64,000 nucleotides of DNA from an uncultured Saprospirales bacterium (lineage in GTDB: Bacteria; Bacteroidota; Bacteroidia; Chitinophagales; JADIYW01). Position numbers and translations under genes: made by a program. Under the pieces are notes generated by a model, which was not told where the DNA came from, made no database searches, and worked only from the letters and a program-made list of their open reading frames with translations. Positions within the stretch are counted from its first letter, which is position 1, and every line of letters begins with the position of its first letter. Where the stretch lies: positions 11,376 through 75,375 of the forward strand of contig CALLKF010000116.1 in assembly GCA_938008535.1 (NCBI GenBank), in the 5' to 3' direction. Positions 1 through 64,000 of the stretch are shown here, piece after piece.

Positions 1-302
1 ACTATTCTAATACTAATCCAGCTTTTATTGATGAAGAAGCGATGAAATATATCATATCAAAAGGAATTAACCACGTATTATTAGACACACCTAGCGTGGA
101 TAAAGAACAAGATGGCGGAAAATTATTGTCGCATCATGCATTTTGGCAATATCCTGAAAACACAAATACTTTCAGAACCATAACTGAATTAGTTTTTATC
201 AAAGATGAAATTCCTGATGGAATTTATTTGCTAAATCTACAAGTAGCTGCTTTTGAAAATGATTCTGCACCATCACGACCTGTCTTATTTCAATTAATTT
301 AA
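1..302 (+). CDS. Cyclase-family protein / putative kynurenine formamidase, C-terminal fragment (5' end outside window)
   Basis: The frame containing ORF 42..302 probably continues to the window edge. The C-terminal sequence (HAFWQYPENT..., LNLQVAAFENDSAPSRPVLF) resembles the cyclase/arylformamidase family, and the gene sits next to kynurenine-pathway genes. Confidence 0.5.
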   Translation, partial: YSNTNPAFIDEEAMKYIISKGINHVLLDTPSVDKEQDGGKLLSHHAFWQYPENTNTFRTITELVFIKDEIPDGIYLLNLQVAAFENDSAPSRPVLFQLI

Positions 303-392
303 TAAGATTAGACTTACTATTCCATTCAAAATTTAATTAGCTTAACAACTATTTTTTTTGTTTATTTGTTTTGATAATTTTTAGTAAAAAGA

Positions 393-1181
393 ATGGATTT
401 AAATCTTCAAAATAAATATGCATTAGTTTGTGGCAGCACACAAGGTATCGGCAAAGCTGTTGCAATAGAATTAGCAAAACTCGGTGCTACTATTATTTTA
501 TTGGCTCGAAATGAAGATGCATTAAAATCTACTTTGTTAGATTTAGATATTTCAAAAAATCAACAACACAAATATATTGTCGCTGATTTTTCGGATGCTG
601 AAAATCTAAAAAAAACCATTGAAACATTTTTACAAAAAAATCCACCAATTCATATTTTAATTAATAACACTGGTGGTCCAGCAGCAGGTCAAGTATCTAC
701 TGCAACTACTGATGAATTTATTGCAGCGTTCAACAACCATCTAATTTGCAATCATATTTTAGCACAAGCAATTATTCCAGGAATGAAAGCAGAAAAATAC
801 GGACGCATTATCAATATTATTTCTACTTCTGTAAAACAACCTATACCAGGTCTTGGTGTATCTAACACCATTCGTGCTGCGGTTGCAAACTGGTCGAAAA
901 CATTGGCTGGCGAAGTTGCGCAATTTGGTATCACTGTAAATAATATTTTGCCTGGTGCAACAAACACCATTCGTTTGCAAACTATTTTTGAAAACAAAGC
1001 AACCAAAACCGGAAAATCTATTGACGAAATAAAGCAAGAAATGTTAGAAGAAATTCCTGCGAAACGCTTTGCAGAACCAAATGAAATTGCCAACGCCATT
1101 GCATTTTTAGCATCCCCAGCTGCTGCTTATATTAATGGAATAAATGTTCCTGTTGATGGTGGACGAACTGCTTGTTTATAA
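393..1181 (+). CDS. SDR-family oxidoreductase, atypical active site
   Basis: Rossmann motif GSTQGIGKAVA and NNTGG are present. Aligned to FabG (NYAAAKAGLIGFSKSLAREVA vs VSNTIRAAVANWSKTLAGEVA), the catalytic Tyr/Lys positions are Ser/Arg. Confidence 0.85.
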   Translation: MDLNLQNKYALVCGSTQGIGKAVAIELAKLGATIILLARNEDALKSTLLDLDISKNQQHKYIVADFSDAENLKKTIETFLQKNPPIHILINNTGGPAAGQVSTATTDEFIAAFNNHLICNHILAQAIIPGMKAEKYGRIINIISTSVKQPIPGLGVSNTIRAAVANWSKTLAGEVAQFGITVNNILPGATNTIRLQTIFENKATKTGKSIDEIKQEMLEEIPAKRFAEPNEIANAIAFLASPAAAYINGINVPVDGGRTACL

Positions 1182-1190
1182 TAAAAAATC

Positions 1191-2639
1191 ATGTCAACTA
1201 AAATCATACATAATTATATTAACGGCGAATTAGTTGCTCCAAATTCCAATCAATATATTGATGTCATAAATCCTGCAACGGCTGAAGTGTATGCAGCATT
1301 ACCTGACTCAGATGAAACCGATGTTCAACGTGCATACGAAGCATCAGCAACTGCATTTCCAAGTTGGTCAACATACACAACAGAAAAACGTTCTCAAATT
1401 TTAGTAAAAATCGCCGATTTAATTTTAATCAATTTAGATAAATTAGCATTAGCAGAATCTATTGACAATGGCAAACCTTTACAGCTTGCTAAAACTGTTG
1501 ATATTCCACGTGCAGCAGCAAATTTTCATTTTTTCGGCACCGCTATTTTACATTTTTCCAGCGAATCACATTTCATGGAAGAAGGTGCAATCAACTATAC
1601 ACTTCGCCAACCTTTAGGTGTTGTAGGTTGCATTTCGCCTTGGAATTTGCCTTTGTATTTATTTACCTGGAAAATTGCACCAGCGTTGGCTGCTGGAAAT
1701 TGCGTAGTTGCCAAACCATCAGAAATAACACCGATGACTGCTTTCCTATTATCAGAAATTTGTATCGAAGCTGGATTGCCAAAAGGTGTTTTAAATATAG
1801 TACATGGCTACGGTAACAAAATTGGAAATGCCATTGTTTCGCATCCAAAAATAACAGCGATTTCATTTACTGGTGGCACACAAACTGGCGCAGCTATTGC
1901 AAAAATTGCTGCACCAATGTTTAAGAAATTATCTTTAGAATTAGGTGGAAAAAATCCAACGATTATTTTTGCAGATTGCGATTATGAAAAAATGATTACA
2001 ACTGTAATGCGTTCTGCATTTTCGAATCAAGGACAAATTTGTTTATGTGGTTCACGCATTTTTATTGAACGACCTTTGTACGAAAAATTTAAAAATGATT
2101 TTGTCAATAAAACAAATGAATTAATTATTGGTGATCCATTGGAAGAAAAAACAACTATTGGTGCTATTGTTTCAAAACAACATTTACAAAAAGTAATTTC
2201 TTATATCGATTTGTCAAAACAAGAAGGCGGAAAAATTATAGCTGGTGGAAATCAGGTAAAAATAAATGGCAGATGTTCGAACGGATACTTCTTAGAGCCA
2301 ACAATTATTGAAGGTTTGACTTATGATTGCAGAACCAACCAAGAAGAAATTTTTGGTCCAGTTGTAACCATTATGCCATTTGATACCGAAGAAGAAGTGT
2401 TGCAATATGCAAATAGTACTACGTATGGTTTGGCTGCTTCTGTCTGGACAGAAAATTTAAGTCGCGCTCATCGAATAGCAGAAAATATAAAAACAGGAAT
2501 TGTTTGGATTAACTGTTGGATGATTCGTGATTTACGCACACCATTTGGTGGTACAAAAAATTCTGGTGTTGGCCGTGAAGGTGGTTGGGAAGCATTACGT
2601 TTTTTTACGGAAGCAAAAAACGTTTGTATAAAATATTGA
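1191..2639 (+). CDS. NAD-dependent aldehyde dehydrogenase, candidate 2-aminomuconate-6-semialdehyde dehydrogenase
   Basis: 482 aa with ALDH motifs FTGGTQTG, ELGGKNP and GQICLCGSR (catalytic Cys). The specific substrate is inferred only from pathway context. Confidence 0.8.
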   Translation: MSTKIIHNYINGELVAPNSNQYIDVINPATAEVYAALPDSDETDVQRAYEASATAFPSWSTYTTEKRSQILVKIADLILINLDKLALAESIDNGKPLQLAKTVDIPRAAANFHFFGTAILHFSSESHFMEEGAINYTLRQPLGVVGCISPWNLPLYLFTWKIAPALAAGNCVVAKPSEITPMTAFLLSEICIEAGLPKGVLNIVHGYGNKIGNAIVSHPKITAISFTGGTQTGAAIAKIAAPMFKKLSLELGGKNPTIIFADCDYEKMITTVMRSAFSNQGQICLCGSRIFIERPLYEKFKNDFVNKTNELIIGDPLEEKTTIGAIVSKQHLQKVISYIDLSKQEGGKIIAGGNQVKINGRCSNGYFLEPTIIEGLTYDCRTNQEEIFGPVVTIMPFDTEEEVLQYANSTTYGLAASVWTENLSRAHRIAENIKTGIVWINCWMIRDLRTPFGGTKNSGVGREGGWEALRFFTEAKNVCIKY

Positions 2640-2684
2640 GTGAACGTTAAAAGTGATAAGTTATAGGTTCTACGACGAAAAAAC

Positions 2685-3083
2685 ATGAAAAATTTTATCT
2701 CAAATCTAGCATTACATCCTAAAAAAATATTTCTTTTTGATGCTATTGGAGCATTTGTAGCATCTTTATTTTTATGTTTGATTTATTTTATATTTTATAA
2801 AAACTTTGGACTGCCAAAACAAAGTATTTTATACTTAATGATTTTTGCAATTTGTTGTTGTCTATATTCGACATACTGTTACTACTTTATTCATTCAAAT
2901 CAAAATAAATATATCAAAGGCATTATCATTGCAAATATTATTTATCTTATATTTACGATAGTACAAATCGGCTATTTTTATAATTACCTAAACATATCTG
3001 GTTGGATTTATTTTTGTTTAGATATAATGATTATAAGTTTTGTAATTTTTATAGAAATAAAAACATCTAAACACTTAAAGTAG
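2685..3083 (+). CDS. Small polytopic membrane protein, unknown function
   Basis: 132 aa that is very hydrophobic, with about 4 predicted TM segments. It is embedded between the ALDH and RidA genes with short spacers. Confidence 0.55.
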   Translation: MKNFISNLALHPKKIFLFDAIGAFVASLFLCLIYFIFYKNFGLPKQSILYLMIFAICCCLYSTYCYYFIHSNQNKYIKGIIIANIIYLIFTIVQIGYFYNYLNISGWIYFCLDIMIISFVIFIEIKTSKHLK

Positions 3084-3089
3084 AAAATA

Positions 3090-3506
3090 ATGACAGAAAA
3101 TATCAGCCATTCATCAAAAGCACCAGAACCAGTTGGTGCCTATCCACATGCAAGACGCGTTGGAAATTTATTATTTCTTTCTGGTGTTGGACCACGAGAA
3201 AAAGGTACTAAAAAAATTCCTGGTGTTGAATTGGATGAACAAGGAAATATTATTTCTTATGATATTGAAACGCAATGTCATTCTGTTTTTCAAAATATAA
3301 AATATATTTTGGAAGATGCAGGTTCTGACTGGAAAAACATTGTTGACGTAACAGTTTTTTTGACAAACATGAAAGCTGATTTTAAAACATACAATCGCAT
3401 TTATGCTGAATATTTTAAAGATAATCAGCCATGCAGAACAACGATTGAAATTTTAAGCTTACCAACACCGATTGCCATTGAATTAAAAGTGATTGCTGTG
3501 ATTTAA
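3090..3506 (+). CDS. RidA/YjgF-family deaminase (candidate 2-aminomuconate deaminase)
   Basis: 138 aa with RidA-like sequence (APEPVGAYPHARRVGNLLFLSGVGP ... TTIEILSLPTPIAIELKVIAV). The role is inferred from the neighbouring genes. Confidence 0.75.
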   Translation: MTENISHSSKAPEPVGAYPHARRVGNLLFLSGVGPREKGTKKIPGVELDEQGNIISYDIETQCHSVFQNIKYILEDAGSDWKNIVDVTVFLTNMKADFKTYNRIYAEYFKDNQPCRTTIEILSLPTPIAIELKVIAVI

Positions 3507-3511
3507 AGAAG

Positions 3512-3597
3512 TAAGTTATAGGTTATAAGTTATACGATTTTCTATTTCAATATAACTAACAACTTATAGCTAATAACTAATAACCTATAACTAATAA
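3512..3597. repeat. Intergenic word-repeat palindrome (ataagttataggtt family)
   Basis: The left arm is taagttataggttataagtta. The right arm (3551-3597) contains aacctataact and aacttata, which are reverse complements of left-arm words. Confidence 0.7.
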
Positions 3598-3604
3598 CAC
3601 AAAC

Positions 3605-4114
3605 ATGAGACAACCAATAAATTTCAAAAAATGGATCGATGAAAATCGTCATTTACTAAAACCACCAGTTGGAAATAAAGTCGTTTATGAAGACACTAAT
3701 TTTATTGTAATGGTTGTCGGTGGGCCCAATTCAAGAAAAGATTTTCATTATAATGAAACTGAAGAATTTTTCTATCAGCTCGAAGGAAATATTGTAGTAA
3801 AAGTACAAGACGATGGCAAAATGGTTGAAGTTCCAATTCATGAAGGTGATATATTTTTGTTGCCGCCAAAAGTACCGCACAATCCGTGCAGACCAGCAAA
3901 CTCTATTGGTTTGGTGATGGAATATAAACGAAACGAAACTCAAAAAGATGGTTTACTTTGGTTTTGCGAACAATGCAATCACAAATTGTATGAAGAATAT
4001 TTTCCATTAGAAAATATTGCTACACAATTCCAAGGAATATTTAAAAAATTTTATGAAAGTGAAATTCTACGAACTTGTAAAAATTGTGGTCATGTAATGG
4101 AACCGCCGAAATGA
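3605..4114 (+). CDS. nbaC: 3-hydroxyanthranilate 3,4-dioxygenase
   Basis: Cupin His/Glu/His region (FHYNETEEFFYQLEG ... PPKVPHNPCR) plus a C-terminal rubredoxin-like CEQC...CKNC pair, as in bacterial HAO. Confidence 0.9.
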   Translation: MRQPINFKKWIDENRHLLKPPVGNKVVYEDTNFIVMVVGGPNSRKDFHYNETEEFFYQLEGNIVVKVQDDGKMVEVPIHEGDIFLLPPKVPHNPCRPANSIGLVMEYKRNETQKDGLLWFCEQCNHKLYEEYFPLENIATQFQGIFKKFYESEILRTCKNCGHVMEPPK

Positions 4115-5127
4115 GCATTTTAAAGATTGACATACACACACATATTCTACCTGAGAATATTCCAAATTGGAAAGAAAAATTTGGCTATGGTGGTTTTATT
4201 CAATTAGATCATTACAAACCTTGCTGCGCAAAAATGCTGCGTGATGACGGAAAGTTTTTTCGTGATATTGAAGAAAATTGCTGGTCGCCAGAAACTCGTA
4301 TACATGAATGTAATCAACATCAAGTGAATGTACAGGTGTTGTCCACTATACCAATTATGTTTAGTTATTGGACAAAACCAGATGACTGTTTATCTGTTTC
4401 ACAATTTTTAAATGACCATATTGCAAACATTGTTCAGCAATATCCAACAAAATTTATTGGTTTAGGAACTGTTCCAATGCAAGCACCTGATTTAGCTATT
4501 AAAGAATTAGAACGTAGTAAAAAAATTGGATTAGTTGGTGTACAAATTGGCTCCAATGTCAATCAAGAAAATTTAGGTGATGCAAAATTTGCGGATTTTT
4601 TTGTTGCATGCGAAGAACTGGAAATGGCAGTTTTTGTGCATCCTTGGGAAATGCTCGGTGAGCAACACATGCAGAAATATTGGCTTCCATGGTTAGTTGG
4701 AATGCCTGCGGAAATCTCACGCGCTATTAGTTCATTAATATTTTCAGGAACATTAGAACGCTTGCCAAAATTACGGATTGCATTTGCACATGGTGGTGGC
4801 TCGTTTCCATCAACCATCGGAAGAATTGATCATGGCTTTCACGCACGACCAGATTTATGTGCTATAGACAACAACGTTTCACCTAAAAATTACTTGAATA
4901 AAATCTATTATGATTCATTAGTGCACGAACCAATGATGCTGGATTATTTAGTAAAATTAGTCGGTGCCGACAGAGTCGCATTAGGTACAGATTATCCATT
5001 TCCATTAGGTGAATTAGAGCCAGGAAAATTAATTGAATCGATGAATTATGACGATACTATAAAAACAAGATTACTCTCAGGCACCGCTTTAGAATGGTTA
5101 AATTTGGATAAAAGCAAATTTTTATAA
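4111..5127 (+). CDS. Amidohydrolase-2 family, 2-amino-3-carboxymuconate-6-semialdehyde decarboxylase (ACMSD)
   Basis: The N-terminus MSILKIDIHTHILP carries the metal-binding HxH, and AFAHGGG and GTDYPFP motifs are present. The start was moved to the ATG at 4111, which gives an ATGA overlap with the HAAO stop. Confidence 0.85.
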   Translation: MSILKIDIHTHILPENIPNWKEKFGYGGFIQLDHYKPCCAKMLRDDGKFFRDIEENCWSPETRIHECNQHQVNVQVLSTIPIMFSYWTKPDDCLSVSQFLNDHIANIVQQYPTKFIGLGTVPMQAPDLAIKELERSKKIGLVGVQIGSNVNQENLGDAKFADFFVACEELEMAVFVHPWEMLGEQHMQKYWLPWLVGMPAEISRAISSLIFSGTLERLPKLRIAFAHGGGSFPSTIGRIDHGFHARPDLCAIDNNVSPKNYLNKIYYDSLVHEPMMLDYLVKLVGADRVALGTDYPFPLGELEPGKLIESMNYDDTIKTRLLSGTALEWLNLDKSKFL

Positions 5128-5147
5128 AAATTGATTTTAAAATAAAA

Positions 5148-6428
5148 ATGAATTCAGAAAAAATAATTTATCAAAACAATGAAGCATTTGCACAGCAATT
5201 AGATAACGCTGATGCATTAGCAAAATATCGAAATCAGTTTCATTTTCCAAAAGATAATACTGGAAATACATTACTTTATTTTTGTGGAAATTCTCTTGGC
5301 TTGCAACCTAAAAATGTTCGTGCTTATATTGAGCAGGAATTGTTAGATTGGGAAAACTTAGGCGTTGAAGGACATTTTCATGCAAAGCATCCGTGGATGC
5401 CATATCATGAATTTTTGACTGAAAAAATGGCAAACATCGTTGGTGCAAAACCTATTGAAGTAGTCGTGATGAATACATTGACAGTGAACTTGCATTTAAT
5501 GATGGTTTCTTTTTATCGACCAACAAAAACCAAATATAAAATCGTTATTGAAAAAAATGCGTTTCCGTCAGACCAATATGCAGTGCAATCGCAAATAAAT
5601 TTTCATGGATTTGATTGTAAAGATGCTTTATTTGAATTAACACCACGCGAAAATGAAGATATTATTTTTACAGAAGATATTGAAAAAGTAATTGCAGAAC
5701 AAGGCGATTCTATTGCATTAATTATGTTAGGTGGTGTGAACTATTACACTGGACAAGCATTCGATATGGAACGCATTACAGAAGTTGCACATCAAAAAAA
5801 CATAGTTGTTGGTTTTGACCTGGCACATGCTGCTGGAAATTTATTATTACAATTACATGACTGGAATGTGGACTTCGCAGTGTGGTGCAGTTATAAATAT
5901 TTAAACAGTGGTCCAGGTGGAATTGCTGGTTGTTTTGTGCATGAAAAACATGCAACAGATAAATCAATACCGCGCTTTGCAGGTTGGTGGTCGAATGATA
6001 AACAAAAACGATTTTTAATGCAACCAGAATTTAATGCAATCGATGGCGCAGAAGGTTGGCAGCTCAGCAATCCTTCTATTTTAGCAATGGCAAGCTTGCG
6101 CGCTTCGCTTGATATATTTGATGAAGTTGGAATGAAAAAATTATCTGAGAAAAGCAATCAACTAACTACTTATTTAGAATTTTTAATTAATGAACTAAAA
6201 AATGATGATATAGAAATTATCACACCAAAAGATACTAAGCAACGTGGTGCACAACTATCTATCAGAATAAAAAATAGCAACAAAAATTTCTTTCATCAAC
6301 TAACAGCAACTGGTGTTGTTTGCGATTGGCGCGAACCTGATGTAATTCGTTTAGCGCCAGTTCCTTTATACAATTCATTTTTAGATGTGTATCAGTTTGT
6401 TCAAAAATTAAAATTGGTGTTATCATGA
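5148..6428 (+). CDS. kynU: Kynureninase
   Basis: 426 aa PLP enzyme with the SYKYLNSGPGG lysine motif and FAGWW, typical of kynureninase. Confidence 0.9.
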   Translation: MNSEKIIYQNNEAFAQQLDNADALAKYRNQFHFPKDNTGNTLLYFCGNSLGLQPKNVRAYIEQELLDWENLGVEGHFHAKHPWMPYHEFLTEKMANIVGAKPIEVVVMNTLTVNLHLMMVSFYRPTKTKYKIVIEKNAFPSDQYAVQSQINFHGFDCKDALFELTPRENEDIIFTEDIEKVIAEQGDSIALIMLGGVNYYTGQAFDMERITEVAHQKNIVVGFDLAHAAGNLLLQLHDWNVDFAVWCSYKYLNSGPGGIAGCFVHEKHATDKSIPRFAGWWSNDKQKRFLMQPEFNAIDGAEGWQLSNPSILAMASLRASLDIFDEVGMKKLSEKSNQLTTYLEFLINELKNDDIEIITPKDTKQRGAQLSIRIKNSNKNFFHQLTATGVVCDWREPDVIRLAPVPLYNSFLDVYQFVQKLKLVLS

Positions 6429-7807
6429 GTCAAAAAATAATTATTGTTGGTGCAGGTTTAACTGGTTCATTGCTATCTATCTTTTTAGCACGACGTGGTT
6501 TCAACGTTGAAATTTATGAGCGTCGTGCAGATATGCGAACAGCCAATATCAGCGCAGGAAAATCAATCAATTTGGCATTGTCTGTTCGTGGTATTCATGC
6601 ACTCAAACAAGTTGGTTTGGATGCAGCAATTTTGAAACACGCTATTCCGATGTTAGGAAGAATGATTCATTTAGAAAATGGCGAAACGAGTTTACAACCT
6701 TACGGAAAAAATGAAAACGAATACATCAATTCTGTCTCTCGAAAAGACCTGAATGTAGTATTAATGAATGAAGCGGAAAAATTTCCGAATGTTACTTTTC
6801 ATTTTAATATGCGCTGTACTGGAATGAATTTACAAAATGGCGAGGCAACATTTTTCAATGAGCTTACTCAAACAAATCATTCTGTTATTGGTGATACGGT
6901 GATTGGTTCTGATGGTTCTGCTTCAGCTATTCGCATGGAATTTTTAAAATCTGGATTTTTTAATTTCTCACAACAATATGAAAATTATGGTTATAAAGAA
7001 TTAACGATTCCAGCATCTGAAAATAAAGGTTTTCGTATTGAAAAAAATGCGCTACATATTTGGCCTCGTGGTTCGTACATGATGATTGCATTGCCAAATG
7101 AAGATGGTGATTTTACTTGCACATTATTCATGCCTTTTAAAGATGGAAATAAAAATCTTTCTCAATTAAAAACAAAAGAAAATGTAACCGAATTTTTCAA
7201 TGAAGTGTTTGCAGATGCTGTGCCAAACATGCCAACTTTGTTAGATGATTTTTTTGCAAATCCAACAGGAAATTTATTGACTGTAAAATGTTTTCCATGG
7301 CATATAAACGACAAAGCCATTTTATTAGGTGATGCTGCACATGCCGTTGTTCCGTTCTTCGGACAAGGCATGAATTGTTGTTTTGAAGATTGTTATAATT
7401 TTGATTTATTAGTAGAAAAACATGGAAATAATTGGTTAACTATTTTTGAAGAATTTGGAAAATTGCGAAAAGAAAATACAGATGCGATTGCAGATTTAGC
7501 CGTAGAAAATTTTGTAGAAATGCGCGATTTGGTTGCCAATCCAACTTTTATGCTTAAGAAAAAAGCCGATGTTTTATTGGAAGAAAAATTTCCTGACTAT
7601 TTTATTTCAAAATATGCAATGGTTACTTTTCATCGTTTGCCATATGCAGTTGCTAAACAACGCGGACAAATACAAGATAAAATCTTGATGGAATTGTGCA
7701 GTAAAATAACTACTATTGAAGAATTGAATTTAGAGAATGCGATTTCAAAAATAAAAGATGAATTTAGAAGAAATGAAATCAAAGAAAAGATTGAGTTAAA
7801 TGATTAA
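6425..7807 (+). CDS. kmo: Kynurenine 3-monooxygenase (FAD-dependent)
   Basis: N-terminal FAD fold IIIVGAGLTGSLLSIFLARRG, a GDAAHAVVPFFGQGMN motif, and an ATGA overlap with the kynU stop. Confidence 0.9.
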   Translation: MSQKIIIVGAGLTGSLLSIFLARRGFNVEIYERRADMRTANISAGKSINLALSVRGIHALKQVGLDAAILKHAIPMLGRMIHLENGETSLQPYGKNENEYINSVSRKDLNVVLMNEAEKFPNVTFHFNMRCTGMNLQNGEATFFNELTQTNHSVIGDTVIGSDGSASAIRMEFLKSGFFNFSQQYENYGYKELTIPASENKGFRIEKNALHIWPRGSYMMIALPNEDGDFTCTLFMPFKDGNKNLSQLKTKENVTEFFNEVFADAVPNMPTLLDDFFANPTGNLLTVKCFPWHINDKAILLGDAAHAVVPFFGQGMNCCFEDCYNFDLLVEKHGNNWLTIFEEFGKLRKENTDAIADLAVENFVEMRDLVANPTFMLKKKADVLLEEKFPDYFISKYAMVTFHRLPYAVAKQRGQIQDKILMELCSKITTIEELNLENAISKIKDEFRRNEIKEKIELND

Positions 7808-7817
7808 AATAAAAAAA

Positions 7818-8234
7818 ATGCGATATTTTATCTTGCTACTTTCTCTGGCTTTATCTTTTGTAAATAATAATGCTTACAGTCAAGGTAAAACAGAAAGCGA
7901 TTTGAAAATCATGATAGATGATATTATCTTCAATCATTTAAAATATAAACCGACTAATGATAGTTTTAGTGTTTCAAAGCGAATAATCATAAACGATTAT
8001 ATCGATCCAAATCCATATCCACTAATTGCATTAAATGGAGTTCCAATTCATCCAGACAGTATCTATTATACATTGAATAAAATATCAATGAAAGATGTGT
8101 ACTTTGTAAAAATTTTATTAAAAAAGAATGCTACGGTTATGTATGGTTCAAAAGGTATAAATGGTATAATTCTAATATCAACAGAAATATCATCCAATCA
8201 AAAATCATCAAAGAAAAAAAGAAAGAACAAATAA
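7818..8234 (+). CDS. Small secreted protein with a TonB-receptor-plug-like C-terminal motif
   Basis: Signal-like N-terminus MRYFILLLSLALSFVNNNAYSQ. The C-terminus ATVMYGSKGINGIILIST resembles the plug-domain motif and is followed by a Lys-rich tail. The start was chosen downstream of the KMO stop. Confidence 0.45.
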   Translation: MRYFILLLSLALSFVNNNAYSQGKTESDLKIMIDDIIFNHLKYKPTNDSFSVSKRIIINDYIDPNPYPLIALNGVPIHPDSIYYTLNKISMKDVYFVKILLKKNATVMYGSKGINGIILISTEISSNQKSSKKKRKNK

Positions 8235-8240
8235 AAAAAA

Positions 8241-8621
8241 ATGAAAGACTACAAAAAATATTACATCATTAACGAAACACCAGACCAAGTGTATATTGCA
8301 TTAACAAATCCTGTTACTTTAGAGCTTTGGACTGGTGAAGAAGCAGTAATGAGTACAGAACCAGGCACGGAATTTTCTTTATGGAATGGCGACATCGTTG
8401 GAAAGAATTTAGAATTTGTGGATGGTAAGAAAATAGTTCAGGAATGGTATTTCGGCGAGCAAGAACCTGCATCTATTGTAACTATTATTTTGCATGAAGA
8501 CAAACAGCGAACTTCTGCAGAATTACGACAAACAAACATTCCTGATGAAGATTACGATGACATTGTAAATGGCTGGAATGATAGTTATTTCGGTGCTTTA
8601 CAAGCATTTTATGATATTTAA
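8241..8621 (+). CDS. SRPBCC / Aha1-like domain protein
   Basis: 126 aa; the sequence pattern (LTNPVTLELWTGEEAVM..., FSLWNGDIVGKNLEF...) resembles the AHSA1/SRPBCC family. Confidence 0.65.
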   Translation: MKDYKKYYIINETPDQVYIALTNPVTLELWTGEEAVMSTEPGTEFSLWNGDIVGKNLEFVDGKKIVQEWYFGEQEPASIVTIILHEDKQRTSAELRQTNIPDEDYDDIVNGWNDSYFGALQAFYDI

Positions 8622-8632
8622 ATAAAATAAAA

Positions 8633-8887
8633 ATGCAAGAAGAACCAATAGGTTTTAATCCAAAAATATTAGAAGAATTGGTCACTTTTAAAATGCCGTT
8701 TGGAAAATACAAAGACACCATCATTTGTGACATTCCATCATTTTATTTAGAATGGTTTATTCATCGCGGAAAATTACCAGACGGAAAACTCGGAATGTTA
8801 TTATCAACTATGTACGAAATAAAAACGAATGGTTTAGATGATTTACTAAAACCACTTAAAGCAAAAAACAGTAAATATAACAAATGA
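8633..8887 (+). CDS. DUF3820-like small protein
   Basis: 84 aa; MPFGKYKDTIICDIPSFYLEWF resembles the conserved core of the DUF3820 family, recognised from memory. Confidence 0.5.
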   Translation: MQEEPIGFNPKILEELVTFKMPFGKYKDTIICDIPSFYLEWFIHRGKLPDGKLGMLLSTMYEIKTNGLDDLLKPLKAKNSKYNK

Positions 8888-8966
8888 AACATCTACTTAA
8901 ATTCTAAGTTAAATATTTAGAAAATTAGATGTTCCAAATGCACCTATAAAACAATAAATATATCAG

Positions 8967-9440
8967 ATGAAATCAGCTTCTTTAAGCGACGTAAAAAACG
9001 AGCTCGGTCATTTAGATAAAAATGAATTGACGGAATTATGTTTGCGCTTGGCTCGTTATAAAAAAGAAAATAAAGAACTGCTTTCCTATTTGCTATTTGA
9101 TGCAAATGATGAAGAAAATTACAAAAACAACATCAAACTATTAATCGATGAAAACTTTGAAGCGATTACACAAACGAATTTATATTTGGTAAAAAAGAGT
9201 TTGAGAAAAATACTGCGCATCGCCAATAAACACATCAAATATTCGCAAAATAAAGAGACAGAAATTGATGTATTAATTCATTTTTGTTCCGTTTTAAATC
9301 ATTCAAAAATACCATATAAGACAAATAAAGTTTTGAATAATTTATACAATAGTCAACACAAAAAAATAAATACTTGCCTACAAACATTGCATGAAGATTT
9401 ACAATATGATTTTCAAAAAAAACTAGATGAATTAAGCTGA
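8967..9440 (+). CDS. Hypothetical protein
   Basis: 157-aa ORF in an otherwise unoccupied interval; no motif recognised. Confidence 0.45.
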   Translation: MKSASLSDVKNELGHLDKNELTELCLRLARYKKENKELLSYLLFDANDEENYKNNIKLLIDENFEAITQTNLYLVKKSLRKILRIANKHIKYSQNKETEIDVLIHFCSVLNHSKIPYKTNKVLNNLYNSQHKKINTCLQTLHEDLQYDFQKKLDELS

Positions 9441-9515
9441 TTTTTCAAAGAAGTTATCCATACTTGTTTATTTTACTCACTCAAAATCTTGAATTTCTCG
9501 AATTATATTTGTTTC

Positions 9516-12161
9516 ATGGCAGATGATGTAGTAAAAGAAAAAGTAAAACGTACTAAAAAAGCTCCTATTCAAGAAGAAGCAGTTGAAGACAATTCGCCTG
9601 CGCCAATTATTGATGCAGAAACTGTAAAAACCGCATTCGGTTTGTTTTTCTTATTTGTTTCCATCGTTTTGTTTGTAGCTTTTTTTTCGTATTTATTTAC
9701 ATGGAAAGATGACCAAGATAAAGTAATGAATTTTTCCTGGAAAATCATTTTCAGTAAAGAAGCAATCGTAGAAAATAAAATGGGTCGAATTGGTGCATAT
9801 TTATCGCATCTATTTTTCTATGATTTTTTTGGAATTGCATCCTTTATTGTTCCGTATATCTTTTTTGCAATTGGTGTAAATATTACGTTTAAAGAAAAAA
9901 TATTTCGAATTACAAAAGTATTTTTTACCTGTTTATTTTGGTTGATTTTTATTGCTACGCTGGCTACTTTTATTTTTCCAAATGCAAGTTTTCCGTATGG
10001 TGGTGGTTTAGGAAAAAATAATTATGAATGGCTTTCTACTTTTATTGGCAATTTAGGATTAGGCATTTTATTAGCCATCATTGGATTCTCATTTTTAGGT
10101 TTTAATGTGCGAGATACATTTTTAAAGTTTAAAACATGGAAACAACAATGGCAAGAAAAAAGAAGATTACTTGCTCTAGAAAAAGAAGTGTATAAAAATT
10201 CTAAAATCGAAAATGATATTGATGAATTTTATAAAGAAGATGAATTAATAAAAGAAGATGGTTACGAAATGGAAAGCATCATTCCTGCAGAAATAGAATT
10301 ACCAACACCACATTTTGATGACAAAACATTTGAAATAATTAATGAAAATGATTCAAACCCAGAAATAATTCTTCCAGAAATAAAACCGATTGACGAAAAA
10401 TATTTGGAAATGGAATTGGTAGAAAAACCAGTTGATGACACCAATGAGATTGAATTAGAAAATCCAACTTTAATAAAACAAAAATCTGTTAAAGAAGATG
10501 ATATTGATTTAGAAATTGAGGAATTACAAGCATTTGGAACTGCTAACTCAGCAGATTTATTAGCAGCAAATACTATAAAAAGCACTACTGAAATAAATCC
10601 TGCAACACAACGTGCGCTCGAACATTTTGGCTTAGATACAGAATTCGATCCAAAATTGGAATTATCTGACTACAAATATCCACCATTATCATTAATGGAA
10701 GATCATGGTAGCGGACAAATAGAAATTAACAAAGAAGAGCTCGAAGCTAATAAAAATCAAATTGTTCAAACATTGTTGAATTACAATATTGGCATCGATA
10801 AAATAAAAGCAACTGTTGGTCCGACTGTTACGCTGTATGAAATTGTTCCAGAAAAAGGCGTGCGTATTTCTAAAATTAAAAACTTAGAAGATGACATCGC
10901 GTTGAGTTTGGCTGCGCTTGGTATTCGTATCATCGCACCCATTCCTGGTCGAGGCACCATTGGTATTGAAGTGCCAAATGTAAAGAAAAGCATCGTCTCG
11001 ATGAAGTCGATGATTAATGGCGAAAAATTCCAAAAATCAGATGCTGATTTGCCAATTGCGTTAGGCAAAACCATTTCGAACGAAGATTTTGTTGTTGACT
11101 TAGCAAAAATGCCTCACTTATTGATGGCTGGTGCTACTGGTCAAGGAAAATCAGTTGGTTTAAATGCGATTTTGGTTTCTTTATTATACAAAAAACATCC
11201 AGCAGAATTAAAATTTGTTTTAGTCGATCCGAAAAAAGTAGAATTGAATTTGTATAAATTAATTGAGAATCATTATTTGGCGAAATTGCCAAATGAAGAA
11301 GATGCCATTATTACGGATAACAAAAAAGTAATTTACACCTTGAATGCTTTGTGCATCGAAATGGATCAGCGTTATGAATTACTCAAAACTGCTCAGGTTC
11401 GACAAATCAAAGAATACAATCAGAAATTTTTGGCGCGACAACTTAATCCAAACAATGGTCACCGATTCTTACCATATATAGTTTTAGTTGTCGATGAATT
11501 TGCCGATTTGATGATGACTGCAGGAAAAGAAGTAGAAGTTCCGATTGCACGTTTGGCTCAATTGGCGCGCGCAATTGGTATTCATTTGGTGATTGCAACA
11601 CAACGACCTTCGGTAAATATTATTACTGGAACCATTAAAGCGAATTTTCCAGGTAGAATTGCTTTCAAAGTAACAGCAAAAGTAGATTCACGCACAATTT
11701 TAGATGCAAGTGGTGCCGATCAATTGATTGGTCGCGGTGATATGCTTTTATCTCAAAGTGGTGAACTCACACGTTTGCAGTGTCCATTTGTGGACACACC
11801 AGAAGTAGAACGCATTGCAAAATTTATTGGTGATCAACGCGGTTTTGCTACATCTTACGAGTTGCCTGAATACATCGATCCAAAAGATAAAGACAATAAT
11901 AGTGGTGATCGTTTCATGGATTTAGGAAATCGAGACGAATTATTTACCGAAGCAGCACGCTTAATTGTGCGCAATCAAATTGGTTCTACATCATTAATTC
12001 AACGAAAATTAGCACTTGGCTACGCACGTTCTGGTCGTTTAATGGATCAATTGGAAGCAGTTGGCATCGTTGGTCCAAACGTTGGCAGCAAAGCAAGAGA
12101 AGTATATGTAAAAACTGACGAAGAATTGGAACGAATTTTGCAAGAGATTGGTGAAAAATAA
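9516..12161 (+). CDS. ftsK: DNA translocase FtsK/SpoIIIE
   Basis: N-terminal TM segments, an acidic linker, Walker A GATGQGKS, VVDEFADLMM, and a C-terminal winged-helix gamma domain (STSLIQRKLALGYARSGRLMDQLE). The ATG at 9516 is preferred over the TTG at 9489. Confidence 0.9.
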   Translation: MADDVVKEKVKRTKKAPIQEEAVEDNSPAPIIDAETVKTAFGLFFLFVSIVLFVAFFSYLFTWKDDQDKVMNFSWKIIFSKEAIVENKMGRIGAYLSHLFFYDFFGIASFIVPYIFFAIGVNITFKEKIFRITKVFFTCLFWLIFIATLATFIFPNASFPYGGGLGKNNYEWLSTFIGNLGLGILLAIIGFSFLGFNVRDTFLKFKTWKQQWQEKRRLLALEKEVYKNSKIENDIDEFYKEDELIKEDGYEMESIIPAEIELPTPHFDDKTFEIINENDSNPEIILPEIKPIDEKYLEMELVEKPVDDTNEIELENPTLIKQKSVKEDDIDLEIEELQAFGTANSADLLAANTIKSTTEINPATQRALEHFGLDTEFDPKLELSDYKYPPLSLMEDHGSGQIEINKEELEANKNQIVQTLLNYNIGIDKIKATVGPTVTLYEIVPEKGVRISKIKNLEDDIALSLAALGIRIIAPIPGRGTIGIEVPNVKKSIVSMKSMINGEKFQKSDADLPIALGKTISNEDFVVDLAKMPHLLMAGATGQGKSVGLNAILVSLLYKKHPAELKFVLVDPKKVELNLYKLIENHYLAKLPNEEDAIITDNKKVIYTLNALCIEMDQRYELLKTAQVRQIKEYNQKFLARQLNPNNGHRFLPYIVLVVDEFADLMMTAGKEVEVPIARLAQLARAIGIHLVIATQRPSVNIITGTIKANFPGRIAFKVTAKVDSRTILDASGADQLIGRGDMLLSQSGELTRLQCPFVDTPEVERIAKFIGDQRGFATSYELPEYIDPKDKDNNSGDRFMDLGNRDELFTEAARLIVRNQIGSTSLIQRKLALGYARSGRLMDQLEAVGIVGPNVGSKAREVYVKTDEELERILQEIGEK

Positions 12162-12168
12162 TTTCAAG

Positions 12169-12268
12169 CTATAAGTTATAGGTTATAAGTTACAGCTAAA
12201 ATATTCTATTTTAGCGTTTTACTTTTTTAATATCAACCAAATAACTTATAACAAATAACAATTAACTC
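12169..12268. repeat. Intergenic word-repeat palindrome (ataagttataggtt family), second copy
   Basis: 12172-12192 is identical over 21 nt to 3512-3532. The right arm ataacttataacaaataac is complementary to gttataagttat. Confidence 0.7.
12195..12215 (+). terminator. Putative weak intrinsic terminator after ftsK
   Basis: gctaaaat-attct-attttagc forms an 8-bp AT-rich stem, followed by gttttactttttt. Confidence 0.35.
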
Positions 12269-12277
12269 AAATAAACG

Positions 12278-12934
12278 ATGATATACCTTTTTTCATTTTT
12301 AACTTTTTTCTTATCTATTTTCGGAATACAAACGGATAGCAAAACTTTGAATGATCCGAAAGCGAAAACCTTATTGGATAATGTAAGCAAAACGTATAAA
12401 GGTTTTACTTCTATTGATGCAAAAATTTCATTAGTAACGGAAAATCCGCAAGCCAATAAAACCACTACACAAAATGGAAGTGTTTATATTAAAGGCGAAA
12501 AATATAAGATTGATATGGGTAAGCAAGAAGTGTATTGCGACAATAAAAGTGTTTGGACCTATTTGAAAGATATTAACGAAGTTCAAATCAACGATTATGA
12601 ACCAAATAAAGAAGACATTACACCATCAAACATGTTTACCATTTACAAAAATGATTTTAATTACATGATGAATGGTGAAGAAGTTATTGACAAGGCAACT
12701 TGTTCAATTGTTGATTTGATGCCAAAAGATAAAAGCAAACCGTTTTTTAAAGTTCGTATATGGATTGACAAAAATGCAAAATACATTAAACGAATGAAAG
12801 CATTTGATAAAAACGGAAATCGATATACTTATAATGTTACTTCATTTAATTCAAAAGCAGGTTTAGATGATAATTTTTTTAAATTCGATGCTACCAAACA
12901 TCCAGGTGTGAAGGTTGAAGACTTGCGATTATAA
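12278..12934 (+). CDS. lolA: LolA-like outer-membrane lipoprotein carrier protein
   Basis: 218 aa with a signal peptide and a LolA-like pattern (FTSIDAKISLVTENPQ..., VYIKGEKYKIDMG). The ftsK-lolA synteny is common in bacteria. Confidence 0.65.
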   Translation: MIYLFSFLTFFLSIFGIQTDSKTLNDPKAKTLLDNVSKTYKGFTSIDAKISLVTENPQANKTTTQNGSVYIKGEKYKIDMGKQEVYCDNKSVWTYLKDINEVQINDYEPNKEDITPSNMFTIYKNDFNYMMNGEEVIDKATCSIVDLMPKDKSKPFFKVRIWIDKNAKYIKRMKAFDKNGNRYTYNVTSFNSKAGLDDNFFKFDATKHPGVKVEDLRL

Positions 12935-12981
12935 TTTATTTCTTTTTCTATTTTCAAAAAAAATTTGTTTAAATTCATTGT

Positions 12982-13542
12982 ATGCTTGAATTTAATTTTG
13001 ATTTATTTCCAGAACTTATTACCGAACGATTGGTTTTGCGACCACTTACTTTAGATGATGCTCCATCTTTATTTGAATTAAACACCAATGATGATGCATT
13101 AAAATATTTAGGTTTTTTACGGATGCATTCTGTTAATGATGCTATCAAAAAAATAGAAAAAATCACAGAAGATATAGCTACAACAGATTGCATGTATTGG
13201 GCAATTTCTACTAAAGAAAATTTAGAATTAATTGGCACTATTTGTTTATTTCATTTTAAAAAGCAACATCATCGTGGTGAAGTTGGTTATATGTTGCATC
13301 CAAATTTCTGGCGAAAAGGAATTTTGCAAGAATGCATGCATGCTGTTTTAGATTATGGTTTTAATGTGTTGAACTTTCATTCTTTAGAAGCTATTGTTGA
13401 CCCAGAAAATGCGGCAAGTATTGGCTTACTCGAGAAAAATAAATTTGTACGTGAAGCATATTTCAAAGAAGATTTTTACCAAGATGGAAAATTTAATGAT
13501 ACTGCAATTTATTCTTTATTAAAATCTAATTGGAAGAAATAA
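12982..13542 (+). CDS. GNAT-family N-acetyltransferase (RimJ/RimL-like)
   Basis: 186 aa; TERLVLRPLTLDDAPSLFEL at the N-terminus and the acetyl-CoA motif region HPNFWRKGILQE. Confidence 0.8.
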   Translation: MLEFNFDLFPELITERLVLRPLTLDDAPSLFELNTNDDALKYLGFLRMHSVNDAIKKIEKITEDIATTDCMYWAISTKENLELIGTICLFHFKKQHHRGEVGYMLHPNFWRKGILQECMHAVLDYGFNVLNFHSLEAIVDPENAASIGLLEKNKFVREAYFKEDFYQDGKFNDTAIYSLLKSNWKK

Positions 13543-13607
13543 AGTGAAGGTGAAAGTGTAGTGGCGCATTACATGGGTCATGTTCATTCAAGTTTCAACA
13601 AATTAAT

Positions 13608-13712
13608 ATCACTAAGTCGCACTGAGAAAGAATAGAGAAAAAGAATGTGTGTAATATGGTATAATTTTGCTGATTTATATAACTCAGTGAAAACTCCTTG
13701 TAACTCTGTGAT
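13608..13712. repeat. Intergenic imperfect palindrome (cactaag/cactgag words)
   Basis: Left arm atcactaagtcgcactgag versus right arm ctcagtgaaaactccttgtaactctgtgat; the termini atcac/gtgat and cactgag/ctcagtg are complementary. Confidence 0.55.
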
Positions 13713-13730
13713 ATTTTTTTGCATAAAAAA

Positions 13731-13752
13731 AGCCACCGCAAATGCGATGGCT
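13731..13752 (-). terminator. Intrinsic terminator (bidirectional geometry) between convergent genes
   Basis: agccaccgc-aaat-gcgatggct forms a 9-bp stem with 1 mismatch. It is flanked by an A7 run upstream and ttct downstream, so the U-tract is stronger on the minus strand (PDZ gene). Confidence 0.6.
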
Positions 13753-13778
13753 TTCTATATAAATAGTAATGTTTTTTT

Positions 13779-14702
13779 TTATTGCAAGATGATTTTTTTG
13801 TTCGTTTGCTTCTCACCTATTTTTAATTGAATTAAATAAGCACCTTTTGGTTCATTTTCTAAATTAAATTGTTTAGAAAATTCTCCTGTGAAATTTTGTA
13901 TAATTTCTGCTTGAACAATTCTTCCAGAAATATCAAAAACCGTTAGCATTGGTGTACCTTTTTCGTTTGATGCAAAATCAACCGTAATTTTTCCGTTGCT
14001 TGGATTTGGTGCAATAATAAATTTATCCGCAATTAATTCTGTACTGATTGGTTTTTTAATTTCAATTGGTGCAGCAACATCTGGTGTAATTTTATACAAT
14101 GTATATTCTTTAATAGGACAACCACAATCACATTTTTCTCTTTCTTTTTTGATGTTGTTAATGGCTTGCAACTTATCTTCTAAACCAAAATACAATTGTT
14201 TAGCAGTTGGCAAATCCGACAAAGCTGTAACTGTAGTTTTTCCAGTTTCATCTGTTTTAGAAATTGAAATTGGTGTTTTATCTTTTATTAATATGTCTGT
14301 TTTATCATCAGCAAAAATCCAATGTTCGCCATCAGCTTTCACACTTTTTTCTAATTTAAAATTAATTGCTTCTGGTTTTTTACCAAGTGTAACTTTTGTA
14401 GAATATGTTACACCAATTCTCACATAACTTAATGTTATTGCATTACCTAAGTCATAGTTAGCAACTTGTGTAACTAAATCAGATTTTTTCAAAACTGCAA
14501 CACCATTTACGGCAGTAATGATATCATTTTCTTTCAATCCAAATTTCTTCGCAGCGCCATTTTCAAACAATTCTGTAATCTGCGCGCCATTTGTATCATT
14601 GCTTATATAATCGCTTATAGTAACACCTAAAAAACCTGTATTTTTAGCAAATGTAACAGATAAAAAAATAAGTAATAAAGTAGAAAGTAAAAATTTTTTC
14701 AT
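13779..14702 (-). CDS. Secreted PDZ-domain protein with T9SS C-terminal sorting domain (paralog A)
   Basis: Signal peptide, a PDZ-like region (GAAKKFGLKENDIITAVNG), and a C-terminal PNPSNGKITVDF...YLIQLKIGEKQTNKKIILQ typical of a Por-secretion CTD. Confidence 0.75.
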   Translation of the reverse strand: MKKFLLSTLLLIFLSVTFAKNTGFLGVTISDYISNDTNGAQITELFENGAAKKFGLKENDIITAVNGVAVLKKSDLVTQVANYDLGNAITLSYVRIGVTYSTKVTLGKKPEAINFKLEKSVKADGEHWIFADDKTDILIKDKTPISISKTDETGKTTVTALSDLPTAKQLYFGLEDKLQAINNIKKEREKCDCGCPIKEYTLYKITPDVAAPIEIKKPISTELIADKFIIAPNPSNGKITVDFASNEKGTPMLTVFDISGRIVQAEIIQNFTGEFSKQFNLENEPKGAYLIQLKIGEKQTNKKIILQ

Positions 14703-14788
14703 GATGAAAAATTTTAAATGATAAATTAATTTTTTGCAAGATAGCGAAAAAATATGCAGATAAATTTCTTAAATTTTATAAAAAAATG

Positions 14789-15712
14789 TTAATGCAAGAA
14801 TATGCGCTTACTGATTTGTTTTTCACCAATTTTTAATTGAATTAAATATTCACCTTTTGGTTGATTTGTAAGATTAAATTGCTTTGTAGATTCTCCAGAA
14901 AAATCTTGCAACACTTCTGTTTGCACCACACGACCAACAATATCAAATATAGACAGTTGCATAATATCTTTTAGTTCAGAAATAATTTTTACAGAAAACT
15001 GACCCGTTGAAGGATTTGGATATACAGAAAACACATCTATATTTAAATCAGTTTGTGATAGTTGTTTTTTCTCTTTCTTTGGATCTTTCGCTTCTTTGAT
15101 ATAAACAATTTCTTTTGTCTTACAATTGCGTTTTGCTTGGTCTTCTTTGATGCGTTTTATACCTTCAACTTTATCATTAATATCTAAAAAATATTGTGGC
15201 ACTTCTTCATTTTTATAAATAGTGCCAACTATCCAAGTATCTGTTTTACCAGTTGAATCTGATTTAGAAATTGAAACTGGAGTATTGTCATCACGCAATA
15301 AAATATCAGTTTTATCATCTTTAAAAAACCAATGTTCGCCATCTTTTTTAATTGATTTTTTTATGTTATAAGTGCGTTTTGTTCCTTTATAACCTAAATA
15401 AATTTTTAAAGATTCTACTTTTCCATTTCTAATAAAATCAATTAGCACCAAGTCGCCCCAATTATAAGCATCCAATTCATTAACTAAATCATCTGTTTTT
15501 AAAATAGGTTTTGTATTTATTTTTGTGATAATATCATTTTCTTTCAAGCCATATTGCTTGGCTGCACCATCATCAAAAACATTGACCACTTGCACGCCAG
15601 TAATTTTTTTATTTGTATAATTATATATAGAAATTCCTAAATAACCTGGATTATTGGCACTGATTTTGGTTATATAACCGAAAAGTAAAAGAAAAAATAA
15701 AAGAAAGCGCAT
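14789..15712 (-). CDS. Secreted PDZ-domain protein with T9SS C-terminal sorting domain (paralog B)
   Basis: Same length (307 aa) and architecture as 13779..14702, with shared blocks KxDGEHW(I/F)FxDDKTDIL and YLIQLKIGEKQ. Confidence 0.75.
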   Translation of the reverse strand: MRFLLFFLLLFGYITKISANNPGYLGISIYNYTNKKITGVQVVNVFDDGAAKQYGLKENDIITKINTKPILKTDDLVNELDAYNWGDLVLIDFIRNGKVESLKIYLGYKGTKRTYNIKKSIKKDGEHWFFKDDKTDILLRDDNTPVSISKSDSTGKTDTWIVGTIYKNEEVPQYFLDINDKVEGIKRIKEDQAKRNCKTKEIVYIKEAKDPKKEKKQLSQTDLNIDVFSVYPNPSTGQFSVKIISELKDIMQLSIFDIVGRVVQTEVLQDFSGESTKQFNLTNQPKGEYLIQLKIGEKQISKRIFLH

Positions 15713-15813
15713 AAACCTTGCTTAAATTTGTAAGTCTAACAAAAGTAATGCATTATTTGTAAATCAAAATTATTTCTTTATTTTTAACCATTAATTAGTA
15801 ACTAAAATTAGGT

Positions 15814-16422
15814 ATGAGCAAGTCGATTTTTCTAATGAGTTTTTTTATAGTAGCATTTAATTATACTTCTTTTGCTGAAGAAAATTGGAAATTAGAAAAA
15901 AACAAAGATGGCATTAAAATTTGGACACGCAAGCCAGCCAATTCAAATTTAAAAGAATATCAAGGAAATGCAATTATACAAACAAGTGTAGATAAATTAG
16001 TAGCAATTTTCAAAAATCCAAAAACATATCAAAAATGGATGTATAAAATTCCTGAAGGTGGAATTAAAGTGATAAAAAAAGTAAACGATAATGATTTTTA
16101 TGTTCAAATTATTATGAGTGCACCATTAATTAAAAGTAGAGAATCATTAGTACATTTGACCATTTTACCAGCAGATGACAAAGGTTGTGTTTTAGTCAAT
16201 ATGGAAGGTGCGCCAACTTTATTGCCACCAAATGATAATTATGTTCGTATTGAAAAAATGAAAGCTTTCTGGAAGTTTGTGCCATTGCCAAATGGAAAAG
16301 TAGAAGTAACGCATCAAGCATTGAGTTCTGTTGGTGGAAATATTCCAGATGCATTTGTGAATTTAGCGATTGCAGATGCGCCATTTTCGATGATTTCGAA
16401 ATTGAAAGAAATGGTTAAATAG
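15814..16422 (+). CDS. START/SRPBCC-like lipid-binding domain protein, secreted
   Basis: 202 aa with a signal peptide and a START-like pattern (NWKLEKNKDGIKIWTRK...EYQG...). Confidence 0.55.
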   Translation: MSKSIFLMSFFIVAFNYTSFAEENWKLEKNKDGIKIWTRKPANSNLKEYQGNAIIQTSVDKLVAIFKNPKTYQKWMYKIPEGGIKVIKKVNDNDFYVQIIMSAPLIKSRESLVHLTILPADDKGCVLVNMEGAPTLLPPNDNYVRIEKMKAFWKFVPLPNGKVEVTHQALSSVGGNIPDAFVNLAIADAPFSMISKLKEMVK

Positions 16423-17683
16423 TCTGCACTGAAAATCCTAATTTCTTCAAGTCATTCCAAAATAACGGATACGATTTTGCCACCACATTTGGTTCTTCAA
16501 TTAAAATAGATTTTGTTTTTAAACACAAAGGTGCGAAAGCCATTGCCATGCGATGGTCTTCGTAAGTAGCAATAGATGTTGTGTGGTGTGAGTGGTGTGA
16601 GTGGTGTGAGTCGTTTGTCGTAGTCATATCTAAACTAAGTTGCCAATGATTACTATCTATTTCAGTTAATGAAGCTAACTTTAATTTTTTCAATTCATTA
16701 TCTAATGCAGCAATACGATCGGTTTCTTTGATGCGTAATGTTTGCAAACCACCACAATTCATTTCAATTGAGGAAGCAGCACAAAATGTAATTACAGTTT
16801 GTGCAATATCTGGACATTCAATAAAATCAAAATTATACAATCCAAAATCTGGTTTTCGTACTTTATTGAGCACAATTGCATTTTCATTCCAGGTGGTTTC
16901 CACTCCAAAACTATCTGCAATTGCTGCAATTATAGCATCGCCTTGTAACTGTTGATTTGTTAAACCTTTCAATTCAATTTCTGCTTGTTCTGACAAAATT
17001 GCAATAGAATAAAAATAGGTTGCAGCACTCCAATCTGCTTCAACATAATATTTTTTCGGTTGATAATTTCCACTTCTCACTACAATTTTATTATCGACAA
17101 ATGAAGTTTCGACGCCAAAATATTCCATTATTTTTAAGGTCATTTTTATGTACGGAAATGAGACAATAGTGCCAATTAATTCAAGCTCTAAACCATTTTC
17201 TAAGGTTGGTGCAATTAATAAAAGTGCTGTAATGTATTGAGATGAAGTATCTGCTGGCAAGGTCACATTTCCACCTTTCAATTTTTTTCCTTTGATTTTT
17301 AGTGGTGGAAATCCATCTTTATTTTCATACGAAATATCTGCGCCTAATTGTTGCAATGCATTTACTAAAATTTTTATGGGTCGAAGTTGCATACGTTCGC
17401 TGCCAGTTAAAACTACTTCGCAACCTTCTTGTGTAGCTAAAAATGCAGTCAAAAATCTAAACGTAGTGCCACCAGCACCAGCATCTAAAACGGTACTTTC
17501 AGATTGCAATAATTGCTGCATAAACACGGTGTCATCAGCATTTGATAAATTTTCGATTTCAATTTGATTCCTACAAAGTGCATTGATGATTAAGACACGA
17601 TTACTGATACTTTTGGAACCATTTAAATAAATTGTTCCTTTTATAAAATTAGAAGTAGGTGGTTTTATTAGATATTTTTCCAA
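16415..17683 (-). CDS. aroA: 3-phosphoshikimate 1-carboxyvinyltransferase (EPSP synthase)
   Basis: LNGSKSISNRVLI, GAGGTTFRFL, LRIKETDRI and DHRMAMAF motifs. It contains an in-frame His/Ser-rich insertion. Confidence 0.9.
   Translation of the reverse strand: MEKYLIKPPTSNFIKGTIYLNGSKSISNRVLIINALCRNQIEIENLSNADDTVFMQQLLQSESTVLDAGAGGTTFRFLTAFLATQEGCEVVLTGSERMQLRPIKILVNALQQLGADISYENKDGFPPLKIKGKKLKGGNVTLPADTSSQYITALLLIAPTLENGLELELIGTIVSFPYIKMTLKIMEYFGVETSFVDNKIVVRSGNYQPKKYYVEADWSAATYFYSIAILSEQAEIELKGLTNQQLQGDAIIAAIADSFGVETTWNENAIVLNKVRKPDFGLYNFDFIECPDIAQTVITFCAASSIEMNCGGLQTLRIKETDRIAALDNELKKLKLASLTEIDSNHWQLSLDMTTTNDSHHSHHSHHTTSIATYEDHRMAMAFAPLCLKTKSILIEEPNVVAKSYPLFWNDLKKLGFSVQTI
16583..16609. repeat. 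Perfect 9-bp x3 tandem repeat inside aroA
   Basis: gtggtgtga occurs three times consecutively, encoding the SHH triplets of ...NDSHHSHHSHHTTS... on the minus strand. Confidence 0.9.
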
Positions 17684-17722
17684 GTAGAAAGTGTTAATGA
17701 TTAAAAAGTCAATTAACTGAAT

Positions 17723-17935
17723 TTATTTAAATTTCTCTCTATTCATTTTCCAAATAACCATAGCACCACCAATCGTTACAAATGGAAATGCCAATAAATA
17801 TAAAATACCAGTATTTAGACTTTTTGCATATTCTGAATGTGAAGCAGCTGCTTTACACATCGGACATTGTGCATATGAATTAGTTGCCAATACAACTAAA
17901 ATCAAAAGTAATATAAGTGAAATTATCTTTTTCAT
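17723..17935 (-). CDS. Small CxxC membrane-anchored protein, unknown function
   Basis: 70 aa with a signal-like N-terminus, a QCPMCK motif directly after it, and one C-terminal TM helix. It is the last gene of the oxidase block. Confidence 0.5.
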   Translation of the reverse strand: MKKIISLILLLILVVLATNSYAQCPMCKAAASHSEYAKSLNTGILYLLAFPFVTIGGAMVIWKMNREKFK

Positions 17936-18001
17936 GTGTGTAGTAAAATTACAAAATAAGGTACAATAAAAATGGAAATTATTGTTAAGGTTTGAAACTT
18001 A

Positions 18002-18544
18002 TCAATAATAAGGAGCCATGAATACATAAACTAATACACCTGAAATAGCAACATATAACCACAATGGGAAAGTAAATTTTGCCCATTTTTTATGTAAAAC
18101 AAAATTATTCTGAAATGCAAACGAAAATGTTTTTAGAACAAAAGGCAAGACAATTGTAGATAGAATGATATGTGATATCAGAATGAAAAAATAAACATAT
18201 CGGATTTTTCCAACACCTAAAAACTTACTGTCTTCTGCGTTTAAAGTATGATAAATAACATACGATGTTAAAAATACACAAGACAAAATCAATGCACTCA
18301 ACATCGCAAATCGATGTGCGTTTGATTTTTTATTTTTAATAAAAAACAACCCTAGAAGTAAGCAAATAGTTGTACCTGAGTTTACAAACGCATTAAATTT
18401 TGGAAAGAAAGATAAATTTACAGTGCTAGTAATTTCTGGTGGTGCAATTTTTAGCATAGCTATCACTAAAGCTGGTACAGCAATCGAAATAACTGCAATA
18501 ACTATATTGATTGTTTTTGTAGGAGTATATTTTAGAAATGACAT
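18002..18544 (-). CDS. DUF420-family membrane protein
   Basis: 180 aa with about 4-5 TM segments; its position after SCO in the oxidase cluster is typical of DUF420. Confidence 0.65.
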   Translation of the reverse strand: MSFLKYTPTKTINIVIAVISIAVPALVIAMLKIAPPEITSTVNLSFFPKFNAFVNSGTTICLLLGLFFIKNKKSNAHRFAMLSALILSCVFLTSYVIYHTLNAEDSKFLGVGKIRYVYFFILISHIILSTIVLPFVLKTFSFAFQNNFVLHKKWAKFTFPLWLYVAISGVLVYVFMAPYY

Positions 18545-18588
18545 AGGAATATTTTTATAGAAGTGAAAATGTAAAAACAGTTAATCAA

Positions 18589-19311
18589 CTATTTTGTTTT
18601 CACTTTCATGGGAACATTATAGCTGGCCAACAATACTTTTACTGCATCCATTAACTGTTTAACTTTTAAAGAATCAGTACCGTTATAAAATCCACGAATT
18701 TGCCCTTCTTTATCTATGATAGCAATTTTCTCGTCATGAATAAAATCTGTCGGTCCACCATCACCTTGTGTTGCAGTAATAAAATAGCCATTGCGTGCCA
18801 TTTTATAAATTTCCATCTTATCACCAGTTAATAAAAACCAATTTTTAGAACTGATATTATTATCAACAGCGTATTGAAATAATTGTTTTACAGAATCTGT
18901 TTCAGGATCTACTGTATGTGATAAAATTTGAACGTCTGGTTCATCATTAAACTCTTCTTGCACTTTTTTCATATTTTTATGCATATCAATACAAATGGTC
19001 TTACAAGTTGTAAAAAAGAAATCTACCAGTAAAATTTTACCACGCACACTATCTTTAGTAATTGTATCGCCTAATTGATTTATAAATTTGAAATCTGGAA
19101 TATGGAAATATGCTGTATCTACAAACTTCCTTCCTTTTGAATCTTCATTTTCAAAAGGACTTCTAGGTCCATAAATAGGTAAAACATGCTGCGTATCGAG
19201 CTTAGGTGCATCTTTATGTAAACGCATAAAGACCAACAAAAAAATTACTGGAAAAACAAACAAAAGTAGAATGGATAAAAAAAACGGTCTGTTATTTTTG
19301 GAAGAATTCAT
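18589..19311 (-). CDS. SCO-family copper chaperone / thioredoxin-fold protein
   Basis: N-terminal TM anchor, a CKTIC (CxxxC) motif and a conserved downstream His (SHTVDPETD). Confidence 0.8.
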   Translation of the reverse strand: MNSSKNNRPFFLSILLLFVFPVIFLLVFMRLHKDAPKLDTQHVLPIYGPRSPFENEDSKGRKFVDTAYFHIPDFKFINQLGDTITKDSVRGKILLVDFFFTTCKTICIDMHKNMKKVQEEFNDEPDVQILSHTVDPETDSVKQLFQYAVDNNISSKNWFLLTGDKMEIYKMARNGYFITATQGDGGPTDFIHDEKIAIIDKEGQIRGFYNGTDSLKVKQLMDAVKVLLASYNVPMKVKTK

Positions 19312-19329
19312 TAGTATTTAATTACTAGA

Positions 19330-19662
19330 TTACTTTATTAGGTAAAGTAATTTGTGTAAATAATTACCTTCAACACCAAATGCAATAATTGCCCAAAGAA
19401 GAAAAAATAAAGGCAATCCAAGTGACAACATAAAAACACGTTTTTCATATTTTAGGTGCATAAATTCACCAATAATAAAAAATGCTTTTGCAATAGATGC
19501 GATTGCATAAAATGGATTCATAATCCACTTTGGCAAATGTGGTCCGAGTATCAAAGCTGCTGCCACTTCTACTACTGTAACTATTGATAAAATAACAGTT
19601 ACTTTCCAAACACCAGCTACTTGTGCTTTATACTCTTCTTCTGTTAATTGATGATCGCTCAT
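19330..19662 (-). CDS. Cytochrome c oxidase subunit IV-family protein
   Basis: 110 aa with 3 TM segments, lying immediately downstream of the subunit III genes. Confidence 0.65.
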   Translation of the reverse strand: MSDHQLTEEEYKAQVAGVWKVTVILSIVTVVEVAAALILGPHLPKWIMNPFYAIASIAKAFFIIGEFMHLKYEKRVFMLSLGLPLFFLLWAIIAFGVEGNYLHKLLYLIK

Positions 19663-19710
19663 GATATATTTTAATTAGATTTTTATTGAATTGGTTATTA
19701 ATGAATTTTA

Positions 19711-20466
19711 TTACATTAAGTAAAAAGCTAAGAATACGAATACCCAAACTAAATCTACAAAGTGCCAGTACAAACCTAATTTTTCAATCATTTCATAGTG
19801 CCCACGTTTCTCAAAAGTACCATTAGCTGTTGCAAAGAAACCCCAAATATTTAAGCAAACACCAGTAAATACGTGGAATCCGTGAAAACCTGTGATACCA
19901 AAAAACAAAGCACCAAAAGCAACTGGACCAGGTGAAAACATAGGTTTTCCTTGTTCGTGTATATTCCAAAGTGTTGTTAAACCATCTTTACCTTCATAAA
20001 AAACATTATAAAACGGACGCATACCTTCAGCTAACAAATGTTGCCATTCCCAAGCTTGACAACCTAAAAATGCAGCACCACCTAAAATTCCCCAAAACAT
20101 CCAATACATTACACCATTTTTATTCATTCTATGTCCTTCTTGTACTGCACGTACAACAAAAACTGAACTCATAATCAAAATAAATGTCATGATGGAAACG
20201 AAACCCATTGGAATTTTATGGTGGCCCATAAAAGGCATTGCATTAAAAACATCATTTGGATTTGGCCACCATTTGTGCCCCAATCTTAAGCATGCATATG
20301 CTATTAAGAATGCTGAAAATGTAAATGCATCAGACAATAAGAAATACCACATCATGGTTTTTCCGTAGCTAATATTCATCGGTGACTTTTCACCACCTTC
20401 ACCATTATCAGGCGTTGGTAATTGATGTGCTGTATGATGCTCTTTTATTTCTAAAACTTCTGCCAT
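19711..20466 (-). CDS. Cytochrome c oxidase subunit III
   Basis: 251 aa polytopic protein with GFHGFHVFTGV and HFVDLVWVFVF motifs. Confidence 0.85.
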   Translation of the reverse strand: MAEVLEIKEHHTAHQLPTPDNGEGGEKSPMNISYGKTMMWYFLLSDAFTFSAFLIAYACLRLGHKWWPNPNDVFNAMPFMGHHKIPMGFVSIMTFILIMSSVFVVRAVQEGHRMNKNGVMYWMFWGILGGAAFLGCQAWEWQHLLAEGMRPFYNVFYEGKDGLTTLWNIHEQGKPMFSPGPVAFGALFFGITGFHGFHVFTGVCLNIWGFFATANGTFEKRGHYEMIEKLGLYWHFVDLVWVFVFLAFYLM

Positions 20467-20484
20467 TGGTTGAGCTTTATTCGA

Positions 20485-21120
20485 TTAATGATTTAAATTT
20501 AAAGATAGAAAAATAAATAAATACAACCACAACAAACCCATAAAATGCCAATACATAGACAATAGATCAGTTCTAATTGCAAATTTTCCTTTTTGTGAAT
20601 TTTCTAATTCTGAAATAATATCGTTGCTTGTTGGTTGACGTAACTTAAATAGCGAACGAGTAGTTGCGACTATCATGAAAAGTAATCCACAAAAAACATG
20701 TAATGCATGAAATGCTGTAATTACATAAAAGAATGGACCCGCTGGATTTGGATTATAGGATAAATAAATACCTTGATTTGTTAATTGAGTCCAACCTGTC
20801 ACTTGAAAAACACAAAATAATATACCTAAAAATGTAGTCGTAAATAATCCAGCTGCTGACATTATCTTATTTCCTTTTTTATTAGAAATATGTGCAACTA
20901 TTAGAGACATACTGCTTAACATTATCATTAAGGTTGAAACGTTGAAAATTGATGGCATTGTGAATGCTGACCACGCGCCACCTGCGCCTTTACGCACAAT
21001 AAATGCACTTGTAAAACCACCAAATGTCATCATAATAGAAACAATTGCCATCCACATAGTGAAACGTTGTGCACCTTGGTTGCCAAATTTTGTCTTATTA
21101 TATGTTACAGTCAAACTCAT
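20485..21120 (-). CDS. Cytochrome c oxidase subunit III-like protein (second copy)
   Basis: 211 aa with FHALHVFCGL and WHFMGLLWLYLF motifs. Its start overlaps the cyoE stop by 1 nt (TAATG). Confidence 0.75.
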   Translation of the reverse strand: MSLTVTYNKTKFGNQGAQRFTMWMAIVSIMMTFGGFTSAFIVRKGAGGAWSAFTMPSIFNVSTLMIMLSSMSLIVAHISNKKGNKIMSAAGLFTTTFLGILFCVFQVTGWTQLTNQGIYLSYNPNPAGPFFYVITAFHALHVFCGLLFMIVATTRSLFKLRQPTSNDIISELENSQKGKFAIRTDLLSMYWHFMGLLWLYLFIFLSLNLNH

Positions 21121-22025
21121 TAAATTTTATCTAATACTAATGCTAAAAAAACAACTGGCAAATAAATAAAGGAAGCAAACATAAGTTTTCTTGCACTTTT
21201 ATCTGACAAATCAGTTGCTAACTGAATACCTGCACTTAGAAAATATATTCCAGCAATTAAGGATACAATTAAAGAAGCAATTCCTGAAATATTTAATATA
21301 AATGGCAAAGCACTAACTGCTAATAAGCCAATTAAATATGGAATATTTTGCAGAGCTGTATTACGAGTTTTGCCTTCATTTGATGGCAATAAAAAATAGC
21401 CAGCTTTTTTATAGTCTTCATCTAATAACCATGCGATAGACCAAAAATGTGGTATTTGCCAAAAGAATTGAATAGTAAATAAAACAATACCAATGGTACC
21501 AATGGTACCAGAAGCAGCTGTGTAACCAATTAACAATGGAATAGAACCAGGAATCGCTCCGATAAATACTGAAACAGGACTTATTCTTTTAAATGGTGTG
21601 TATATGAAAGCGTACGAAATCAATGCTAATGCACCTAATAAACCACTTAAAGTATTAAAATAAAACGCTAAAATAAGAATACCACTTACACCAGTAATAC
21701 CTGCTACAATATATGCTTCAACTAGTTTCATTCTTCCAGCTGGTAATGGACGATTTTGTGTTCTTGTCATCAATTTATCTAAATCTTTTTCAATAATTTG
21801 ATTTACTGTATTAGAAGATGCAGTTACTAAAAATCCTCCGAGGAATAAAAAAAATACATTTGACCAAATTATTGCTGCATCTATTGTCAATAGATAAGAC
21901 ATAATAGCTGAAAAAACAACTAATAATGAAAGTCTTAACTTTGTCAATTCCATAATATCTTTCAACTTTAGTGAAAGAACTTTAAAGAAAGACAACTGAC
22001 TATTATTTACAACTTTTGTATTCAT
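21120..22025 (-). CDS. cyoE: Protoheme IX farnesyltransferase (heme O synthase)
   Basis: UbiA-family motifs (NQIIEKDLDKLMTRTQNRPLPAG) in a polytopic 301-aa protein. Confidence 0.9.
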   Translation of the reverse strand: MNTKVVNNSQLSFFKVLSLKLKDIMELTKLRLSLLVVFSAIMSYLLTIDAAIIWSNVFFLFLGGFLVTASSNTVNQIIEKDLDKLMTRTQNRPLPAGRMKLVEAYIVAGITGVSGILILAFYFNTLSGLLGALALISYAFIYTPFKRISPVSVFIGAIPGSIPLLIGYTAASGTIGTIGIVLFTIQFFWQIPHFWSIAWLLDEDYKKAGYFLLPSNEGKTRNTALQNIPYLIGLLAVSALPFILNISGIASLIVSLIAGIYFLSAGIQLATDLSDKSARKLMFASFIYLPVVFLALVLDKI

Positions 22026-22049
22026 TTTAGATAGTATACTTTTAATCTT

Positions 22050-23867
22050 TTAATGGTCTGCTTCTGTTTTTTCTTTATCTGTTAGCGGAACATTTTGTGG
22101 AATAAAGTCAGATTCGTTACCTGGTCTGCTATAATCGTATGCCCATCTGTGAACTTCTGGAATATCACCATGCCAATTACCGTGAATGCCTTCTACTGGT
22201 GAAGTCCATTCTAATGTATTTGCATTCCACGGATTTTGAGTTGATTTTTTACCTTTAAAAATACTCCAAAAGAAATTTACTAAAAATAAAAACTGAGCAA
22301 AAAACACTATAATAGCAGCAATACTAATTACTTTATTCATACCATTGAAAACTGCAAAAATTTCAAAGTTATTATTAGTATAATATCTACGTGGAACACC
22401 TGCTAACCCTTGGAAATGCATTGGCCAAAATATTAAATAAGAACCAACGAATGTAATTGCAAAATGTATATACGCAAGATTTGTGTTCATCATTCTTCCA
22501 AACATACGTGGAAACCAATGATAGATTCCTGCGAACATACCAAAGAATGCTGCAATACCCATTACAATATGGAAATGTGCTACTACAAAATAGGTGTCAT
22601 GCAATTGTATGTCAATTGTTGAATTACCTAACCAAATACCTGTTAAACCTCCTGAAATAAACATTGAAACAAACCCAACAGCAAAAATAAATGGTGGTGT
22701 AATATGTAAATTTCCTTTCCAGATAGTAGTAATCCAGTTAAATACTTTTACAGCAGAAGGAATTGCAATTAATAAGGTAAAAAATGTAAATACAGACCCT
22801 AAGAACGGATTAATACCTGCCATAAACATATGGTGAGCCCAAACAATGAAACCTAAAATTGTTATACCTAAGATAGAAAAAATCATTGCTTTGTAACCAA
22901 AGATTGGTTTACGAGCATGAACAGCTAGAATTTCGGAAACCATACCCATTGCTGGTAAAATAACGATATAAACTTCAGGATGTCCCAAGAACCAAAACAA
23001 ATGTTGAAATAAGATTGGCGAACCACCAGCATAAGGTTGAGGAACACCTCCAATTACTATATGTGATAAATAGAAACTTGTTCCTAATGTTCTATCGAAT
23101 ATAAGTAATACTACTCCTGAAACCAATACTGGGAACGATAAAATACCTATGATTGCAGTAAAGAAAAGAGCCCAAACAGTTAAAGGCATTTTAAATAAGC
23201 TCATACCTTTAGTACGCATATTTAAAATAGTTGAAACATAATTTAAACCGCCTAATAATGTAGAAACTACGAATAGAACCATCGCTAATAACCAAAGTGA
23301 CATACCATCACCAGAACCAGGTGATGTTTGAGGCAAAGCACTTAGTGGTGGATAAATTGTCCAACCTGCAGAAGCTGCACCTGTTGGTAAAAAGATAGAT
23401 GCAAACATAATAATACCTGAAATAACAAAGAACCAATAAGATAATGCATTCATTAAAGGAGAAGCCATATCACGTGCACCTATTTGCAATGGAATTAATA
23501 CGTTTGCGAATGTACCACTCAAACTAGCAGTTAATACAAAAAACACCATGATGGTACCATGCATAGTAATTAATGAATAGTATGCTTCAGGATTTAATTT
23601 TCCATCAGTGTACCATGCGCCAAACATTCTTTCTAAAAATGGAAAAGTTTCATCAGGCCAACCTAATTGTATACGAAATAAGACAGAAAATAAACCACCG
23701 ATTACTGCCCAAATCATTCCAGTAATCAAGAATTGTTTTCCAATAGTTTTGTGGTCTAAACTGAATATATATTTAGAAATAAAAGTTTCTGTATGATGAT
23801 GACCTCCGTCGTGACCATGTGCAGTTGTATGAGCATGTTGTTCGGTTACAGTATGTAAAGTTTCCAT
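22050..23867 (-). CDS. ctaD: Cytochrome c oxidase subunit I
   Basis: Heme-copper oxidase signature (WFLGHPEVYIVILP, WAHHMF, VVAHFHIVM); 605 aa. Confidence 0.95.
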   Translation of the reverse strand: METLHTVTEQHAHTTAHGHDGGHHHTETFISKYIFSLDHKTIGKQFLITGMIWAVIGGLFSVLFRIQLGWPDETFPFLERMFGAWYTDGKLNPEAYYSLITMHGTIMVFFVLTASLSGTFANVLIPLQIGARDMASPLMNALSYWFFVISGIIMFASIFLPTGAASAGWTIYPPLSALPQTSPGSGDGMSLWLLAMVLFVVSTLLGGLNYVSTILNMRTKGMSLFKMPLTVWALFFTAIIGILSFPVLVSGVVLLIFDRTLGTSFYLSHIVIGGVPQPYAGGSPILFQHLFWFLGHPEVYIVILPAMGMVSEILAVHARKPIFGYKAMIFSILGITILGFIVWAHHMFMAGINPFLGSVFTFFTLLIAIPSAVKVFNWITTIWKGNLHITPPFIFAVGFVSMFISGGLTGIWLGNSTIDIQLHDTYFVVAHFHIVMGIAAFFGMFAGIYHWFPRMFGRMMNTNLAYIHFAITFVGSYLIFWPMHFQGLAGVPRRYYTNNNFEIFAVFNGMNKVISIAAIIVFFAQFLFLVNFFWSIFKGKKSTQNPWNANTLEWTSPVEGIHGNWHGDIPEVHRWAYDYSRPGNESDFIPQNVPLTDKEKTEADH

Positions 23868-23898
23868 ATAAAGGATTTTGAGTGCTTAATTTTTAAAA

Positions 23899-25425
23899 TT
23901 ATTTTTTTGTAACTCTGATATCAATTCTTCTATTTTGCTGACGACCTGCATCAGAATTATTAGAAGCAACTGGATATTGTTCGCCATAACCTTCTGATTT
24001 TAATCTTGAAGAAGCTATACCTAATTTTACCAATTCATTCATAACCATGCTTGCTCTATCAGCAGAAAGTTTTTGATTAGATTCTGGCTTACCTACATTA
24101 TCTGTGTATCCACCTAATTTAATTTCAACTGAAGGAAATGCTTTTAATATTTCTGCAACATTTTTTAATTGTTGCTGAGAAGATGGAATCAAAGTTGCTT
24201 TTCCATTTTCAAATAATAATCTATCAAAAGAAAACCATAGGTCTTTAGAAATAGCTTTATCACTTTTAATAAACTCAATCAACTTTTCTTCTACACCAGC
24301 TGCTTTTGCGCCTTCTAATTCAAACCCATTTGATAATTTTTGAGTGAAACCACTTACATTTTCGACACTAACTACAGGTTCGCCTTCTGCCACTTTACCA
24401 GCACTTTCTTGAGGAATAGAACTGCTATTTACTTTATAAGTTCCTTCATCCATTGCAGGTTTTACGACAGTTTGGTAATATGATTTTTGTTCATCAGACC
24501 ATTTTTGATATTCAGGTAATTCCAATACTCGAACTTTCTTTTGCATATTGTAATGACCAGAACCACATAATTTGTTACATGCTAACACATATTCATAATT
24601 TGGATTTTTAGTAATTACTTTCATCTCAGCAGAAGTGATAGTTGGTTTAAACCAAAATGATGTTGGCACACCTGGAACTGCATCCATCATTATACGCATT
24701 TGAGGTAAAAAGAAATCATGAATAACATCCAATGCTCCAATATTTGCATATACTGTTTTTCCTTTAGGTAAAACTAAATCATCAGCTATAAAATCATCAT
24801 GGCTCGCTGGATCATTCCAATCTATACCTAATTCGTTATCACCATTTACTAATGTAAAATCACGTTTTCCTAATTTTCCATCTTTACCAGGATAACGCAA
24901 AATCCATGCGAATTGTTTTCCTGTTACTTCAACTTCTACTACATCTCTAGGACGACCTTTAAATACATTAAAAATTGTGTACCATCTCCAAATACCTACA
25001 CCTATTAATACCGTCAAGACAATTGCTGGAATAACAGTCCAAACAACTTCTAAAGTGTTATTATGTGGATAGAAATATGCTTTTCTATCTGATTTGAAAT
25101 GATATTTGTATACAAACCAAAATAGAATTGCTTGTGTGATAACAAAAACTACTCCTGTAATGATTAATGTTACAGTGATTAATTGTTGAACCCAAACACC
25201 TTCTTGAGATGCTGGTTGAGGTAGAATCATATCTTTATAAAAATATGAGGATACTAATGAGTAAATTAATATTCCAAAACCTATAACAGACAAAAACAAA
25301 GCACCTTTACTGTGATCTTCCTGTTCACCAACTTTCAATTCCTTTATAAGGTCTGATGCTTTTCCTATCTGCACTACTACAATGTACAGCAATATAATCG
25401 TCAGAATTCCTAATAATATAGACAT
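23899..25425 (-). CDS. ctaC: Cytochrome c oxidase subunit II fused to a C-terminal OmpA-like domain
   Basis: CuA ligand pattern H236 ... C283-NKL-C287-GSG-H291-YN-M294. Residues ~397-508 read WFSFDRLLFENGKATL...LGGYTDNVG...LSADRA...NRRIDIRV, which is the OmpA C-terminal (peptidoglycan-binding) consensus. Confidence 0.85.
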   Translation of the reverse strand: MSILLGILTIILLYIVVVQIGKASDLIKELKVGEQEDHSKGALFLSVIGFGILIYSLVSSYFYKDMILPQPASQEGVWVQQLITVTLIITGVVFVITQAILFWFVYKYHFKSDRKAYFYPHNNTLEVVWTVIPAIVLTVLIGVGIWRWYTIFNVFKGRPRDVVEVEVTGKQFAWILRYPGKDGKLGKRDFTLVNGDNELGIDWNDPASHDDFIADDLVLPKGKTVYANIGALDVIHDFFLPQMRIMMDAVPGVPTSFWFKPTITSAEMKVITKNPNYEYVLACNKLCGSGHYNMQKKVRVLELPEYQKWSDEQKSYYQTVVKPAMDEGTYKVNSSSIPQESAGKVAEGEPVVSVENVSGFTQKLSNGFELEGAKAAGVEEKLIEFIKSDKAISKDLWFSFDRLLFENGKATLIPSSQQQLKNVAEILKAFPSVEIKLGGYTDNVGKPESNQKLSADRASMVMNELVKLGIASSRLKSEGYGEQYPVASNNSDAGRQQNRRIDIRVTKK

Positions 25426-25438
25426 GTTTCTTTAATTT

Positions 25439-26758
25439 TTAGATATGATGCTTATAACTTTCTTTTACATAAGGATGTGTACTTGATTCTAAATCTTTTA
25501 TTTTAGATAACATCGTGAGTACTAAGTAACCAAATATACTTCCAATCATTAATAATAAACCAATACTTACAATTCCAAAACCATCTTTAGGCAATAACAT
25601 TGGGCAATTCATTAAGAAAAACCATGCAAATTGTCCAAAAATAATAATAAATGCTGCAATTAATGTAGCTGTTCTACTTCTCTTAGAATTACGTTTCATT
25701 AGAATAAAGAAAGGTAAAACAAAATTGCAAATAATGGCAAAGTGGAACAAAAATCCATAGTTATCTGTGTTTCTTCTCAAACGAAAGAACTCAGTTTCTT
25801 CTGGAATATTTGCATACCAAATTAGCATGTATTGTGAAAAGAAAGTATACATCCAAAACACACTAATAGCAAACATTAATTTAGCAACATCGTGTTCATG
25901 ATTCACATTTACATTTGGCAAATAACCTTTGCTTTTTAAGAAATGTATAAGGATAATTACTATAGACAACATGGTTACAGCAGCACCAGCCATTGTGTTC
26001 CAAGTATACATTGTACTATACCAATGTGGTTGTATTGACATTGACCAATACCATGTTGCAAATGTATTTATTACGAATGAAATTACTACAATTGAAATAG
26101 CTGCAAATAATCTGCTTGATGAAAATAGTTTTAAAGATGGATTAGTATCCATTTCTGTTAAAGTTTTCCACCATTTATAAACAAGAAACACTGCAGAAAC
26201 AGCAATAACAATATTAAATGACCAAAACCAATTCATGCTTAAAAAATCGCCATGTTTAAGAGCTAATAATGCGTCAAAACGTGGATCTTTTGGATCGTAT
26301 AAATAGTCGTGTGTCCATTCAAAAATATCATGTTTAAAGAATATAAACATAGTGAATAGACAAATTAAGAAAAATACAACTGTGGTAGAAATAGCCAGCG
26401 GGATTTTTTGGAATGAAACTTGCCAGCCACCCCAAGCTATGTTAGTTGCAGATAAAAAAAACAGTGCTGCAATAGCAATATAAAATCCAAAATAAAACAA
26501 ACTATAAATATTTGCTTTTACTAATAAACCTACTGAAGCTTCAGCATGATGTCCATGACCAGCTTCTGCCTCATGTGTATCAGTTGATTCATTGTTGCTA
26601 CCTTTAGCAACTATTTCCGTTTTAGCAACGCTAGTGTGTTCTTCTTTTGTTTTACTGCTACCTGAAAAGAATATGCCTAATACCAATAACAGAACTCCAA
26701 TTCCGAAAGATATAAACAGCTTTTTCTGAGTGCTCGAATCAAAAACGTATGTATTCAT
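25439..26758 (-). CDS. actF: Alternative Complex III subunit ActF (polytopic membrane subunit)
   Basis: 439 aa with about 10 TM segments; its position after ActE matches canonical actABCDEF order. Confidence 0.7.
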   Translation of the reverse strand: MNTYVFDSSTQKKLFISFGIGVLLLVLGIFFSGSSKTKEEHTSVAKTEIVAKGSNNESTDTHEAEAGHGHHAEASVGLLVKANIYSLFYFGFYIAIAALFFLSATNIAWGGWQVSFQKIPLAISTTVVFFLICLFTMFIFFKHDIFEWTHDYLYDPKDPRFDALLALKHGDFLSMNWFWSFNIVIAVSAVFLVYKWWKTLTEMDTNPSLKLFSSSRLFAAISIVVISFVINTFATWYWSMSIQPHWYSTMYTWNTMAGAAVTMLSIVIILIHFLKSKGYLPNVNVNHEHDVAKLMFAISVFWMYTFFSQYMLIWYANIPEETEFFRLRRNTDNYGFLFHFAIICNFVLPFFILMKRNSKRSRTATLIAAFIIIFGQFAWFFLMNCPMLLPKDGFGIVSIGLLLMIGSIFGYLVLTMLSKIKDLESSTHPYVKESYKHHI

Positions 26759-26771
26759 TGCGAGAGTCTTT

Positions 26772-27368
26772 TTATTTTGTTTTTGTTGAATCTGTTTTCA
26801 CTGTTTCTGCAACAGGTTTGCTTGCTTCTTGAAGAGTTTTTACATAACTCAACACTAACCATCTTTCTCTATGGTTTAACTGACTTGCATAAGAACCCAT
26901 CATATTTTTACCATACATTAAGGTATGATATCTTTGACCATCTGATAATGACAATAATGGTTCATTAAGATAAGATGGTGGTGGTGGAAATTTGTCAATT
27001 TGAACTAAATGACCTTGTCCATCGCCTTTATCACCATGACATATAGCACAATTAACTGTAAATAAATGTTTTCCTTCAACGCCAATTTCATCTTTTGTAA
27101 AAACAAAAGGGTTTGTAATTAAAGTAGCAGCTTTTATGTATTCAGTATCAGCTAATGGATATAAATATTTCCCACGAGCAATACTTCCTGCAGGTGCTAA
27201 CTGGTTTGTTTTACCGTCTTTATATATAGGGTTTGCAGATCCTGCTTCGTAAGGAATTGCATTCACCATATCAGCCATGTATTGTCTTCCAGGTTGTTGA
27301 GAACTTCTTATGCAAGAAGAAAACCCAATAACAACTGTCAATAGTATGATTAAATATTTTTTTAACAT
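26772..27368 (-). CDS. actE: Alternative Complex III monoheme cytochrome c lipoprotein ActE
   Basis: Lipobox LTVVIGFSSC and a single CAICHG heme motif. The start was moved to the ATG at 27368, 4 nt after the ActD stop. Confidence 0.75.
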   Translation of the reverse strand: MLKKYLIILLTVVIGFSSCIRSSQQPGRQYMADMVNAIPYEAGSANPIYKDGKTNQLAPAGSIARGKYLYPLADTEYIKAATLITNPFVFTKDEIGVEGKHLFTVNCAICHGDKGDGQGHLVQIDKFPPPPSYLNEPLLSLSDGQRYHTLMYGKNMMGSYASQLNHRERWLVLSYVKTLQEASKPVAETVKTDSTKTK

Positions 27369-27372
27369 GATA

Positions 27373-27903
27373 TTATACTTCTTTTTGATAAACTTCAATC
27401 GCACCTTCATTTTTTAATAATTCAGAAACTGCATTAATATAATTTGAATCTTTGTTTTTGTCTAACTCAAATGTCATAGCAAACAAATGATCTGTTGTTC
27501 TTTCATCAATAATTACAGGTTTTTTTCCAGGCCACAATTTGCATAAATAATAGAAAGAAACGGTCATTCCAATAGCAGCAAAAAGTACAGTATGCTCAAA
27601 AGTGATAGGAACATAAGCTAACAAACCCCAATTAGGCTTACCTCCAAAATCTGTAGGATAGTTAAATTTATTAATGAAAGTTATCATGCTTAGCGCAACT
27701 GTTAATCCAGTTGCACCAAAGAAGAAACCTGCCGTATGTATTCGTGTTGGTTCTAAACCCAATTTGTGTTCTAAACCATGTACTGGAAATGGTGTATAAA
27801 CATCTGTGATATCATAACCAGCATGACGAATATGTTCTACAGCATGCAACAAAACGTCGTCATCATCGAACATTCCTACTAAATATTTTTTTGCTTCGCT
27901 CAT
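27373..27903 (-). CDS. actD: Alternative Complex III subunit ActD (DUF3341)
   Basis: 176 aa with an N-terminal soluble part and two TM segments; gene order supports the call. Confidence 0.7.
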   Translation of the reverse strand: MSEAKKYLVGMFDDDDVLLHAVEHIRHAGYDITDVYTPFPVHGLEHKLGLEPTRIHTAGFFFGATGLTVALSMITFINKFNYPTDFGGKPNWGLLAYVPITFEHTVLFAAIGMTVSFYYLCKLWPGKKPVIIDERTTDHLFAMTFELDKNKDSNYINAVSELLKNEGAIEVYQKEV

Positions 27904-27931
27904 AATTATTACTAATAATGATTATAAATTT

Positions 27932-29371
27932 TTAATCCCAATTTTTTGAATCCACACTCACATTATCATATACTTTCTGGTCTTTTAATTCATCTAATTG
28001 ACCTTGTCTATATTGATTTCCAGAAACTTTCAAGATTGATTTAACTTCAGCAATTGCAATTGCTGGAAAAAATCTACAGAACATTAAAAATAGAGTCATA
28101 AATAAACCAATTGTTCCTACAAAAATGCCAATCTCTACCCAAGATGGTGAATAATACACCCAACTAGAAGGTAAATAATCTCTATGTAATGAAGTTACGA
28201 TAATTACAAAGCGTTCGAACCACATACCAATATTTATTAGGATAGACATAGCAAATGTAACACCTATATTTCTTCTTAATTTTCTAAACCAAAATACTTG
28301 AGGAGAAACTAAATTGCAAAACATCATTCCAAAATATGACCACCAATATGGACCCATTGCTCTGTTTGCAAATGCGTAACTTTCATACATGTTTCCTGAA
28401 TACCATGCTGTAAAAAGCTCTGTTAAGTAAGCTATACCAACCATAGTACCTGTCAGTAACATTACCTTGTTCATTGACTCGATATGTGCTAAAGTGATGT
28501 AATCTTTTAAATCCATTACATGACGAGCCACTAACATTAATGTTAGAACCATTGCAAATCCTGAAAATATCGCACCTGCAACGAAATAAGGAGGCATGAT
28601 AGTGGTGTGCCAACCTGGAACAATAGAAGTTGCAAAGTCAAAAGATACGATAGTATGTACAGATAAAACCAATGGAGTAGATAAACCTGCTAAAATTAAA
28701 GATAATGATTCCCAACGTTCCCAATGTTTTGCTGTACCAATCCATCCAAATGATAAGAAATTATAGAAATTCCATCTTCCTTTAGTTTTAGATTGATCTC
28801 TAATGGTAGCAAAATCTGGAACTAAACCAGTGTACCAAAACAATAAAGAAACAGTAAAATAAGTTGAAATCGCAAAAACGTCCCAAAGTAATGGTGATGT
28901 AAAGTTTACCCAAAGTGGGCCACGTGTATTTGGATATGGAAAAATGAAAAATGCATCCCAAACACGTCCCATATGGAAAATTGGAAATTGACCTGCGCAA
29001 ATTACCGCAAAGATGGTCATAGCTTCTGCTGCACGGTTTACACCAGTACGCCATTTTTGACGAAATAATAATAAAATTGCTGAAATTAAAGTACCAGCGT
29101 GACCAATACCAATCCACCAAACGAAATTGGTGATGTCCCAAGCCCAGCCAACTGTTTTATTAGCGCCCCAAGTTCCGATGCCGAAACAAACTTCCCAAGT
29201 GATACAGAAGACAAACAAACCGGCAACTGCTGCAGAAACAGAAGTCCAAAACAACCATTTAGGTTGAATTTTACCAGTAGTTGGTCTAACGATATCGTTG
29301 GTAATATCTTTATACGTTTTATTACCGTTAATTAACGGTTCGCGTAGTGGTGATTCAAAATGACTTGCCAT
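27932..29371 (-). CDS. actC: Alternative Complex III quinol-binding membrane subunit ActC (NrfD/PsrC-like)
   Basis: 479-aa polytopic protein resembling the NrfD family, lying downstream of the Mo-pterin-like/FeS subunit. Confidence 0.85.
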   Translation of the reverse strand: MASHFESPLREPLINGNKTYKDITNDIVRPTTGKIQPKWLFWTSVSAAVAGLFVFCITWEVCFGIGTWGANKTVGWAWDITNFVWWIGIGHAGTLISAILLLFRQKWRTGVNRAAEAMTIFAVICAGQFPIFHMGRVWDAFFIFPYPNTRGPLWVNFTSPLLWDVFAISTYFTVSLLFWYTGLVPDFATIRDQSKTKGRWNFYNFLSFGWIGTAKHWERWESLSLILAGLSTPLVLSVHTIVSFDFATSIVPGWHTTIMPPYFVAGAIFSGFAMVLTLMLVARHVMDLKDYITLAHIESMNKVMLLTGTMVGIAYLTELFTAWYSGNMYESYAFANRAMGPYWWSYFGMMFCNLVSPQVFWFRKLRRNIGVTFAMSILINIGMWFERFVIIVTSLHRDYLPSSWVYYSPSWVEIGIFVGTIGLFMTLFLMFCRFFPAIAIAEVKSILKVSGNQYRQGQLDELKDQKVYDNVSVDSKNWD

Positions 29372-29406
29372 TATATCTTACTTTACTACTTTAATTATTT
29401 AATTTA

Positions 29407-32400
29407 TTACGCATTGGGTTTATTAATAAAAAACTCAGCTGGTTCTTCGTCTTTATTTCTAACCTTTACTTGATATCCAACTGCTGATAAGAAATGCTGT
29501 TCTTCTAGAACATAGTAGTTTCTACCACTATTTTCAAATGTTTTTGCTACAACACTTTCTTTATTATTTTGATCACCGAATGTAATGGCATTTGTTGGAC
29601 ATGCTGTTTGACAAGCAGTTTTCACATCACCATCTTTTAATGTTCTATTTTCTTTTTTTGCAACTAATTTTCCTTCTTGTATTCGTTGAACACAGAATGA
29701 ACATTTTTCAATTACACCACGAGAACGAGTTACTACATCTGGATTTAATACCATTCTAGTTAAATCTTCAAACATGTAAGATTGAGATTCTGTATCAGTA
29801 AATGAGCGTTTTCCATCATTAAATTTACCAAAACTATCAGCACCTTGATAATCTAACCAATTGAAACGTCTTACTTTATATGGACAGTTATTAGCACAAT
29901 ATCTTGTACCAATACATCTATTATAAGCCATTTGATTTAATCCTTCTGAACTGTGGTTAGTTGCATTTACAGGACAAACGTTTTCACAAGGTGCATTATT
30001 ACAATGTTGACACATCATTGGTTGAAATGAAACATCTGGATTATCTGGATTTCCGTTATAATAACGGTCAATACGCATCCATTGCATTTCTTGTGAACGA
30101 TATACTTGTCTTTTACCAACAACAGGCACATTATTTTCAATACTACATGAAACAACACATGAACCACAGCCAATACATGCATTTAAATCGACAACCATAC
30201 CCCAATGATGACCTTGTTTATAGTCATTTGGTTTATAACCATCATATAATGAATGTGAAAATTTCTCTTTAATTTCTTTACGATCTAAGTTACCTGCATG
30301 TTCATCTTTTTTGTAATCTGCAAGTGTAGTTTCTTTAACAATTTCGCCTCTGTATTTCATTGAACGTCCTGGAAGATTGTTATCTTCCATTAACGTATGA
30401 TAAGTTTGGTTTAATCCAAGTTCGTATGTTTTACTAATAAATTCAATTGTAGCTCCATCAATGTTATATGATGTTATTCCATTTGAAGATTTTAAGAATG
30501 GATAAACATTTTTTCCAACTAAATCACCAGCTTTTCCAGCTTTTTCGCGACCATAACCTAAAGCTATTGCTAAAGTACCTGCAGCTTGGCCAAATTGAAC
30601 AACAACAGGTAATTCTAAAGATTTTCCATTAATCGTAACCTTTGCCACAGCTACATTCTTATCAGAAGGCATGCTGTCAATTCCTTTTTCTTTTGCAAAT
30701 GCATATGGAATACAAACATAATTGTCCCAAGTAACTTTAGCAACTGGGTCTGGCATTTCTTGTAAAAAAGGATTGTTTGCTAAACTTCCGTCACCAATAG
30801 CTACTTTTTCATAGAACAAAACTTCCATTCCTTTAGCTGGATTAGCATCTGCTGAAACACCTGCAATAGATGCACTTACGTTTGCTGAGGCACCACTACC
30901 AGCAGTAACATTACCAAAGAAACCTTGTTGTACAGCAGTTTGGTAATTTGCACCTGTCATAGAAGTAATTTCATTCTGAACTACAGTTGCGATTGGTGTA
31001 TTATCACCTAACCAACTAGCTAGAGATTCTGCAGTTTGACGCGTATCAAATAATGGTGAAATTGTAGGTTGAACAAAACCATAAAATCCAGTTTTTGGAG
31101 ATATAATGTCCCAAGATTCTAAATAATGAGAATTTGGTGCAATATATTGGCAATATTGTGCTGATTCGTCTGGTCTGTCAGCAGTTGAAACTGATAACTC
31201 TGCAGATTTAATTGCATTTTTAAATATTTCTGAATACGCTGTATTGTAAACAGGATTAGTACCAATTAAAATGATTGCTTTATATGAACCTGCTTTTAAA
31301 TCATTTGCTAAAGTTGCTAATGATTCATCATTACCAGTTTTTAAGTTGTAAGTATTGGCAGTATCTATAACAGTACCATAGTTACCTAATGTACCATTGA
31401 TTGCATTTACTAATAATTGTATTTGAAGATCATTTGTACTAGAGATTACAACTGATTTACCTTTTGCTGACAATAATTCTTTCGCAACTTTTGCAATTCC
31501 TTCGTTTGCATCTTTTCCACTAAGGTTTTTTGTACCACTAATAGAACCACCTACAGCTGCTAATAAGTTAATTAATGCTTGCTTTTCCTCAGATGGTTTA
31601 ATAGGATATCTATAATCTGCAGTTGCACCAGTAATAGTCATAGTTGACTGAAATTGGTGATGGCGAGACATTTTTGGATTTTCTTTTGTTGGAATTCTAT
31701 TTGCGATATACTTTTTCGCATTTTCTATATTAGAGATTCCAGTACCTAAAAAATCAGTATTAAATCCAACAATAACATCTGCTTTATCAAAGTTAATTGA
31801 CGGTATGATTGGTGATCCTAAACTAATTTGGTTTGCTTTACGTACAGCATATTGTGAAATGGCATCATAACTAACCACAGTTGTAGTTGGATATTTAGCT
31901 GAAAATTTATCGATTGCTTTTTTAGTAATAACAGATGATAATGAACCAGTAACCAATGCAATTTTACCACCACTTTTAGAAATTGAATCTAATTTTTGGG
32001 TAATCTCTGCATCTATTGTTTTCCAATCTGCATCTTTGTTGTTTTTTCTAGGTTTGTGTAAACGAGTTACATCGTATAAACTTAAAACCGATGCCTGCAT
32101 TCTAGCATTGGTTCCACCAAGCGTTAAAGGTGATTCATTATTTCCTTCAATTTTAATAGGTCGACCTTCACGAGTTTTAACTAATAAATTTGCAAAATCA
32201 GAACCATCGCAATAGGTAGTAGCAAAATACTCTGCAACACCTGGTACAATTTCTGGCACTGCATTTCTTAAATCAAATGTATAAGGAATTGCGTTTTTAA
32301 CAGGAATTTTGCATGCAGAAGCTAAAGCTGCAACAGAAACACTAAAACCCATTGCTTTTAAAAAATCACGACGTGAAGGTTCTACTTCATTGTTTTCTTC

Positions 32401-32502
32401 TATAGCTGTTGTGTCTACATTAAATTCTTTAGATGCTTGCTCCAAGTATGTTGGAGTTTCGTTCATTTCATCTAAGCTTGACCAATATTTTTTGTTACTC
32501 AT
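29407..32502 (-). CDS. actB: Alternative Complex III subunit ActB (Tat-exported molybdopterin-oxidoreductase-like + 4Fe-4S ferredoxin domains)
   Basis: Twin-arginine signal SRRDFLKAMGF and C-terminal Cys clusters CIGCGSCVVSC, CQHCNNAPCENVCP, CIGTRYCANNCP; 1031 aa. Confidence 0.9.
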   Translation of the reverse strand: MSNKKYWSSLDEMNETPTYLEQASKEFNVDTTAIEENNEVEPSRRDFLKAMGFSVSVAALASACKIPVKNAIPYTFDLRNAVPEIVPGVAEYFATTYCDGSDFANLLVKTREGRPIKIEGNNESPLTLGGTNARMQASVLSLYDVTRLHKPRKNNKDADWKTIDAEITQKLDSISKSGGKIALVTGSLSSVITKKAIDKFSAKYPTTTVVSYDAISQYAVRKANQISLGSPIIPSINFDKADVIVGFNTDFLGTGISNIENAKKYIANRIPTKENPKMSRHHQFQSTMTITGATADYRYPIKPSEEKQALINLLAAVGGSISGTKNLSGKDANEGIAKVAKELLSAKGKSVVISSTNDLQIQLLVNAINGTLGNYGTVIDTANTYNLKTGNDESLATLANDLKAGSYKAIILIGTNPVYNTAYSEIFKNAIKSAELSVSTADRPDESAQYCQYIAPNSHYLESWDIISPKTGFYGFVQPTISPLFDTRQTAESLASWLGDNTPIATVVQNEITSMTGANYQTAVQQGFFGNVTAGSGASANVSASIAGVSADANPAKGMEVLFYEKVAIGDGSLANNPFLQEMPDPVAKVTWDNYVCIPYAFAKEKGIDSMPSDKNVAVAKVTINGKSLELPVVVQFGQAAGTLAIALGYGREKAGKAGDLVGKNVYPFLKSSNGITSYNIDGATIEFISKTYELGLNQTYHTLMEDNNLPGRSMKYRGEIVKETTLADYKKDEHAGNLDRKEIKEKFSHSLYDGYKPNDYKQGHHWGMVVDLNACIGCGSCVVSCSIENNVPVVGKRQVYRSQEMQWMRIDRYYNGNPDNPDVSFQPMMCQHCNNAPCENVCPVNATNHSSEGLNQMAYNRCIGTRYCANNCPYKVRRFNWLDYQGADSFGKFNDGKRSFTDTESQSYMFEDLTRMVLNPDVVTRSRGVIEKCSFCVQRIQEGKLVAKKENRTLKDGDVKTACQTACPTNAITFGDQNNKESVVAKTFENSGRNYYVLEEQHFLSAVGYQVKVRNKDEEPAEFFINKPNA

Positions 32503-32572
32503 TTATTTAATGTTATAACGTTTTTTATTTTCATTTTCAAAATATAATACACCATTTAGTGTATCTACACTA

Positions 32573-33847
32573 TTAATAATGACATTTTTGACATTCTGTT
32601 CCACCAATATCAGCAACAGTAACTTTTGCTTTTGTTCCTTTTTTCAATTCATCTTGATATTTCTGGAATATTGAATAATATTTATTTTCAGCAAATTTAA
32701 CTTCTGTTTGACGGTGGCAATTAATACACCAACCCATTGAAAGCGGTGCAAATTGTTTCATCACTTCATATTCTTCAACTTTTCCATGGCAAGTTTGGCA
32801 TTTAATTCCACCTACTTTAACATGTTGTGAGTGATTAAAATAAACGTGGTCTGGTAAATTATGAATTTTAATCCATTCGAAATTCTTAGGTGCTCTAACA
32901 AATTTTGATTGATCTGGATCCCAACCTTGTGCCGCATAGATTTTGGCAATTTCTTCTGTGCCATATTTTGGCCCTTGTTTTACATATTTATGGCAGTTCA
33001 TACAAATTTGTAATCCTGGAATACTTGCATGTTTACTTTTTTCTACACTAGTATGGCAATATTGACATTCAATTTGATTTTGACCAACGTGCAATGCATG
33101 TGAGAATTTTATTGGTTGTTCTGGAGCATATCCTTGTGAGCGACCTAAATCAATTGCACCATTAAAAATATTGAATACCAAAAGTATTGAACCAATAAAC
33201 ATAAGTGTTTTGTATGTTTTTTTACTGAAAACTTTTTGTACTATCGTTTTTTCTTCAACAACTTCACCAGCTTTTTCACGAACAACTTTATCAAGCTTTG
33301 AAGTTATATTCCATAATAGTATTGCAAGTACAGCTAAAAACCCAAATAAAGCCCAAAGTAACCAACTAGAACTATCAGCAGTATTTGTTTCAGCACCAGC
33401 AGTTGGTGCAGGTGTTGTAGCAACTGGAGCAGCAACACCAGGATTTTTGATGTACAATAAAATACTTAAAATCTGATCCTTGTTTAAGGTAGGAAAAGAT
33501 TGCATAACAGATTTGTTATACTCATTAAAAATCTTATTGGCATATGGATTGCCACTTGCTATTAATTTACCTGAGTTTTGTACCCAAGCAACAATTTTGT
33601 CTTCGCTTTCCCATCTGTCCCAAACTCCAGTTAAAGCAGGTCCTACTACTTTTTTGTCAATTGCATGACAAGCAGTACAGTTTGCTTTGAATAAAGCCAT
33701 ACCTTCTTTTGCTTTTGCAACACCATCCGCATCAGTTGCAGCTACATCAGGAACAGCTACAGCTGCGCTTGCATAGTTGGTAAAAGATAGGAATAGAATA
33801 ACTACTATTAGTTGACAGAGGATTTTCAATGATTTGCAATTATACAT
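32573..33847 (-). CDS. actA: Alternative Complex III multiheme cytochrome c ActA with extra N-terminal class-I-like cytochrome c domain
   Basis: Six CxxCH motifs (CTACH, CQYCH, CMNCH, CQTCH, CINCH, CQKCH). The start was moved to MYNCKSLK (ATG at 33847) ahead of the signal/anchor. Confidence 0.85.
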   Translation of the reverse strand: MYNCKSLKILCQLIVVILFLSFTNYASAAVAVPDVAATDADGVAKAKEGMALFKANCTACHAIDKKVVGPALTGVWDRWESEDKIVAWVQNSGKLIASGNPYANKIFNEYNKSVMQSFPTLNKDQILSILLYIKNPGVAAPVATTPAPTAGAETNTADSSSWLLWALFGFLAVLAILLWNITSKLDKVVREKAGEVVEEKTIVQKVFSKKTYKTLMFIGSILLVFNIFNGAIDLGRSQGYAPEQPIKFSHALHVGQNQIECQYCHTSVEKSKHASIPGLQICMNCHKYVKQGPKYGTEEIAKIYAAQGWDPDQSKFVRAPKNFEWIKIHNLPDHVYFNHSQHVKVGGIKCQTCHGKVEEYEVMKQFAPLSMGWCINCHRQTEVKFAENKYYSIFQKYQDELKKGTKAKVTVADIGGTECQKCHY

Positions 33848-34158
33848 TATACGTCTAATTTTCTCGGTGCAAATATAGTATTCAGTTGTTTTAATTTCAT
33901 GAAATGTGGAAAAAAGTTCTATTTGGAATAAGTCTAAACAATTCCTATTTTGTTGAAATTCAATCACATTTACAATATCGTTAAACATAAATTGTTAGAA
34001 TTTAATGCTGTCTTAACATTTCTTTAGGAAAATTTAAAATTATAAGGAACTTTTACACAAAAATGTGAGTTGGCAAATCATTTTTCTAATTTTGGTACGA
34101 TTTTTATGAAATTTATTTGAAACATTCATTTTTACTAATTCTAACTAAAATAAAACTT

Positions 34159-35328
34159 ATGAAAAAATACATACTACTCATTATTATCAGTACTATTTTA
34201 ACATCCTGCCATAGTGTTAAGAAGAGTTTTGAAAGCAGAAATTATGATACAGTTATTGATCTTTTCACAAAAAAGAAAAAAGTAACTGACGAAGAAATTT
34301 CGATGTTTGAAAAATCGTACAAAGCTGCTTTAGAACGAGACAAAGAAAAAATCGTACAATTAAAAGCCATCAACAACGGCGATCGTTGGGAACAAATTTT
34401 TGATCTTTATACAAAAATAAACACAAGACAAAATTCGGTGATGCGTGTAATTCCTGTTTTCTATTCAAATGGAAATAAAGCTGACATAGAAATTTTCAAC
34501 TTAAGTGCTGCGCTCGAAGAATCGAGACAAAATGCAGCGCAATCATATTACGATCAAGGTTTGAAATTATTAAACACTAACAACAAAACATCTATTCGTC
34601 AGTCTTTAGATTATTTCAATGCATCTAAAAAATTCTACATCAACTATAAAGATGTAAACGAATTGATGCAGCAAGCATTAAGCAAAGGAAAAAATTATGT
34701 ATTGTTGTTAGTCGAAAAGAATCCATCTCTTTTATTGCCACCTTCTTTTGAACAAAGTATTTTAGATAATGTGAAGTTGACTCAGAACGAACAATGGGTA
34801 AATATTGACTACAGAAGAAAAGATAATATCAATTACGACTATGTTGTTAAACTTAATTTATATGACATTGTAGTGTCGCCTGATGTTATTAAAGAAACGC
34901 AAAATACAGAAGAAAAACTAGTAGAAGATGGTTGGCAATATGTGTTGGATCCTCGTGGAAACGTAAAAAAAGATTCGCTAGGTAATGATATAAAAGTTCC
35001 TAAATACACAAAGATTAGTTGTTTGGTTAAAGAAACACGCATGACAAAAAGTGCACAAGTTTTTGGTGATGTAACTATATATGAAGCACAAACAAAAGAT
35101 TTTATAAAAAACCAGAAATGCATAGGAAATGCTGCTTTTGATTATTCGTATATTCAATTATTTGGTGATAGAAATGCAGTGAGTGAAGCTACCTTAAAGA
35201 AATTAGGGAATGCACCAATGTTATTTCCAACTACCTTTGAAATGGTTGAACGATCAAAGAATGAACTGATAAAATGTTATCAAGATTTTGTGATTGCAAA
35301 TTACAATATGTTTCAATACGTGAAATAA
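34159..35328 (+). CDS. Hypothetical lipoprotein
   Basis: Start MKKYILLIIISTILTSC provides a lipobox; no catalytic motif recognised. Confidence 0.55.
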   Translation: MKKYILLIIISTILTSCHSVKKSFESRNYDTVIDLFTKKKKVTDEEISMFEKSYKAALERDKEKIVQLKAINNGDRWEQIFDLYTKINTRQNSVMRVIPVFYSNGNKADIEIFNLSAALEESRQNAAQSYYDQGLKLLNTNNKTSIRQSLDYFNASKKFYINYKDVNELMQQALSKGKNYVLLLVEKNPSLLLPPSFEQSILDNVKLTQNEQWVNIDYRRKDNINYDYVVKLNLYDIVVSPDVIKETQNTEEKLVEDGWQYVLDPRGNVKKDSLGNDIKVPKYTKISCLVKETRMTKSAQVFGDVTIYEAQTKDFIKNQKCIGNAAFDYSYIQLFGDRNAVSEATLKKLGNAPMLFPTTFEMVERSKNELIKCYQDFVIANYNMFQYVK

Positions 35329-35366
35329 ATAGTAGTAATTTGTAAGTAGTGAGTAATAAGATAAGT

Positions 35367-35963
35367 ATGCTAGAAATTATTAAGAAATATTTCCCGAATT
35401 TAACAGATGTACAACAACATCAATTTGAACAGTTGTTACCACTTTATAAAGAATGGAACGAAAAGATAAATGTAATTTCCAGAAAAGATATCGATAATTT
35501 TTATGTGCATCACGTGTTGCATTCGTTATCTATTGCCACATTTTTTGAATTTAAAAAAGACGAATCTATTTTAGACATTGGAACTGGTGGTGGTTTTCCT
35601 GGTATTCCGTTGGCTATATTTTTTCCAGAAACAAAGTTTACGTTAACCGATTCTATTGCAAAAAAAATAACGGTTGTCAAAGCAGTGAAAGATGCATTGC
35701 AATTACATAACGTTACCACAAAAATTGCACGTGCAGAAAGCATTTCTGAAAAATTTGATTACATCGTTACACGTGCTGTAGCACCAATGAACGATTTACT
35801 ATTTTGGAGTAAAAATAAACACGCTAAAAAAATTATCGCATTAAAAGGTGGTGATTTAACAGAAGAATTAAAACCGATTAAAAAAAATATTCGCATCATC
35901 GAATTAAAGGATTCATTTGATGAAGCGTTTTTTGAAACAAAGAAAATTGTGGTTTGTAATTAA
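35367..35963 (+). CDS. rsmG: 16S rRNA (guanine527-N7)-methyltransferase RsmG
   Basis: SAM motif DIGTGGGFPGIPLAI and typical GidB length. The ATG at 35367 is preferred over the GTG at 35349. Confidence 0.85.
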   Translation: MLEIIKKYFPNLTDVQQHQFEQLLPLYKEWNEKINVISRKDIDNFYVHHVLHSLSIATFFEFKKDESILDIGTGGGFPGIPLAIFFPETKFTLTDSIAKKITVVKAVKDALQLHNVTTKIARAESISEKFDYIVTRAVAPMNDLLFWSKNKHAKKIIALKGGDLTEELKPIKKNIRIIELKDSFDEAFFETKKIVVCN

Positions 35964-35997
35964 ACCTAAATCCCTAATGGGACTTTCAATAACTACG

Positions 35998-36942
35998 TTA
36001 ATTCTTCACTGCTTTGGCTTCTTCTAACATGTTAGCTTTTGCGTCTTCAATATTTAAAACAGCAGCAAATCGACCGTTGCCGTATTTGGCTAATTCTTTT
36101 AATTTTGACGTAACATAGTTGGTGTTTTTTCCAAACAAAAACATCGATAACGTAATATTTTTTGAAGCACCTTGCTCAATGTTTTTTTCCATTTTTTTGT
36201 ATTCTTTTTCACCAGAAGTAATTAATCCATCTGTTGCTAAAACAATACGATTGTTACCATTTTTTATAAAATTTTTTTGTGCAGTTTTATAGGCAAATTC
36301 GATGGCTGCACCACCTTGCGACGAACCTTCAAATCTTAAATCATCAATTGTTTTTAAAATTAGAGATTTATTTTCTGCTGCTGTAGATGGTAATACTTCA
36401 CGCACACCACTCGAAAATGTTAGTATCGCCACGCGGTCTGTAGATCTCAGCTGTTCCACTAAATATTTTAATGATGATTTTACAACTGGAAATTTTTCTG
36501 ATGAATTCATTGATGAAGAAACATCAATTAAGAACACTAAATTATTAGTAGCAAATCCATCTAAAATTGGCTTTGGCTCTGTTTTCATTACTACAACATC
36601 AGTATCTTTTTTAGCTTGTTGTTTCAATGTAAAATCTCTGAACGATGTTTTATTTACTCTTACAAATCCATTTAAATCATAATAACTTTTACATTTAATT
36701 TGCAATGGATAATCTTGTTCTGGCATCATCACCTGAGAATTAATTTCATAAAAACCAGTTGAATCAGTAATGTCAAAAATTTCATTTTTTTGTCCAAACG
36801 TAATGGAAACCACAGCACCAGAAACTGGTAGTTTCGAATCAATATCTTTTACATAACCTTTTACAATCAAGCCATTTCCAGCGAACAAAGAAATTGTACT
36901 AGAAAAAATAAAAACAAAAAGTAGTTTATAAATATGGTTCAT
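35998..36942 (-). CDS. VWA-domain protein with N-terminal carboxypeptidase-regulatory-like fold
   Basis: Signal peptide, GYVKDIDSKLPVSGAVVS (CarbopepD_reg-like), and a MIDAS-like LIDVSSSMN. Confidence 0.75.
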   Translation of the reverse strand: MNHIYKLLFVFIFSSTISLFAGNGLIVKGYVKDIDSKLPVSGAVVSITFGQKNEIFDITDSTGFYEINSQVMMPEQDYPLQIKCKSYYDLNGFVRVNKTSFRDFTLKQQAKKDTDVVVMKTEPKPILDGFATNNLVFLIDVSSSMNSSEKFPVVKSSLKYLVEQLRSTDRVAILTFSSGVREVLPSTAAENKSLILKTIDDLRFEGSSQGGAAIEFAYKTAQKNFIKNGNNRIVLATDGLITSGEKEYKKMEKNIEQGASKNITLSMFLFGKNTNYVTSKLKELAKYGNGRFAAVLNIEDAKANMLEEAKAVKN

Positions 36943-37023
36943 GTTTAAAATAATTATAAGCTAAGTTAAGAGAATAGTTTTGATTTATTTATTGGAAATC
37001 AAAAATTATGCTAATTTTAAATC

Positions 37024-37773
37024 ATGCAAAGATACTTTTTATTCATCATCGCGTTCCTATTATTGCTAAATACCAACGCACAAGACTCTACACAACGACA
37101 AAGCATTTATAAATTCAGGTTGTCGGTTGATATTCCAATTGGCGCCCTTATTACTGGAACTGGCATTGCTGGTTTAATTTTGCATAAAAAGAAAAAAGGA
37201 TTAACTCAAACAGATATAGATGGATTAAGTGCCGCAAGTATCAATAAATTTGACAGATATGCTATTTACCAACACTCAAAACCATCAGCTATTGCCAGCG
37301 ATGTTTTTCAATATACTGCAATGGTGAGTCCTGCGTTTTTATTTATTGATAAAGACATTCGCAAAGACTGGAAAACGGTCTTGCCGCTTTGGGTCGAAAC
37401 CTTTGCAATTACTACTGCTTTGACCACTTTTACCAAAGAAATTGCGCAACGAAAACGACCGTATGTTTACTCAGATTATGGCAATGGAAACAAACTTAGT
37501 AAAGATGCATTGTCATCTTTCTTTTCCGGACATACCAGCATCACGGCATCCAGCACTTTTTTTATTGCCATGGTTTATACTGATTATCATCCGCATTCAA
37601 AATTTTTACCATTGCTGTGGACTGGTGCTGCCATTTTTCCTGCATTGACTGGTTTAACGCGCGTGAAAGCAGGCAAACATTACTGGACAGATGTGATAGT
37701 TGGCTATGCAGTTGGCGCGCTGGTTGGCACGCTTACACCTTATTTACATCGAAGAGAATTCAGAAGAAAATAA
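37024..37773 (+). CDS. PAP2-family phosphatase
   Basis: The three PAP2 motifs are present: KEIAQRKRP, SGHTS, and TRVKAGKHYWTDV. Confidence 0.75.
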   Translation: MQRYFLFIIAFLLLLNTNAQDSTQRQSIYKFRLSVDIPIGALITGTGIAGLILHKKKKGLTQTDIDGLSAASINKFDRYAIYQHSKPSAIASDVFQYTAMVSPAFLFIDKDIRKDWKTVLPLWVETFAITTALTTFTKEIAQRKRPYVYSDYGNGNKLSKDALSSFFSGHTSITASSTFFIAMVYTDYHPHSKFLPLLWTGAAIFPALTGLTRVKAGKHYWTDVIVGYAVGALVGTLTPYLHRREFRRK

Positions 37774-37782
37774 AAAAATGAA

Positions 37783-37946
37783 ACCACTTAAGAAACTTTA
37801 GGAACTTTAGAGAGCAATGATTTATTGCGATATAAGATAGCTAAGCAATTAAGAAGTTTTTATTTAAAAAAAAACTAAGCTCTTTTCGTTATTACCTTAA
37901 TTGTTTCTTGTGATTTTTCTTTAGTTTCTAATGTGCCTTAAGTGGT
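37783..37946. repeat. ~165-bp imperfect palindromic element between convergent genes
   Basis: Perfect 10-bp termini accacttaag / cttaagtggt. Inner complementary words occur in mirror order: agaaactttag / ctttagtttct and caattaag / cttaattg. Confidence 0.6.
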
Positions 37947-37953
37947 AAAATTA

Positions 37954-38673
37954 TTATGCATTTCCATTCATCCAAGTAAACACTTTGTTTCCATCGGTAT
38001 TTATAGAAAATGAATCTTTAAAAACGGCAGAAAAGTTTTTTTCAAACTGTGCGTTTTCAATGTTGCTTTTGTGCGAATCATCTATTTTTGAGAACAACAA
38101 AATACCTTGTTCGTTTACTAAATTCTTTAAGCTGCTTAGAAATTGTTGCTGCATAAATTGCATTGGTGTTTCGTCTTCAATAAACACATCAAACAACACC
38201 AAATCGTATTTTTTATGTTGATGGGTTTGCACAAAATGTTCTGCATCATCGCATACATAATCTACTTTATTTTTTAAGTTCGATTGTAAATACTTTTTAG
38301 CCAAATCAATAATAATTGTATCGGCATCAACAGCAGTTATTTGGTTGATGCTTGTATGATTTTCCAGCAGATCTACCACGCTGCCTAAACCGAAACCTAA
38401 TACCAAAACCGATGCTATTTTTTTGTTTTGAATATCAATTGCTTTAAACGCTACCTGAAACGATGTGTAGTTTTTTCCGAACGAATAGATAGCGTTTTTG
38501 GTAGCCAGTTTATATTGACCACCAGACAAAGAAACCTCCACTTCGCCAGAGAAATTGCTTTGTTTTTTCTCTATAGAAATATCGAACAGGTAGCTTAAAA
38601 TATGTTTAATGGTGGATGGCATCGGCAACGCGAAAATAAGTAAAATTAGCTGAATTAGTTTTGTAGTGTACAT
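37954..38673 (-). CDS. Class I SAM-dependent methyltransferase / spermidine-synthase-like protein
   Basis: N-terminal hydrophobic segment and LVLGFGLGSVV (motif I-like) followed by an acidic D..D pattern; 239 aa. Confidence 0.6.
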   Translation of the reverse strand: MYTTKLIQLILLIFALPMPSTIKHILSYLFDISIEKKQSNFSGEVEVSLSGGQYKLATKNAIYSFGKNYTSFQVAFKAIDIQNKKIASVLVLGFGLGSVVDLLENHTSINQITAVDADTIIIDLAKKYLQSNLKNKVDYVCDDAEHFVQTHQHKKYDLVLFDVFIEDETPMQFMQQQFLSSLKNLVNEQGILLFSKIDDSHKSNIENAQFEKNFSAVFKDSFSINTDGNKVFTWMNGNA

Positions 38674-38742
38674 ACTGAGCTACTATTAAAAAACGAATGC
38701 AATGCACATTGACAGACTTGCATTTTTGCATTTTTGCTTCAT

Positions 38743-38965
38743 CCGCATGATAGGAAGTTGGTTCCGCATGATAGAAAGCTGAAGTGCGATGATAGATAGT
38801 TAATTCCGCATGATAAAAAGTTGTAGCCCGATGATAGATAGTTGACTCCGTTTAATAGAAAGTTGAATCCCGATGATAGAAAGTTAGCTTCGGATAATAG
38901 AAAGTTTAATCGCGGTGATAGAAAGTTTAATCCGCTTGATAGTAATTTTCGTTCGGAAAAATAGT
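38743..38965 (+). repeat. Degenerate head-to-tail tandem array, ~21-bp period, 10-11 units (consensus CCGnnTGATAGAAAGTTnAnT)
   Basis: Units start at 38743, 38764, 38787, 38806, 38827, 38848, 38869, 38891, 38911 and 38932, with a decayed unit at 38954. Each has a (T/A)GATAG(A/G/T)AAGTT-like core. The region is noncoding, with stops in all frames. Confidence 0.85.
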
Positions 38966-39034
38966 AAATGGTTGGTTTACAGTGGGTTTGTAAATTTATC
39001 TGATCAAATTGCGTAAGAAATTGGAATAATTTCT

Positions 39035-40600
39035 TTAAATAAGATTCAACTTTACTTTAAGTTGATCTTTTACAATATCAAATTCTTTAGGTATGTTTTC
39101 AACTGCCACATCAGTAGCCCATTTATATGCATCTTCAATTTTATTATCATCTCTAAAATGCTGATTAGGAAAATATGTCTTAATAAATTTTTCTAATGTT
39201 GGTACAATTTCCAATCCTACTTTATTATCTATAGAGTTTTTTAGTTGACCGTGAGCATCTGGGTCTGAGCCACTATCTTTATCCCAAATTGCAAAATAGT
39301 CATCAATTCCCATCAATCTCATTACACCTATAAAATACATTACGCCTCCTTTACCACCGCATTCAATAATTGAGATACCATTTTTATTTAAGGAAATTTT
39401 CCATTTATCTTCTATTAATGTTGTCCACAGGATTTTATCTGAATCTCCTTCAACTAGAATGACATATCTAGCAAAAAATATTTCATTTCGGTATGTATTA
39501 AAGTGAGCATATATCTTAAATTCTTTTGATTTAAAATAATCTTCGTTTACAAAAGTCTTATTCTTTTTTCTCAAGTAAGTTCCATTATCTTTATCTTTTG
39601 TTATAAGTTCAATCTCATATGCTCTTTGCGGATTAAGAAAATTAGGATTATGTGTTGTATAAAATATTTGTGTATTATCTGAAAGTTTTTGAAAATTGTC
39701 ATACAGTTCTCTTTGAGCTTGTGGATATAAGAAAAGCTCAGGTTCTTCAATTGCAAAAATTGCCTTTCCTTGATTTAATTCAGCATATGATTGAAAAATC
39801 GATAAAAGAATAAGATTCTGCATTCCTGAACCTACTTCTTCAGCATCAAATATTTTTTCATTTAAATCTTCTGAAACTGTAATTTGCAATGTTTTATAAA
39901 ACCAATTTAAATTATAAATATCAAGTTGAGGCTTAAAATTATTTGCGATACCTGCACTATTTTGTTTACAATATCCTACAAAAACATCATAGAATTTTTT
40001 GAAAGAAACGGCAGTTGTATTACCTGAGAAATCATATTCTAAAAATTCTTTTGCTGGTTTCATAATTTCAGTAAACTCGTGCTGTAAATTTTCTTCTCCA
40101 CTATAAAAATCAATATAATTATCCTGTACTAACCTCATCATTTTTCCTAATAAAGTCCAATTACTAACTCTCATCTCATCTTTTAAATCTCTTAAAGAAG
40201 GTATATAAACGAAGTGGCAGGATTTTTTAAATTCTTCATTTAAAAATCCTGGTTTTTCATTACCACTTGGAAAATTCTCCCAAAGACGCATTTCACAATT
40301 AAGTGGATTTAATTCCATTTTTAGTGATACAAATTTTATAGCTCTTTGACCATTATATGATTTCCAATCTATTGGATCATTTAATTCGACTAAAATCTTT
40401 ATTGGTTTTGATGTGTCATTAAATAATTCTTTAGCAACTTTTGCTTTAGTTGTCCAACCTTCACCTAGTACTAAATCAATTGCTTTTAACACATTTGATT
40501 TACCACTACTATTTGCGCCAACAATTGCACATAATTTTAAAGGTTCTAATTCTAACCGCTTTATAGAACGGAAATTCTCGATTGAAATTTTCTTAATCAT
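39035..40600 (-). CDS. OLD-family ATP-dependent endonuclease (ABC-type ATPase + C-terminal Toprim)
   Basis: N-terminus IENFRSIKRLELE, Walker A GANSSGKSN, signature-like GSGMQN, Walker B FAIEEPELFLYP and H-loop TTHNP. Toprim motifs are ILVEGDSDKILW, ECGGKGG and FAIWDKDSGSD. Confidence 0.85.
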   Translation of the reverse strand: MIKKISIENFRSIKRLELEPLKLCAIVGANSSGKSNVLKAIDLVLGEGWTTKAKVAKELFNDTSKPIKILVELNDPIDWKSYNGQRAIKFVSLKMELNPLNCEMRLWENFPSGNEKPGFLNEEFKKSCHFVYIPSLRDLKDEMRVSNWTLLGKMMRLVQDNYIDFYSGEENLQHEFTEIMKPAKEFLEYDFSGNTTAVSFKKFYDVFVGYCKQNSAGIANNFKPQLDIYNLNWFYKTLQITVSEDLNEKIFDAEEVGSGMQNLILLSIFQSYAELNQGKAIFAIEEPELFLYPQAQRELYDNFQKLSDNTQIFYTTHNPNFLNPQRAYEIELITKDKDNGTYLRKKNKTFVNEDYFKSKEFKIYAHFNTYRNEIFFARYVILVEGDSDKILWTTLIEDKWKISLNKNGISIIECGGKGGVMYFIGVMRLMGIDDYFAIWDKDSGSDPDAHGQLKNSIDNKVGLEIVPTLEKFIKTYFPNQHFRDDNKIEDAYKWATDVAVENIPKEFDIVKDQLKVKLNLI

Positions 40601-40729
40601 TTCAAAAAATATTAAACATTAACACTTTATTTTTACTATCAAATATAGCTTTCTTTAATTAGACTGCGAAATATAGAATTAACAAATTAAACTGCTTGCT
40701 GTATTTGCTGATAATTACACACCTCTTAA

Positions 40730-40747
40730 TCTCCTCTCAAGAGGAGA
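40730..40747. promoter_or_regulatory. Perfect palindrome in the OLD/HTH divergent intergenic region (candidate operator or small hairpin)
   Basis: tctcctc-tcaa-gaggaga forms a 7-bp perfect stem and is the most GC-rich structured element in the 281-bp spacer. Confidence 0.3.
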
Positions 40748-40881
40748 AACCGGACAGTGGTATTCTGGTTGGCAGTAGTGCTTAATAAATTTAGTATGAC
40801 AGTTAGACTATTTTCTTTTAGCAATGACATCTTTTATTGCATGTTTTTTATTAATATTACTTAATAAAAAAACCAATTACT

Positions 40882-41235
40882 ATGATTACATTAGAAATTA
40901 GCCCAGTGCTAAACGAACGTGAAGTGAAAAAACATGGTTCGTTCCTTTTTCAAAATGGCTTCTCGTGGAATTTTGCGAGCCGTCTGTTGACAAAAAAAGT
41001 TAAAAGTATTTCGTTTAAGCATCTTGAAACTTTGTGTACGCTGCTGCATTGCACGCCTAATGACATTTTGTTGTGGAAACCTGACGAAGGACAACAGCCA
41101 GATAAATCGCAGCCGCTGCACCAACTCACTCCACATTACAGAACTCTCGTGTCGCACGGCTTAAAGAATCTGCCTATTGAAACACTGAGAGAGATTCGCA
41201 AAATGATTGAAGAGGAAGTGAAGAAGAATCTGTAA
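40882..41235 (+). CDS. XRE/Cro-type helix-turn-helix protein
   Basis: 117 aa; ISFKHLETLCTLLHCTPNDILLW matches the C-terminal half of the HTH_XRE domain. It is divergent from the OLD gene. Confidence 0.65.
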   Translation: MITLEISPVLNEREVKKHGSFLFQNGFSWNFASRLLTKKVKSISFKHLETLCTLLHCTPNDILLWKPDEGQQPDKSQPLHQLTPHYRTLVSHGLKNLPIETLREIRKMIEEEVKKNL

Positions 41236-41276
41236 GGATTTTTTTTTATTTGTGGTATTGAGTCAAGACTAAAAAA

Positions 41277-41298
41277 TCCATCGTGTAGGCGATGGATT
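41277..41298. terminator. Bidirectional intrinsic terminator between HTH gene and toxin gene
   Basis: atccatcg-tgtagg-cgatggat forms an 8-bp stem, flanked by A6 upstream and T7+ downstream. Confidence 0.75.
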
Positions 41299-41327
41299 TT
41301 TTTTACAGTATAATTTGATTGAAGAAA

Positions 41328-41642
41328 TTACTTTGGTGTTCGTTGTTGTATATGTGTTATCATGTCTTGCTTTTCACCTAATACTGCGATGATGCTAATG
41401 TGTTTTTTGTTTTCGTTTTTGATGTAAAATACATAGTATGGAAAACGTTCTATTTCTACTATTCTTACTTCTTTTATAAATTGTCTGTGTTCTACAATTG
41501 TTACTGGTAAATCGTCTATTACTTTAAATGCTTCTTGCAAAAATTCGGTTCCTAATCTTTCTTGTTTTTCTTCGTACCAATCATAGATTTTTCTTAACTC
41601 TAATTTCGCTTTGGTACGAATAATTACTTTATAGTTGCTCAT
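41328..41642 (-). CDS. RelE/ParE-family type II toxin
   Basis: 104 aa with a ParE-like pattern (AKLELRKIYDWY...ERFPYYVFYI...ISIIAVLG). It has a 4-nt overlap with the upstream small gene. Confidence 0.7.
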   Translation of the reverse strand: MSNYKVIIRTKAKLELRKIYDWYEEKQERLGTEFLQEAFKVIDDLPVTIVEHRQFIKEVRIVEIERFPYYVFYIKNENKKHISIIAVLGEKQDMITHIQQRTPK

Positions 41643-41863
41643 AGTTTGCCTTCCAATCTTAGTTCCTTTTTAAATGCTTCTGATGAAATGCCTTCTTCTG
41701 AATCTTGTCCATATTCTTCTAATCTTTCTTCTATTATACTATAATGTAATGCGCTAAATTTCTGGTCTGCTTCTAATAATTTCTTTACTGCTTTTATTAT
41801 CCATTCTTCTTCGCAGTTTTTAATTCCTTCAATTATTAGTTGCTTTTCTGCTGATATTTGCAT
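41639..41863 (-). CDS. Putative antitoxin (addiction-module component)
   Basis: 74-aa acidic protein, translationally coupled (ATGA) to the ParE-like gene. Confidence 0.55.
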   Translation of the reverse strand: MQISAEKQLIIEGIKNCEEEWIIKAVKKLLEADQKFSALHYSIIEERLEEYGQDSEEGISSEAFKKELRLEGKL

Positions 41864-41994
41864 GGCTTTATTTTTATCAAATTTAATGTTTTTATTCTTT
41901 TATGGTTGTTAATTTTTTATGTGTTGCGTGGTTGGTGCAATATGTTTGGTAAGTGGTTTGTTGGTTGGAAAGCAAGAACGGTAAAGGATTAATT

Positions 41995-42537
41995 TTAAGG
42001 ACTAGCACATTCTATATCTTTTACACCTGTTATTTTATTAAGAAACGTAACCGGATCAAATTTTACCTCAATTATAACAGTATCATTATAGACAACAAGT
42101 TCACTGCCATAATCTGAAACACTAATAGTTGAATAAGAAGAATCTGCATAATCTATTTTTATGGCTAATCTTGTATCGCCCCATCCTCGTTTGTGAACAC
42201 TAACTATTTCACTATTATATACCATATTATACAAAACACTATCTATTACTTTTTCATTAGATGTAGAAAAAATAATTTGATTTTTTTTGATAACATCTTT
42301 AGCAGACAATGCAAAATCAACTTTACAGTGCCCATAATTAGGTCGTTGTCCAAAACACCAGCAGTATAATGTTAGTTTCTTTCGCTTTACGTTTTTCTTA
42401 GAATCTTTATAATTTACTATTCGTAAAGAATCTTCATTTACTTTAACTACTTCTGTATGATTCTCAACTTTCTTATTACAATTATTACAGGAAATAAATA
42501 GCAGAATTACAAAACTGATTATCAAAAATCTTATCAT
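41995..42537 (-). CDS. Hypothetical lipoprotein
   Basis: MIRFLIISFVILLFISC provides a lipobox; no recognised domain. Confidence 0.5.
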   Translation of the reverse strand: MIRFLIISFVILLFISCNNCNKKVENHTEVVKVNEDSLRIVNYKDSKKNVKRKKLTLYCWCFGQRPNYGHCKVDFALSAKDVIKKNQIIFSTSNEKVIDSVLYNMVYNSEIVSVHKRGWGDTRLAIKIDYADSSYSTISVSDYGSELVVYNDTVIIEVKFDPVTFLNKITGVKDIECASP

Positions 42538-42540
42538 CGT

Positions 42541-43344
42541 TTACATTTTCTTGTAATACTTCAACGCTTCTTGTAAGTATTTATTTTGAATATCGCTGAT
42601 GCGTGTTTCATCGCTTGGGTGTGTGCTTAAGAATTGTGGTGGGTTTTGTCCTTGGCTTTGCGCTGCCATGCGTTTCCAGAAGTTAATAGCCTCGGTTGGG
42701 TCGTAGCCAGCCATTGCCATAAAAATTAAACCCATGCGGTCGGCTTCGCTTTCCTGTTTTCTGCCAAAAGGCAATATGGCGCCTAATTGCGTGCCGATGC
42801 CAACTGCATTCATAAAGATGCTTTTAGTTTGTTCTTTTTGATTGGCTAAGGCAACATCTAAGGCAGTCATACCTAATTCCTGCATCATCTGCGCGCTCAT
42901 CCGTTCGTTCCCGTGGCTGGCAATAGCATGCGATATTTCATGGCCCATCACCACTGCCAAACCTGCTTCAGTTTGCGTAATTGGCAGCAAGCCTGTGTAA
43001 ACAACTACCTTTCCGCCAGGCATGCACCATGCATTTGCAATTGGATCATTTACCACATTAAATTCCCAAGCGTATGATTTCATTTTGTCTGCCAAACCAA
43101 TCTGTGTCATGTATGCATTTACGGCTGCGGCAATGCGTGTGCCTACTTTTTTTACTAAGTCAACATTTGCGCCAGTGGAAACAACTTTTGTTTTGTTTTC
43201 TGTTAAAAAACTTTGGTACTCGGTTAACGCCATCGAGTTCATTTGCTCTTCAGGCAATAAGGTTAATTGTTTTCGTCCTGTTATTGGATTTTGGCTGCAT
43301 GCTGCAATCAAAATGGTTAGTATTATTAAGTTCCATTTCTTCAT
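42541..43344 (-). CDS. M48-family zinc metallopeptidase lipoprotein
   Basis: Lipobox LTILIAACS, HEISHAIASH (HExxH), and a downstream E (ESEADRMG). Confidence 0.85.
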   Translation of the reverse strand: MKKWNLIILTILIAACSQNPITGRKQLTLLPEEQMNSMALTEYQSFLTENKTKVVSTGANVDLVKKVGTRIAAAVNAYMTQIGLADKMKSYAWEFNVVNDPIANAWCMPGGKVVVYTGLLPITQTEAGLAVVMGHEISHAIASHGNERMSAQMMQELGMTALDVALANQKEQTKSIFMNAVGIGTQLGAILPFGRKQESEADRMGLIFMAMAGYDPTEAINFWKRMAAQSQGQNPPQFLSTHPSDETRISDIQNKYLQEALKYYKKM

Positions 43345-43434
43345 TTTCTGCTTTTTTATTTTTTACTATAATAAAGTTTACACCTTTCTGTTGACTGTGA
43401 TAATGAAAGGTGTAAACTTGTAAACTACTGCTGT

Positions 43435-46400
43435 CTATTTTGGTTTTGTTTTCGATTTTGTTTTTGGTGTTGCTATTGAATCTGTTGGCGTTGGCTCAAC
43501 AGGTACAACGTTTTCATTAGATGTATCTTTAACTGGTTCGGTTGCAGGTGTATTTGTATTTTCTTCTGTATTAGATTTTTGTTTACCAGGTTCTAAAGAA
43601 AATTTCTTTTTCGGACTTTGTTTAAAATCATCTTTCGGTGGTTTTGGTGCAGGTGCAGTTTCTTGCGGTGCGGCTGGAGTTTCCACTGGTGTAGGTGCTT
43701 CTTGCGGTGCGGTTACCGGTGGTTTTTCGTAAGAAGATGATGGTGCAATTTTATTTTTTACTTTGTCTTTAAAACGTTCGGTAAAATCTTCCATACGTGT
43801 CACAAAGTTATCGCGCATAGAAATATCTGCAGGCATGAACTCAAACACAGGAACTTTATTTTCGCGATACACTCTATCTGCATCACGCAAAACAGTAACA
43901 GCATTTACTACATCAGGTACAGAAGAAGCAATACCTAATTGTCCTTTTTTTAATTTTAAGTACAACCAACCACCAGATTTATTTTGTAAATAAACATTTA
44001 CAAAATCGCTTTCGTAGGCATACCCAATTTCTACATAAGCGTCGTATTGACGCTTCACAATATCGCCACCAAAAATTGCTAAACTCACTTTTTCAGAACT
44101 TTTAAACGATGCATCTTGCGCGTCCCAATAGAACTTGGTACCAGTTAATAAAAAATTGTAGTCCATGCTTTTTGGAATAAAAAACGAATCAATGGTGTAC
44201 ATACTTGCCAATAATTTATTGGACTCAAGCGTATCTTTTGCTAAAACCGCTACTGTTCGTTGCATTACTTTGTTGCGTTTGTAATTATTAAAGCTCACTA
44301 CATCGTCTGCAGCTAAAAATGGATTTAACAAGGTGCTAGCAACGGCAGGATTCATGAAAAATTTCATGGCAAAATCTGCAGTTATTTCTAAGTTTTGACT
44401 ATTTGGTGTGTACGTAAAACTACCTACTGTGCTTACTTTTGCAGGTGCAAGATTTAGGTCGAAATTGATTTCACCGTTTGCTTCCATTACTTTTGTTTGC
44501 TCATTGTATTTTAAACAAGAAGCGTGTGAATAATATTGCTTGAAAGCACTTTCATCACCAAACAAAATATTATTGGGTTCGGTTTTGCTATACGCCATCG
44601 AACCTTTAACAGACATAATAGCTGCATCATTTCCTTGACGTTTGTCTTGTAAAACGGCTTGGTAAAACTCAGGAATACTTTTATCTAAAATTAAACCTAC
44701 ATACAATGAATTGTTTGGATCGTTTAAGATTTTATCCATACTTACAGAAGGTTTTTTCGGATCGAGTGTTTGAACATTTGCAATCCAATCGCTATTGGTA
44801 TTGGCAATATCAATTTTAATAAAACCATCTAGGAAAATATCTTTATGCTTAGAATCAAAATCGAATTTTCCTTTATAAAAAACTTTATTGTCTAATTTAA
44901 AATTATCAGTTTCTTCAATAATTGCATGTGCAAATGTATACACTTGACTCATGTCTCTAGCGTCTAATACTTTTTTACCTTTTTTGCCTTCAGGAACTAC
45001 TTGTCCTTTGTATGGATTATTGACGCCAATATCTGCAATAGCAATTTTTTCGCTGGTTCCGTTATTCATTTTGAAATAATAATTTCCTTTTGCAGAAAAA
45101 TCATTTCTACCAACAACAATTACATCAGATTCTTTTACGATATGATAGCTGCTATCTTTATGAAAAATTACTTGTGCATTTTTTAAGGTTCGTACAGTAC
45201 CATCTTGTTCAATAAAAATCTCGCCTTTGTCTGGAATTACTTTTGAATCAGCCAATAATAACTCATTGATACCTGCAAAGTGAATTGAGTTTTCATTCAA
45301 ATTTAACTCAGCTTCAGCAGTGATAAATTTCAAAGAATCTTTTGTTGGATCGGTTGATAGTAAGAAGAATTTTGAGTTAGCAGTTGCAGCATTTAGTTTC
45401 AGCATATTTTTTGCTAAATCGATGTGCAAAAATTTCGGATTGGCAACATACTTAAATGACTCTAATGGAATAGTATCATTTTTATTGAGTTCAATGTCTG
45501 CTAATTTTTTATCTAAATCGAATTTGGCATTCACATCGTTAGAAGCCAATAAAGATGTTCCATCATCAGTAGAAAGATTTAATTTACCATTTTTAGCCAC
45601 AAATTGACGAGCACCAAAAGTGATATCTTGCGATTCGAGTTTCGTTTTATTCCAAGATAAAACGCCAACACCTAATAAATTTTTATTATGCAAAATTAAT
45701 TTTCCATTCAATTCTGTGGTGGCATCATACATGCTAAATTTTTCGTCTTTTGCTGGTGAAACAACTAAAGAATCTTTTTTCTGATTCCAAGCAAACGACG
45801 ATTGATTGATGCTTGCTTGTGGTAAATTACCAGTTTTATCTTCTGTAATACGCATGCTATCTAGCTGTGCATACACGCTATCCATAAAAAAGAAAGCAGT
45901 ATCGGAAAACATTTTTGCCGAACCAAACTCAAACAAACCTTTACCAGAAAGGCCTTGCGAATTGAGTCGAATGTTAGATGTATATTTTCCTTTGTTGCCA
46001 AATAAATTGTAACCACCTTTTGGCGTTTCAATATTTAAACCATACGATTTATCATCTTGTAAATTAATTGGTGATTTAATAGGTGCGAAAATACCACCAG
46101 AAATCAGTTGACCATCTAAGGATAATTTTTCTGTTTCTACATCGTTCAAACTGTCAATTTCAAAAGGATACACTTGGTAATAGAACTTATCTTTATCGTA
46201 TTTGCTACCATTTGCACCTTTATCGTAAGTGATTTTTGCTGTGTCGCCACTAGTAAAATATGGATATTTTTTATTGTTGTTAGTTCCTGATTTATTATTT
46301 GGTTCAGCGATATGCAAAGTGCCTGTTACTTTTTGAATTGGTGTTTTAGAACGAACCAATTTTACTTCACCACGTTCGTTTGGTTTACCTTCTGGAACAT

Positions 46401-48258
46401 ACACCACCATAGAGTCAACGCTCTTCATGTTGAATGCGTAATTGTCATAATCGAACTCCATTTTTTTGGCAATGAAGTCAAATTTGCCTACGATAATTTT
46501 TCCACCAACCGTCATTGATCTGTTTTTCTTAATAATTACAGTATCATTATTTGGAATAAATTTCACACCAGATTTAGTACTCATATTAATTTCTTCCACA
46601 CCATAAACTTCTAAAATATTAGTTTTGGTATCTAAGCGAGCATTTAAATTTCTTTTGAAAGAAGCAAATTTGATAAAGTCGTAATCTTGTTTTCCTTTGG
46701 ATGCCAACGCTTGGTTTATCAATTTCTCTTTCACTTCAATCATACGCGTAGATGGATTATAATTGATGTAACCATCTTCGACCAAACGAAAAAATATAGT
46801 TTGAGTTGCACTATACGGAGCACCTGGATTGATGTCAGATGCAATGCTCATGGCATCTACAAATTTATTTTCACCAGAAGCATAATATTTATAAATTTTT
46901 TCAATTGGACCTTGCTCATTTGGACCTTTGTATTTGTTTTCTAAATTTGGCTGGTAATAATTAAACGATTCAAAAATAGCTGGTTTATCGCCAGAAATAG
47001 TAATCATAAAAAACTTCATAATCGTGCTATCTAAGTTCCATTTCATTTCATCAACATACAAAAAGAACTTATGATATTCGCTTGTAAATGGTTGTTTTGA
47101 TAAAGGTTTCACATCGCGATATACTTTGATATCTTTTGTTTTTGAATAGTATGTAAAATTGACAAATGGATGCGTAATATTATTATCTTTTAAGAAAATA
47201 GTCATCGAAGCATCTTCAATATTGATGTCTTTAAAATCTTTTAAAGCAATACGTGGTGCAGTAACTCTTACCATTTCTTTAGCATCTTTACTTAGCGATA
47301 ATTTTGGCAAAACGGTGTCGGAACCAACTGCGAAAATATCAGTTCCTAATAATTCAAAACCACCATTAATTTTTATTTCTTTTGCTAATGTGTTGAAATT
47401 TACATTGTTGCTATTTGAACGAAATTTCGGATACAATCTTTCTTGTGATTTTGCTTGTAATAACTTATCAGTATATGCACCAGTAAGCACTTCATTTAAA
47501 AATGGTTTAAAAGTTAGTTTAGCAGAATCAATTACAATATCTGATTTATTTAAGTATAATTGATGGTTTCCAAACGTTACAAAATTATTTGCAGGATCGA
47601 AGCCAGCGCGTTGCATAGATATATTTCCTTTTGTTCCAATCCATAAATTTTCTAGTGGAAAATATTTCCCACTTTCATTTTTAATGATAATCGTATCAAC
47701 ATTTGAGGAACCAATTAAATCAGTTGATGGAAACATAAAAACAGGTCTCTCATTTATATAATCCACTGTATAATCGCCATTTGCTTGCCAAACGTTTGTA
47801 TTAGTATAATACAAAGCATTTTTTGAATATAAATTAGATAAGTAGTTTATGTAGCCATCGAATTCTTTCAAATTTCCAGCTTTTGATTTATCTAAAATTG
47901 TTTGTAAAATTTCAAAGTTTTTATTAATAGCAACACTGTTTACTTTTGCAACATCTAAAGTCAACAACATACTGGCAAAATCAAATAAAACAGGAAAAGC
48001 TGGTGCTTTTTTAGTAAGCATTGCTTGTGTTAATGTTTGTATTTTTGGATAATAAGCTGATGCTTTTCCGTTAACGATTGCTTTCGGAAATTTTTCGGCT
48101 AGCTCTTTACAATCATCTCTTGTACAAGTAGATTTTATAAACTCAGCATACGCTTTTCCAAATGCAGCATTATCAGCAGGAAACGAAGTTGGATATTGTG
48201 CGTTTGAAAAGTAGTAAGTAGAAAGTAATAAGCAGAAAGTAATAAGTATATTTTTCAT
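43435..48258 (-). CDS. Giant secreted/cell-envelope protein of unknown function (~1607 aa) with Pro/Thr/Ala-rich C-terminal tail
   Basis: An uninterrupted ORF. The start was moved to MKNILITFCLLLSTYYFSNAQ (ATG at 48258, signal peptide). The last ~110 aa are low-complexity (PPVTAPQEAPTPVETPAAPQETAPAPKPP...). Confidence 0.8.
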   Translation of the reverse strand: MKNILITFCLLLSTYYFSNAQYPTSFPADNAAFGKAYAEFIKSTCTRDDCKELAEKFPKAIVNGKASAYYPKIQTLTQAMLTKKAPAFPVLFDFASMLLTLDVAKVNSVAINKNFEILQTILDKSKAGNLKEFDGYINYLSNLYSKNALYYTNTNVWQANGDYTVDYINERPVFMFPSTDLIGSSNVDTIIIKNESGKYFPLENLWIGTKGNISMQRAGFDPANNFVTFGNHQLYLNKSDIVIDSAKLTFKPFLNEVLTGAYTDKLLQAKSQERLYPKFRSNSNNVNFNTLAKEIKINGGFELLGTDIFAVGSDTVLPKLSLSKDAKEMVRVTAPRIALKDFKDINIEDASMTIFLKDNNITHPFVNFTYYSKTKDIKVYRDVKPLSKQPFTSEYHKFFLYVDEMKWNLDSTIMKFFMITISGDKPAIFESFNYYQPNLENKYKGPNEQGPIEKIYKYYASGENKFVDAMSIASDINPGAPYSATQTIFFRLVEDGYINYNPSTRMIEVKEKLINQALASKGKQDYDFIKFASFKRNLNARLDTKTNILEVYGVEEINMSTKSGVKFIPNNDTVIIKKNRSMTVGGKIIVGKFDFIAKKMEFDYDNYAFNMKSVDSMVVYVPEGKPNERGEVKLVRSKTPIQKVTGTLHIAEPNNKSGTNNNKKYPYFTSGDTAKITYDKGANGSKYDKDKFYYQVYPFEIDSLNDVETEKLSLDGQLISGGIFAPIKSPINLQDDKSYGLNIETPKGGYNLFGNKGKYTSNIRLNSQGLSGKGLFEFGSAKMFSDTAFFFMDSVYAQLDSMRITEDKTGNLPQASINQSSFAWNQKKDSLVVSPAKDEKFSMYDATTELNGKLILHNKNLLGVGVLSWNKTKLESQDITFGARQFVAKNGKLNLSTDDGTSLLASNDVNAKFDLDKKLADIELNKNDTIPLESFKYVANPKFLHIDLAKNMLKLNAATANSKFFLLSTDPTKDSLKFITAEAELNLNENSIHFAGINELLLADSKVIPDKGEIFIEQDGTVRTLKNAQVIFHKDSSYHIVKESDVIVVGRNDFSAKGNYYFKMNNGTSEKIAIADIGVNNPYKGQVVPEGKKGKKVLDARDMSQVYTFAHAIIEETDNFKLDNKVFYKGKFDFDSKHKDIFLDGFIKIDIANTNSDWIANVQTLDPKKPSVSMDKILNDPNNSLYVGLILDKSIPEFYQAVLQDKRQGNDAAIMSVKGSMAYSKTEPNNILFGDESAFKQYYSHASCLKYNEQTKVMEANGEINFDLNLAPAKVSTVGSFTYTPNSQNLEITADFAMKFFMNPAVASTLLNPFLAADDVVSFNNYKRNKVMQRTVAVLAKDTLESNKLLASMYTIDSFFIPKSMDYNFLLTGTKFYWDAQDASFKSSEKVSLAIFGGDIVKRQYDAYVEIGYAYESDFVNVYLQNKSGGWLYLKLKKGQLGIASSVPDVVNAVTVLRDADRVYRENKVPVFEFMPADISMRDNFVTRMEDFTERFKDKVKNKIAPSSSYEKPPVTAPQEAPTPVETPAAPQETAPAPKPPKDDFKQSPKKKFSLEPGKQKSNTEENTNTPATEPVKDTSNENVVPVEPTPTDSIATPKTKSKTKPK

Positions 48259-48307
48259 ACTATGTTTTTTTATAAATTCAAGTGATTTATCCCTTGAAAA
48301 TTTGTAA

Positions 48308-49216
48308 TTATTTTTTTTGAAATACAATACAACTCCAATTCTCTTTATTTGTGTGATAGTTAGCAATCAAATTATGTTCCAAAGCTGCATTTAAAATCAA
48401 GTGCGCATCTTCAGTATAAAAACCACTCACTAATAAATAACCATTATTAACAAGTAGTGTACTTAATTGCTGCATATTTTCGACTAAAAAATTGCGATGT
48501 ATATTTGCTAAAATACAATCAAATGTTGAGCTTTTCACTATTTGCAAGTCGCCGATTTCTGGTTTAACCTTTTTTGAATTATTTAAAGCGATATTTTCGA
48601 TGCAATTATTATAACACCATTCGTCATTATCGATGGCAATTATGTTTGTTGCGCCTAATTTTTCAGCTAAAAAAGCTAAAATACCAGTACCAGAACCAAT
48701 ATCTAAAATATTCTTATTTGCAAAATCTAACAAGCGCATATTTTGCATCATCTGCGAAGTAGTTGGATGATGACCAGTGCCGAAAGACATTTTGGGTTCG
48801 ATAATAATTTCGTGTTGAACGTTTTCATTTTTTGGATGAAAAGTTGCACGCACATTCACAAAATCATCAATTAAAATTGGTTGAAAATTGCTTTCCCATT
48901 GTTCGTTCCAATTTTTATTTTCTAAAGTTGAAATGGTAAATGCTATTTGTTGTTCAGCGCAAATTTCTTGAATGATTTTTTCAGCATTTGCTTTATTTGC
49001 TTCATCAACATAAATACAAATTTCGGTTTCTTTTTCTTCCAAACCTTCCATTTCTATTTCAGCAAATAAACCGGTAAATTCGTCTTTATCTATGTTATTT
49101 TCAAATGGCGAAATCGGTCGGTCTTTGTATTCTTTTGCGGTTATATTTTCTTCTTTCGTAGTAATACCATTTTGCAAAAAACGAGTTGGATAAGGTATAG
49201 TGAAGATTAGAGTCAT
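48308..49216 (-). CDS. prmA: Ribosomal protein L11 methyltransferase
   Basis: FGTGHHPTT and DIGSGTGILA motifs; 302 aa. Confidence 0.85.
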   Translation of the reverse strand: MTLIFTIPYPTRFLQNGITTKEENITAKEYKDRPISPFENNIDKDEFTGLFAEIEMEGLEEKETEICIYVDEANKANAEKIIQEICAEQQIAFTISTLENKNWNEQWESNFQPILIDDFVNVRATFHPKNENVQHEIIIEPKMSFGTGHHPTTSQMMQNMRLLDFANKNILDIGSGTGILAFLAEKLGATNIIAIDNDEWCYNNCIENIALNNSKKVKPEIGDLQIVKSSTFDCILANIHRNFLVENMQQLSTLLVNNGYLLVSGFYTEDAHLILNAALEHNLIANYHTNKENWSCIVFQKK

Positions 49217-49262
49217 GAGTTGTGAGTAGTAAGTTGTGAGAGAATATAGAATTAGATTCTTT

Positions 49263-50030
49263 TTATTTCATCGCTTTTATAATAGTCGAAAAATCATCTA
49301 CTTTTAGTGATGCGCCGCCAACTAACGCACCATCAATATCTGCACATTCAAATAATTCGGCTGCGTTTGCTGCGTTTACGCTTCCACCATAAAGTATGGA
49401 CATTTCTTTTGCAGTTTCACCGTTGAATTTTGCTGAAATTTCTTTTCTGATAAATGCATGCATTTCCTGCGCTTGTGCTGGCGAAGCGGTAACACCAGTG
49501 CCAATTGCCCAAATCGGTTCGTATGCAATTACACAATTTTTTATATCGTTTTCATTTACTTTAAAAATCGCATTTTCTAATTGTTCTTTCACAAACTCGA
49601 AATGTTTGTTGTTATCGCGCGTTTCCAATGTTTCGCCAACGCAAAAAATTGGAATCAAATTATGATTTTGTGCCTGGTTTATTTTCAGCAATAATTGTTC
49701 ATCGGTTTCTTTAAAATATTGTCTGCGTTCGCTGTGACCGATGATGACATATTCAACATATAAAGAAGCAATAATTTCTGCAGAAACTTCGCCAGTGTAA
49801 GCACCTTTTTCGTATTCGCTGCAATTTTGTGCAGCAGCTACTAAGTTTGGAAATTTGGCAAACATAGAAGCGCAATAATGTATGTACGGAAACGGTGACG
49901 CTACGACAACGATTTTATTTTCAGACAACCCATAATCGCTGTAGTTTGAGATTATGCCATTTACAATTGTAACTGCTTCATCTTTTGTTGCATTCATTTT
50001 CCAGTTTCCTGCAATTATTTTTTTTCTCAT
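49263..50030 (-). CDS. tpiA: Triosephosphate isomerase
   Basis: IAGNWKMN, IIGHSERR and AYEPIWAIGTG motifs. Confidence 0.95.
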   Translation of the reverse strand: MRKKIIAGNWKMNATKDEAVTIVNGIISNYSDYGLSENKIVVVASPFPYIHYCASMFAKFPNLVAAAQNCSEYEKGAYTGEVSAEIIASLYVEYVIIGHSERRQYFKETDEQLLLKINQAQNHNLIPIFCVGETLETRDNNKHFEFVKEQLENAIFKVNENDIKNCVIAYEPIWAIGTGVTASPAQAQEMHAFIRKEISAKFNGETAKEMSILYGGSVNAANAAELFECADIDGALVGGASLKVDDFSTIIKAMK

Positions 50031-50093
50031 AGTTTTGATTTTATTTCACGCAAAGACGCAAAGGTATTAAGACGCTGCGTTTTCAATGAATGA

Positions 50094-51272
50094 TTATTTG
50101 TTTCTATTATCAAAAATGTATTTCAAAATATTTTTATCATTTTCCGATAATTTAATTTGTCTGCGTTCCATCACGCGTTGTGCTACTTCGTATGCTTTTT
50201 CCAACTCAAAGACATCCGAGTTGCCCCAAGAAAAATCAGGAACAAACTTTGGTGGAAATCCAGCATCAATCACGTTTGCACACACGCCAACCACAGTGCC
50301 TGTGTTGAACTGTGTGTTGATGGCTGCTTTCGCATGGTCACCCATTATTAAACCGCAAAATTGCAAATTGGTATTGATGTATTTTTTTTCAGGATACGAC
50401 CACGCACTAACTTTTCCGTAATTATTTTTCAGGTTTGAATTATTCGTATCAGCACCTAAATTGCACCACTCACCTATTACTGAATTGCCTAAAAAACCAT
50501 CGTGTCCTTTATTAGAATATCCGAAAATTACTGAGTTAGAAACTTCACCACCAACTTTAGAATATTTGCCGATTGTAGTGTCACCATAAATTTTTGCCTG
50601 CATTTTTAAACTTGCATGTTCGCCTAAAGCAAATGGACCGCGAACGGTGCAACCTTCCATAATTTCGCTGTCTTTTCCTAAATAAATAGGTCCATCTTTT
50701 GCATTTAAAACAGAACACTCACAACTTACACCATCTTCTGCATAGATCTCATTTCCAAGTAAAGTGTTAGTTGATGATAATTTTTCTGGATTTGGTTTTA
50801 ATCCTAAAAGCAGAATATCATTTTTTATTTCTTGTCCATTCCACGAAAAAATATTCCACGGATTGGATAGAATTTGAAGATTTGATATGGTGGCAATTTG
50901 AAAATTGAGTTGATTAAATGCTGTTGCAAAATCATTTATAGAATTAATTTGTTGATTTGTTTGAAATGCAATTGTGGTTTCATTAATCATCAACGCAGTT
51001 TCTGATTTTAATGATTTAATTTCTTCTACAAGTTGAATGGTTGGTAGCACATTTGCGTTAATAAAAACTGTGTTTTCATTTTGGTTAAATGAATATTTTG
51101 GTTGTAAATAATCCTGAGTTAAAACATCAGTTTTAATATTGAGATATTTTTCCCATTTTTCTTTTATGGTTAAAATACCAATTCTGATATCGGCAACGGC
51201 CCGCGTGGCAGTAAGTGGCAACAAGTGATTTCGTTGATTGCCATCGAAAAGGACAATATGTTGAATAGACAT
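50094..51272 (-). CDS. GlmU-like putative sugar nucleotidyltransferase with left-handed beta-helix C-terminus
   Basis: N-terminus VLFDGNQRNHLLPLTATRAVADIRIG (NTP-transferase-like) and C-terminal hexapeptide-repeat pattern. The start was moved to the ATG at 51272, clear of the rpmE terminator. Confidence 0.7.
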   Translation of the reverse strand: MSIQHIVLFDGNQRNHLLPLTATRAVADIRIGILTIKEKWEKYLNIKTDVLTQDYLQPKYSFNQNENTVFINANVLPTIQLVEEIKSLKSETALMINETTIAFQTNQQINSINDFATAFNQLNFQIATISNLQILSNPWNIFSWNGQEIKNDILLLGLKPNPEKLSSTNTLLGNEIYAEDGVSCECSVLNAKDGPIYLGKDSEIMEGCTVRGPFALGEHASLKMQAKIYGDTTIGKYSKVGGEVSNSVIFGYSNKGHDGFLGNSVIGEWCNLGADTNNSNLKNNYGKVSAWSYPEKKYINTNLQFCGLIMGDHAKAAINTQFNTGTVVGVCANVIDAGFPPKFVPDFSWGNSDVFELEKAYEVAQRVMERRQIKLSENDKNILKYIFDNRNK

Positions 51273-51287
51273 GTTGTAAAAATAAAA

Positions 51288-51310
51288 AAGTCGCAACGTA
51301 AAGTTGCGAC
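51288..51310 (-). terminator. Intrinsic terminator downstream of rpmE
   Basis: agtcgcaac-gtaaa-gttgcgact forms a 9-bp perfect stem, followed on the minus strand by a T6 run. Confidence 0.75.
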
Positions 51311-51341
51311 TTTGATAAAATATCTTTGAAAATAATCTGAA

Positions 51342-51590
51342 TTATTTTTTTGCGTATTTTTTGTTGAATTTATCGATACGACCAGCTGTATCTAATAATT
51401 TTTGTTTTCCTGTATAATAAGGATGCGACATATTAGAAACCTCTAATTTCACTAAAGGATATTCGTTACCGTCTTCCCATTTGATGGTGTCGCGTGTGTT
51501 TGCACATGATTTTCCTAAAAACATGTGGTCACAAGAAAAATCTTTAAAAATAACAAATCTGTATTCTTTTGGATGGATATCTGCTCTCAT
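51342..51590 (-). CDS. rpmE: 50S ribosomal protein L31, type B (non-zinc form)
   Basis: [10 protein letters not shown]..., HPYYTGKQK; it lacks the CxxC pairs and has the extended C-terminus typical of type B. Confidence 0.9.
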
Positions 51591-51730
51591 AATAATTCTA
51601 TTTAAATTTTAAGACTGCGAAGATATAAATTAATTTGTGAATTTTAAAATTTGTCTTGAAAATTCAGGATTAAAAATGCTATTATTTAACAATAAATCTA
51701 CATTTTTTAGCTATAATATTAAATTCATCG

Positions 51731-52819
51731 TCACTTCTTGACGGTAATTTTGAGCGCACCACTTGTTTTCATGGTTGAAGTTAGCGATACATTTTGGATT
51801 TTTTTACCATCTTTAATGGTAATGGATGCTGTATTTGGTGGTTCTTTTCCTAAGTTTATAGCATCTAAAACCAAGTAATTTTTTTCTTTTTCTAAATGAA
51901 CTGAAATTGATTTTTTGATTTTTGTCAGCAGTTGATTTTGTAAAATCGGTTTTTTGTTGATATACAAATTTATGGAATCTCCATCTTCAGTATATCTGTC
52001 CCAATATTCTATTACAATATCTGGACTACTTACATCGATTTCGTCTTTTACATAAACTGGTCTCATTTTTACTTCTTCAAACGTATCAACAATTGGCGCT
52101 CTATCTTCGTTTTTAGCAGTAATTTGCGTTTCTGTTTTTTGTTCTGGCTTTGGTATTTCAGTTGGTACACTTTTATCTTCATTAACTATTTCAGGCACTG
52201 AAGTTGTTGTGGTTGTTTCTATAGTTACTAGTTTTGAGGTATTTGTTTTGGCAACTGCTAATTCATCTGGTGTTATAATCTTTGTTAAGTCAGTTTTTGG
52301 CGTTTCAGGTTTTTTGGTTTTCTGCTCATAATCTTTCCAGTTTTGATCAAATTCGGCAGTCATGTCGCTATACATCACTTTATGTAAATAAGAAGAACGT
52401 AAACAAGCAAACATTTCTTTTTGGAAATAACGAACCTTGCAGTTATTCTTTTTAATTTCAGATTGGAGCCATGTATCTGTAAAAGTCAGCTCATTTTCGT
52501 CATCATTCAAGTCCCAAACTCCATTTAAGCAATCAATCCAATTGTTTCCGCCATTTTCTTTCATTAAAAAAATAGCCGTAATCTCTAAATACTTTTTATT
52601 ACAAATATTTCCACTTACCTGATATTGGCCATAATAATCACCATCTGTAATTTTTAACTGCGCAGAAAAAATTTCACCAGGCATTTTTTGCAAATCCATT
52701 TCCACATCATAAGAGTTATGAATATATTGTATAAACGTTCCGAACCATTTTCCTTCAATATCTTGAGAAAATGAAGTAAGAGTGCCGAATAAAAATAAAA
52801 CCAGAAATAATTTTTTCAC
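51731..52819 (-). CDS. Hypothetical secreted protein
   Basis: A GTG start at 52819 gives VKKLFLVLFLFGTLTSFSQ (signal peptide). The central region is Thr/Pro/Glu-rich; no motif recognised. Confidence 0.5.
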   Translation of the reverse strand: MKKLFLVLFLFGTLTSFSQDIEGKWFGTFIQYIHNSYDVEMDLQKMPGEIFSAQLKITDGDYYGQYQVSGNICNKKYLEITAIFLMKENGGNNWIDCLNGVWDLNDDENELTFTDTWLQSEIKKNNCKVRYFQKEMFACLRSSYLHKVMYSDMTAEFDQNWKDYEQKTKKPETPKTDLTKIITPDELAVAKTNTSKLVTIETTTTTSVPEIVNEDKSVPTEIPKPEQKTETQITAKNEDRAPIVDTFEEVKMRPVYVKDEIDVSSPDIVIEYWDRYTEDGDSINLYINKKPILQNQLLTKIKKSISVHLEKEKNYLVLDAINLGKEPPNTASITIKDGKKIQNVSLTSTMKTSGALKITVKK

Positions 52820-52962
52820 GAGTGCAAAGTAATTGAATTTGATATTGTCTATCAAATCATTTGCCAAACATTATGTTGATAAAACTTTGGATGATTAGTC
52901 ATTAGATAATTGGTCATTATTTATTTCTTAACTGCATTTTTATATTGTCCAATAACTATTGA

Positions 52963-53559
52963 CTATTTAGTGCTTAATTTCGTTTGCTTAATGTATTCCA
53001 TGATTTCGTTTCCACCTCTATTTTTTTCAGAGGAAGTTAAGAAAAATGGCGGCAAACCTTCCCAATTTTCAAGCATTTTAGCTTTGAAATTTTTCATATT
53101 TTTTTGCACCTGCAATGCTTTCTCTTTATCCGATTTAGTAAAAATAATTGCAAACTGAATGCGATTTTGTCCAAGCCAATCGATAAATTCTAAATCTATT
53201 TTCTGTGGCGAAATACTGCTGTCAATCAATAAAAAAACTGTAACTAATTGTTCTCTTTTGGATAGATAATATCGAATCATTTTATCAAAAACAGCTCGTG
53301 TAGTTTTAGATAATTTTGCATAACCGTAACCAGGCAAATCGACCAAATGCCAATTTTCATCAATTAGAAAAAAATTAAGCATTTGCGTTTTTCCAGGTGT
53401 TTTCGATACTTTCGCCAATTCTTTTCTATTCGTTAATAGATTAATTAGTGAAGATTTTCCTACATTACTTCTACCTATAAATGCAAACTCAGGCAATTCT
53501 GACTGCGGACAATCGTCTGTTTTGGGAAATGAACCAATAAATTTTGCGGATTGAATCAA
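52963..53559 (-). CDS. engB: Ribosome-biogenesis GTPase YihA/EngB
   Basis: G1 GRSNVGKSSLIN, G3 DLPGYG, G4 TKSDK. Confidence 0.9.
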   Translation of the reverse strand: MIQSAKFIGSFPKTDDCPQSELPEFAFIGRSNVGKSSLINLLTNRKELAKVSKTPGKTQMLNFFLIDENWHLVDLPGYGYAKLSKTTRAVFDKMIRYYLSKREQLVTVFLLIDSSISPQKIDLEFIDWLGQNRIQFAIIFTKSDKEKALQVQKNMKNFKAKMLENWEGLPPFFLTSSEKNRGGNEIMEYIKQTKLSTK

Positions 53560-53636
53560 TTTTAGTGTTATTTAATACAAAGATGAATACAATTTTTGAT
53601 AGAATGGCTGTTATTTTTTTACTTTTGTGTGAAATA

Positions 53637-53773
53637 GTCGTGAGTCGTGAGTTGTGAGTCGTAAGAAAATTATAGAACTTGCAATTGTTAGATATTTTTT
53701 TAGAACTAATAATTTTATTTTTTGTTAGGATTTTAAAATTTCAACTCATCACTCACGACAAATAACTTACGAC
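53637..53773. repeat. Word-repeat element in the engB/ubiE divergent spacer
   Basis: Left arm gtcgtgagtcgtgagttgtgagtcgtaag and right arm caactcatcactcacgacaaataacttacgac contain complementary blocks. The centre carries two direct copies of TAGAACT...TTGTTAG(A/G). Confidence 0.55.
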
Positions 53774-53777
53774 TTTC

Positions 53778-54494
53778 ATGGGTACACCTTTAACACCATA
53801 TAACACAAGCGATAGCAAAAAAGAGCAAGTAGCTACTATGTTTAATAATGTGGCAGGCACTTACGATTTCTTAAATCACTTTTTTTCGTTAGGAATTGAT
53901 AAACTTTGGCGCAGAAAATTGGTAAAACTAATTGGCCTATCCAATCCAGAAATGATTTTAGATGTAGCAACAGGCACAGCTGATTTGGCAATTGCAGAAG
54001 CGAAATTGAATCCTGAAAAAATTATAGGCGTTGATATTTCTGAAAAAATGCTGAACGTTGGTCGCGAAAAGATAAAAAAATATCCTAATATCGAATTGCA
54101 ACTAGGTGATAGCGAAAATCTGCAATTTGAGACAGATACATTTGATGCAGTTTCTGTTTCATTTGGTGTGCGCAATTTTGAAAATGTAATTGCTGGTTTA
54201 ACCGAAATGAAACGCGTATTAAAACCTGAAGGGAAAATTTTTATTTTAGAATTTTCGAAACCAAAAAATTGGTTCATACAAAAAATATACTATTTTTATT
54301 TTTGTACTATTTTGCCATTTGTTGGAAAGATAGTATCAAAAGATGCAAGTGCTTATTCTTATTTGCCTGAGTCGGTGAAACTGTTTCCTGATGGCGAAAA
54401 GTTTGTAGCGCTGATGCACAATGTTGGATTTAAAAATATAGAATGCAAACCACTAACTTTTGGTATCAGTACCATTTATATAGCAAAAAAATAA
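53778..54494 (+). CDS. ubiE: Demethylmenaquinone/ubiquinone C-methyltransferase UbiE/MenG
   Basis: YDFLNHFFSLGIDKLWR, LDVATGTADLA and the SFGVRN motif. Confidence 0.9.
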   Translation: MGTPLTPYNTSDSKKEQVATMFNNVAGTYDFLNHFFSLGIDKLWRRKLVKLIGLSNPEMILDVATGTADLAIAEAKLNPEKIIGVDISEKMLNVGREKIKKYPNIELQLGDSENLQFETDTFDAVSVSFGVRNFENVIAGLTEMKRVLKPEGKIFILEFSKPKNWFIQKIYYFYFCTILPFVGKIVSKDASAYSYLPESVKLFPDGEKFVALMHNVGFKNIECKPLTFGISTIYIAKK

Positions 54495-55174
54495 TTTCAT
54501 TATTGTTATTTTCTGCTTTGTGCATGTGCAGTTTTGCGCAACGCAATGTGATGGAAAATGATTTAAAGTTTGCCAGAAAACCATATCATTTCGGTATTCA
54601 TTTAGCAGCTAATTTTGGCGATTTAAAAGTGAAACAAAATGCTGCGTTTGCACTAAGTGACAGTATTTTGTCTATCAAATCAAAATATGGAATTGGATTC
54701 GAAATTGGCGCAGTCATCAGCTATCATATCAATAAATATTTTGAATTTAGAACAGTTCCAAGTTTTGCTTTTAATAATAAAAATCTGATTTATCAATTTG
54801 CAGACTTGTCAAATGCTGACAAGAAGTCTCTTCCACAAATTTATTTTGATTTACCGTTTGAAATTAAATTTAAGTCGGAACCACTAAAAGATGTAAAAAT
54901 TTATGCGTTGGCAGGAATCAAATATGGATATGATATTGGTGCCAATTTTAAAGACAGAAAAAAAGATAATATGCCACATCAATTGCAACATGATTTTGGT
55001 GTTGATTATGGTATTGGCTTAGAAATACATTTTCCATTATTTATTTTAGCACCAGAATTTAAAGTGTTTAATTCTGTATTGAATATTCATAAAAAAGAAA
55101 ACGGTGTTTACTCAAAATATATTGATGGTTTGCACAACCGAACATTTACATTTTCTCTGAATTTTGAAGGATAG
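54443..55174 (+). CDS. PorT-family-like outer-membrane beta-barrel protein (start uncertain)
   Basis: Signal peptide LLLFSALCMCSFAQ, then alternating beta-strand pattern ending in an aromatic residue (FSLNFEG). The only in-frame ATG (54443) overlaps ubiE by 52 nt. Confidence 0.5.
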   Translation: MQTTNFWYQYHLYSKKIISLLLFSALCMCSFAQRNVMENDLKFARKPYHFGIHLAANFGDLKVKQNAAFALSDSILSIKSKYGIGFEIGAVISYHINKYFEFRTVPSFAFNNKNLIYQFADLSNADKKSLPQIYFDLPFEIKFKSEPLKDVKIYALAGIKYGYDIGANFKDRKKDNMPHQLQHDFGVDYGIGLEIHFPLFILAPEFKVFNSVLNIHKKENGVYSKYIDGLHNRTFTFSLNFEG

Positions 55175-55181
55175 GTTATTT

Positions 55182-55811
55182 TTATTTCAAACCATCTAAC
55201 TTTTCTTTGATAGATAGCTTTACTGTATTCATCGCATTTTCAAAACTAACATTATTGTTTACAACAATATCACAATGTGGTTTATATGGCAAGATAAATT
55301 TCTGATACGATGGAAATACATGATGCTGATAACGATACAACACATCTTCTAACGGATAATTTCGTTCAATTTGATCACGTTGAATTCTGCGAATTAATTT
55401 AATGTGTTCATCAGCATCAATAAAAATTTTAAAATCCATTAAGTTAGAAACATCTAAAAAATGAAACACAAAAATACCTTCAATAATTATGATTGGCGCA
55501 GGTTTATAAATAATTAGTTTTGGCTCAGCCAACGGATTATTGTACACATATTCTTTCAGAACTACATCTTCACCATTCAATAATTTCAACACATCATCAT
55601 GGTATTCCTGTTCTTTAAATGATTCAGGTAAATCGAAATTCTTTTCACCAGTATTATCTGTTACTTGCTCTTCACGCGGTTTATAGTAATTATCTTGACT
55701 CAAAATACAAACTTGTTCTTTAGAGAAATTGTTTGCCAATTCTTTTACAAAAGTAGTTTTACCGCTACCGCTTCCGCCAGAAATTCCTATGATGAATGGT
55801 TTTTGTATCAT
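55182..55811 (-). CDS. udk: Uridine kinase
   Basis: P-loop [12 protein letters not shown]; the start was moved to MIQKPFIIG (ATG at 55811). Confidence 0.9.
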
Positions 55812-55884
55812 GATGTTTATAAAAAAGTTTATCAAAACTAATCAATCGAAATTATCTTACCTATTTTTAGTGAAAATTTTTAAT

Positions 55885-56796
55885 ATGCAATTATTGGATG
55901 GCAAAAAATTAGCCACTGAAATCAAACTTGAAATCGCAGAAGAAGTACGCAAAATAAAAGCTGCTGGCAAAAAAATTCCTCATTTGGTTGCAGTGTTGGT
56001 TGGCGAAGATGGTGCTAGCCAAACGTATGTTGCAAGCAAAGTAAAATCGTGTGAAGAAGTTGGATTTAAGTCAACGCTTTTTAAACTAAAAAAAGATATT
56101 ACTGAAAACGAATTACTGACCAAAATTAATTTGCTGAACAACGACGATTCTGTTGATGGTTTTATTGTGCAGTTGCCGTTACCAAAACACATTAATGAAG
56201 AAAAAATTATGTTGGCAATTGCACCAGAAAAAGATGTAGATGGTTTTCATCCAACGAATGTTGGACGAATGACATTGAATTTACCAAGTTACGTTTCGGC
56301 AACGCCAAAAGGAATTTTAGAAATGCTGAATCGTTATAATATTGAAACTGAAGGAAAACATTGTGTGGTAATTGGACGAAGCAATATAGTAGGTTTGCCA
56401 ATGAGTTTGCTGATGCAACGACGCAGCAATCCAGGCAATTGCACGGTTACTATTTGTCACAGCAAAACCAACGATTTAGCAAAATATACCTTACAAGCCG
56501 ATATTATAATTGCTGCGTTAGGGAAGCCAAAATTTTTAACAGCTGATATGGTGAAAAAAGGCGCGGTTGTTATAGATGTTGGCATTACGCGCGTTGCTGA
56601 CGCTTCAACAAAATCTGGATTTAAATTATTAGGTGATGTTGATTTTGAGCATGTACAAAAAAAATGCAGTTACATTTCTCCAGTTCCTGGTGGTGTTGGC
56701 TTGATGACGGTTGTTTCTCTTTTGCAAAATACACTGAGTGCTGCGAAAGAAGAATTTTATAAAAAAAGTATGAGTTTTGGATTGGATGAATTGTAA
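55885..56796 (+). CDS. folD: Bifunctional methylenetetrahydrofolate dehydrogenase/cyclohydrolase
   Basis: [10 protein letters not shown] start, [34 protein letters not shown] and PVPGGVG motifs. Confidence 0.9.
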
Positions 56797-56874
56797 AATA
56801 GATTTGGGATTTCAGAATTGAGATTCGAAATTTAAAATGTAAATGTAATTCGTGTAAGAAAATTGTGTAATGAA

Positions 56875-57642
56875 TTACAACTCAGGATTTTTCACTATAA
56901 AAAACGGATTTAGTAAATTTTCTCGGTTGTATAAAAGTGGCTCGTTGTTACCGAAACGCAAGACTTCAGCACCAGCTTCCGTAGCAACAATTTGACCAGC
57001 ACAAGTGTCCCATTCCATCGTTGGTCCAAGTCGAGGATAGACATCGGCTTTGCCTTCTGCAAGCAAACAAAACTTAAGTGAACTGCCTGCTGCAACAAAT
57101 TCAACGTTTGCAAATCTTGTTTTTTGTTGTTTTACATACGCTAATAATTCTGGTGTTTGATGTGAGCGTGAACCAACAATTTTCAACATACCATCTTCTG
57201 CTAATTTTCTAATTTTTAATGCAGTTGTAATTCCATTATCAATTTTGAAACTACCTTTATTTTTTTCAGCATAATAAGTAATATTTTGTGCAGGAACATA
57301 TACTACACCAAGCACTGGAATTCCATGTTCAACTAATGCAATATTAACGGTAAACTCACCATTTTTTTTAATAAACTCTTTTGTGCCATCTAACGGATCA
57401 ACAATCCAGCATTTCGTCCAATTTTTTCGTTCTGAAAAATCAGTTAACTTATTTTCTTCTGAAATAATAGGAATTGAATTATCTAAATTTTTTAAACCTG
57501 CAACAATAATTTCGTTTGCATTTTTATCAGCTAATGTAAGAGGCGAATCATCACTTTTTATTTCAACAGTAAAATCGTGTTTGTAAATTTCTATAATGGC
57601 ATTACCAGCATTTATTGCTATTTTGATGATGTTATCTATCAT
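56875..57642 (-). CDS. cysQ: 3'(2'),5'-bisphosphate nucleotidase CysQ
   Basis: Inositol-monophosphatase-family motifs WIVDPLDGTKEF and MEWDTCAG. Confidence 0.85.
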   Translation of the reverse strand: MIDNIIKIAINAGNAIIEIYKHDFTVEIKSDDSPLTLADKNANEIIVAGLKNLDNSIPIISEENKLTDFSERKNWTKCWIVDPLDGTKEFIKKNGEFTVNIALVEHGIPVLGVVYVPAQNITYYAEKNKGSFKIDNGITTALKIRKLAEDGMLKIVGSRSHQTPELLAYVKQQKTRFANVEFVAAGSSLKFCLLAEGKADVYPRLGPTMEWDTCAGQIVATEAGAEVLRFGNNEPLLYNRENLLNPFFIVKNPEL

Positions 57643-57716
57643 TTATTTTGTGCGATTTAAGATTTACGATTTTGAATAATACAAAAGGTAAAACTATCAT
57701 TATAATTATGTTTGAA

Positions 57717-58265
57717 TTAGAAATTAAAAACAGCGTTTTCAACAGTTGGATTATCTTTGTCTTTTTCGCTCAAAATCACATCTTTTTCATCAATTTTCCA
57801 ATCTATATTCAATTTAGCATCGTTGTAAGCAATACCACCTTCTGATGCTTTATCATAGTAATTATCACATTTATATAAAAATTCGCAGGTTTCTGAAAGC
57901 ACCACAAAACCATGTGCAAAGCCACGTGGAATTAATAATTGTAATTTATTTTCTGCTGATAATTCTAATGAATAATGTTGTAGAAACGTTGGTGAATCTT
58001 TGCGAATATCAACTACTACATCTAATACTTTTCCTTGTGTAACTCGCACTAATTTTGCTTGTGCAAATGGACTATTTTGGAAATGTAATCCACGCAAAAC
58101 ACCGTAAGAAGATTTGGAGTGATTATCTTGAATAAAATTATAATTTAAGCCAGCGTCTTCTAATTTTTTGGAATTAAAACTTTCGAAAAAGAAACCTCTG
58201 TTGTCAGCAAAGACAGTTGGTTCGATAATGTATAAATCTTTTAAAGGTGTTTCAATAATTTTCAC
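57717..58265 (-). CDS. rfbC: dTDP-4-dehydrorhamnose 3,5-epimerase
   Basis: FADNRGFFFESF, GVLRGLHFQ and PRGFAHGF motifs. Confidence 0.9.
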   Translation of the reverse strand: MKIIETPLKDLYIIEPTVFADNRGFFFESFNSKKLEDAGLNYNFIQDNHSKSSYGVLRGLHFQNSPFAQAKLVRVTQGKVLDVVVDIRKDSPTFLQHYSLELSAENKLQLLIPRGFAHGFVVLSETCEFLYKCDNYYDKASEGGIAYNDAKLNIDWKIDEKDVILSEKDKDNPTVENAVFNF

Positions 58266-58299
58266 GTACAGCGTATTATTATGGAATTATATAAATTGT

Positions 58300-59415
58300 T
58301 TACGCACTTTGCAATACTTTTTTCAAATCTGGCCAAAAATGGCGATGGAAATAAATCCCAATGACAGCAAAGATGTCAATAAAGAAACCAATAAGCGTAA
58401 ACATGATTAATTGATTTCTGGTGGAAGTAACATTTTTGATTAATGGCAAATGCGGTTCATCAATTGTTTGGAATAAAGGCATAATAGACTGTTCATTTGT
58501 TTTTGCAGCTTCTAAGCTTCTTGCTGTTTCACCATATAAACCTTCTAATAGTGCTTTATTACGAACGTATCTAGTTTCTAGTAAATCTGCTTTATAGGTT
58601 ACTAGATTATTGGCTTTATCTTTGTAATCTGCCAAATTATATTCAGAGTTCTCGAGTTGTGCTTTTACGTAGGCAAGTTTCTCATCTAAAAACCGAACGG
58701 TGATACTAGCTTTACGAGTTGCTCTTTCAATATAGTAATCGATTAAATTCTCATAAAAACATTCACATAATAATTTTGAGAATTCTTCATTTCCAGTAGT
58801 TACAGTAATAGAATAGATTTCAGCTTCATCATAATCAACAGTTACCATAGAACGAATTCCACCTAATATTTTTTTGAAAACTAAGTAATCCTGTACACTC
58901 ATTTCCTTTACAGTTGTAAACTCTTTAAAATAACTACTCTTATAGTTTGAAAATAATTTTAAGTAATGGTTTCCTAAATAATCTTCTCTGTCTTGGAATA
59001 CATATTTTTTGAATACCATTTTAGATCCTACTTTTTCAGTAAAAGAGTATTCTTTTAATTTTTTAGGATTGTTAAAGTTATTATTGGTTGTTTGTAAGAT
59101 ATTTGAAAAACTACCAGCACCAAATCCTGGAATTTGAGGTCTATCTTCAGAAAGGAAAAAGGTAATTTTTGCAGTAAATGTTGGTTTTACTTGTTTGCTT
59201 TTGTAATAACCATACAAACCCATAATTATAATTGGAATTAGAAATATGAGTGCATAATTTCCTATGATGCCAAAAATTTCTTTAAAGACAGAAATTACTT
59301 GTTTAAATCCTTCATCTTTAGCAATTACAGTTCCATCAGAATCTTGCTCTGTTTCAATGGTTTCGTTAACTATTGCTTGCTCTAGTATTGGATCTTGGTT
59401 ATTATCTTCCATCAA
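58300..59415 (-). CDS. Wzz-like polysaccharide chain-length determinant protein (no kinase domain)
   Basis: Two TM segments (near the N-terminus and at the C-terminus) flank a coiled-coil-like periplasmic region. The gene is adjacent to the Wza-like gene. Confidence 0.6.
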   Translation of the reverse strand: MMEDNNQDPILEQAIVNETIETEQDSDGTVIAKDEGFKQVISVFKEIFGIIGNYALIFLIPIIIMGLYGYYKSKQVKPTFTAKITFFLSEDRPQIPGFGAGSFSNILQTTNNNFNNPKKLKEYSFTEKVGSKMVFKKYVFQDREDYLGNHYLKLFSNYKSSYFKEFTTVKEMSVQDYLVFKKILGGIRSMVTVDYDEAEIYSITVTTGNEEFSKLLCECFYENLIDYYIERATRKASITVRFLDEKLAYVKAQLENSEYNLADYKDKANNLVTYKADLLETRYVRNKALLEGLYGETARSLEAAKTNEQSIMPLFQTIDEPHLPLIKNVTSTRNQLIMFTLIGFFIDIFAVIGIYFHRHFWPDLKKVLQSA

Positions 59416-59423
59416 AATGACGT

Positions 59424-62153
59424 CTATTTTTTAGTTAAGGTTAATATCAGAACTAACAATGTGACCACTGAAGTTGTTGTTGCAATAGTTGCATTCAGTG
59501 CTTTATAAAAAGTTGCTGGATTTCCTTTTTTGGTTTCTTTTTTAGTTTTTGTTGGTTTTTTAGGAATTACAATTGTAGAACCTTTTTCCACTTTTGGGAA
59601 ATTTTTTCCAAATAAAGAACGATGTGTACCTAAAATTTGTCCATTTGGACGAATTACATATGTTTTTCTTCTAAATGCACTATCGCTAAATCCAGCACCA
59701 TATTTGTCTATATAAAACTTAGCGTCTTTGCCTTCGTTATATGGTACGTATAGATTTTCTGGTTTTTTATCTGCAGGATAATTAAATTCACCTCTAATTG
59801 AAACTAAATCTTTAATTGCAGGAATTTTTATAATATCACCTTTACGCAAAACGTAATTATATTTAGAAGTTTTATTTTTCAGTGCTTTATCTAGATCTAA
59901 TAATACATCTCCAATTCCATCTTCTGTTCTATTTAATCTCGCACCATCTGCATAAGCAAATCTTGTCAATCCACCAGATCTTTCAATTAGTGATGATAAT
60001 TTCTCGTCTTTTGTAGTTAACACATAATCACCTGGATATAATACTTCACCTTCTATTTTTACTTTCATTTGATATTCAAATTCTGGAGTTGGACGTACAT
60101 AAATTTGGTCAAAAGGTTGAAGCTTAATAGCGTTGGCAGTAGCATCTCTGCCGATATTTTTACTTACGCTATAACTTAAGATAGTAACCTGAGTTGGCAC
60201 AGATTGAGAAATTGCTTTGTCGTAGTTTGCAATACGAGCAATTTCAATTCTATTAGAAGCTGCTTCCATCTTAAAACCTTGTGCTAAAATTAAAGCGTCT
60301 GCCAATGTCATATTTTCCATGTAAGGAAAAGTATCTACTTTTCTTACTAATCCATTTACTTCAATATAGTATTTATCAATTCGTCTCAAATCTTTTAAGA
60401 CGATAATTTTATCTCTTTTTTTCAATTTAAAAGTATCTAAATTGGCGTAGTTGTCTGTTGTATCAATTCTGAATGAAATTAATTTTTCAGTTAGATCGTC
60501 ATTAATTCTATACACAATAATTTTATCTAACAACGCTTCTTCTTTCAATCCATTACACATAATAATTGCATCTCTAAGCGTCAATCCTTTTTCAGATTCA
60601 AATTTTCTTGGTTTTCTAACTTCACCTTTTACTTCTATATCGAACTTATCAAAAAAGTCAGTTTTAGCATAAACTTCTACTACATCTCTAAATGTTAATA
60701 ACATATTGTCTTCGCAGTTTTTATCTGCAATAATATTATTCAAATTAATTTTATAGGTATGTTTTCTGAAGTCATCAAAATTGGTTCTTGTTAAATAAGC
60801 TTCATCTAAATAAGCATCTTCTTTTAATCCTTGTGCTTTACTAATTAAATCCCAAACTCTGTCTCCTTCTTGCCATTGATATTTACCAGGCAACAAAACA
60901 GATCCGAATATTTCGTTATAATTTTTAATCTTATCAGGAATACTTCTAACGCCAACAACATCGCCATTTTTTAAATAAATTTTACTTCCAATTCTTTTAA
61001 TACTATCAATATCGTAATCAATTAAAATCTGCTTATTTTGATCGTATCTTCTAATTTGGATAACTTTAGTAAATGCATCAGGTTTGTAATTACCACAGTA
61101 CCTCAATAAATCATCAAAAGTTTCACCTTCTATCATTTCATATTTACCTTCTCTGTTTACTGCACCTTCTACTTTTACAATATTTTTTTGTGCCGGAACG
61201 TATATATAATCATTGTTATCTAAGAAAATATCATCTTGTTTTTCAGGTGTAAACAAGAATTTATACAAGTCAAATTTTCTGATAATTTTCCCGTCTCTTT
61301 TTATTTGAATATCTCTAATAGAACCAGATTTTGAAGGACCACCAACGTATGCTAAAATATTATAAGCTGTATTGATTGCTGGAAATGTATAAGAACCAGG
61401 ATTTTCTACGTCACCAACTACATTTATAGTAATTACACGTGAATAATTTATAGAAACATCAAACTGCGATTTATCAATCATGTAAGCACTTGCAAAGCGA
61501 GTACGTAATAACTCTTTTGCTTGCTCCAAAGTGAGACCTTTTAAATAAATACGGCCAATATTTTCTTGTTGAATGTAACCTTCTTTATCTATATAGAATA
61601 ATCGATTATAATCGGCATAACCCCAAATTGAAACGACAATTTGGTCACCAACACCTAAAACGTAATTCAATGGTGGTTTTATATCAACAGCATTATTAAA
61701 GATTTTTACGTCTTTTTGTCTGAAATAAGTAAAACCATAAATATCGACTGAATCTAATTTTTCCCTTAATTCTTTGGTAGCTGTTGCGGTTAGTTTTTCT
61801 ACTGTTTCTGCAGCTTTTTGTGCTTCTTTTAATAATTTATCAGGTGCATTTTGTCCAGATTTCACTTCTGTGCCTGCTTTTTCTGCATTTCCAATTGCAC
61901 CTTGTTGTTCATCTGCATCTTTTGAACGTGGTGTAAACTCTTTTGCGTTTTGATTAGCTTTTTGAACTTCGCCAACTTTAAGTTCACCTTGCTTAATATT
62001 GAGTGTATCTTCAATTTTTTTGATAATCTCATTTATCGAAGGTTCATCATCTAGTGGTATTGGTGTATATGGACTCAATATTTGTGCTTTCGTTGTAAAA
62101 ATAGAAGCAGCCATTATGAGTACAATAGAAAGAAGTTTAATCGTGTTTTTCAT
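59424..62153 (-). CDS. Wza-like polysaccharide export protein with multiple SLBB-type repeats
   Basis: Signal peptide, a Poly_export-like region (GVGDQIVVSIWGYAD), then repeated beta-grasp-like modules (GEV..PG.Y), and a C-terminal TM segment; 909 aa. Confidence 0.75.
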   Translation of the reverse strand: MKNTIKLLSIVLIMAASIFTTKAQILSPYTPIPLDDEPSINEIIKKIEDTLNIKQGELKVGEVQKANQNAKEFTPRSKDADEQQGAIGNAEKAGTEVKSGQNAPDKLLKEAQKAAETVEKLTATATKELREKLDSVDIYGFTYFRQKDVKIFNNAVDIKPPLNYVLGVGDQIVVSIWGYADYNRLFYIDKEGYIQQENIGRIYLKGLTLEQAKELLRTRFASAYMIDKSQFDVSINYSRVITINVVGDVENPGSYTFPAINTAYNILAYVGGPSKSGSIRDIQIKRDGKIIRKFDLYKFLFTPEKQDDIFLDNNDYIYVPAQKNIVKVEGAVNREGKYEMIEGETFDDLLRYCGNYKPDAFTKVIQIRRYDQNKQILIDYDIDSIKRIGSKIYLKNGDVVGVRSIPDKIKNYNEIFGSVLLPGKYQWQEGDRVWDLISKAQGLKEDAYLDEAYLTRTNFDDFRKHTYKINLNNIIADKNCEDNMLLTFRDVVEVYAKTDFFDKFDIEVKGEVRKPRKFESEKGLTLRDAIIMCNGLKEEALLDKIIVYRINDDLTEKLISFRIDTTDNYANLDTFKLKKRDKIIVLKDLRRIDKYYIEVNGLVRKVDTFPYMENMTLADALILAQGFKMEAASNRIEIARIANYDKAISQSVPTQVTILSYSVSKNIGRDATANAIKLQPFDQIYVRPTPEFEYQMKVKIEGEVLYPGDYVLTTKDEKLSSLIERSGGLTRFAYADGARLNRTEDGIGDVLLDLDKALKNKTSKYNYVLRKGDIIKIPAIKDLVSIRGEFNYPADKKPENLYVPYNEGKDAKFYIDKYGAGFSDSAFRRKTYVIRPNGQILGTHRSLFGKNFPKVEKGSTIVIPKKPTKTKKETKKGNPATFYKALNATIATTTSVVTLLVLILTLTKK

Positions 62154-62193
62154 TTTTATTATTATTATTTTTTCGTCATTTTAAATGATGAAA

Positions 62194-63246
62194 TTAATTT
62201 AATTCGTACTGTTTATTATAATATTTTTGATATTCACCTGATGTAACATTTGTTAACCATTCATCATTATTCAAATACCAATCAACTGTTTTTTCTAAAC
62301 CTTCTTCAAATTGAAGTGATGGTTTCCATCCTAGTTCATTTTCTAATTTTGTTGCATCGATTGCATAACGCTTATCGTGACCAGCTCTATCTTTTACATA
62401 GGTAATCAATTTTTCCGAAGTTCCAGTTGCTCTGTTCAATTTTTTATCCATTATAGAACAAAGCACTTTTATCAAATCAATATTTTGCCATTCGTTGAAA
62501 CCACCAATATTATAGGTTTCGCCAATTTTTCCCTTATGATAAATCACATCAATCGCATTTGCATGATCTTCTACAAACAACCAATCGCGTGTGTAATCAC
62601 CTTTACCATAAACTGGCAAATTTTTGTTGTTTTTAATATTATTGATGAATAATGGAATTAATTTTTCCGGAAACTGGAATGAACCATAATTATTAGAGCA
62701 GTTTGAAATTACAATTGGCAAACCGTATGTATTATTATAAGCACGCACGAAATGATCTGAACTAGCTTTTGATGCAGAATATGGTGAACGTGGATCGTAC
62801 GAAGTTTCTTCAGTAAATAAACCTGTTTCGCTTAAGCTACCATATACTTCGTCTGTAGAAACATGATAAAATAATTTGTTCTCGAAATTGTTTGACCAAG
62901 ATTCTTTTGCTGCATTTAGCAAATTTACAGTACCAACTACGTTCGTCATTATAAATTCCAACGGATTTAAAATAGAACGATCGACATGCGATTCAGCTGC
63001 TAAATGTATAACACCATCAAAATTATATTTTGCAAAAATTGCATTTACTGCTTTTGCATCAACGATATCCACTTTTTCAAATATATAATTTGATTTATCT
63101 TCAACATCACGCAAATTTTCCAAATTACCAGCATACGTCAATACATCTAAATTCACGATTTTATAATCAGGAAATTTATTGACAAACAACCTCACTACGT
63201 GTGAACCAATAAAACCTGCGCCGCCTGTAATTAATAGTGTTTTCAT
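62194..63246 (-). CDS. rfbB: dTDP-glucose 4,6-dehydratase
   Basis: MKTLLITGGAGFIGSH, and YSASKASSD (YxxxK). The start was moved to the ATG at 63246. Confidence 0.9.
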   Translation of the reverse strand: MKTLLITGGAGFIGSHVVRLFVNKFPDYKIVNLDVLTYAGNLENLRDVEDKSNYIFEKVDIVDAKAVNAIFAKYNFDGVIHLAAESHVDRSILNPLEFIMTNVVGTVNLLNAAKESWSNNFENKLFYHVSTDEVYGSLSETGLFTEETSYDPRSPYSASKASSDHFVRAYNNTYGLPIVISNCSNNYGSFQFPEKLIPLFINNIKNNKNLPVYGKGDYTRDWLFVEDHANAIDVIYHKGKIGETYNIGGFNEWQNIDLIKVLCSIMDKKLNRATGTSEKLITYVKDRAGHDKRYAIDATKLENELGWKPSLQFEEGLEKTVDWYLNNDEWLTNVTSGEYQKYYNKQYELN

Positions 63247-63276
63247 TCTTTTCTGTAAAATCTTTTTTTGCACAAA

Positions 63277-64000
63277 TTACAACGTCCAATATTCCAATTT
63301 AGAAATTTTGGTTTTGTACATATTTTTAATATCAACTAAAATAGCATCTTGATTTGTTAAACTAATAAAATAGTTTTCATCTAAATGTTTATAAGCATCG
63401 TGTGCCACTGCAACCACAATTACGTCATATTTTCCAGAAGCATCTTTACTTAAATCTACGTTATATTCTTCATGTACTTCATGCGCATCTGCATATGCAT
63501 CTATCATTTCTACCTCAATATGAAAATCCTTCAATTCTTTGTATAAATTAAACACTTTTGAATTGCGAATATCTGTTACATTTTCTTTGAATGTGGCACC
63601 CATAATTAACGCACGGCATTGTGATGGATTTTTGCCTTTTCCTAATAAATATTGCACCACTTTTTTGGCAATATAATTTGGCATTCCATCATTAATATTT
63701 CTACCACTTAAAATAATTTGTGGTTTGTAACCTAATTCATTTGATTTATATGTCAAATAATATGGATCAACGCCAATGCAGTGACCACCAACCAAACCAG
63801 GTTGAAATTTCAAGAAATTCCATTTGGTACCAGCAGCTTCCAAAACGTCGTATGTATTAATATTCATCAGATTAAAAATCTGAGAAAGTTCATTCATCAA
63901 GGCAATATTTAAATCGCGTTGTGTGTTTTCAATTACTTTTGCTGCTTCAGCAACTTTTATAGAAGCTGCTTTGTAAACACCAGGTTCTATAATAGAACCA
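63277..64000 (-). CDS. Nucleotide-sugar (UDP-glucose/GDP-mannose family) dehydrogenase, partial (5' end outside window)
   Basis: GGHCIGVDPYYL catalytic-Cys motif and a C-terminal UDP-binding domain. The frame stays open to the window edge upstream of the listed Met. Confidence 0.85.
   Translation of the reverse strand, partial: GSIIEPGVYKAASIKVAEAAKVIENTQRDLNIALMNELSQIFNLMNINTYDVLEAAGTKWNFLKFQPGLVGGHCIGVDPYYLTYKSNELGYKPQIILSGRNINDGMPNYIAKKVVQYLLGKGKNPSQCRALIMGATFKENVTDIRNSKVFNLYKELKDFHIEVEMIDAYADAHEVHEEYNVDLSKDASGKYDVIVVAVAHDAYKHLDENYFISLTNQDAILVDIKNMYKTKISKLEYWTL

Follow-up and report, generated by a model that had tools for sequence, protein, structure and literature searches.

A CuA subunit II of an aa3 oxidase with a C-terminal OmpA-like module in Saprospirales, a candidate tether to peptidoglycan

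Can a terminal oxidase carry its own attachment to the cell wall? The question is raised by one gene in a 64,000-nucleotide stretch of DNA from an uncultured Saprospirales bacterium (the window, meaning the whole stretch analysed), in which a cytochrome c oxidase subunit II (CoxII) appears to continue in the same frame into an OmpA-like domain. Bacterial respiratory complexes are generally regarded as freely diffusing membrane proteins, and a terminal oxidase tied to the wall would, if real, be a new way to organise the respiratory chain. We propose that a single polypeptide combines the working CuA subunit II with a C-terminal cassette tethering the oxidase to peptidoglycan, a reading to which we give a probability of about 0.6.

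Architecture of the fused subunit II

The coxII-OmpA gene occupies 23899..25425 of the window (minus strand, as for every feature given below) and encodes 508 aa plus the stop codon in an uninterrupted frame with zero internal stops in the ORF listing. An earlier note, made from the sequence, had described CoxII with a C-terminal OmpA-like domain in one frame; Pfam detected COX2_TM, COX2 and OmpA on the 508-aa product, the peptides quoted in that note were all found in the ORF, and the stretch 23899-24435, which it had taken for the C-terminal extension, corresponds to residues ~331-508. Upstream lie the actABCDEF genes for alternative complex III (ACIII; 25439..33988), identified by Pfam and position, with 13 bp separating the actF stop from the coxII-OmpA start. 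Pfam detected multihaem cytochromes in ActA, Molybdopterin and Fer4 in ActB, NrfD in ActC, ActD, and Cytochrom_C in ActE, while ActF gave zero Pfam matches and was assigned by gene position. Downstream, the ORF listing and Pfam gave coxI, ctaB, two subunit III-like genes, coxIV, SCO1 and DUF420 (18002..23867), the coxI start being 31 bp from the coxII-OmpA end. The genome-wide search detected no second CoxII in the source genome (3.87 Mb, completeness score 100%), the remaining matches being OmpA domains only. Since the genome has no other CoxII, the fused protein, encoded next to coxI, must by gene content be the working CuA subunit II of the genome's sole aa3 oxidase.

The CoxII part begins with two additional predicted helices (residues 2-62, 25240..25422; AF2 helices 2-32 and 40-62), which precede the canonical hairpin and are kept in relatives, according to the consensus of homologues. 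The canonical transmembrane hairpin (residues 74-152, 24970..25206; AF2 helices 74-110 and 124-152) was detected by Pfam COX2_TM at residues 68-140 with 33.8 bits (cut-off 22.8), and the CuA cupredoxin domain (residues 163-326, 24448..24939; Pfam COX2, AF2 and Foldseek) by Pfam COX2 at residues 213-294 with 27.1 bits (cut-off 22), so both CoxII domains score above their family thresholds. The NCBIfam CoxB equivalog matched residues 78-310 with 121.6 bits, under its cut-off of 147.7, and the CoxII part is therefore a divergent family member. The CuA ligands H236, C283, C287, H291 and M294, in the pattern H...C-x3-C-x3-H-x2-M, are invariant across 67 fused homologues. The CuA loop reads C-N-K-L-C, versus the usual C-x-E-x-C; with Lys for Glu a backbone ligand stays possible and the Mg-binding side chain would be lost. 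The CxxCH motif was found nowhere in the 508-aa protein, and neither was a Pfam cytochrome match, so the protein lacks the class I cytochrome c domain that defines a caa3-type subunit II.

Next comes a flexible linker with many Ser, Glu, Ala and Val residues (residues 327-360, 24346..24447; assigned by AF2 pLDDT), which has pLDDT <50 at residues 335-358 and a length of 12-45 residues among homologues. Cleavage of the linker is conceivable and could leave CoxII without its attached module. The module itself (residues 361-508, 148 residues) is confidently modelled, with pLDDT 86-97, in an AF2 model built with 67 homologues and having a mean pLDDT of 84. It starts with a pre-domain of short strands and a helix at 378-387 (residues 361-403, 24217..24345; AF2 and alignments; pLDDT 86-94) with the sequence LSNGFELEG...VEEKLIEFIKSDK, and ends with the predicted OmpA-like peptidoglycan-binding core (residues 404-508, 23902..24216; Pfam, PDB and Foldseek).

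Pfam OmpA (PF00691) covers residues 404-499 with 76.2 bits (cut-off 27.2) and an E value of 2.6e-21, and the AF2 core alternates helices and strands, giving the profile and the alpha/beta fold of an OmpA-like domain. Many OmpA-like NCBIfam families (YiaD, YfiB, Pal, MotB, TssL) match from about residue 380 on, and the core has sequence matches in the PDB to 5wtp, YiaD, ArfA, OprF, Omp38, YfiB and MotB. MotB, MotD and MotY families match only residues ~378-508 and far under their cut-offs, and the N-terminus is CoxII, so the protein does not belong to the MotB/PomB stators. A separate PF05359 (DUF748) domain was considered in homologues and discarded, the matches being weak, sub-threshold and overlapping the first part of the OmpA core. 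In Foldseek searches against the PDB the first half matched CoxII chains, 2YEV_B included, and the second half matched Capnocytophaga gingivalis OmpA 5wtp (rmsd 1.1 A over 103 columns), OprF, PA0833 and YiaD; among the 50 best-ranked matches no chain spanned both the CoxII and the OmpA halves.

Two residues are of special interest as putative diaminopimelate ligands: D442 (24100..24102) in the motif GYTDNVG and R457 (24055..24057) in the motif LSADRA, both invariant in 67/67 fused homologues. D442 precedes R457 by 15 residues within a TD...LSxxRA motif, and from the motif and this 15-residue spacing we take D442 and R457 to be the equivalents of Asp271 and Arg286 of Acinetobacter baumannii OmpA, an equivalence made by motif and not by alignment to 3TD3. 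Asp271 and Arg286 of A. baumannii OmpA bind diaminopimelate (PMC5974059). The intact putative binding residues and the PF00691 match bear out the earlier suggestion of a genuine peptidoglycan-type OmpA domain.

Recurrence, relatives and loss of the fusion

Dozens of protein clusters carry the same three Pfam domains in proteins of ~490-540 aa; their identities range from 96% to 37%, and they derive from many independent assemblies, single-contig genomes and an isolate included. Unfused relatives provided no trace of a split gene, as coxI follows within ~30 bp of a 344-361-aa coxII with no intervening OmpA gene. Compared with its two nearest relatives, the source gene has dN/dS values of 0.03-0.04 in the transmembrane and CuA part, 0.38-0.58 in the linker and 0.086-0.087 in the module, the last at dS 0.24-1.3. 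The module is thus under purifying selection, and the linker evolves like a spacer.

When residues 360-508 were searched exhaustively against a set of 1.84 billion representatives, 525 matches fell below 1e-30. All of the intact best matches scanned (19/19) were DUF937 proteins ending in the same cassette of pre-domain and OmpA core, at 53-68% identity, and module residues 1-149 align end-to-end with DUF937 proteins; a COX2 part was present in 0/147 newly retrieved module matches. The cassette was also detected at the end of H+-translocating pyrophosphatases (H+-PPases; two full-length genes of 884 and 911 aa and one fragment), with 58-64% identity to the source module. The pre-domain is common to the DUF937-OmpA and H+-PPase-OmpA proteins, with alignments beginning at module residues 1-17, and the cassette pattern is L-x-x-G-x-x-L...G-x-E-x-K-L-x-x-F-I plus WFxFD...F-x-x-G-[KS]-[AT]-x-L, followed by the OmpA core at the C-terminus. 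The CoxII fusion shares the cassette only, the N-terminal DUF937 domain being absent from it.

The source genome has its own DUF937-cassette gene (L002:1492-2853, 453 aa, 40% identity), which contains the pre-domain and has a hydrophobic stretch ahead of the cassette. Its pyrophosphatase is split across two contig ends, neither contig being among the OmpA matches, and does not seem to be fused to the cassette. Because DUF937 proteins, H+-PPases and CoxII all carry it, the cassette is a mobile unit found at the C-terminal end of membrane proteins, with CoxII one of at least three carriers, a point that the earlier note had missed. The CoxII cassette would have been taken from the family that usually ends DUF937 proteins. 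No characterised function is known for DUF937-OmpA or H+-PPase-OmpA proteins, and the papers found to mention DUF937 deal, by title and abstract, with other subjects.

The fusion was found in 12 of the 33 sampled genomes of the source's GTDB genus, the others having unfused CoxII of 323-360 aa (19/33) or fragments (2/33). The order contains further carriers: another genus from the source family, a single genome from family f2, and two genera belonging to f15. Among named records the fusion is present in an isolate, Membranihabitans marinus CZ-AZ5, and in MAGs of Chitinophagales, Saprospiraceae (many) and Lewinella (one). When the search started from the Membranihabitans genome, at least 130 of 201 Saprospiraceae genomes (~65%) had the fused gene at full length, and ~20 of the Saprospiraceae genomes listed had unfused CoxII; the count is taken from this family-centred search, as the order-wide search aligned distant fusions over the CoxII part only. 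One such distant Saprospiraceae fusion, G387, has a frame of 519 aa and was aligned only along its CoxII part in the order-wide search. In a phylum sample of 401 genomes, mostly of high quality, the fusion was present in two genomes, both of the source genus, namely the source genome itself and one relative. Most Saprospiraceae genomes thus have the fusion; in the source family its distribution is patchy, and elsewhere it is rare. The survey of CoxII forms proposed in the earlier note is answered in two parts: the fusion is not the common form of the phylum, but it is the majority form in one large family and recurs in the source genus.

A tree built from the CoxII part, with 121 rows, calls for 8 changes of the fused state, at least 6 of them on well-supported branches. 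One loss of the module is directly visible: P0012, a 361-aa CoxII that is 88% identical, was found in two samples and nests among fused sequences, retains the linker to about residue 353 and then ends, with the next gene 28 bp downstream. In unfused relatives coxI starts ~30 bp after coxII with nothing in the module's place, and one genome has a second, decayed fused copy. Because losses are frequent, the tether would be accessory and not essential for catalysis. The dispensability of the module counts against a tether, about 19 of the 33 genus genomes encoding a 345-aa CoxII that has no substitute for it, as does the relative at 88% identity that lost the module and kept the linker.

At least three junction designs connect the CuA domain to an OmpA core. 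Type 1, in the source family and its relatives, has the disordered linker of 12-45 residues and the cassette. Type 2, in Saprospiraceae, is without a disordered linker and has a confident 19-residue helix leading into the OmpA core, which is 36-49% identical to the source core in alignments beginning at module residue 33. Type 3, in one "Cytophagales" MAG, has a CarboxypepD_reg spacer between CuA and OmpA at the same operon position; it is the sole example among 13 genomes of its family and clearly a separate fusion event. The modules of type 2 group together in a separate clade (support 97-100). The module tree (213 rows, poorly resolved) gives 7 changes, at least 2 on well-supported branches, and an AU test (52 rows; p 0.575) did not reject a tree in which a single branch separates all CoxII modules from the others, so that an origin of type 2 independent of type 1, for which the junction anatomy speaks, is not proven. 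The existence of three junction designs argues for repeated selection of the CoxII-OmpA combination.

A tether to peptidoglycan and its alternatives

The CuA domain of subunit II is periplasmic by established topology, and the module, since it follows this domain, would be periplasmic as well, as the earlier note had assumed from CoxII topology. There D442 and R457 would let the OmpA core bind peptidoglycan non-covalently at its peptide stem. An extended linker of ~34 residues could span up to ~12 nm beyond the ~4-nm CuA domain, a reach comparable with the distances between the inner membrane and peptidoglycan of other Gram-negative bacteria, so the linker and the height of the CuA domain would let the core reach the sacculus. 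The oxidase would in this way be fastened to the cell wall instead of diffusing freely, and the ACIII-aa3 assembly would be tethered too, if the supercomplex forms as in Flavobacterium johnsoniae. We infer peptidoglycan binding, immobilisation and any benefit of it from these features, and a non-covalent tether between oxidase and sacculus is most likely the best reading, the putative diaminopimelate-binding pair being invariant.

The same predicted peptidoglycan binding could instead serve the envelope, the cassette using abundant inner-membrane proteins to stitch the membrane to the sacculus and to set the periplasmic spacing, with benefits for the envelope and not for respiration. We regard this as a possible though less likely explanation, suggested by the presence of the cassette on three unrelated carriers, mostly DUF937 proteins, and by its frequent loss without replacement. 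The genomes with a pyrophosphatase fusion showed no cassette-type CoxII fusion, and the source pyrophosphatase is without a cassette match; because the PPase fusion and the cassette-type CoxII fusion were not seen together, the carrier looks interchangeable, which favours an envelope function. It is opposed by the use of CoxII as recipient in at least three junction designs, suggesting something specific to the oxidase, and by the fixation of the fusion in most Saprospiraceae. To our knowledge Bacteroidota lack Braun's lipoprotein, and the occurrence of one cassette on DUF937 proteins as well as H+-pyrophosphatase may point to a general system of inner-membrane-to-wall stapling in this phylum.

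The repeated choice of CoxII seems to favour the tether as a means to immobilise a pump. The C-terminus of H+-PPases is reportedly on the non-cytoplasmic side in plant and Thermotoga structures. In a wider form, which we consider unlikely and state as a speculation, Bacteroidota would repeatedly graft peptidoglycan-binding domains onto primary ion pumps (aa3 oxidase, through at least three kinds of junction, and H+-pyrophosphatase), fixing sources of the proton motive force (pmf) at defined points of the sacculus. If this is true, pinned pmf sources could feed nearby consumers of pmf in the envelope, for instance the gliding/T9SS motor and TonB systems, in a spatially organised bioenergetic membrane.

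A role outside peptidoglycan binding is improbable in our estimation: the domain would be a docking or regulatory cap near CuA (with ActE/ActA or a soluble donor as possible partners), or a domain released by cleavage. The confident 19-residue helix of type 2 may keep the domain near CuA, and OmpA-like domains commonly dimerise, as for PA0833, which is a dimer in solution (PMC5974059); however, the diaminopimelate-binding Asp/Arg and the motif TD..G....N..LS..RA are invariant in types 1 and 2, and the disordered, fast-evolving linker of 34 residues in type 1 is ill-suited to a fixed docking surface. Very improbable, too, is a tolerated chance fusion without function in the oxidase context. The patchy distribution with repeated loss inside one genus, the 8 state changes (at least 6 well supported) on the COX2 tree and the decayed second copy in one genome would be expected of such a passenger, but the module has a dN/dS of 0.09 at dS 0.24-1.3, is kept from 96% down to 37% identity and prevails in a large family, and different junction designs recur. 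An artefact, in which a lost stop codon or a chimeric assembly fuses coxII with a separate OmpA gene, has practically no credibility, because the same in-frame architecture recurs in dozens of independent assemblies, among them single-contig genomes and an isolate, no separate OmpA gene stands between coxII and coxI in unfused relatives and purifying selection acts on the module; the assembly error that the earlier note had named as a possible refutation is thereby rejected.

Relation to described systems

The nearest described architecture is subunit II of caa3 oxidases (subunit IIc; Thermus thermophilus 2YEV chain B), which likewise has a CuA subunit with an extra periplasmic C-terminal domain. 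The module is placed where caa3 oxidases carry cytochrome c, as noted earlier, but the added domain of caa3 is a haem c electron entry, whereas that of the source protein is OmpA-like and would be structural, not redox. Nearest in principle are the MotB/PomB stators, the long form of TssL and YiaD, which are likewise membrane-anchored and extend a periplasmic OmpA-like domain on a linker toward peptidoglycan. Their anchors are single-pass or lipid, whereas the anchor of the CoxII fusion is a subunit of a redox enzyme, and the MotB tether transmits force, whereas no mechanical role is known for the CoxII fusion.

The best solved relatives of the core are C. gingivalis OmpA (5WTP/5WTL) and the A. 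baumannii OmpA-like domain (3TD3), in which the Asp/Arg pair is conserved; the 5WTP match has an E value of 1.6e-20, 39% identity (Foldseek) and the rmsd of 1.1 A given above. These domains belong to outer-membrane proteins and tether the outer membrane, not the inner one. The DUF937-OmpA and H+-PPase-OmpA proteins of Bacteroidota have the same C-terminal cassette (53-68% identity) on a different N-terminal carrier.

The ACIII-aa3 supercomplex of F. johnsoniae (EMD-7447; PMC8552683, PMC8361435) represents the same act-cox organisation in the same phylum; the source organism may form such a supercomplex too. An OmpA-like domain or a peptidoglycan contact on subunit II is unmentioned in the F. 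johnsoniae ACIII-aa3 papers (PMC8552683, PMC8361435) and in a supercomplex review. A description of the CoxII-OmpA fusion was not found in the published literature searched, which was mostly open-access with few subscription journals, and the fusion, widespread in databases, is apparently undescribed. The novelty suggested by the earlier note stands with respect to this literature and not with respect to rarity, as the fusion is present across hundreds of public genomes under generic names.

The fusion that would form this tie is kept by most Saprospiraceae, a family named in many public MAGs, and by some of the Chitinophagales. In databases the fused protein is called either "cytochrome c oxidase subunit 2" or simply "OmpA family protein", and the latter label on many subunit II genes hides the oxidase in metabolic reconstructions.

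Fused coxII genes in other genomes

A third fusion design was detected in a 'Cytophagales' MAG, where CoxII, CarboxypepD_reg and OmpA are joined in a single 564-aa ORF in the actF-coxI interval (locus L083, 5869-7563, plus strand), found in one of the 13 genomes of its family. In a close relative, G003, whose main coxII copy is 96% identical, one contig end (G003:C44:326700-328088, locus L097) carries a second copy of the fused gene. Several TGA/TAA stops interrupt this duplicate, which is decaying. The Saprospiraceae-type fused coxII on the 5.6-kb contig JAKLJF010000357.1 (L016), from a bin assigned to Thermoanaerobaculia (Acidobacteriota), is 54% identical to the fused coxII of Membranihabitans, and this contig is probably misbinned. 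Some genomes of the order (G030:C17, G208:C3, G334:C1, G368:C207) have open frames of 957-991 aa around coxII, suggesting that coxII and coxI run together.

The cassette on other carriers

The same cassette of pre-domain and OmpA core was found C-terminally on two full-length H+-translocating pyrophosphatases of other Bacteroidota lineages, of 884 aa (L098:379-3033, minus strand) and 911 aa (L099:296-3031, minus strand), with 58-64% identity to the window CoxII module. The window's own genome encodes the cassette additionally on a 453-aa DUF937 protein (contig C54; L002:1492-2853, minus strand), in which a hydrophobic stretch lies ahead of it. The CoxII module is nearer to the DUF937 proteins of other organisms (up to 68% identity) than to this own-genome paralogue (40%).

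CoxII and ActA features

In the usual C-x-E-x-C loop, the Glu side chain is a ligand of the Mg/Mn ion located between subunits I and II. This Glu is absent from the window CoxII, since its CuA loop (residues 283-287; window 24565-24579, minus strand) is C-N-K-L-C; the H-D motif is retained in CoxI despite the loss. C-N-K/Q-x-C was detected in 70 of 121 relatives, essentially the entire family, fused and unfused alike. Two extra predicted N-terminal helices (residues 2-62; window 25240-25422, minus strand), conserved among relatives, precede the canonical two-helix hairpin, giving four predicted helices in total. In ActA (window 32573-33988, minus strand), the multihaem c7/c3-type part is preceded at residues 93-182 by a cytochrome c domain of class I (Pfam Cytochrom_C).

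Follow-up and report, generated by a model that had tools for sequence, protein, structure and literature searches.

A phased array of 21-bp direct repeats as a candidate operator of an HTH_26-type protein family in Bacteroidota

The locus and its tandem array

The window, i.e. the whole stretch of 64,000 nucleotides that was analysed, consists of Bacteroidota-like DNA with a GC content of about 31%. Read along the minus strand, the locus shows the order OLD nuclease, repeat array, a leader of about 100 bp and a spermidine-synthase-like methyltransferase (Table 1), so the original prediction placed the array correctly, past the OLD stop codon and before the methyltransferase gene. The OLD gene, which sits between the array and the gene of a small HTH_26-type protein, is read in the direction of the distal array end, with no intrinsic terminator predicted between its stop codon and the array. 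The HTH_26 gene itself lies upstream of OLD, diverges from it and is followed by a ParE/antitoxin pair. The region is embedded between housekeeping flanks, one of which comprises alternative complex III, rsmG, one vWA and one PAP2 gene, the other a gene for a 1643-aa protein together with prmA and tpiA. Concerning the methyltransferase, its start is most likely at 38622, instead of 38673, because its orthologues (218-223 aa) align from M18 of the 239-aa ORF. On a larger scale, the window presents a possible terminus-like switch of GC skew and gene orientation about 25 kb from the array; a search for an E. coli-type dif site gave no match.

Table 1. Features of the locus, with positions in the window.
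Feature	Position	Strand	Remarks
Spermidine-synthase-like methyltransferase	37954..38622	minus	chromosomal gene, now downstream of the array and P'
P', copy of the HTH-family promoter/leader box	38678..38703	minus	ATTGCATTCGTTTTTTAATAGTAGCT; between array and methyltransferase gene
Leader palindrome	38700-38711		CAATGCACATTG; between array and P'
Leader repeat	38718-38737		GCAAAAAT x2.5; between array and P'
Tandem array, ten head-to-tail 21-bp units	38743..38952	minus	minus-strand reading (C/A)AACTTTCTATCATGCGGAnn
Decayed 11th (distal) unit	38953..38973	minus	in-register layout; faces the OLD stop codon
OLD nuclease, class 1-like (AAA_15 + OLD TOPRIM)	39035..40600	minus	best PADLOC model Old
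P, promoter/leader box of the HTH gene	40836..40861	plus	ATTGCATGTTTTTTATTAATATTACT; no adjoining array in this genome
HTH_26 (Xre/CylR2-like) protein, 117 aa	40882..41235	plus	Pfam PF13443, E = 3.8e-10; putative array binder

The whole array, ten units and one decayed unit, keeps an exact 21-bp register with zero indels over positions 38743-38973. TRF reports a 21-bp period of 9.6 copies (score 149) at 38742-38942, together with a 42-bp superperiod whose score, 196, is above that of the 21-bp period. The core TGATAGAAAGTT is found, with at most two mismatches, at 38748 + 21n for every n from 0 to 9, and the autocorrelation at lags 21, 42 and 63 reaches z = 21.7 relative to shuffles. These data confirm the phased head-to-tail array of 10-11 units with a period of about 21 bp that had been predicted and correct the unit size, which is exactly 21 bp throughout, not 19-23 bp. 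With a period of 15 bp or more and four or more copies, no other array occurs in the window. Core-like matches outside it stay at chance level in the 64 kb, hence the motif is not dispersed there in the manner of REP/BIME-like elements, a check that had been proposed with the prediction. The layout also differs from that of CRISPR, as the units abut head to tail and their 9-bp variable part is not a spacer in the CRISPR sense.

Conservation is distributed unevenly along the unit. Mismatches affect 9 of the 120 cells of the 12-bp core (7.5%; unit positions 6-17) vs 32 of the 90 cells of the remaining, variable 9 bp (36%), an unevenness that is matched by only 0.5% of uniform redistributions (P = 0.005). 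Units two apart share 15.9 of 21 positions and adjacent units 14.0. There is not a single indel among the units despite a divergence of about 20%; the best-conserved ones lie at the low-coordinate, promoter-proximal end and those at the distal end are decaying. By a wedge-model estimate, the predicted intrinsic curvature of the array would fall in the top ~1% of the window.

The array was also considered as coding DNA and rejected as such. Stops had been predicted in all frames; one minus-strand frame turned out to be free of them across the array, but it lacks a start codon and is not conserved in the array of a homologous locus (L087, see below), in which the same frame meets a TGA in nearly every unit.

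Flanking genes and HTH homologues in other genomes

To establish which of its neighbours the array belongs with, the genes around it were followed into other genomes. The exact methyltransferase protein is found on four metagenome contigs, where the 361-bp intergenic region is 100% identical to that of the window; the length of the array is hence constant, the five window-type sequences being identical and, for this reason, uninformative for comparison. At the loci of methyltransferase orthologues the array is absent. At L083 (71% identity) the order tpiA-prmA-giant protein (1566 aa)-methyltransferase is gapless, and reads as the ancestral one in this comparison of gene orders. At L081 (89%) a lipoprotein gene lies 124 bp upstream of the methyltransferase, and at L082 (84%) the neighbour is a toxin-antitoxin pair, next to which 66 bp of the methyltransferase 5' end are duplicated. 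The homology between the window and L081 ends at about 38640 and this stop, taken together with the differing orthologue loci, marks the 5' end of the methyltransferase gene as an insertion hotspot. The strain-specific insert of the window measures about 2.6 kb (roughly 38641-41262) and holds the array, OLD and the HTH gene. As the three orthologue loci are devoid of the array, its candidacy as a conserved promoter element of the methyltransferase was rejected.

Similar results were obtained for OLD, the link to which had been the headline of the original prediction. Homologues with 81-87% protein identity occur in differing islands, namely beside an integrase fragment (L076), within an island of order integrase-MmeI-OLD-TIR-HNH (L078) and beside a type I R-M helicase (L084). 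Their nucleotide homology to the window (about 79% identity) covers the OLD ORF only (39062-40600), the flanks being unrelated, and none of the three loci has a related array next to OLD. The association was therefore dropped: judged by these loci, OLD is a neighbour of the array and not its conserved partner, and the array should not be annotated as part of an OLD defence system. A separate observation concerns the L078 island, whose far end, at a distance of 2.6 kb from OLD, carries a 21-bp-period array. This array has no sequence relation to that of the window, its units are absent near the integrase of the island and the locus has no HTH homologue; it may be a coincidence.

The HTH protein belongs to a family for which a profile search retrieves 445 clusters (50% identity) at E ≤ 1e-10, with proteins of about 115-120 aa (nearly all 110-126) that match over nearly their full length. 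The family has no match among NCBIfam names or in IMG/VR, DNA and protein searches of 72,556 plasmids and 50,697 phages gave none either, and a sequence search of the PDB yielded nothing. In an AlphaFold (AF2) model built on 62 sequences the pLDDT averages 88. Foldseek aligns the first ~67 residues of the model with the SaPI2 Stl N-terminal domain, CylR2, VanU and a Bacteroides fragilis Xre-type protein (rmsd ~1.9-2.5 Å, best E = 2e-3); the three C-terminal helices match nothing. Based on the model, the protein combines an Xre/CylR2-like DNA-binding domain, modelled with high confidence, with a likely oligomerisation tail.

Homologues of the HTH protein have arrays of their own. The first homologue, P0226 (66% identity; JAXLTY010000001.1), comes from a Chitinophagales MAG and was reached through protein homology, independently of any DNA pattern. 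At its locus, L087 (of which L088 and L089 are copies), an array of 10-11 units with the consensus CAACTTTCTATGAAGCGGCTG occupies positions 5715-5945 in exact 21-bp register and without indels, ending about 55 nt before the ATG of the HTH gene. The repeat amounts to 21 bp x 10.5 with, again, a 42-bp superperiod, and the best-conserved units are those nearest the promoter, as in the window. The minus-strand unit of the window, CAACTTTCTATCATGCGGAAT, shares with the L087 unit the core AACTTTCTAT..GCGG. When a PWM was derived from the L087 units alone and run over both strands of the window (~128,000 positions), the five best matches were array units, in register; there was no match at 40601-40881, upstream of the HTH gene of the window. 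A second HTH paralogue is listed for the L087 genome.

The second homologue, P0228 (63% identity), is found at loci L090-L096. The L090 array comprises 12 units in exact 21-bp register (5677-5928), ends about 70 bp before the ATG and is the most periodic stretch of the 12-kb locus (z = 12.5 vs shuffles). SNPs are the sole differences among seven contigs of this type, which agree in length. The core is different from that of the window, with units of the form (T/A)TACATGCAC and a core TTACATGCAC. The predicted recognition helix of the HTH protein co-varies with it: SWNFASR in the window and SWDFASR at L087, both with the core AACTTTCTAT, and TEHTATH at L090, with the core TTACATGCAC. This co-variation over three loci is indirect evidence suggesting that the HTH regulator binds the array sites specifically.

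The association of array and HTH gene is thus counted over three independent loci, and it singles out the protein encoded at 40882..41235, which had been named as a candidate binder from its adjacency and to which the comparative sequence data also point. The test of conservation along with the flanking genes came out divided, since relatives with the same methyltransferase flank do lack the array, which is conserved with the HTH gene instead. On the sequence evidence the array appears to travel with the HTH_26 gene, and not with OLD or the methyltransferase. In all three cases a co-directional gene runs into the array from the distal, decayed side, i.e. OLD in the window, an NgoPII R-M operon at L087 and a DUF2461 gene at L090. 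The flanks of L087 and L090 are ordinary chromosomal genes.

It should be noted that in the window itself 1.9 kb separate the HTH gene from the array, which is in inverted orientation compared with L087 and L090. What adjoins the array is P', which resembles the leader of the window HTH gene (ATTGCATGTTTTTTATTAATATTACT), that of L087 and that of L090 (TCATATTCGTTATAGTAG), a resemblance between short sequences that was judged by eye. P' and P are mutually inverted and flank the array together with OLD, so that a single inversion between them would give the L087-like order OLD, array, promoter, HTH. A rearrangement has probably split the array from the HTH gene, leaving array and P' before the methyltransferase gene, OLD between array and HTH gene, and the HTH gene with P alone. 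This rearrangement is read as fixed because the present orientation is shared by all five available sequences. The link between array and HTH gene in the window is historical, not positional.

Possible functions of the array and likeness to known systems

Taken together, the co-occurrence of array and gene, the common core and period, and the co-variation of protein and DNA suggest that the array probably serves the HTH_26-type family as a cooperative operator or iteron-like binding array, whose sites all face the same side of curved DNA. In the same way, and with comparable moderate confidence, the sequences point to a conserved, two-part Bacteroidota module, with the array as its cis-acting half, composed of about 10-12 direct 21-bp repeats, then a promoter, then a gene for a ~118-aa HTH_26 protein with a C-terminal helical extension.

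In an unlikely alternative, the array would boost or gate the adjacent promoter, either as curved upstream DNA or as a set of sites for another trans-acting factor, the HTH gene being merely regulated. Candidates are a nucleoid-associated protein, an AraC-, LytTR- or OmpR-type regulator or the alpha-CTD of RNA polymerase. A direct-repeat spacing of about 21 bp is typical of several regulator families, AraC, LytTR and OmpR among them, the predicted curvature of the array is in the top ~1% of the window and the array always lies just upstream of a promoter-like box, all of which would suit such a factor. So would arrays of other phyla that have the same core and the 21-bp period with no HTH_26 homologue. 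These were obtained by scanning genome contigs for two cores 9-12 nt apart (65 single matches, none of them in the source genome), a pattern that forced core and spacing. They include Lysinibacillus (L042), with the same 10-mer core, a 21-bp period and 17 units between secG and est, as well as 21-bp arrays with the forced core in Pyrinomonadaceae (L045, L057 and L058) and Methanosarcina (L013). No HTH homologue lies within 8 kb of the Lysinibacillus or Pyrinomonadaceae arrays, nor was one found near that of Methanosarcina; viral contigs yielded no arrays with this pattern. One further match, L035, was set aside as a coding heptad repeat. Allowing for how many unit pairs were compared, the likeness of these arrays outside the pattern lacks significance, and, the shared core having been forced, their resemblance to the window array is not independent evidence. 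They could reflect another, more widespread binder or an artefact of locus selection; as the pattern forced core and spacing, convergence and selection bias look alike in such data. Two further points argue against another factor: a generic structural element needs no conserved 12-bp core, and the core changes together with the recognition helix of the HTH protein, as it should when the DNA is read by the neighbouring protein.

A second alternative, which we regard as very unlikely, takes the array for a remnant, left by integration, of an island end or of a mobile replicon, be it iterons, the centromere of a partition system, arm sites of a recombinase or the sites of an excisionase (RDF). 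The location within a 2.6-kb strain-specific insert at an insertion hotspot is in line with such an origin, and the OLD-bearing island L078 likewise ends in a 21-bp array, of unrelated sequence. Tandem units of 21-22 bp also fit iterons of the R6K and P1 type and centromeres of the pSK41 type. On the other side, no Rep, ParA/ParM/TubZ, integrase or transposase gene adjoins the module at any of the three loci, there are no unit copies at the other end of the insert, the plasmid, phage and IMG/VR searches mentioned above found no match and L087 and L090 sit among ordinary chromosomal genes. Of the corresponding part of the original prediction, the one-face, two-turn geometry suited to cooperative binding stands, and membership in the iteron, centromere or arm-site classes does not, given the lack of Rep, Par and integrase genes.

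Plasmid iterons such as those of the R6K gamma ori (7 x 22 bp) or P1 incA (9 x 19 bp) are many head-to-tail direct repeats about two helical turns apart, with a conserved core, a variable spacer and binders on one face of the DNA, and the 10-11 phased 21-bp repeats of the window are alike in this respect. Unlike them, the window array has no Rep initiator beside it, its neighbours being OLD, HTH_26, ParDE and the methyltransferase, and L087 and L090 have none either; its putative partner is a 117-aa Xre-type HTH protein. It is also chromosomal, with housekeeping flanks, no plasmid match by DNA or protein and no evidence of an origin.

Operator-centromere arrays (pSK41 ParR-parC with 4 x 20 bp, R1 parC, the pSM19035 omega-parS heptads, TubR-tubC) are similar in that an array directly upstream of the gene of a small DNA-coating protein doubles as its autoregulatory operator, and in the cooperative filament on bent DNA that is proposed here. 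They differ by their partition NTPase gene, which is absent at all three loci where the small DNA-binding protein is present, by their residence on plasmids and by their binders, which are RHH or winged HTH proteins and not, as putatively here, an Xre/CylR2-like HTH.

Small HTH proteins that form head-to-tail assemblies on directly repeated sites are known from phages, namely the P2 C repressor, P2 Cox and lambda Xis, and small HTH excisionases do bind tandem direct repeats. These use 2-6 sites, as with the two P2 C half-sites 22 bp apart, with a spacing that for Cox and Xis is mostly ~10.5 bp, and they adjoin integrase or immunity genes. Here there is neither, and no phage match; arm sites of a recombinase or transposon ends are further disfavoured by the lack of a recombinase gene and of unit-like sites near 40600-41262. 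As a last comparison, the RTP-Ter system of B. subtilis shares a DNA-binding protein of ~120 aa that is encoded directly downstream of the sites it binds, through which it is also autoregulated. RTP is a winged-helix protein with two overlapping sites per Ter, vs 10-12 tandem units here, where there is no evidence of fork arrest. The closest functional analogues, by these likenesses, would be the omega-parS and ParR-parC operator-centromeres and P2 C and Cox and, more speculatively, RTP-Ter. As for an Xre-type operator, the array is next to the gene and promoter of the putative regulator at L087 and L090, and in the window it adjoins the promoter copy.

Highly improbable, and already disfavoured, is a functionless minisatellite that arose by neutral replication slippage. 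Tandem arrays with a 21-bp period do occur in many unrelated genomes and the distal units are decaying. Such a sequence would not be expected to keep 10-12 units and an exact 21-bp register in three diverged loci, nor its position relative to the HTH gene across them, nor would core and spacer be under differing constraint, as the non-uniform mismatches indicate. Copy number is moreover constant, with no indels, across the 5 and 7 sampled contigs of the window and L090 types, unlike in a VNTR.

Least credible of all is an array that is transcribed and acts as RNA, whether as an OLD 3' UTR that contains repeats, an RNA resembling type III antitoxins (ToxI-like) or a protein-sponge RNA: the missing terminator after OLD and the upstream genes that read into the array in all three loci would permit it, but OLD homologues occur without an array, Rfam has no family matching the region, neither strand folds into more structure than shuffled sequence (z = -0.2 and +0.85), the 21-nt unit is below the 36-45 nt of type III antitoxin repeats and there is no endoRNase toxin of the ToxN/CptN/TenpN kind. 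A ToxI-like locus would also have a terminator after its repeats, and none was predicted.

Proposed mechanism and implications

Returning to an operator bound by the HTH_26 family, the binding, cooperativity and regulatory outcome that we infer from the comparison can be pictured as follows. The HTH protein would recognise a core of about 10-17 bp in each unit and, the units being two helical turns apart, the bound proteins would lie on one face of intrinsically curved DNA. Neighbouring proteins could then touch head to tail and build a cooperative filament, whose working unit may be a pair of units, as suggested by the 42-bp superperiod. The promoter-proximal unit ends ~55-70 bp before the start codon, beside or over an upstream promoter element, so the occupancy of the array would set the transcription of the gene behind it. 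Ten to twelve sites exceed what simple autoregulation needs and might produce a steep threshold or a titration response. A coated array could also be a roadblock to read-through, which is proposed because the co-directional upstream gene reads into the array and no terminator follows OLD. A point that counts against binding by this family is that Xre-type HTH dimers usually target inverted repeats, not direct ones.

A bolder proposal, to which we give little credence, is that the pair of HTH_26 protein and array is a self-contained chromosomal protein-DNA device, widespread in Bacteroidota, that serves as a polar barrier beyond autoregulation. It might be a transcriptional roadblock or insulator that keeps read-through of newly acquired defence genes away from the genes on its flanks. 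It might also be a replication-fork trap of the RTP/Ter kind, a variant for which the skew switch ~25 kb away and the second paralogue in the L087 genome were considered. In a third variant array and OLD would be invertible between P' and P, toggling which gene is under the control of the array.

Literature searches returned no description of an HTH_26-array module, which would be a so far undescribed variant of the cooperative protein-binding repeat array. The two core and helix combinations, AACTTTCTAT..GCGG with SW(N/D)FASR and TTACATGCAC with TEHTATH, would amount to a natural specificity switch within a directly testable protein-DNA pair. The module also calls for an explanation of the many cooperative sites that a stand-alone regulator would have beside horizontally acquired defence genes. 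If confirmed, it would represent an unusually large and strictly phased operator array, of 10-12 sites and iteron- or centromere-like, outside plasmids, and would provide a function for ~118-aa HTH proteins of the Bacteroidota that form a sizeable family, anonymous to date.

Methyltransferase gene: insertions and start codon

Sequence comparison shows the methyltransferase gene to have an insertion hotspot at its 5' end (38575-38670), where the cargo differs in each of the window and the three orthologous loci L081, L082 and L083. In L082 a 66-bp duplicate (141-264 and 900-960), which comprises the region upstream of the methyltransferase gene together with its first ~15 codons, lies beyond an inserted toxin-antitoxin pair; this insert thereby brings a diverged replacement 5' end for the gene, much as att sites are duplicated. 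The 3' end of the window ParE gene and the accompanying hairpin are also kept in L082 (87% over 140 bp). Concerning the start codon, orthologues are 218-223 aa long and nucleotide homology begins ~20-40 bp 5' of the ATG at 38622; hence, the ORF of 239 aa starting at 38673 is probably over-extended, and the ATG at 38622 is favoured.

Features of the window and of other loci that carry arrays of about 21-bp period
Locus	Position	Feature	Sequence
Window	41328-41863	ParE-type toxin and upstream 74-aa antitoxin-like gene	
Window	41263-41300	Hairpin and T-run after the ParE-type toxin/antitoxin genes	
Window	38472-38485 and 38948-38961	Perfect inverted repeat, 14 nt	TTTTTCCGAACGAA / TTCGTTCGGAAAAA
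Window	40740-40765	GC-rich hairpin, divergent OLD/HTH intergenic region	CTCCTCTCAAGAGGAG
L078	9250-9510	Array, ~21-bp period, about 9-13 units	core TTCAATnAATATTT
L042 (Lysinibacillus sp. 54212)	2509-2872	Array, about 17 non-coding units of 21 bp	core AATAGAAAGTTT / AATAGAAACTTTC
L045 (Pyrinomonadaceae)	~3060-3150	21-bp array	core GATAGAAAGTTCC
L057 (Pyrinomonadaceae)	4284-4479	21-bp array	core GATAGAAAGTTCC
L058 (Pyrinomonadaceae)	1569-1771	21-bp array	core GATAGAAAGTTCC

Inverted repeat, curvature and GC skew

One arm of the 14-nt inverted repeat falls within the coding sequence of the methyltransferase, the other in the window array (ten 21-bp direct repeats and a decayed eleventh), among its distal, decayed units; the pairing is probably due to chance. 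The wedge model, applied to 210-bp stretches, places the strongest predicted curvature of the window at 2600-2830 and 59500-59740, both of which exceed the array in this respect.

Around ~13500-13800 the GC skew changes sign, its cumulative value reaches the window maximum, and the genes, on the + strand up to this point and on the - strand beyond it, converge. A skew maximum there is as expected for a replication terminus, and the change could also reflect a local effect of gene orientation; a search for an E. coli-like dif site found none.

Arrays of about 21-bp period at other loci

The second array, in L078, is unrelated in sequence to that of the window. It marks the end of a defence island (in the order integrase-MmeI-OLD homologue-TIR-HNH), ~80 bp 5' of the flanking chromosomal gene, and no homologue of the HTH_26 protein, the proposed binder of the window array, was found in this locus. 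The L042 array lies between secG and the est-rnr-smpB genes and shows superperiods of 42 and 122 bp; its core matches that of the window array, the locus having been picked with a pattern that forces such a match. Among the Pyrinomonadaceae loci, L057 harbors two arrays back to back in inverted orientation, and the arrays of L045 and L057 adjoin a conserved gene of 155-210 aa.

The OLD gene as a cassette

The OLD nuclease gene (39062-40600) behaves, by its pattern of homology, as a single-gene cassette. Nucleotide homology to its homologues in three other islands (~79%) spans from the start codon to near the stop codon, and no flanks are common to the window and these islands. The P0103 contig (ENA ERZ21844512) carries an OLD homologue that is 84% identical, preceded by a 117-aa gene and followed by an 816-bp gap without genes, and could represent a further case of the array together with the HTH gene.

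Follow-up and report, generated by a model that had tools for sequence, protein, structure and literature searches.

Class 1 nucleases of the OLD family are defined by a stand-alone gene (PMC10568477, PMC13261556), and published work documents defense activity for such single genes (PMC12392090, PMC13261556, PMC12445682). The anti-phage members P2 Old, Vibrio cholerae OLD (Vc OLD), and Escherichia coli YbjD/OldB are encoded in variable or mobile regions and protect through abortive infection (PMC12392090, PMC13261556, PMC12445682). For P2 Old, tRNA cleavage was recently shown. An archaeal OLD protein, Cran1, has a nondefense role (PMC12796447). Class 1 is the least understood of the OLD classes, with phage phenotypes for only three members.

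One-gene OLD defense that spreads between bacteria is known, and here we describe another member, located in a mosaic islet. The host of this cassette is a Chitinophagales bacterium from activated sludge/wastewater. The window is the whole 64,000-nucleotide stretch of contig CALLKF010000116.1 that was analyzed, and an earlier note on it had proposed that positions 39035 to 41863 hold a minimal Class 1 OLD module with an unusual regulatory arrangement. We favor, with a probability of roughly 0.8, the reading that an intact Class 1 OLD gene, a mobile one-gene defense cassette, landed in a variable intergenic hot spot and that its neighbors are independent modules.

RESULTS

The ORF scan placed the OLD gene at 39035 to 40600 on the reverse strand, where it codes for 521 amino acids. 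The ORF list and translations reproduced the basic description given in the earlier note, with the ORFs at their coordinates, a 281-bp spacer, a toxin/antitoxin pair coupled over 4 nt, and all six quoted motifs of the OLD translation (GANSSGKS, FAIEEPE, TTHNP, ILVEGDSDK, ECGGKGG, and WDKDSGSD). Its assignment of the protein to the OLD-family nucleases also held, since searches with AAA_15 (5.8e-36), AAA_21 (9.9e-22), and OLD-like_TOPRIM (2.7e-17) from Pfam agreed with the best PADLOC model, "Old" (3.7e-51), the match to which spans only residues 129 to 446. The top match in a PDB sequence search was TsOLD (6P74; E value, 2.7e-45; residues 1 to 443), and a Class 2 Toprim domain matched at 3.8e-4. 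The AF2 model of the protein (pLDDT, 87.2; pTM, 0.84) again retrieved 6P74 first in Foldseek (E value, 2.7e-29; TM, 0.60), with GajA behind at about 1e-17.

The predicted ATPase residues K34, E285, and H317 align to TsOLD K34, E276, and H310 (Walker A Lys, Walker B, and H-loop) and are invariant in 89 homologs. Toprim metal-A residues E384, D440, and D442 align to TsOLD E377, D431, and D433, and metal-B residue D388 aligns to D381; all seven positions are invariant or near-invariant among the same 89 homologs. The sequence alignment to 6P74 ends at residue 443, leaving the C-terminal 80 residues without alignment, and a candidate second metal-B pair (T468/E470) and a candidate catalytic residue, K487 (invariant), were picked by clade conservation alone. 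The D-loop His of TsOLD is replaced by Tyr292, which is invariant in the clade, and its Q-loop His is replaced by Ser135, so ATPase behavior may differ from that of TsOLD.

Assignment to Class 1 is based on the HMM, PDB, and fold rankings, and the length of the protein together with these rankings served to judge that it lacks the helical Toprim insert and the helical C-terminal domain of Class 2. The ATPase and Toprim domains are carried in one 521-aa polypeptide, and downstream of the gene lie a tandem array and then a core methyltransferase-like gene. On these sequence and model grounds, we regard the ORF as an intact, stand-alone Class 1 OLD ATPase/Toprim nuclease. The earlier note had reported no GajB, reverse transcriptase or msr-msd, DUF4435 protein, or recombinase; likewise, neither the islet nor its syntenic core neighbors encode a helicase, a reverse transcriptase, a DUF4435 protein, or a recombinase, and an Rfam scan of 38000 to 43000 gave no match. 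The lack of a partner had been presented as unusual. It is no anomaly, because a partnerless gene is the definition of Class 1.

The surroundings, described earlier as housekeeping-looking, are indeed core. On the left is a SAM-methyltransferase/spermidine-synthase-like gene (37954 to 38673, reverse strand) recognized by orthologue search and synteny, and on the right is an M48 peptidase gene (42541 to 43344, reverse strand; Pfam, 1.3e-36). These flanks are usually 23 to 90 bp apart in same-genus species that lack OLD. The comparison of occupied and empty sites suggested in the earlier note showed the interval to be variable, with empty sites in genomes G004, G023, and G010, in which the two flanking genes are separated by 23 to 90 bp. 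Measured against these, the variable insert covers 38674 to 42540 and is thus larger than 39035 to 41863, adding a lipoprotein-like ORF of 180 aa (41995 to 42537, reverse strand). That ORF is unassigned to a family, as family searches gave no match, and it has no relative at the same site in other species, where other small lipoprotein ORFs are found instead. Contigs from four independent wastewater/sludge metagenomes cross the array-OLD and OLD-HTH junctions with zero differences, indicating that the arrangement is not an assembly artifact.

Several candidate features of the site were considered and set aside. The G/T-rich words TGGTTGGTG at the islet edges are not islet-specific insertion scars, because they are over-represented ∼11-fold across the genome. 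Searches for direct or inverted repeats as insertion or inversion junctions returned only AT-rich noise, and a sigma-70 promoter scan of the islet, with a model unsuited to Bacteroidota, found no more sites than in shuffled sequence. The left-flank methyltransferase-like gene has a weak PADLOC mad2 match; we rejected it as a DNA-modification partner because it is a core gene, with a single-copy orthologue in conserved synteny in 23 of 24 further genomes searched from the genus.

No orthologue of the OLD gene was found in 60 related genomes, 32 of them same-genus species, and the gene is accessory, not core. About 762 homologs with 50 to 87% identity are scattered over many phyla. Identities of 50 to 60% to homologs in Patescibacteria, Planctomycetia, Gammaproteobacteria, Omnitrophota, Fibrobacterota, and one archaeal MAG make the clade unusual, given the distances between these phyla. 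DNA similarity to relatives with 79% identity is limited to 39062 to 40603 and ends where the coding sequence does. This distribution points to a horizontally mobile one-gene cassette.

Elsewhere, neighbors of the homologs include type I HsdM/S/R, MmeI, N6_N4 methylases, McrBC, integrases, and a TIR protein. Clade homologs often sit tightly packed and in the same orientation between hsdM/hsdS and hsdR or following type II/IIG methylases. No R-M gene adjoins OLD in the window, where the adjacent methyltransferase-like gene is the core spermidine-synthase-like one. Since the clade usually sits in R-M operons and is here alone, the window copy would offer a clean case of whether a clade member defends by itself.

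Farther to the right in the islet, a gene for a ParE/RelE-fold toxin of 104 aa (41328 to 41642, reverse strand) is preceded by a translationally coupled small gene for a putative antitoxin of 74 aa (41639 to 41863, reverse strand) that overlaps the toxin start by 4 nt. The toxin match to Pfam ParE_toxin (1.1e-5; 26.4 bits versus a cutoff of 23) exceeds the gathering score, in line with the RelE/ParE call made earlier and with the organization of type II ParE/RelE pairs; the antitoxin ORF has a sub-threshold match to Unstab_antitox (E value, 0.016). The nearest relative, G003, which lacks the OLD gene, the HTH gene, and the array, has the ParE/antitoxin pair at the same site. No match to the toxin, the antitoxin, or the lipoprotein-like ORF occurred in any of 35 OLD loci. 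By these comparisons, the pair, which the earlier note had placed in the same islet as OLD, is a separate module. Between the convergent HTH and ParE genes lies a hairpin made up of an A-run, an 8-bp stem, and a T-run (41271 to 41304), probably a bidirectional terminator. It forms the right limit of the block specific to this genome (G000), as similarity to G003 resumes at 41263, and the half-words of its stem occur 14 times in the genome.

The HTH gene (40882 to 41235, forward strand) encodes a small, Cro/C1-type DNA-binding protein of 117 aa (Pfam HTH_26, 3.8e-10), which agrees with the XRE-type HTH reported earlier. Its family is patchy and multicopy, with three paralogues in this genome, and within the genus it is present only in G000, G005, and G011. 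The 21-bp array said to flank the other side of OLD was found by TRF at 38742 to 38942 (forward strand; 9.6 units of TCCGCATGATAGAAAGTTnnn). At 10 of 13 HTH homologue loci, an array stands directly upstream, 30 to 130 bp before the HTH start codon. The window array departs from this position, standing 1.9 kb from the HTH gene and beyond OLD, and it is inverted, with a strand relative to the HTH gene opposite to that in the nearest homologs. A matrix of the window array units gives scores of 18 to 23 for the arrays that accompany the two closest HTH homologs, and across HTH_26 loci the unit sequence varies together with the HTH protein. The array is thus cognate to the HTH subfamily, and together with the HTH_26 gene it makes up a separate unit, which most likely consists of a DNA-binding protein and an in-phase series of sites for that protein.

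On the array-distal side, a genome word search found GGTTGGTTTACA (38970 to 38981, forward strand), which occurs three times in the genome, including once next to the window array and once next to the HTH array of contig C114. Because its distance past the C114 array is 42 bp, it is an apparent remnant of the leader of the unit. A possible array relic upstream of the methyltransferase-like gene of G003, seen by eye, was rejected with a matrix score of at most 6.2. About 87 such arrays occur in this genome, and the majority lack this HTH. The array is therefore not a feature of the nuclease, being the upstream partner of the HTH family itself and one of those ∼87 arrays.

The OLD and HTH genes diverge from the 281-bp spacer (40601 to 40881), which was defined by sequence and alignment. 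It contains an inverted repeat with 7-bp arms (CTCCTCT-CA-AGAGGAG, 40731 to 40746), and its final ∼48 bp, leading up to the start codon of the HTH gene, are shared with the G005 HTH homologue. This layout would fit a regulated two-gene module in which the divergent OLD promoter is under repression by the HTH protein, while the array, as a sink or roadblock, adjusts HTH levels or transcription running into the methyltransferase-like gene. The array, OLD, and HTH are together exactly the block that separates this genome from G003, so a local co-option of the HTH protein as a regulator may apply, and their arrangement is identical in the four independent metagenomes. However, relatives of HTH_26 or ParE occur at 0 of 35 OLD homologue loci, OLD occurs at 0 of 12 other HTH loci (within their 2.5 to 3.4 kb), and among the genomes with HTH loci only G005 and G037 have OLD homologs, on contigs without the HTH locus. 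The confinement of OLD DNA similarity to the coding sequence also speaks against a shared module, and the best spacer score of the array-unit matrix, as a candidate HTH operator, was a nonsignificant 7.6 (∼8% chance of a match this strong; rank 27 of all window matches). We consider such a two-gene module unlikely, and a conserved OLD-HTH regulatory pairing is unsupported, with the pairing absent at the homologue loci of either gene. What stands of the proposed minimal module is an accessory, single-gene Class 1 OLD; the unusual regulatory arrangement is not a conserved one.

DISCUSSION

Independent modules make up the islet, which is a mosaic and not a new multigene system. In the reading we favor, OLD would have inserted between the core methyltransferase-like gene and the core M48 peptidase gene. 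By analogy with P2 Old, Vc OLD, and YbjD, its product is probably a dimer that is inactive in uninfected cells and that a phage infection cue would switch on. The activated protein would cut nucleic acid by two-metal Toprim chemistry, through DNA nicking, degradation, or tRNA cleavage, and the outcome would be an end to phage replication and loss of the infected cell. We infer the anti-phage activity, trigger, and substrate from relatives that are ∼21% identical. The gene lies inside the HTH_26-array unit, and a single 2.1-kb inversion taking in OLD, the leader, and the array would bring back the canonical order, leader-array-promoter-HTH. Other cargo in this hot spot, independent of OLD, would be the ParE/antitoxin pair and the lipoprotein-like ORF.

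In practical terms, the outcome is largely negative, with no new multigene system and a missing partner that was to be expected. The peripheral lead is more interesting: the HTH gene and the 21-bp array are a recurrent unit that often borders variable defense cargo. Five of the nine in-genus HTH-array units are within about 3 kb of defense or toxin-antitoxin genes, although nine is a small sample, taken without a genus background rate for defense genes. The five are the window (OLD and ParE), C114 (ParDE), C163 (a C5 methylase and HATPase_c_3), and two in G005, C1 (NgoPII R-M) and C2 (HpaII R-M and Vsr). C163 and G005 C2 are orthologous sites, with HTH proteins 79% identical and the same glycosyltransferase neighbor, and their R-M cargo is different.

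HTH_26-array units could therefore be resident landmarks that recruit or tolerate small defense cassettes without a recombinase, the window OLD having been caught inside one. We offer this as a tentative and rather doubtful idea. If true, the HTH_26-array unit would be a new kind of chromosomal defense hot spot in Chitinophagales, and the HTH protein, occupying some ten in-phase sites, might silence incoming cargo as well. That the units mark or even help create recombinase-free insertion hot spots where small defense cassettes gather, with OLD present because of the unit, seems quite improbable. Four units have no obvious defense neighbor, arrays and defense genes may both simply gather in tolerant intergenic regions, and neither a recombinase nor another mechanism was found. 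A housekeeping role for the OLD protein in DNA repair or the cell cycle, as for RecF-type ATPases and archaeal Cran1 (PMC12796447), might be suggested by that precedent, by weak N-terminal likeness to RecF, SMC, and RecN, and by the strong conservation of the clade across phyla, but it is highly improbable, given that no other species of the genus carries the gene, that it is patchy over phyla and lies inside R-M operons or beside integrases or a TIR protein and that the RecF-type matches cover the P-loop region only and fall far below family cutoffs.

Comparison with known systems

Among known systems, the window OLD is closest to TsOLD of Thermus scotoductus (PDB 6P74), whose structure is the archetype for Class 1. 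The two are similar in length (528 aa for TsOLD and 521 aa here) and have the same domain order, an ABC ATPase with an inserted dimerization region followed by Toprim. They have in common the Walker A Lys, Walker B Glu, H-loop His, metal-A E/D/D, and metal-B Asp. TsOLD is the best match in both sequence and fold, yet it is only about 21% identical to the window protein, and it has no known phage phenotype.

The anti-phage Class 1 members P2 Old, Vc OLD, and YbjD/OldB are, like the window OLD, single genes with no obligate partner, although their sequences are distant from it. Their triggers differ, since P2 Old responds to RecBCD inhibition and both Vc OLD and YbjD to other cues, and their substrates include tRNA and nicked DNA. 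Because triggers and substrates differ within the class, neither can be transferred to the window OLD.

Gabija GajA, retron-linked OLD, and PARIS AriA/AriB share the ATPase and Toprim chemistry and appear as secondary HMM and fold matches, with scores 12 to 18 orders of magnitude weaker than those of the Class 1 references. Gabija (Class 2) needs an adjacent GajB, whereas the islet and its syntenic flanks contain no helicase ORF. Retron OLD (Class 3) is not matched here by an RT domain in the islet or by an Rfam msr-msd hit in 38000 to 43000. PARIS (Class 4) consists of separate AriA and AriB; the window OLD is one polypeptide, and AriA models match its ATPase part only.

Stand-alone defense genes also occur inside R-M operons, as with PrrC in EcoprrI and the rlo genes in Campylobacter hsd loci. 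This embedding resembles that of the OLD-clade homologs elsewhere and differs from the window copy, which has no adjacent R-M gene. Arrays bound by small DNA-binding proteins are likewise familiar from plasmid iterons and from parC/ParR. Unlike these, the HTH_26-array units are chromosomal and multicopy and have no Rep or Par ATPase, but they resemble iterons and parC in that a small protein, here with predicted binding, comes with some ten in-phase 21-bp direct repeats immediately before its gene.

Predicted Class 1 OLD nuclease in the islet

The islet encodes a 521-aa ATPase/Toprim nuclease of the OLD family (39035-40600, - strand), separated by a 281-bp spacer from a small divergent gene (40882-41235, + strand; Pfam HTH_26, 3.8e-10). 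These are followed by a ParE-like toxin gene (41328-41642, - strand; Pfam ParE_toxin, above gathering) and an upstream 74-aa ORF that overlaps it by 4 nt (41639-41863, - strand). Downstream of OLD lies a tandem array of 21-bp period (38742-38942, 9.6 copies). All ORFs, coordinates, and motifs quoted in an earlier note were found in the sequence, as was the array. The arrangement is real, because the array-OLD and OLD-HTH junctions show zero differences across contigs from four independent wastewater/sludge metagenomes (2017-2024, different studies).

Pfam searches matched the large protein to AAA_15 (5.8e-36), AAA_21, and OLD-like_TOPRIM (2.7e-17), and the top PADLOC model was "Old" (3.7e-51), with AriA and many GajA models ranking below it. 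The sole strong match among solved structures was Thermus scotoductus OLD (6P74; E 2.7e-45, residues 1-443 versus 1-434), whereas Class 2 Toprim domains, PtuA, and SMC heads reached just 1e-5 to 1e-4. An AlphaFold2 model built from 89 homologues was confident (pLDDT 87.2, pTM 0.84), and its top fold match was again 6p74 (E 2.7e-29, TM 0.60), followed by GajA chains (∼1e-17) and retron Eco8. Using a HMMER alignment, we compared catalytic positions with the residues mutated by Schiltz et al. (PMC7049728). The Walker A lysine is K34, and E285 and H317 align to Walker B E276 and H-loop H310 of 6P74; E384, D440, and D442 occupy the positions of metal-A ligands E377, D431, and D433, and D388 that of metal-B ligand D381. 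All are invariant in the 89-sequence alignment except D388, which is nearly so. Unlike in the Thermus protein, the D-loop His is replaced by Tyr292 (invariant) and the Q-loop His by Ser135, positions that vary among Class 1 proteins (PMC7049728). The last 80 residues do not align in sequence to 6P74; within the protein, T468/E470 may form the second metal-B pair, and invariant K487 is a candidate catalytic basic residue. In the same alignment, 44 of the 89 sequences carry a C-terminal tail similar to the tip of SSB, an acidic linker followed by xPF ([ILVMTP]P[FL]); the window protein and its 12 closest relatives there lack it.

Because 6P74 leads by both sequence and fold and the catalytic residues are kept, we conclude that the protein is a Class 1 OLD enzyme, with an ATPase and Toprim catalytic set that is predicted to be intact, as the earlier note had proposed for its class. 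That note also saw an oddity in the lack of a partner gene, a view that does not hold, given that a Class 1 system is by definition a single gene, unaccompanied by a helicase, a retron, or a split Toprim (PMC10568477; PMC13261556).

Insertion between core genes

Six-frame searching of related genomes (n = 60, of which 32 same-genus) recovered no OLD orthologue, only distant ATPase paralogues; the gene is thus accessory, not core, as had been suspected. The genes flanking the insert (38674-42540, 3.87 kb) are core. The methyltransferase-like flank has one orthologue in 23/24 other same-genus genomes searched, and gene order is conserved, with rsmG-VWA-PAP2-methyltransferase on one side and M48-1643-aa protein on the other. 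Comparing this interval, as the earlier note had suggested, we found an empty site in three same-genus genomes (G004, G023, and G010; gap of 23 to 90 bp) and other short inserts in G005 and G006.

The nearest relative, G003, carries at the same site a ParE/antitoxin pair with 94% nucleotide identity, beside a different lipoprotein ORF. OLD and HTH were found nowhere in that genome, and the array was not found at the site. Similarity to the window ends at 38640 and restarts at 41263, and therefore the block specific to the window genome is array-OLD-HTH. The toxin-antitoxin pair is older hot-spot cargo than this block.

Other features of the site were also recorded. The 94% identity of the pair (window 41263-41917; 228-878 of the G003 locus) compares with only 87% for the core flanks, and the G003 antitoxin ORF is shorter at its N terminus (54 aa). 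A metagenome contig from a related strain (depth, 9.6) fuses 41302 to 41610, losing 307 bp and almost the entire toxin ORF while keeping the antitoxin. The G005 gap, which has neither HTH gene nor OLD, holds a different 21-bp array (6523-6706 of its locus, L065; unit AAATCGATACGGAGATCGAAT in 8.8 copies) plus a repeat of 77 bp (7513-7773; 3.4 copies, 94% matches). Similarity to G003 stops 33 bp inside the annotated N terminus of the methyltransferase-like gene (38641-38673), and orthologues are ∼220 aa versus 239 aa in the window; the true start may lie further downstream, which would place the array more than the annotated 68 bp from it. A hairpin at 41271-41304 (also L065 7795-7830), AAAAAATCCATCG...CGATGGATTTTTT, has half-words occurring 14 times in the genome versus ∼1 expected; metagenome contigs frequently end there, and the hairpin resembles a shared terminator or REP-like element. 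At the islet edges (38960-38990 and 41925-41975) and at those of the G005 insert lies the G/T-rich word TGGTTGGTG, but it was rejected as an islet-specific scar given its genome-wide distribution (128 occurrences versus ∼11 expected).

Spread of the OLD gene

We detected 762 OLD homologues in a large protein collection. The nearest (81 to 87% identical) are mostly on metagenome contigs, two being from Saprospiraceae and Chitinophagaceae MAGs. Homologues at 50 to 60% identity form a large group with members in Patescibacteria, Saganbacteria, WOR-1, Ignavibacteria, Pontibacter, Planctomycetia, Gammaproteobacteria, Omnitrophota, Fibrobacterota, and a Bathyarchaeia MAG. At the nucleotide level, the match with the three closest loci (79%) extends from 39062 to 40603 and no further, so they have only the OLD coding sequence in common with the window; one has a tyrosine integrase as neighbor, another an MmeI enzyme and a TIR protein, and the third a GIY-YIG protein. 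At 35 genome loci, OLD is usually co-directional and packed among large genes. Gene clustering and Pfam tallies identified its neighbors as type I HsdM/HsdS/HsdR, N6_N4 and Eco57I/MmeI-type methylases, McrBC, integrases, and recombinases. No single partner recurs at these loci, and none encodes relatives of the window HTH, ParE, antitoxin, or lipoprotein. Because contexts vary, no partner recurs, and sharing is confined to the coding sequence, the distribution is that of a one-gene defense cassette, accessory and mobile in defense contexts.

HTH gene and 21-bp array

The window HTH_26 protein has three paralogues in its genome, each 40 to 130 bp downstream of a 21-bp array, and in the genus as a whole the family is confined to that genome (4 copies), G005 (3), and G011 (2). 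Such an array lies directly upstream of the start codon in 10/13 HTH homologue loci, down to 30% identity, with unit sequences that vary between loci. A weight matrix made from ten units of the window array scored 18 to 23 on arrays adjoining the two nearest homologues versus 6 to 8 on unrelated DNA, which supports the protein and array as a putative cognate protein-site pair.

The window departs from this layout: the array lies 1.9 kb from the HTH gene, with OLD between, and relative to the HTH gene its units are oriented opposite to those of the nearest homologues. The rare word GGTTGGTTTACA is on the distal side of the array on contig C114 but on the OLD side of the window array. Conservation with a G005 homologue, whose array starts immediately upstream, covers the last ∼48 bp ahead of the HTH start. 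One ∼2.1-kb inversion of array, leader, and OLD would regain the canonical leader-array-promoter-HTH order, with OLD just upstream, and is a parsimonious explanation; no junction repeats were found for it.

The array is not special to this locus, since its genome has ∼87 arrays of 21-bp period (median, 225 bp) with many different units, for example at C114:17379-17603, C163:28760-29011, C97:15507-15681, and C85:20619-21059. Period 21 accounts for 215/721 TRF rows, and nearly all arrays are intergenic. Small paralogous families have 5' ends toward arrays: 8 members of ∼235 aa, 3 members of ∼210 aa, pairs of 126-aa HTH-like proteins, and the HTH_26 family.

Five of the nine in-genus HTH-array units adjoin defense or toxin-antitoxin genes, a small sample without a background rate: OLD and ParE in the window, ParDE on C114, a C5 methylase and HATPase_c_3 on C163, NgoPII R-M on G005 C1, and HpaII R-M and Vsr on G005 C2. 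C163:24558-29486 and G005:C2:104000-115500 are orthologous sites, with 79% identical HTH proteins and a glycosyltransferase neighbor in both, and differ in R-M cargo (C5 methylase and HATPase_c_3 protein versus HpaII R-M, Vsr, and DUF559). A broader pattern of such units bordering defense cargo is suggestive.

Proposed mode of action

At other loci OLD never accompanies this HTH, nor do HTH units accompany OLD; the evidence speaks for a local association and against a conserved system. The unusual regulatory arrangement supposed in the earlier note is not conserved, with HTH relatives at 0/35 OLD loci. Although local co-option of the HTH with OLD has in its favor that these two and the array constitute a single strain-specific block, we consider co-option quite improbable, given that the pairing recurs at no other OLD or HTH locus examined and that the 281-bp spacer, which has an inverted repeat at 40731-40746, contains no significant array-unit match by matrix. 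Our preferred reading thus retains the accessory Class 1 OLD defense gene and drops the unusual conserved regulatory partnership. Phage defense by stand-alone Class 1 genes has been demonstrated in three cases, P2 Old, V. cholerae OLD, and E. coli YbjD (PMC13261556). By analogy with these, the window protein would be a latent dimeric enzyme that, once activated by phage infection, attacks DNA by nicking or degradation or cleaves tRNA, aborting the infection.
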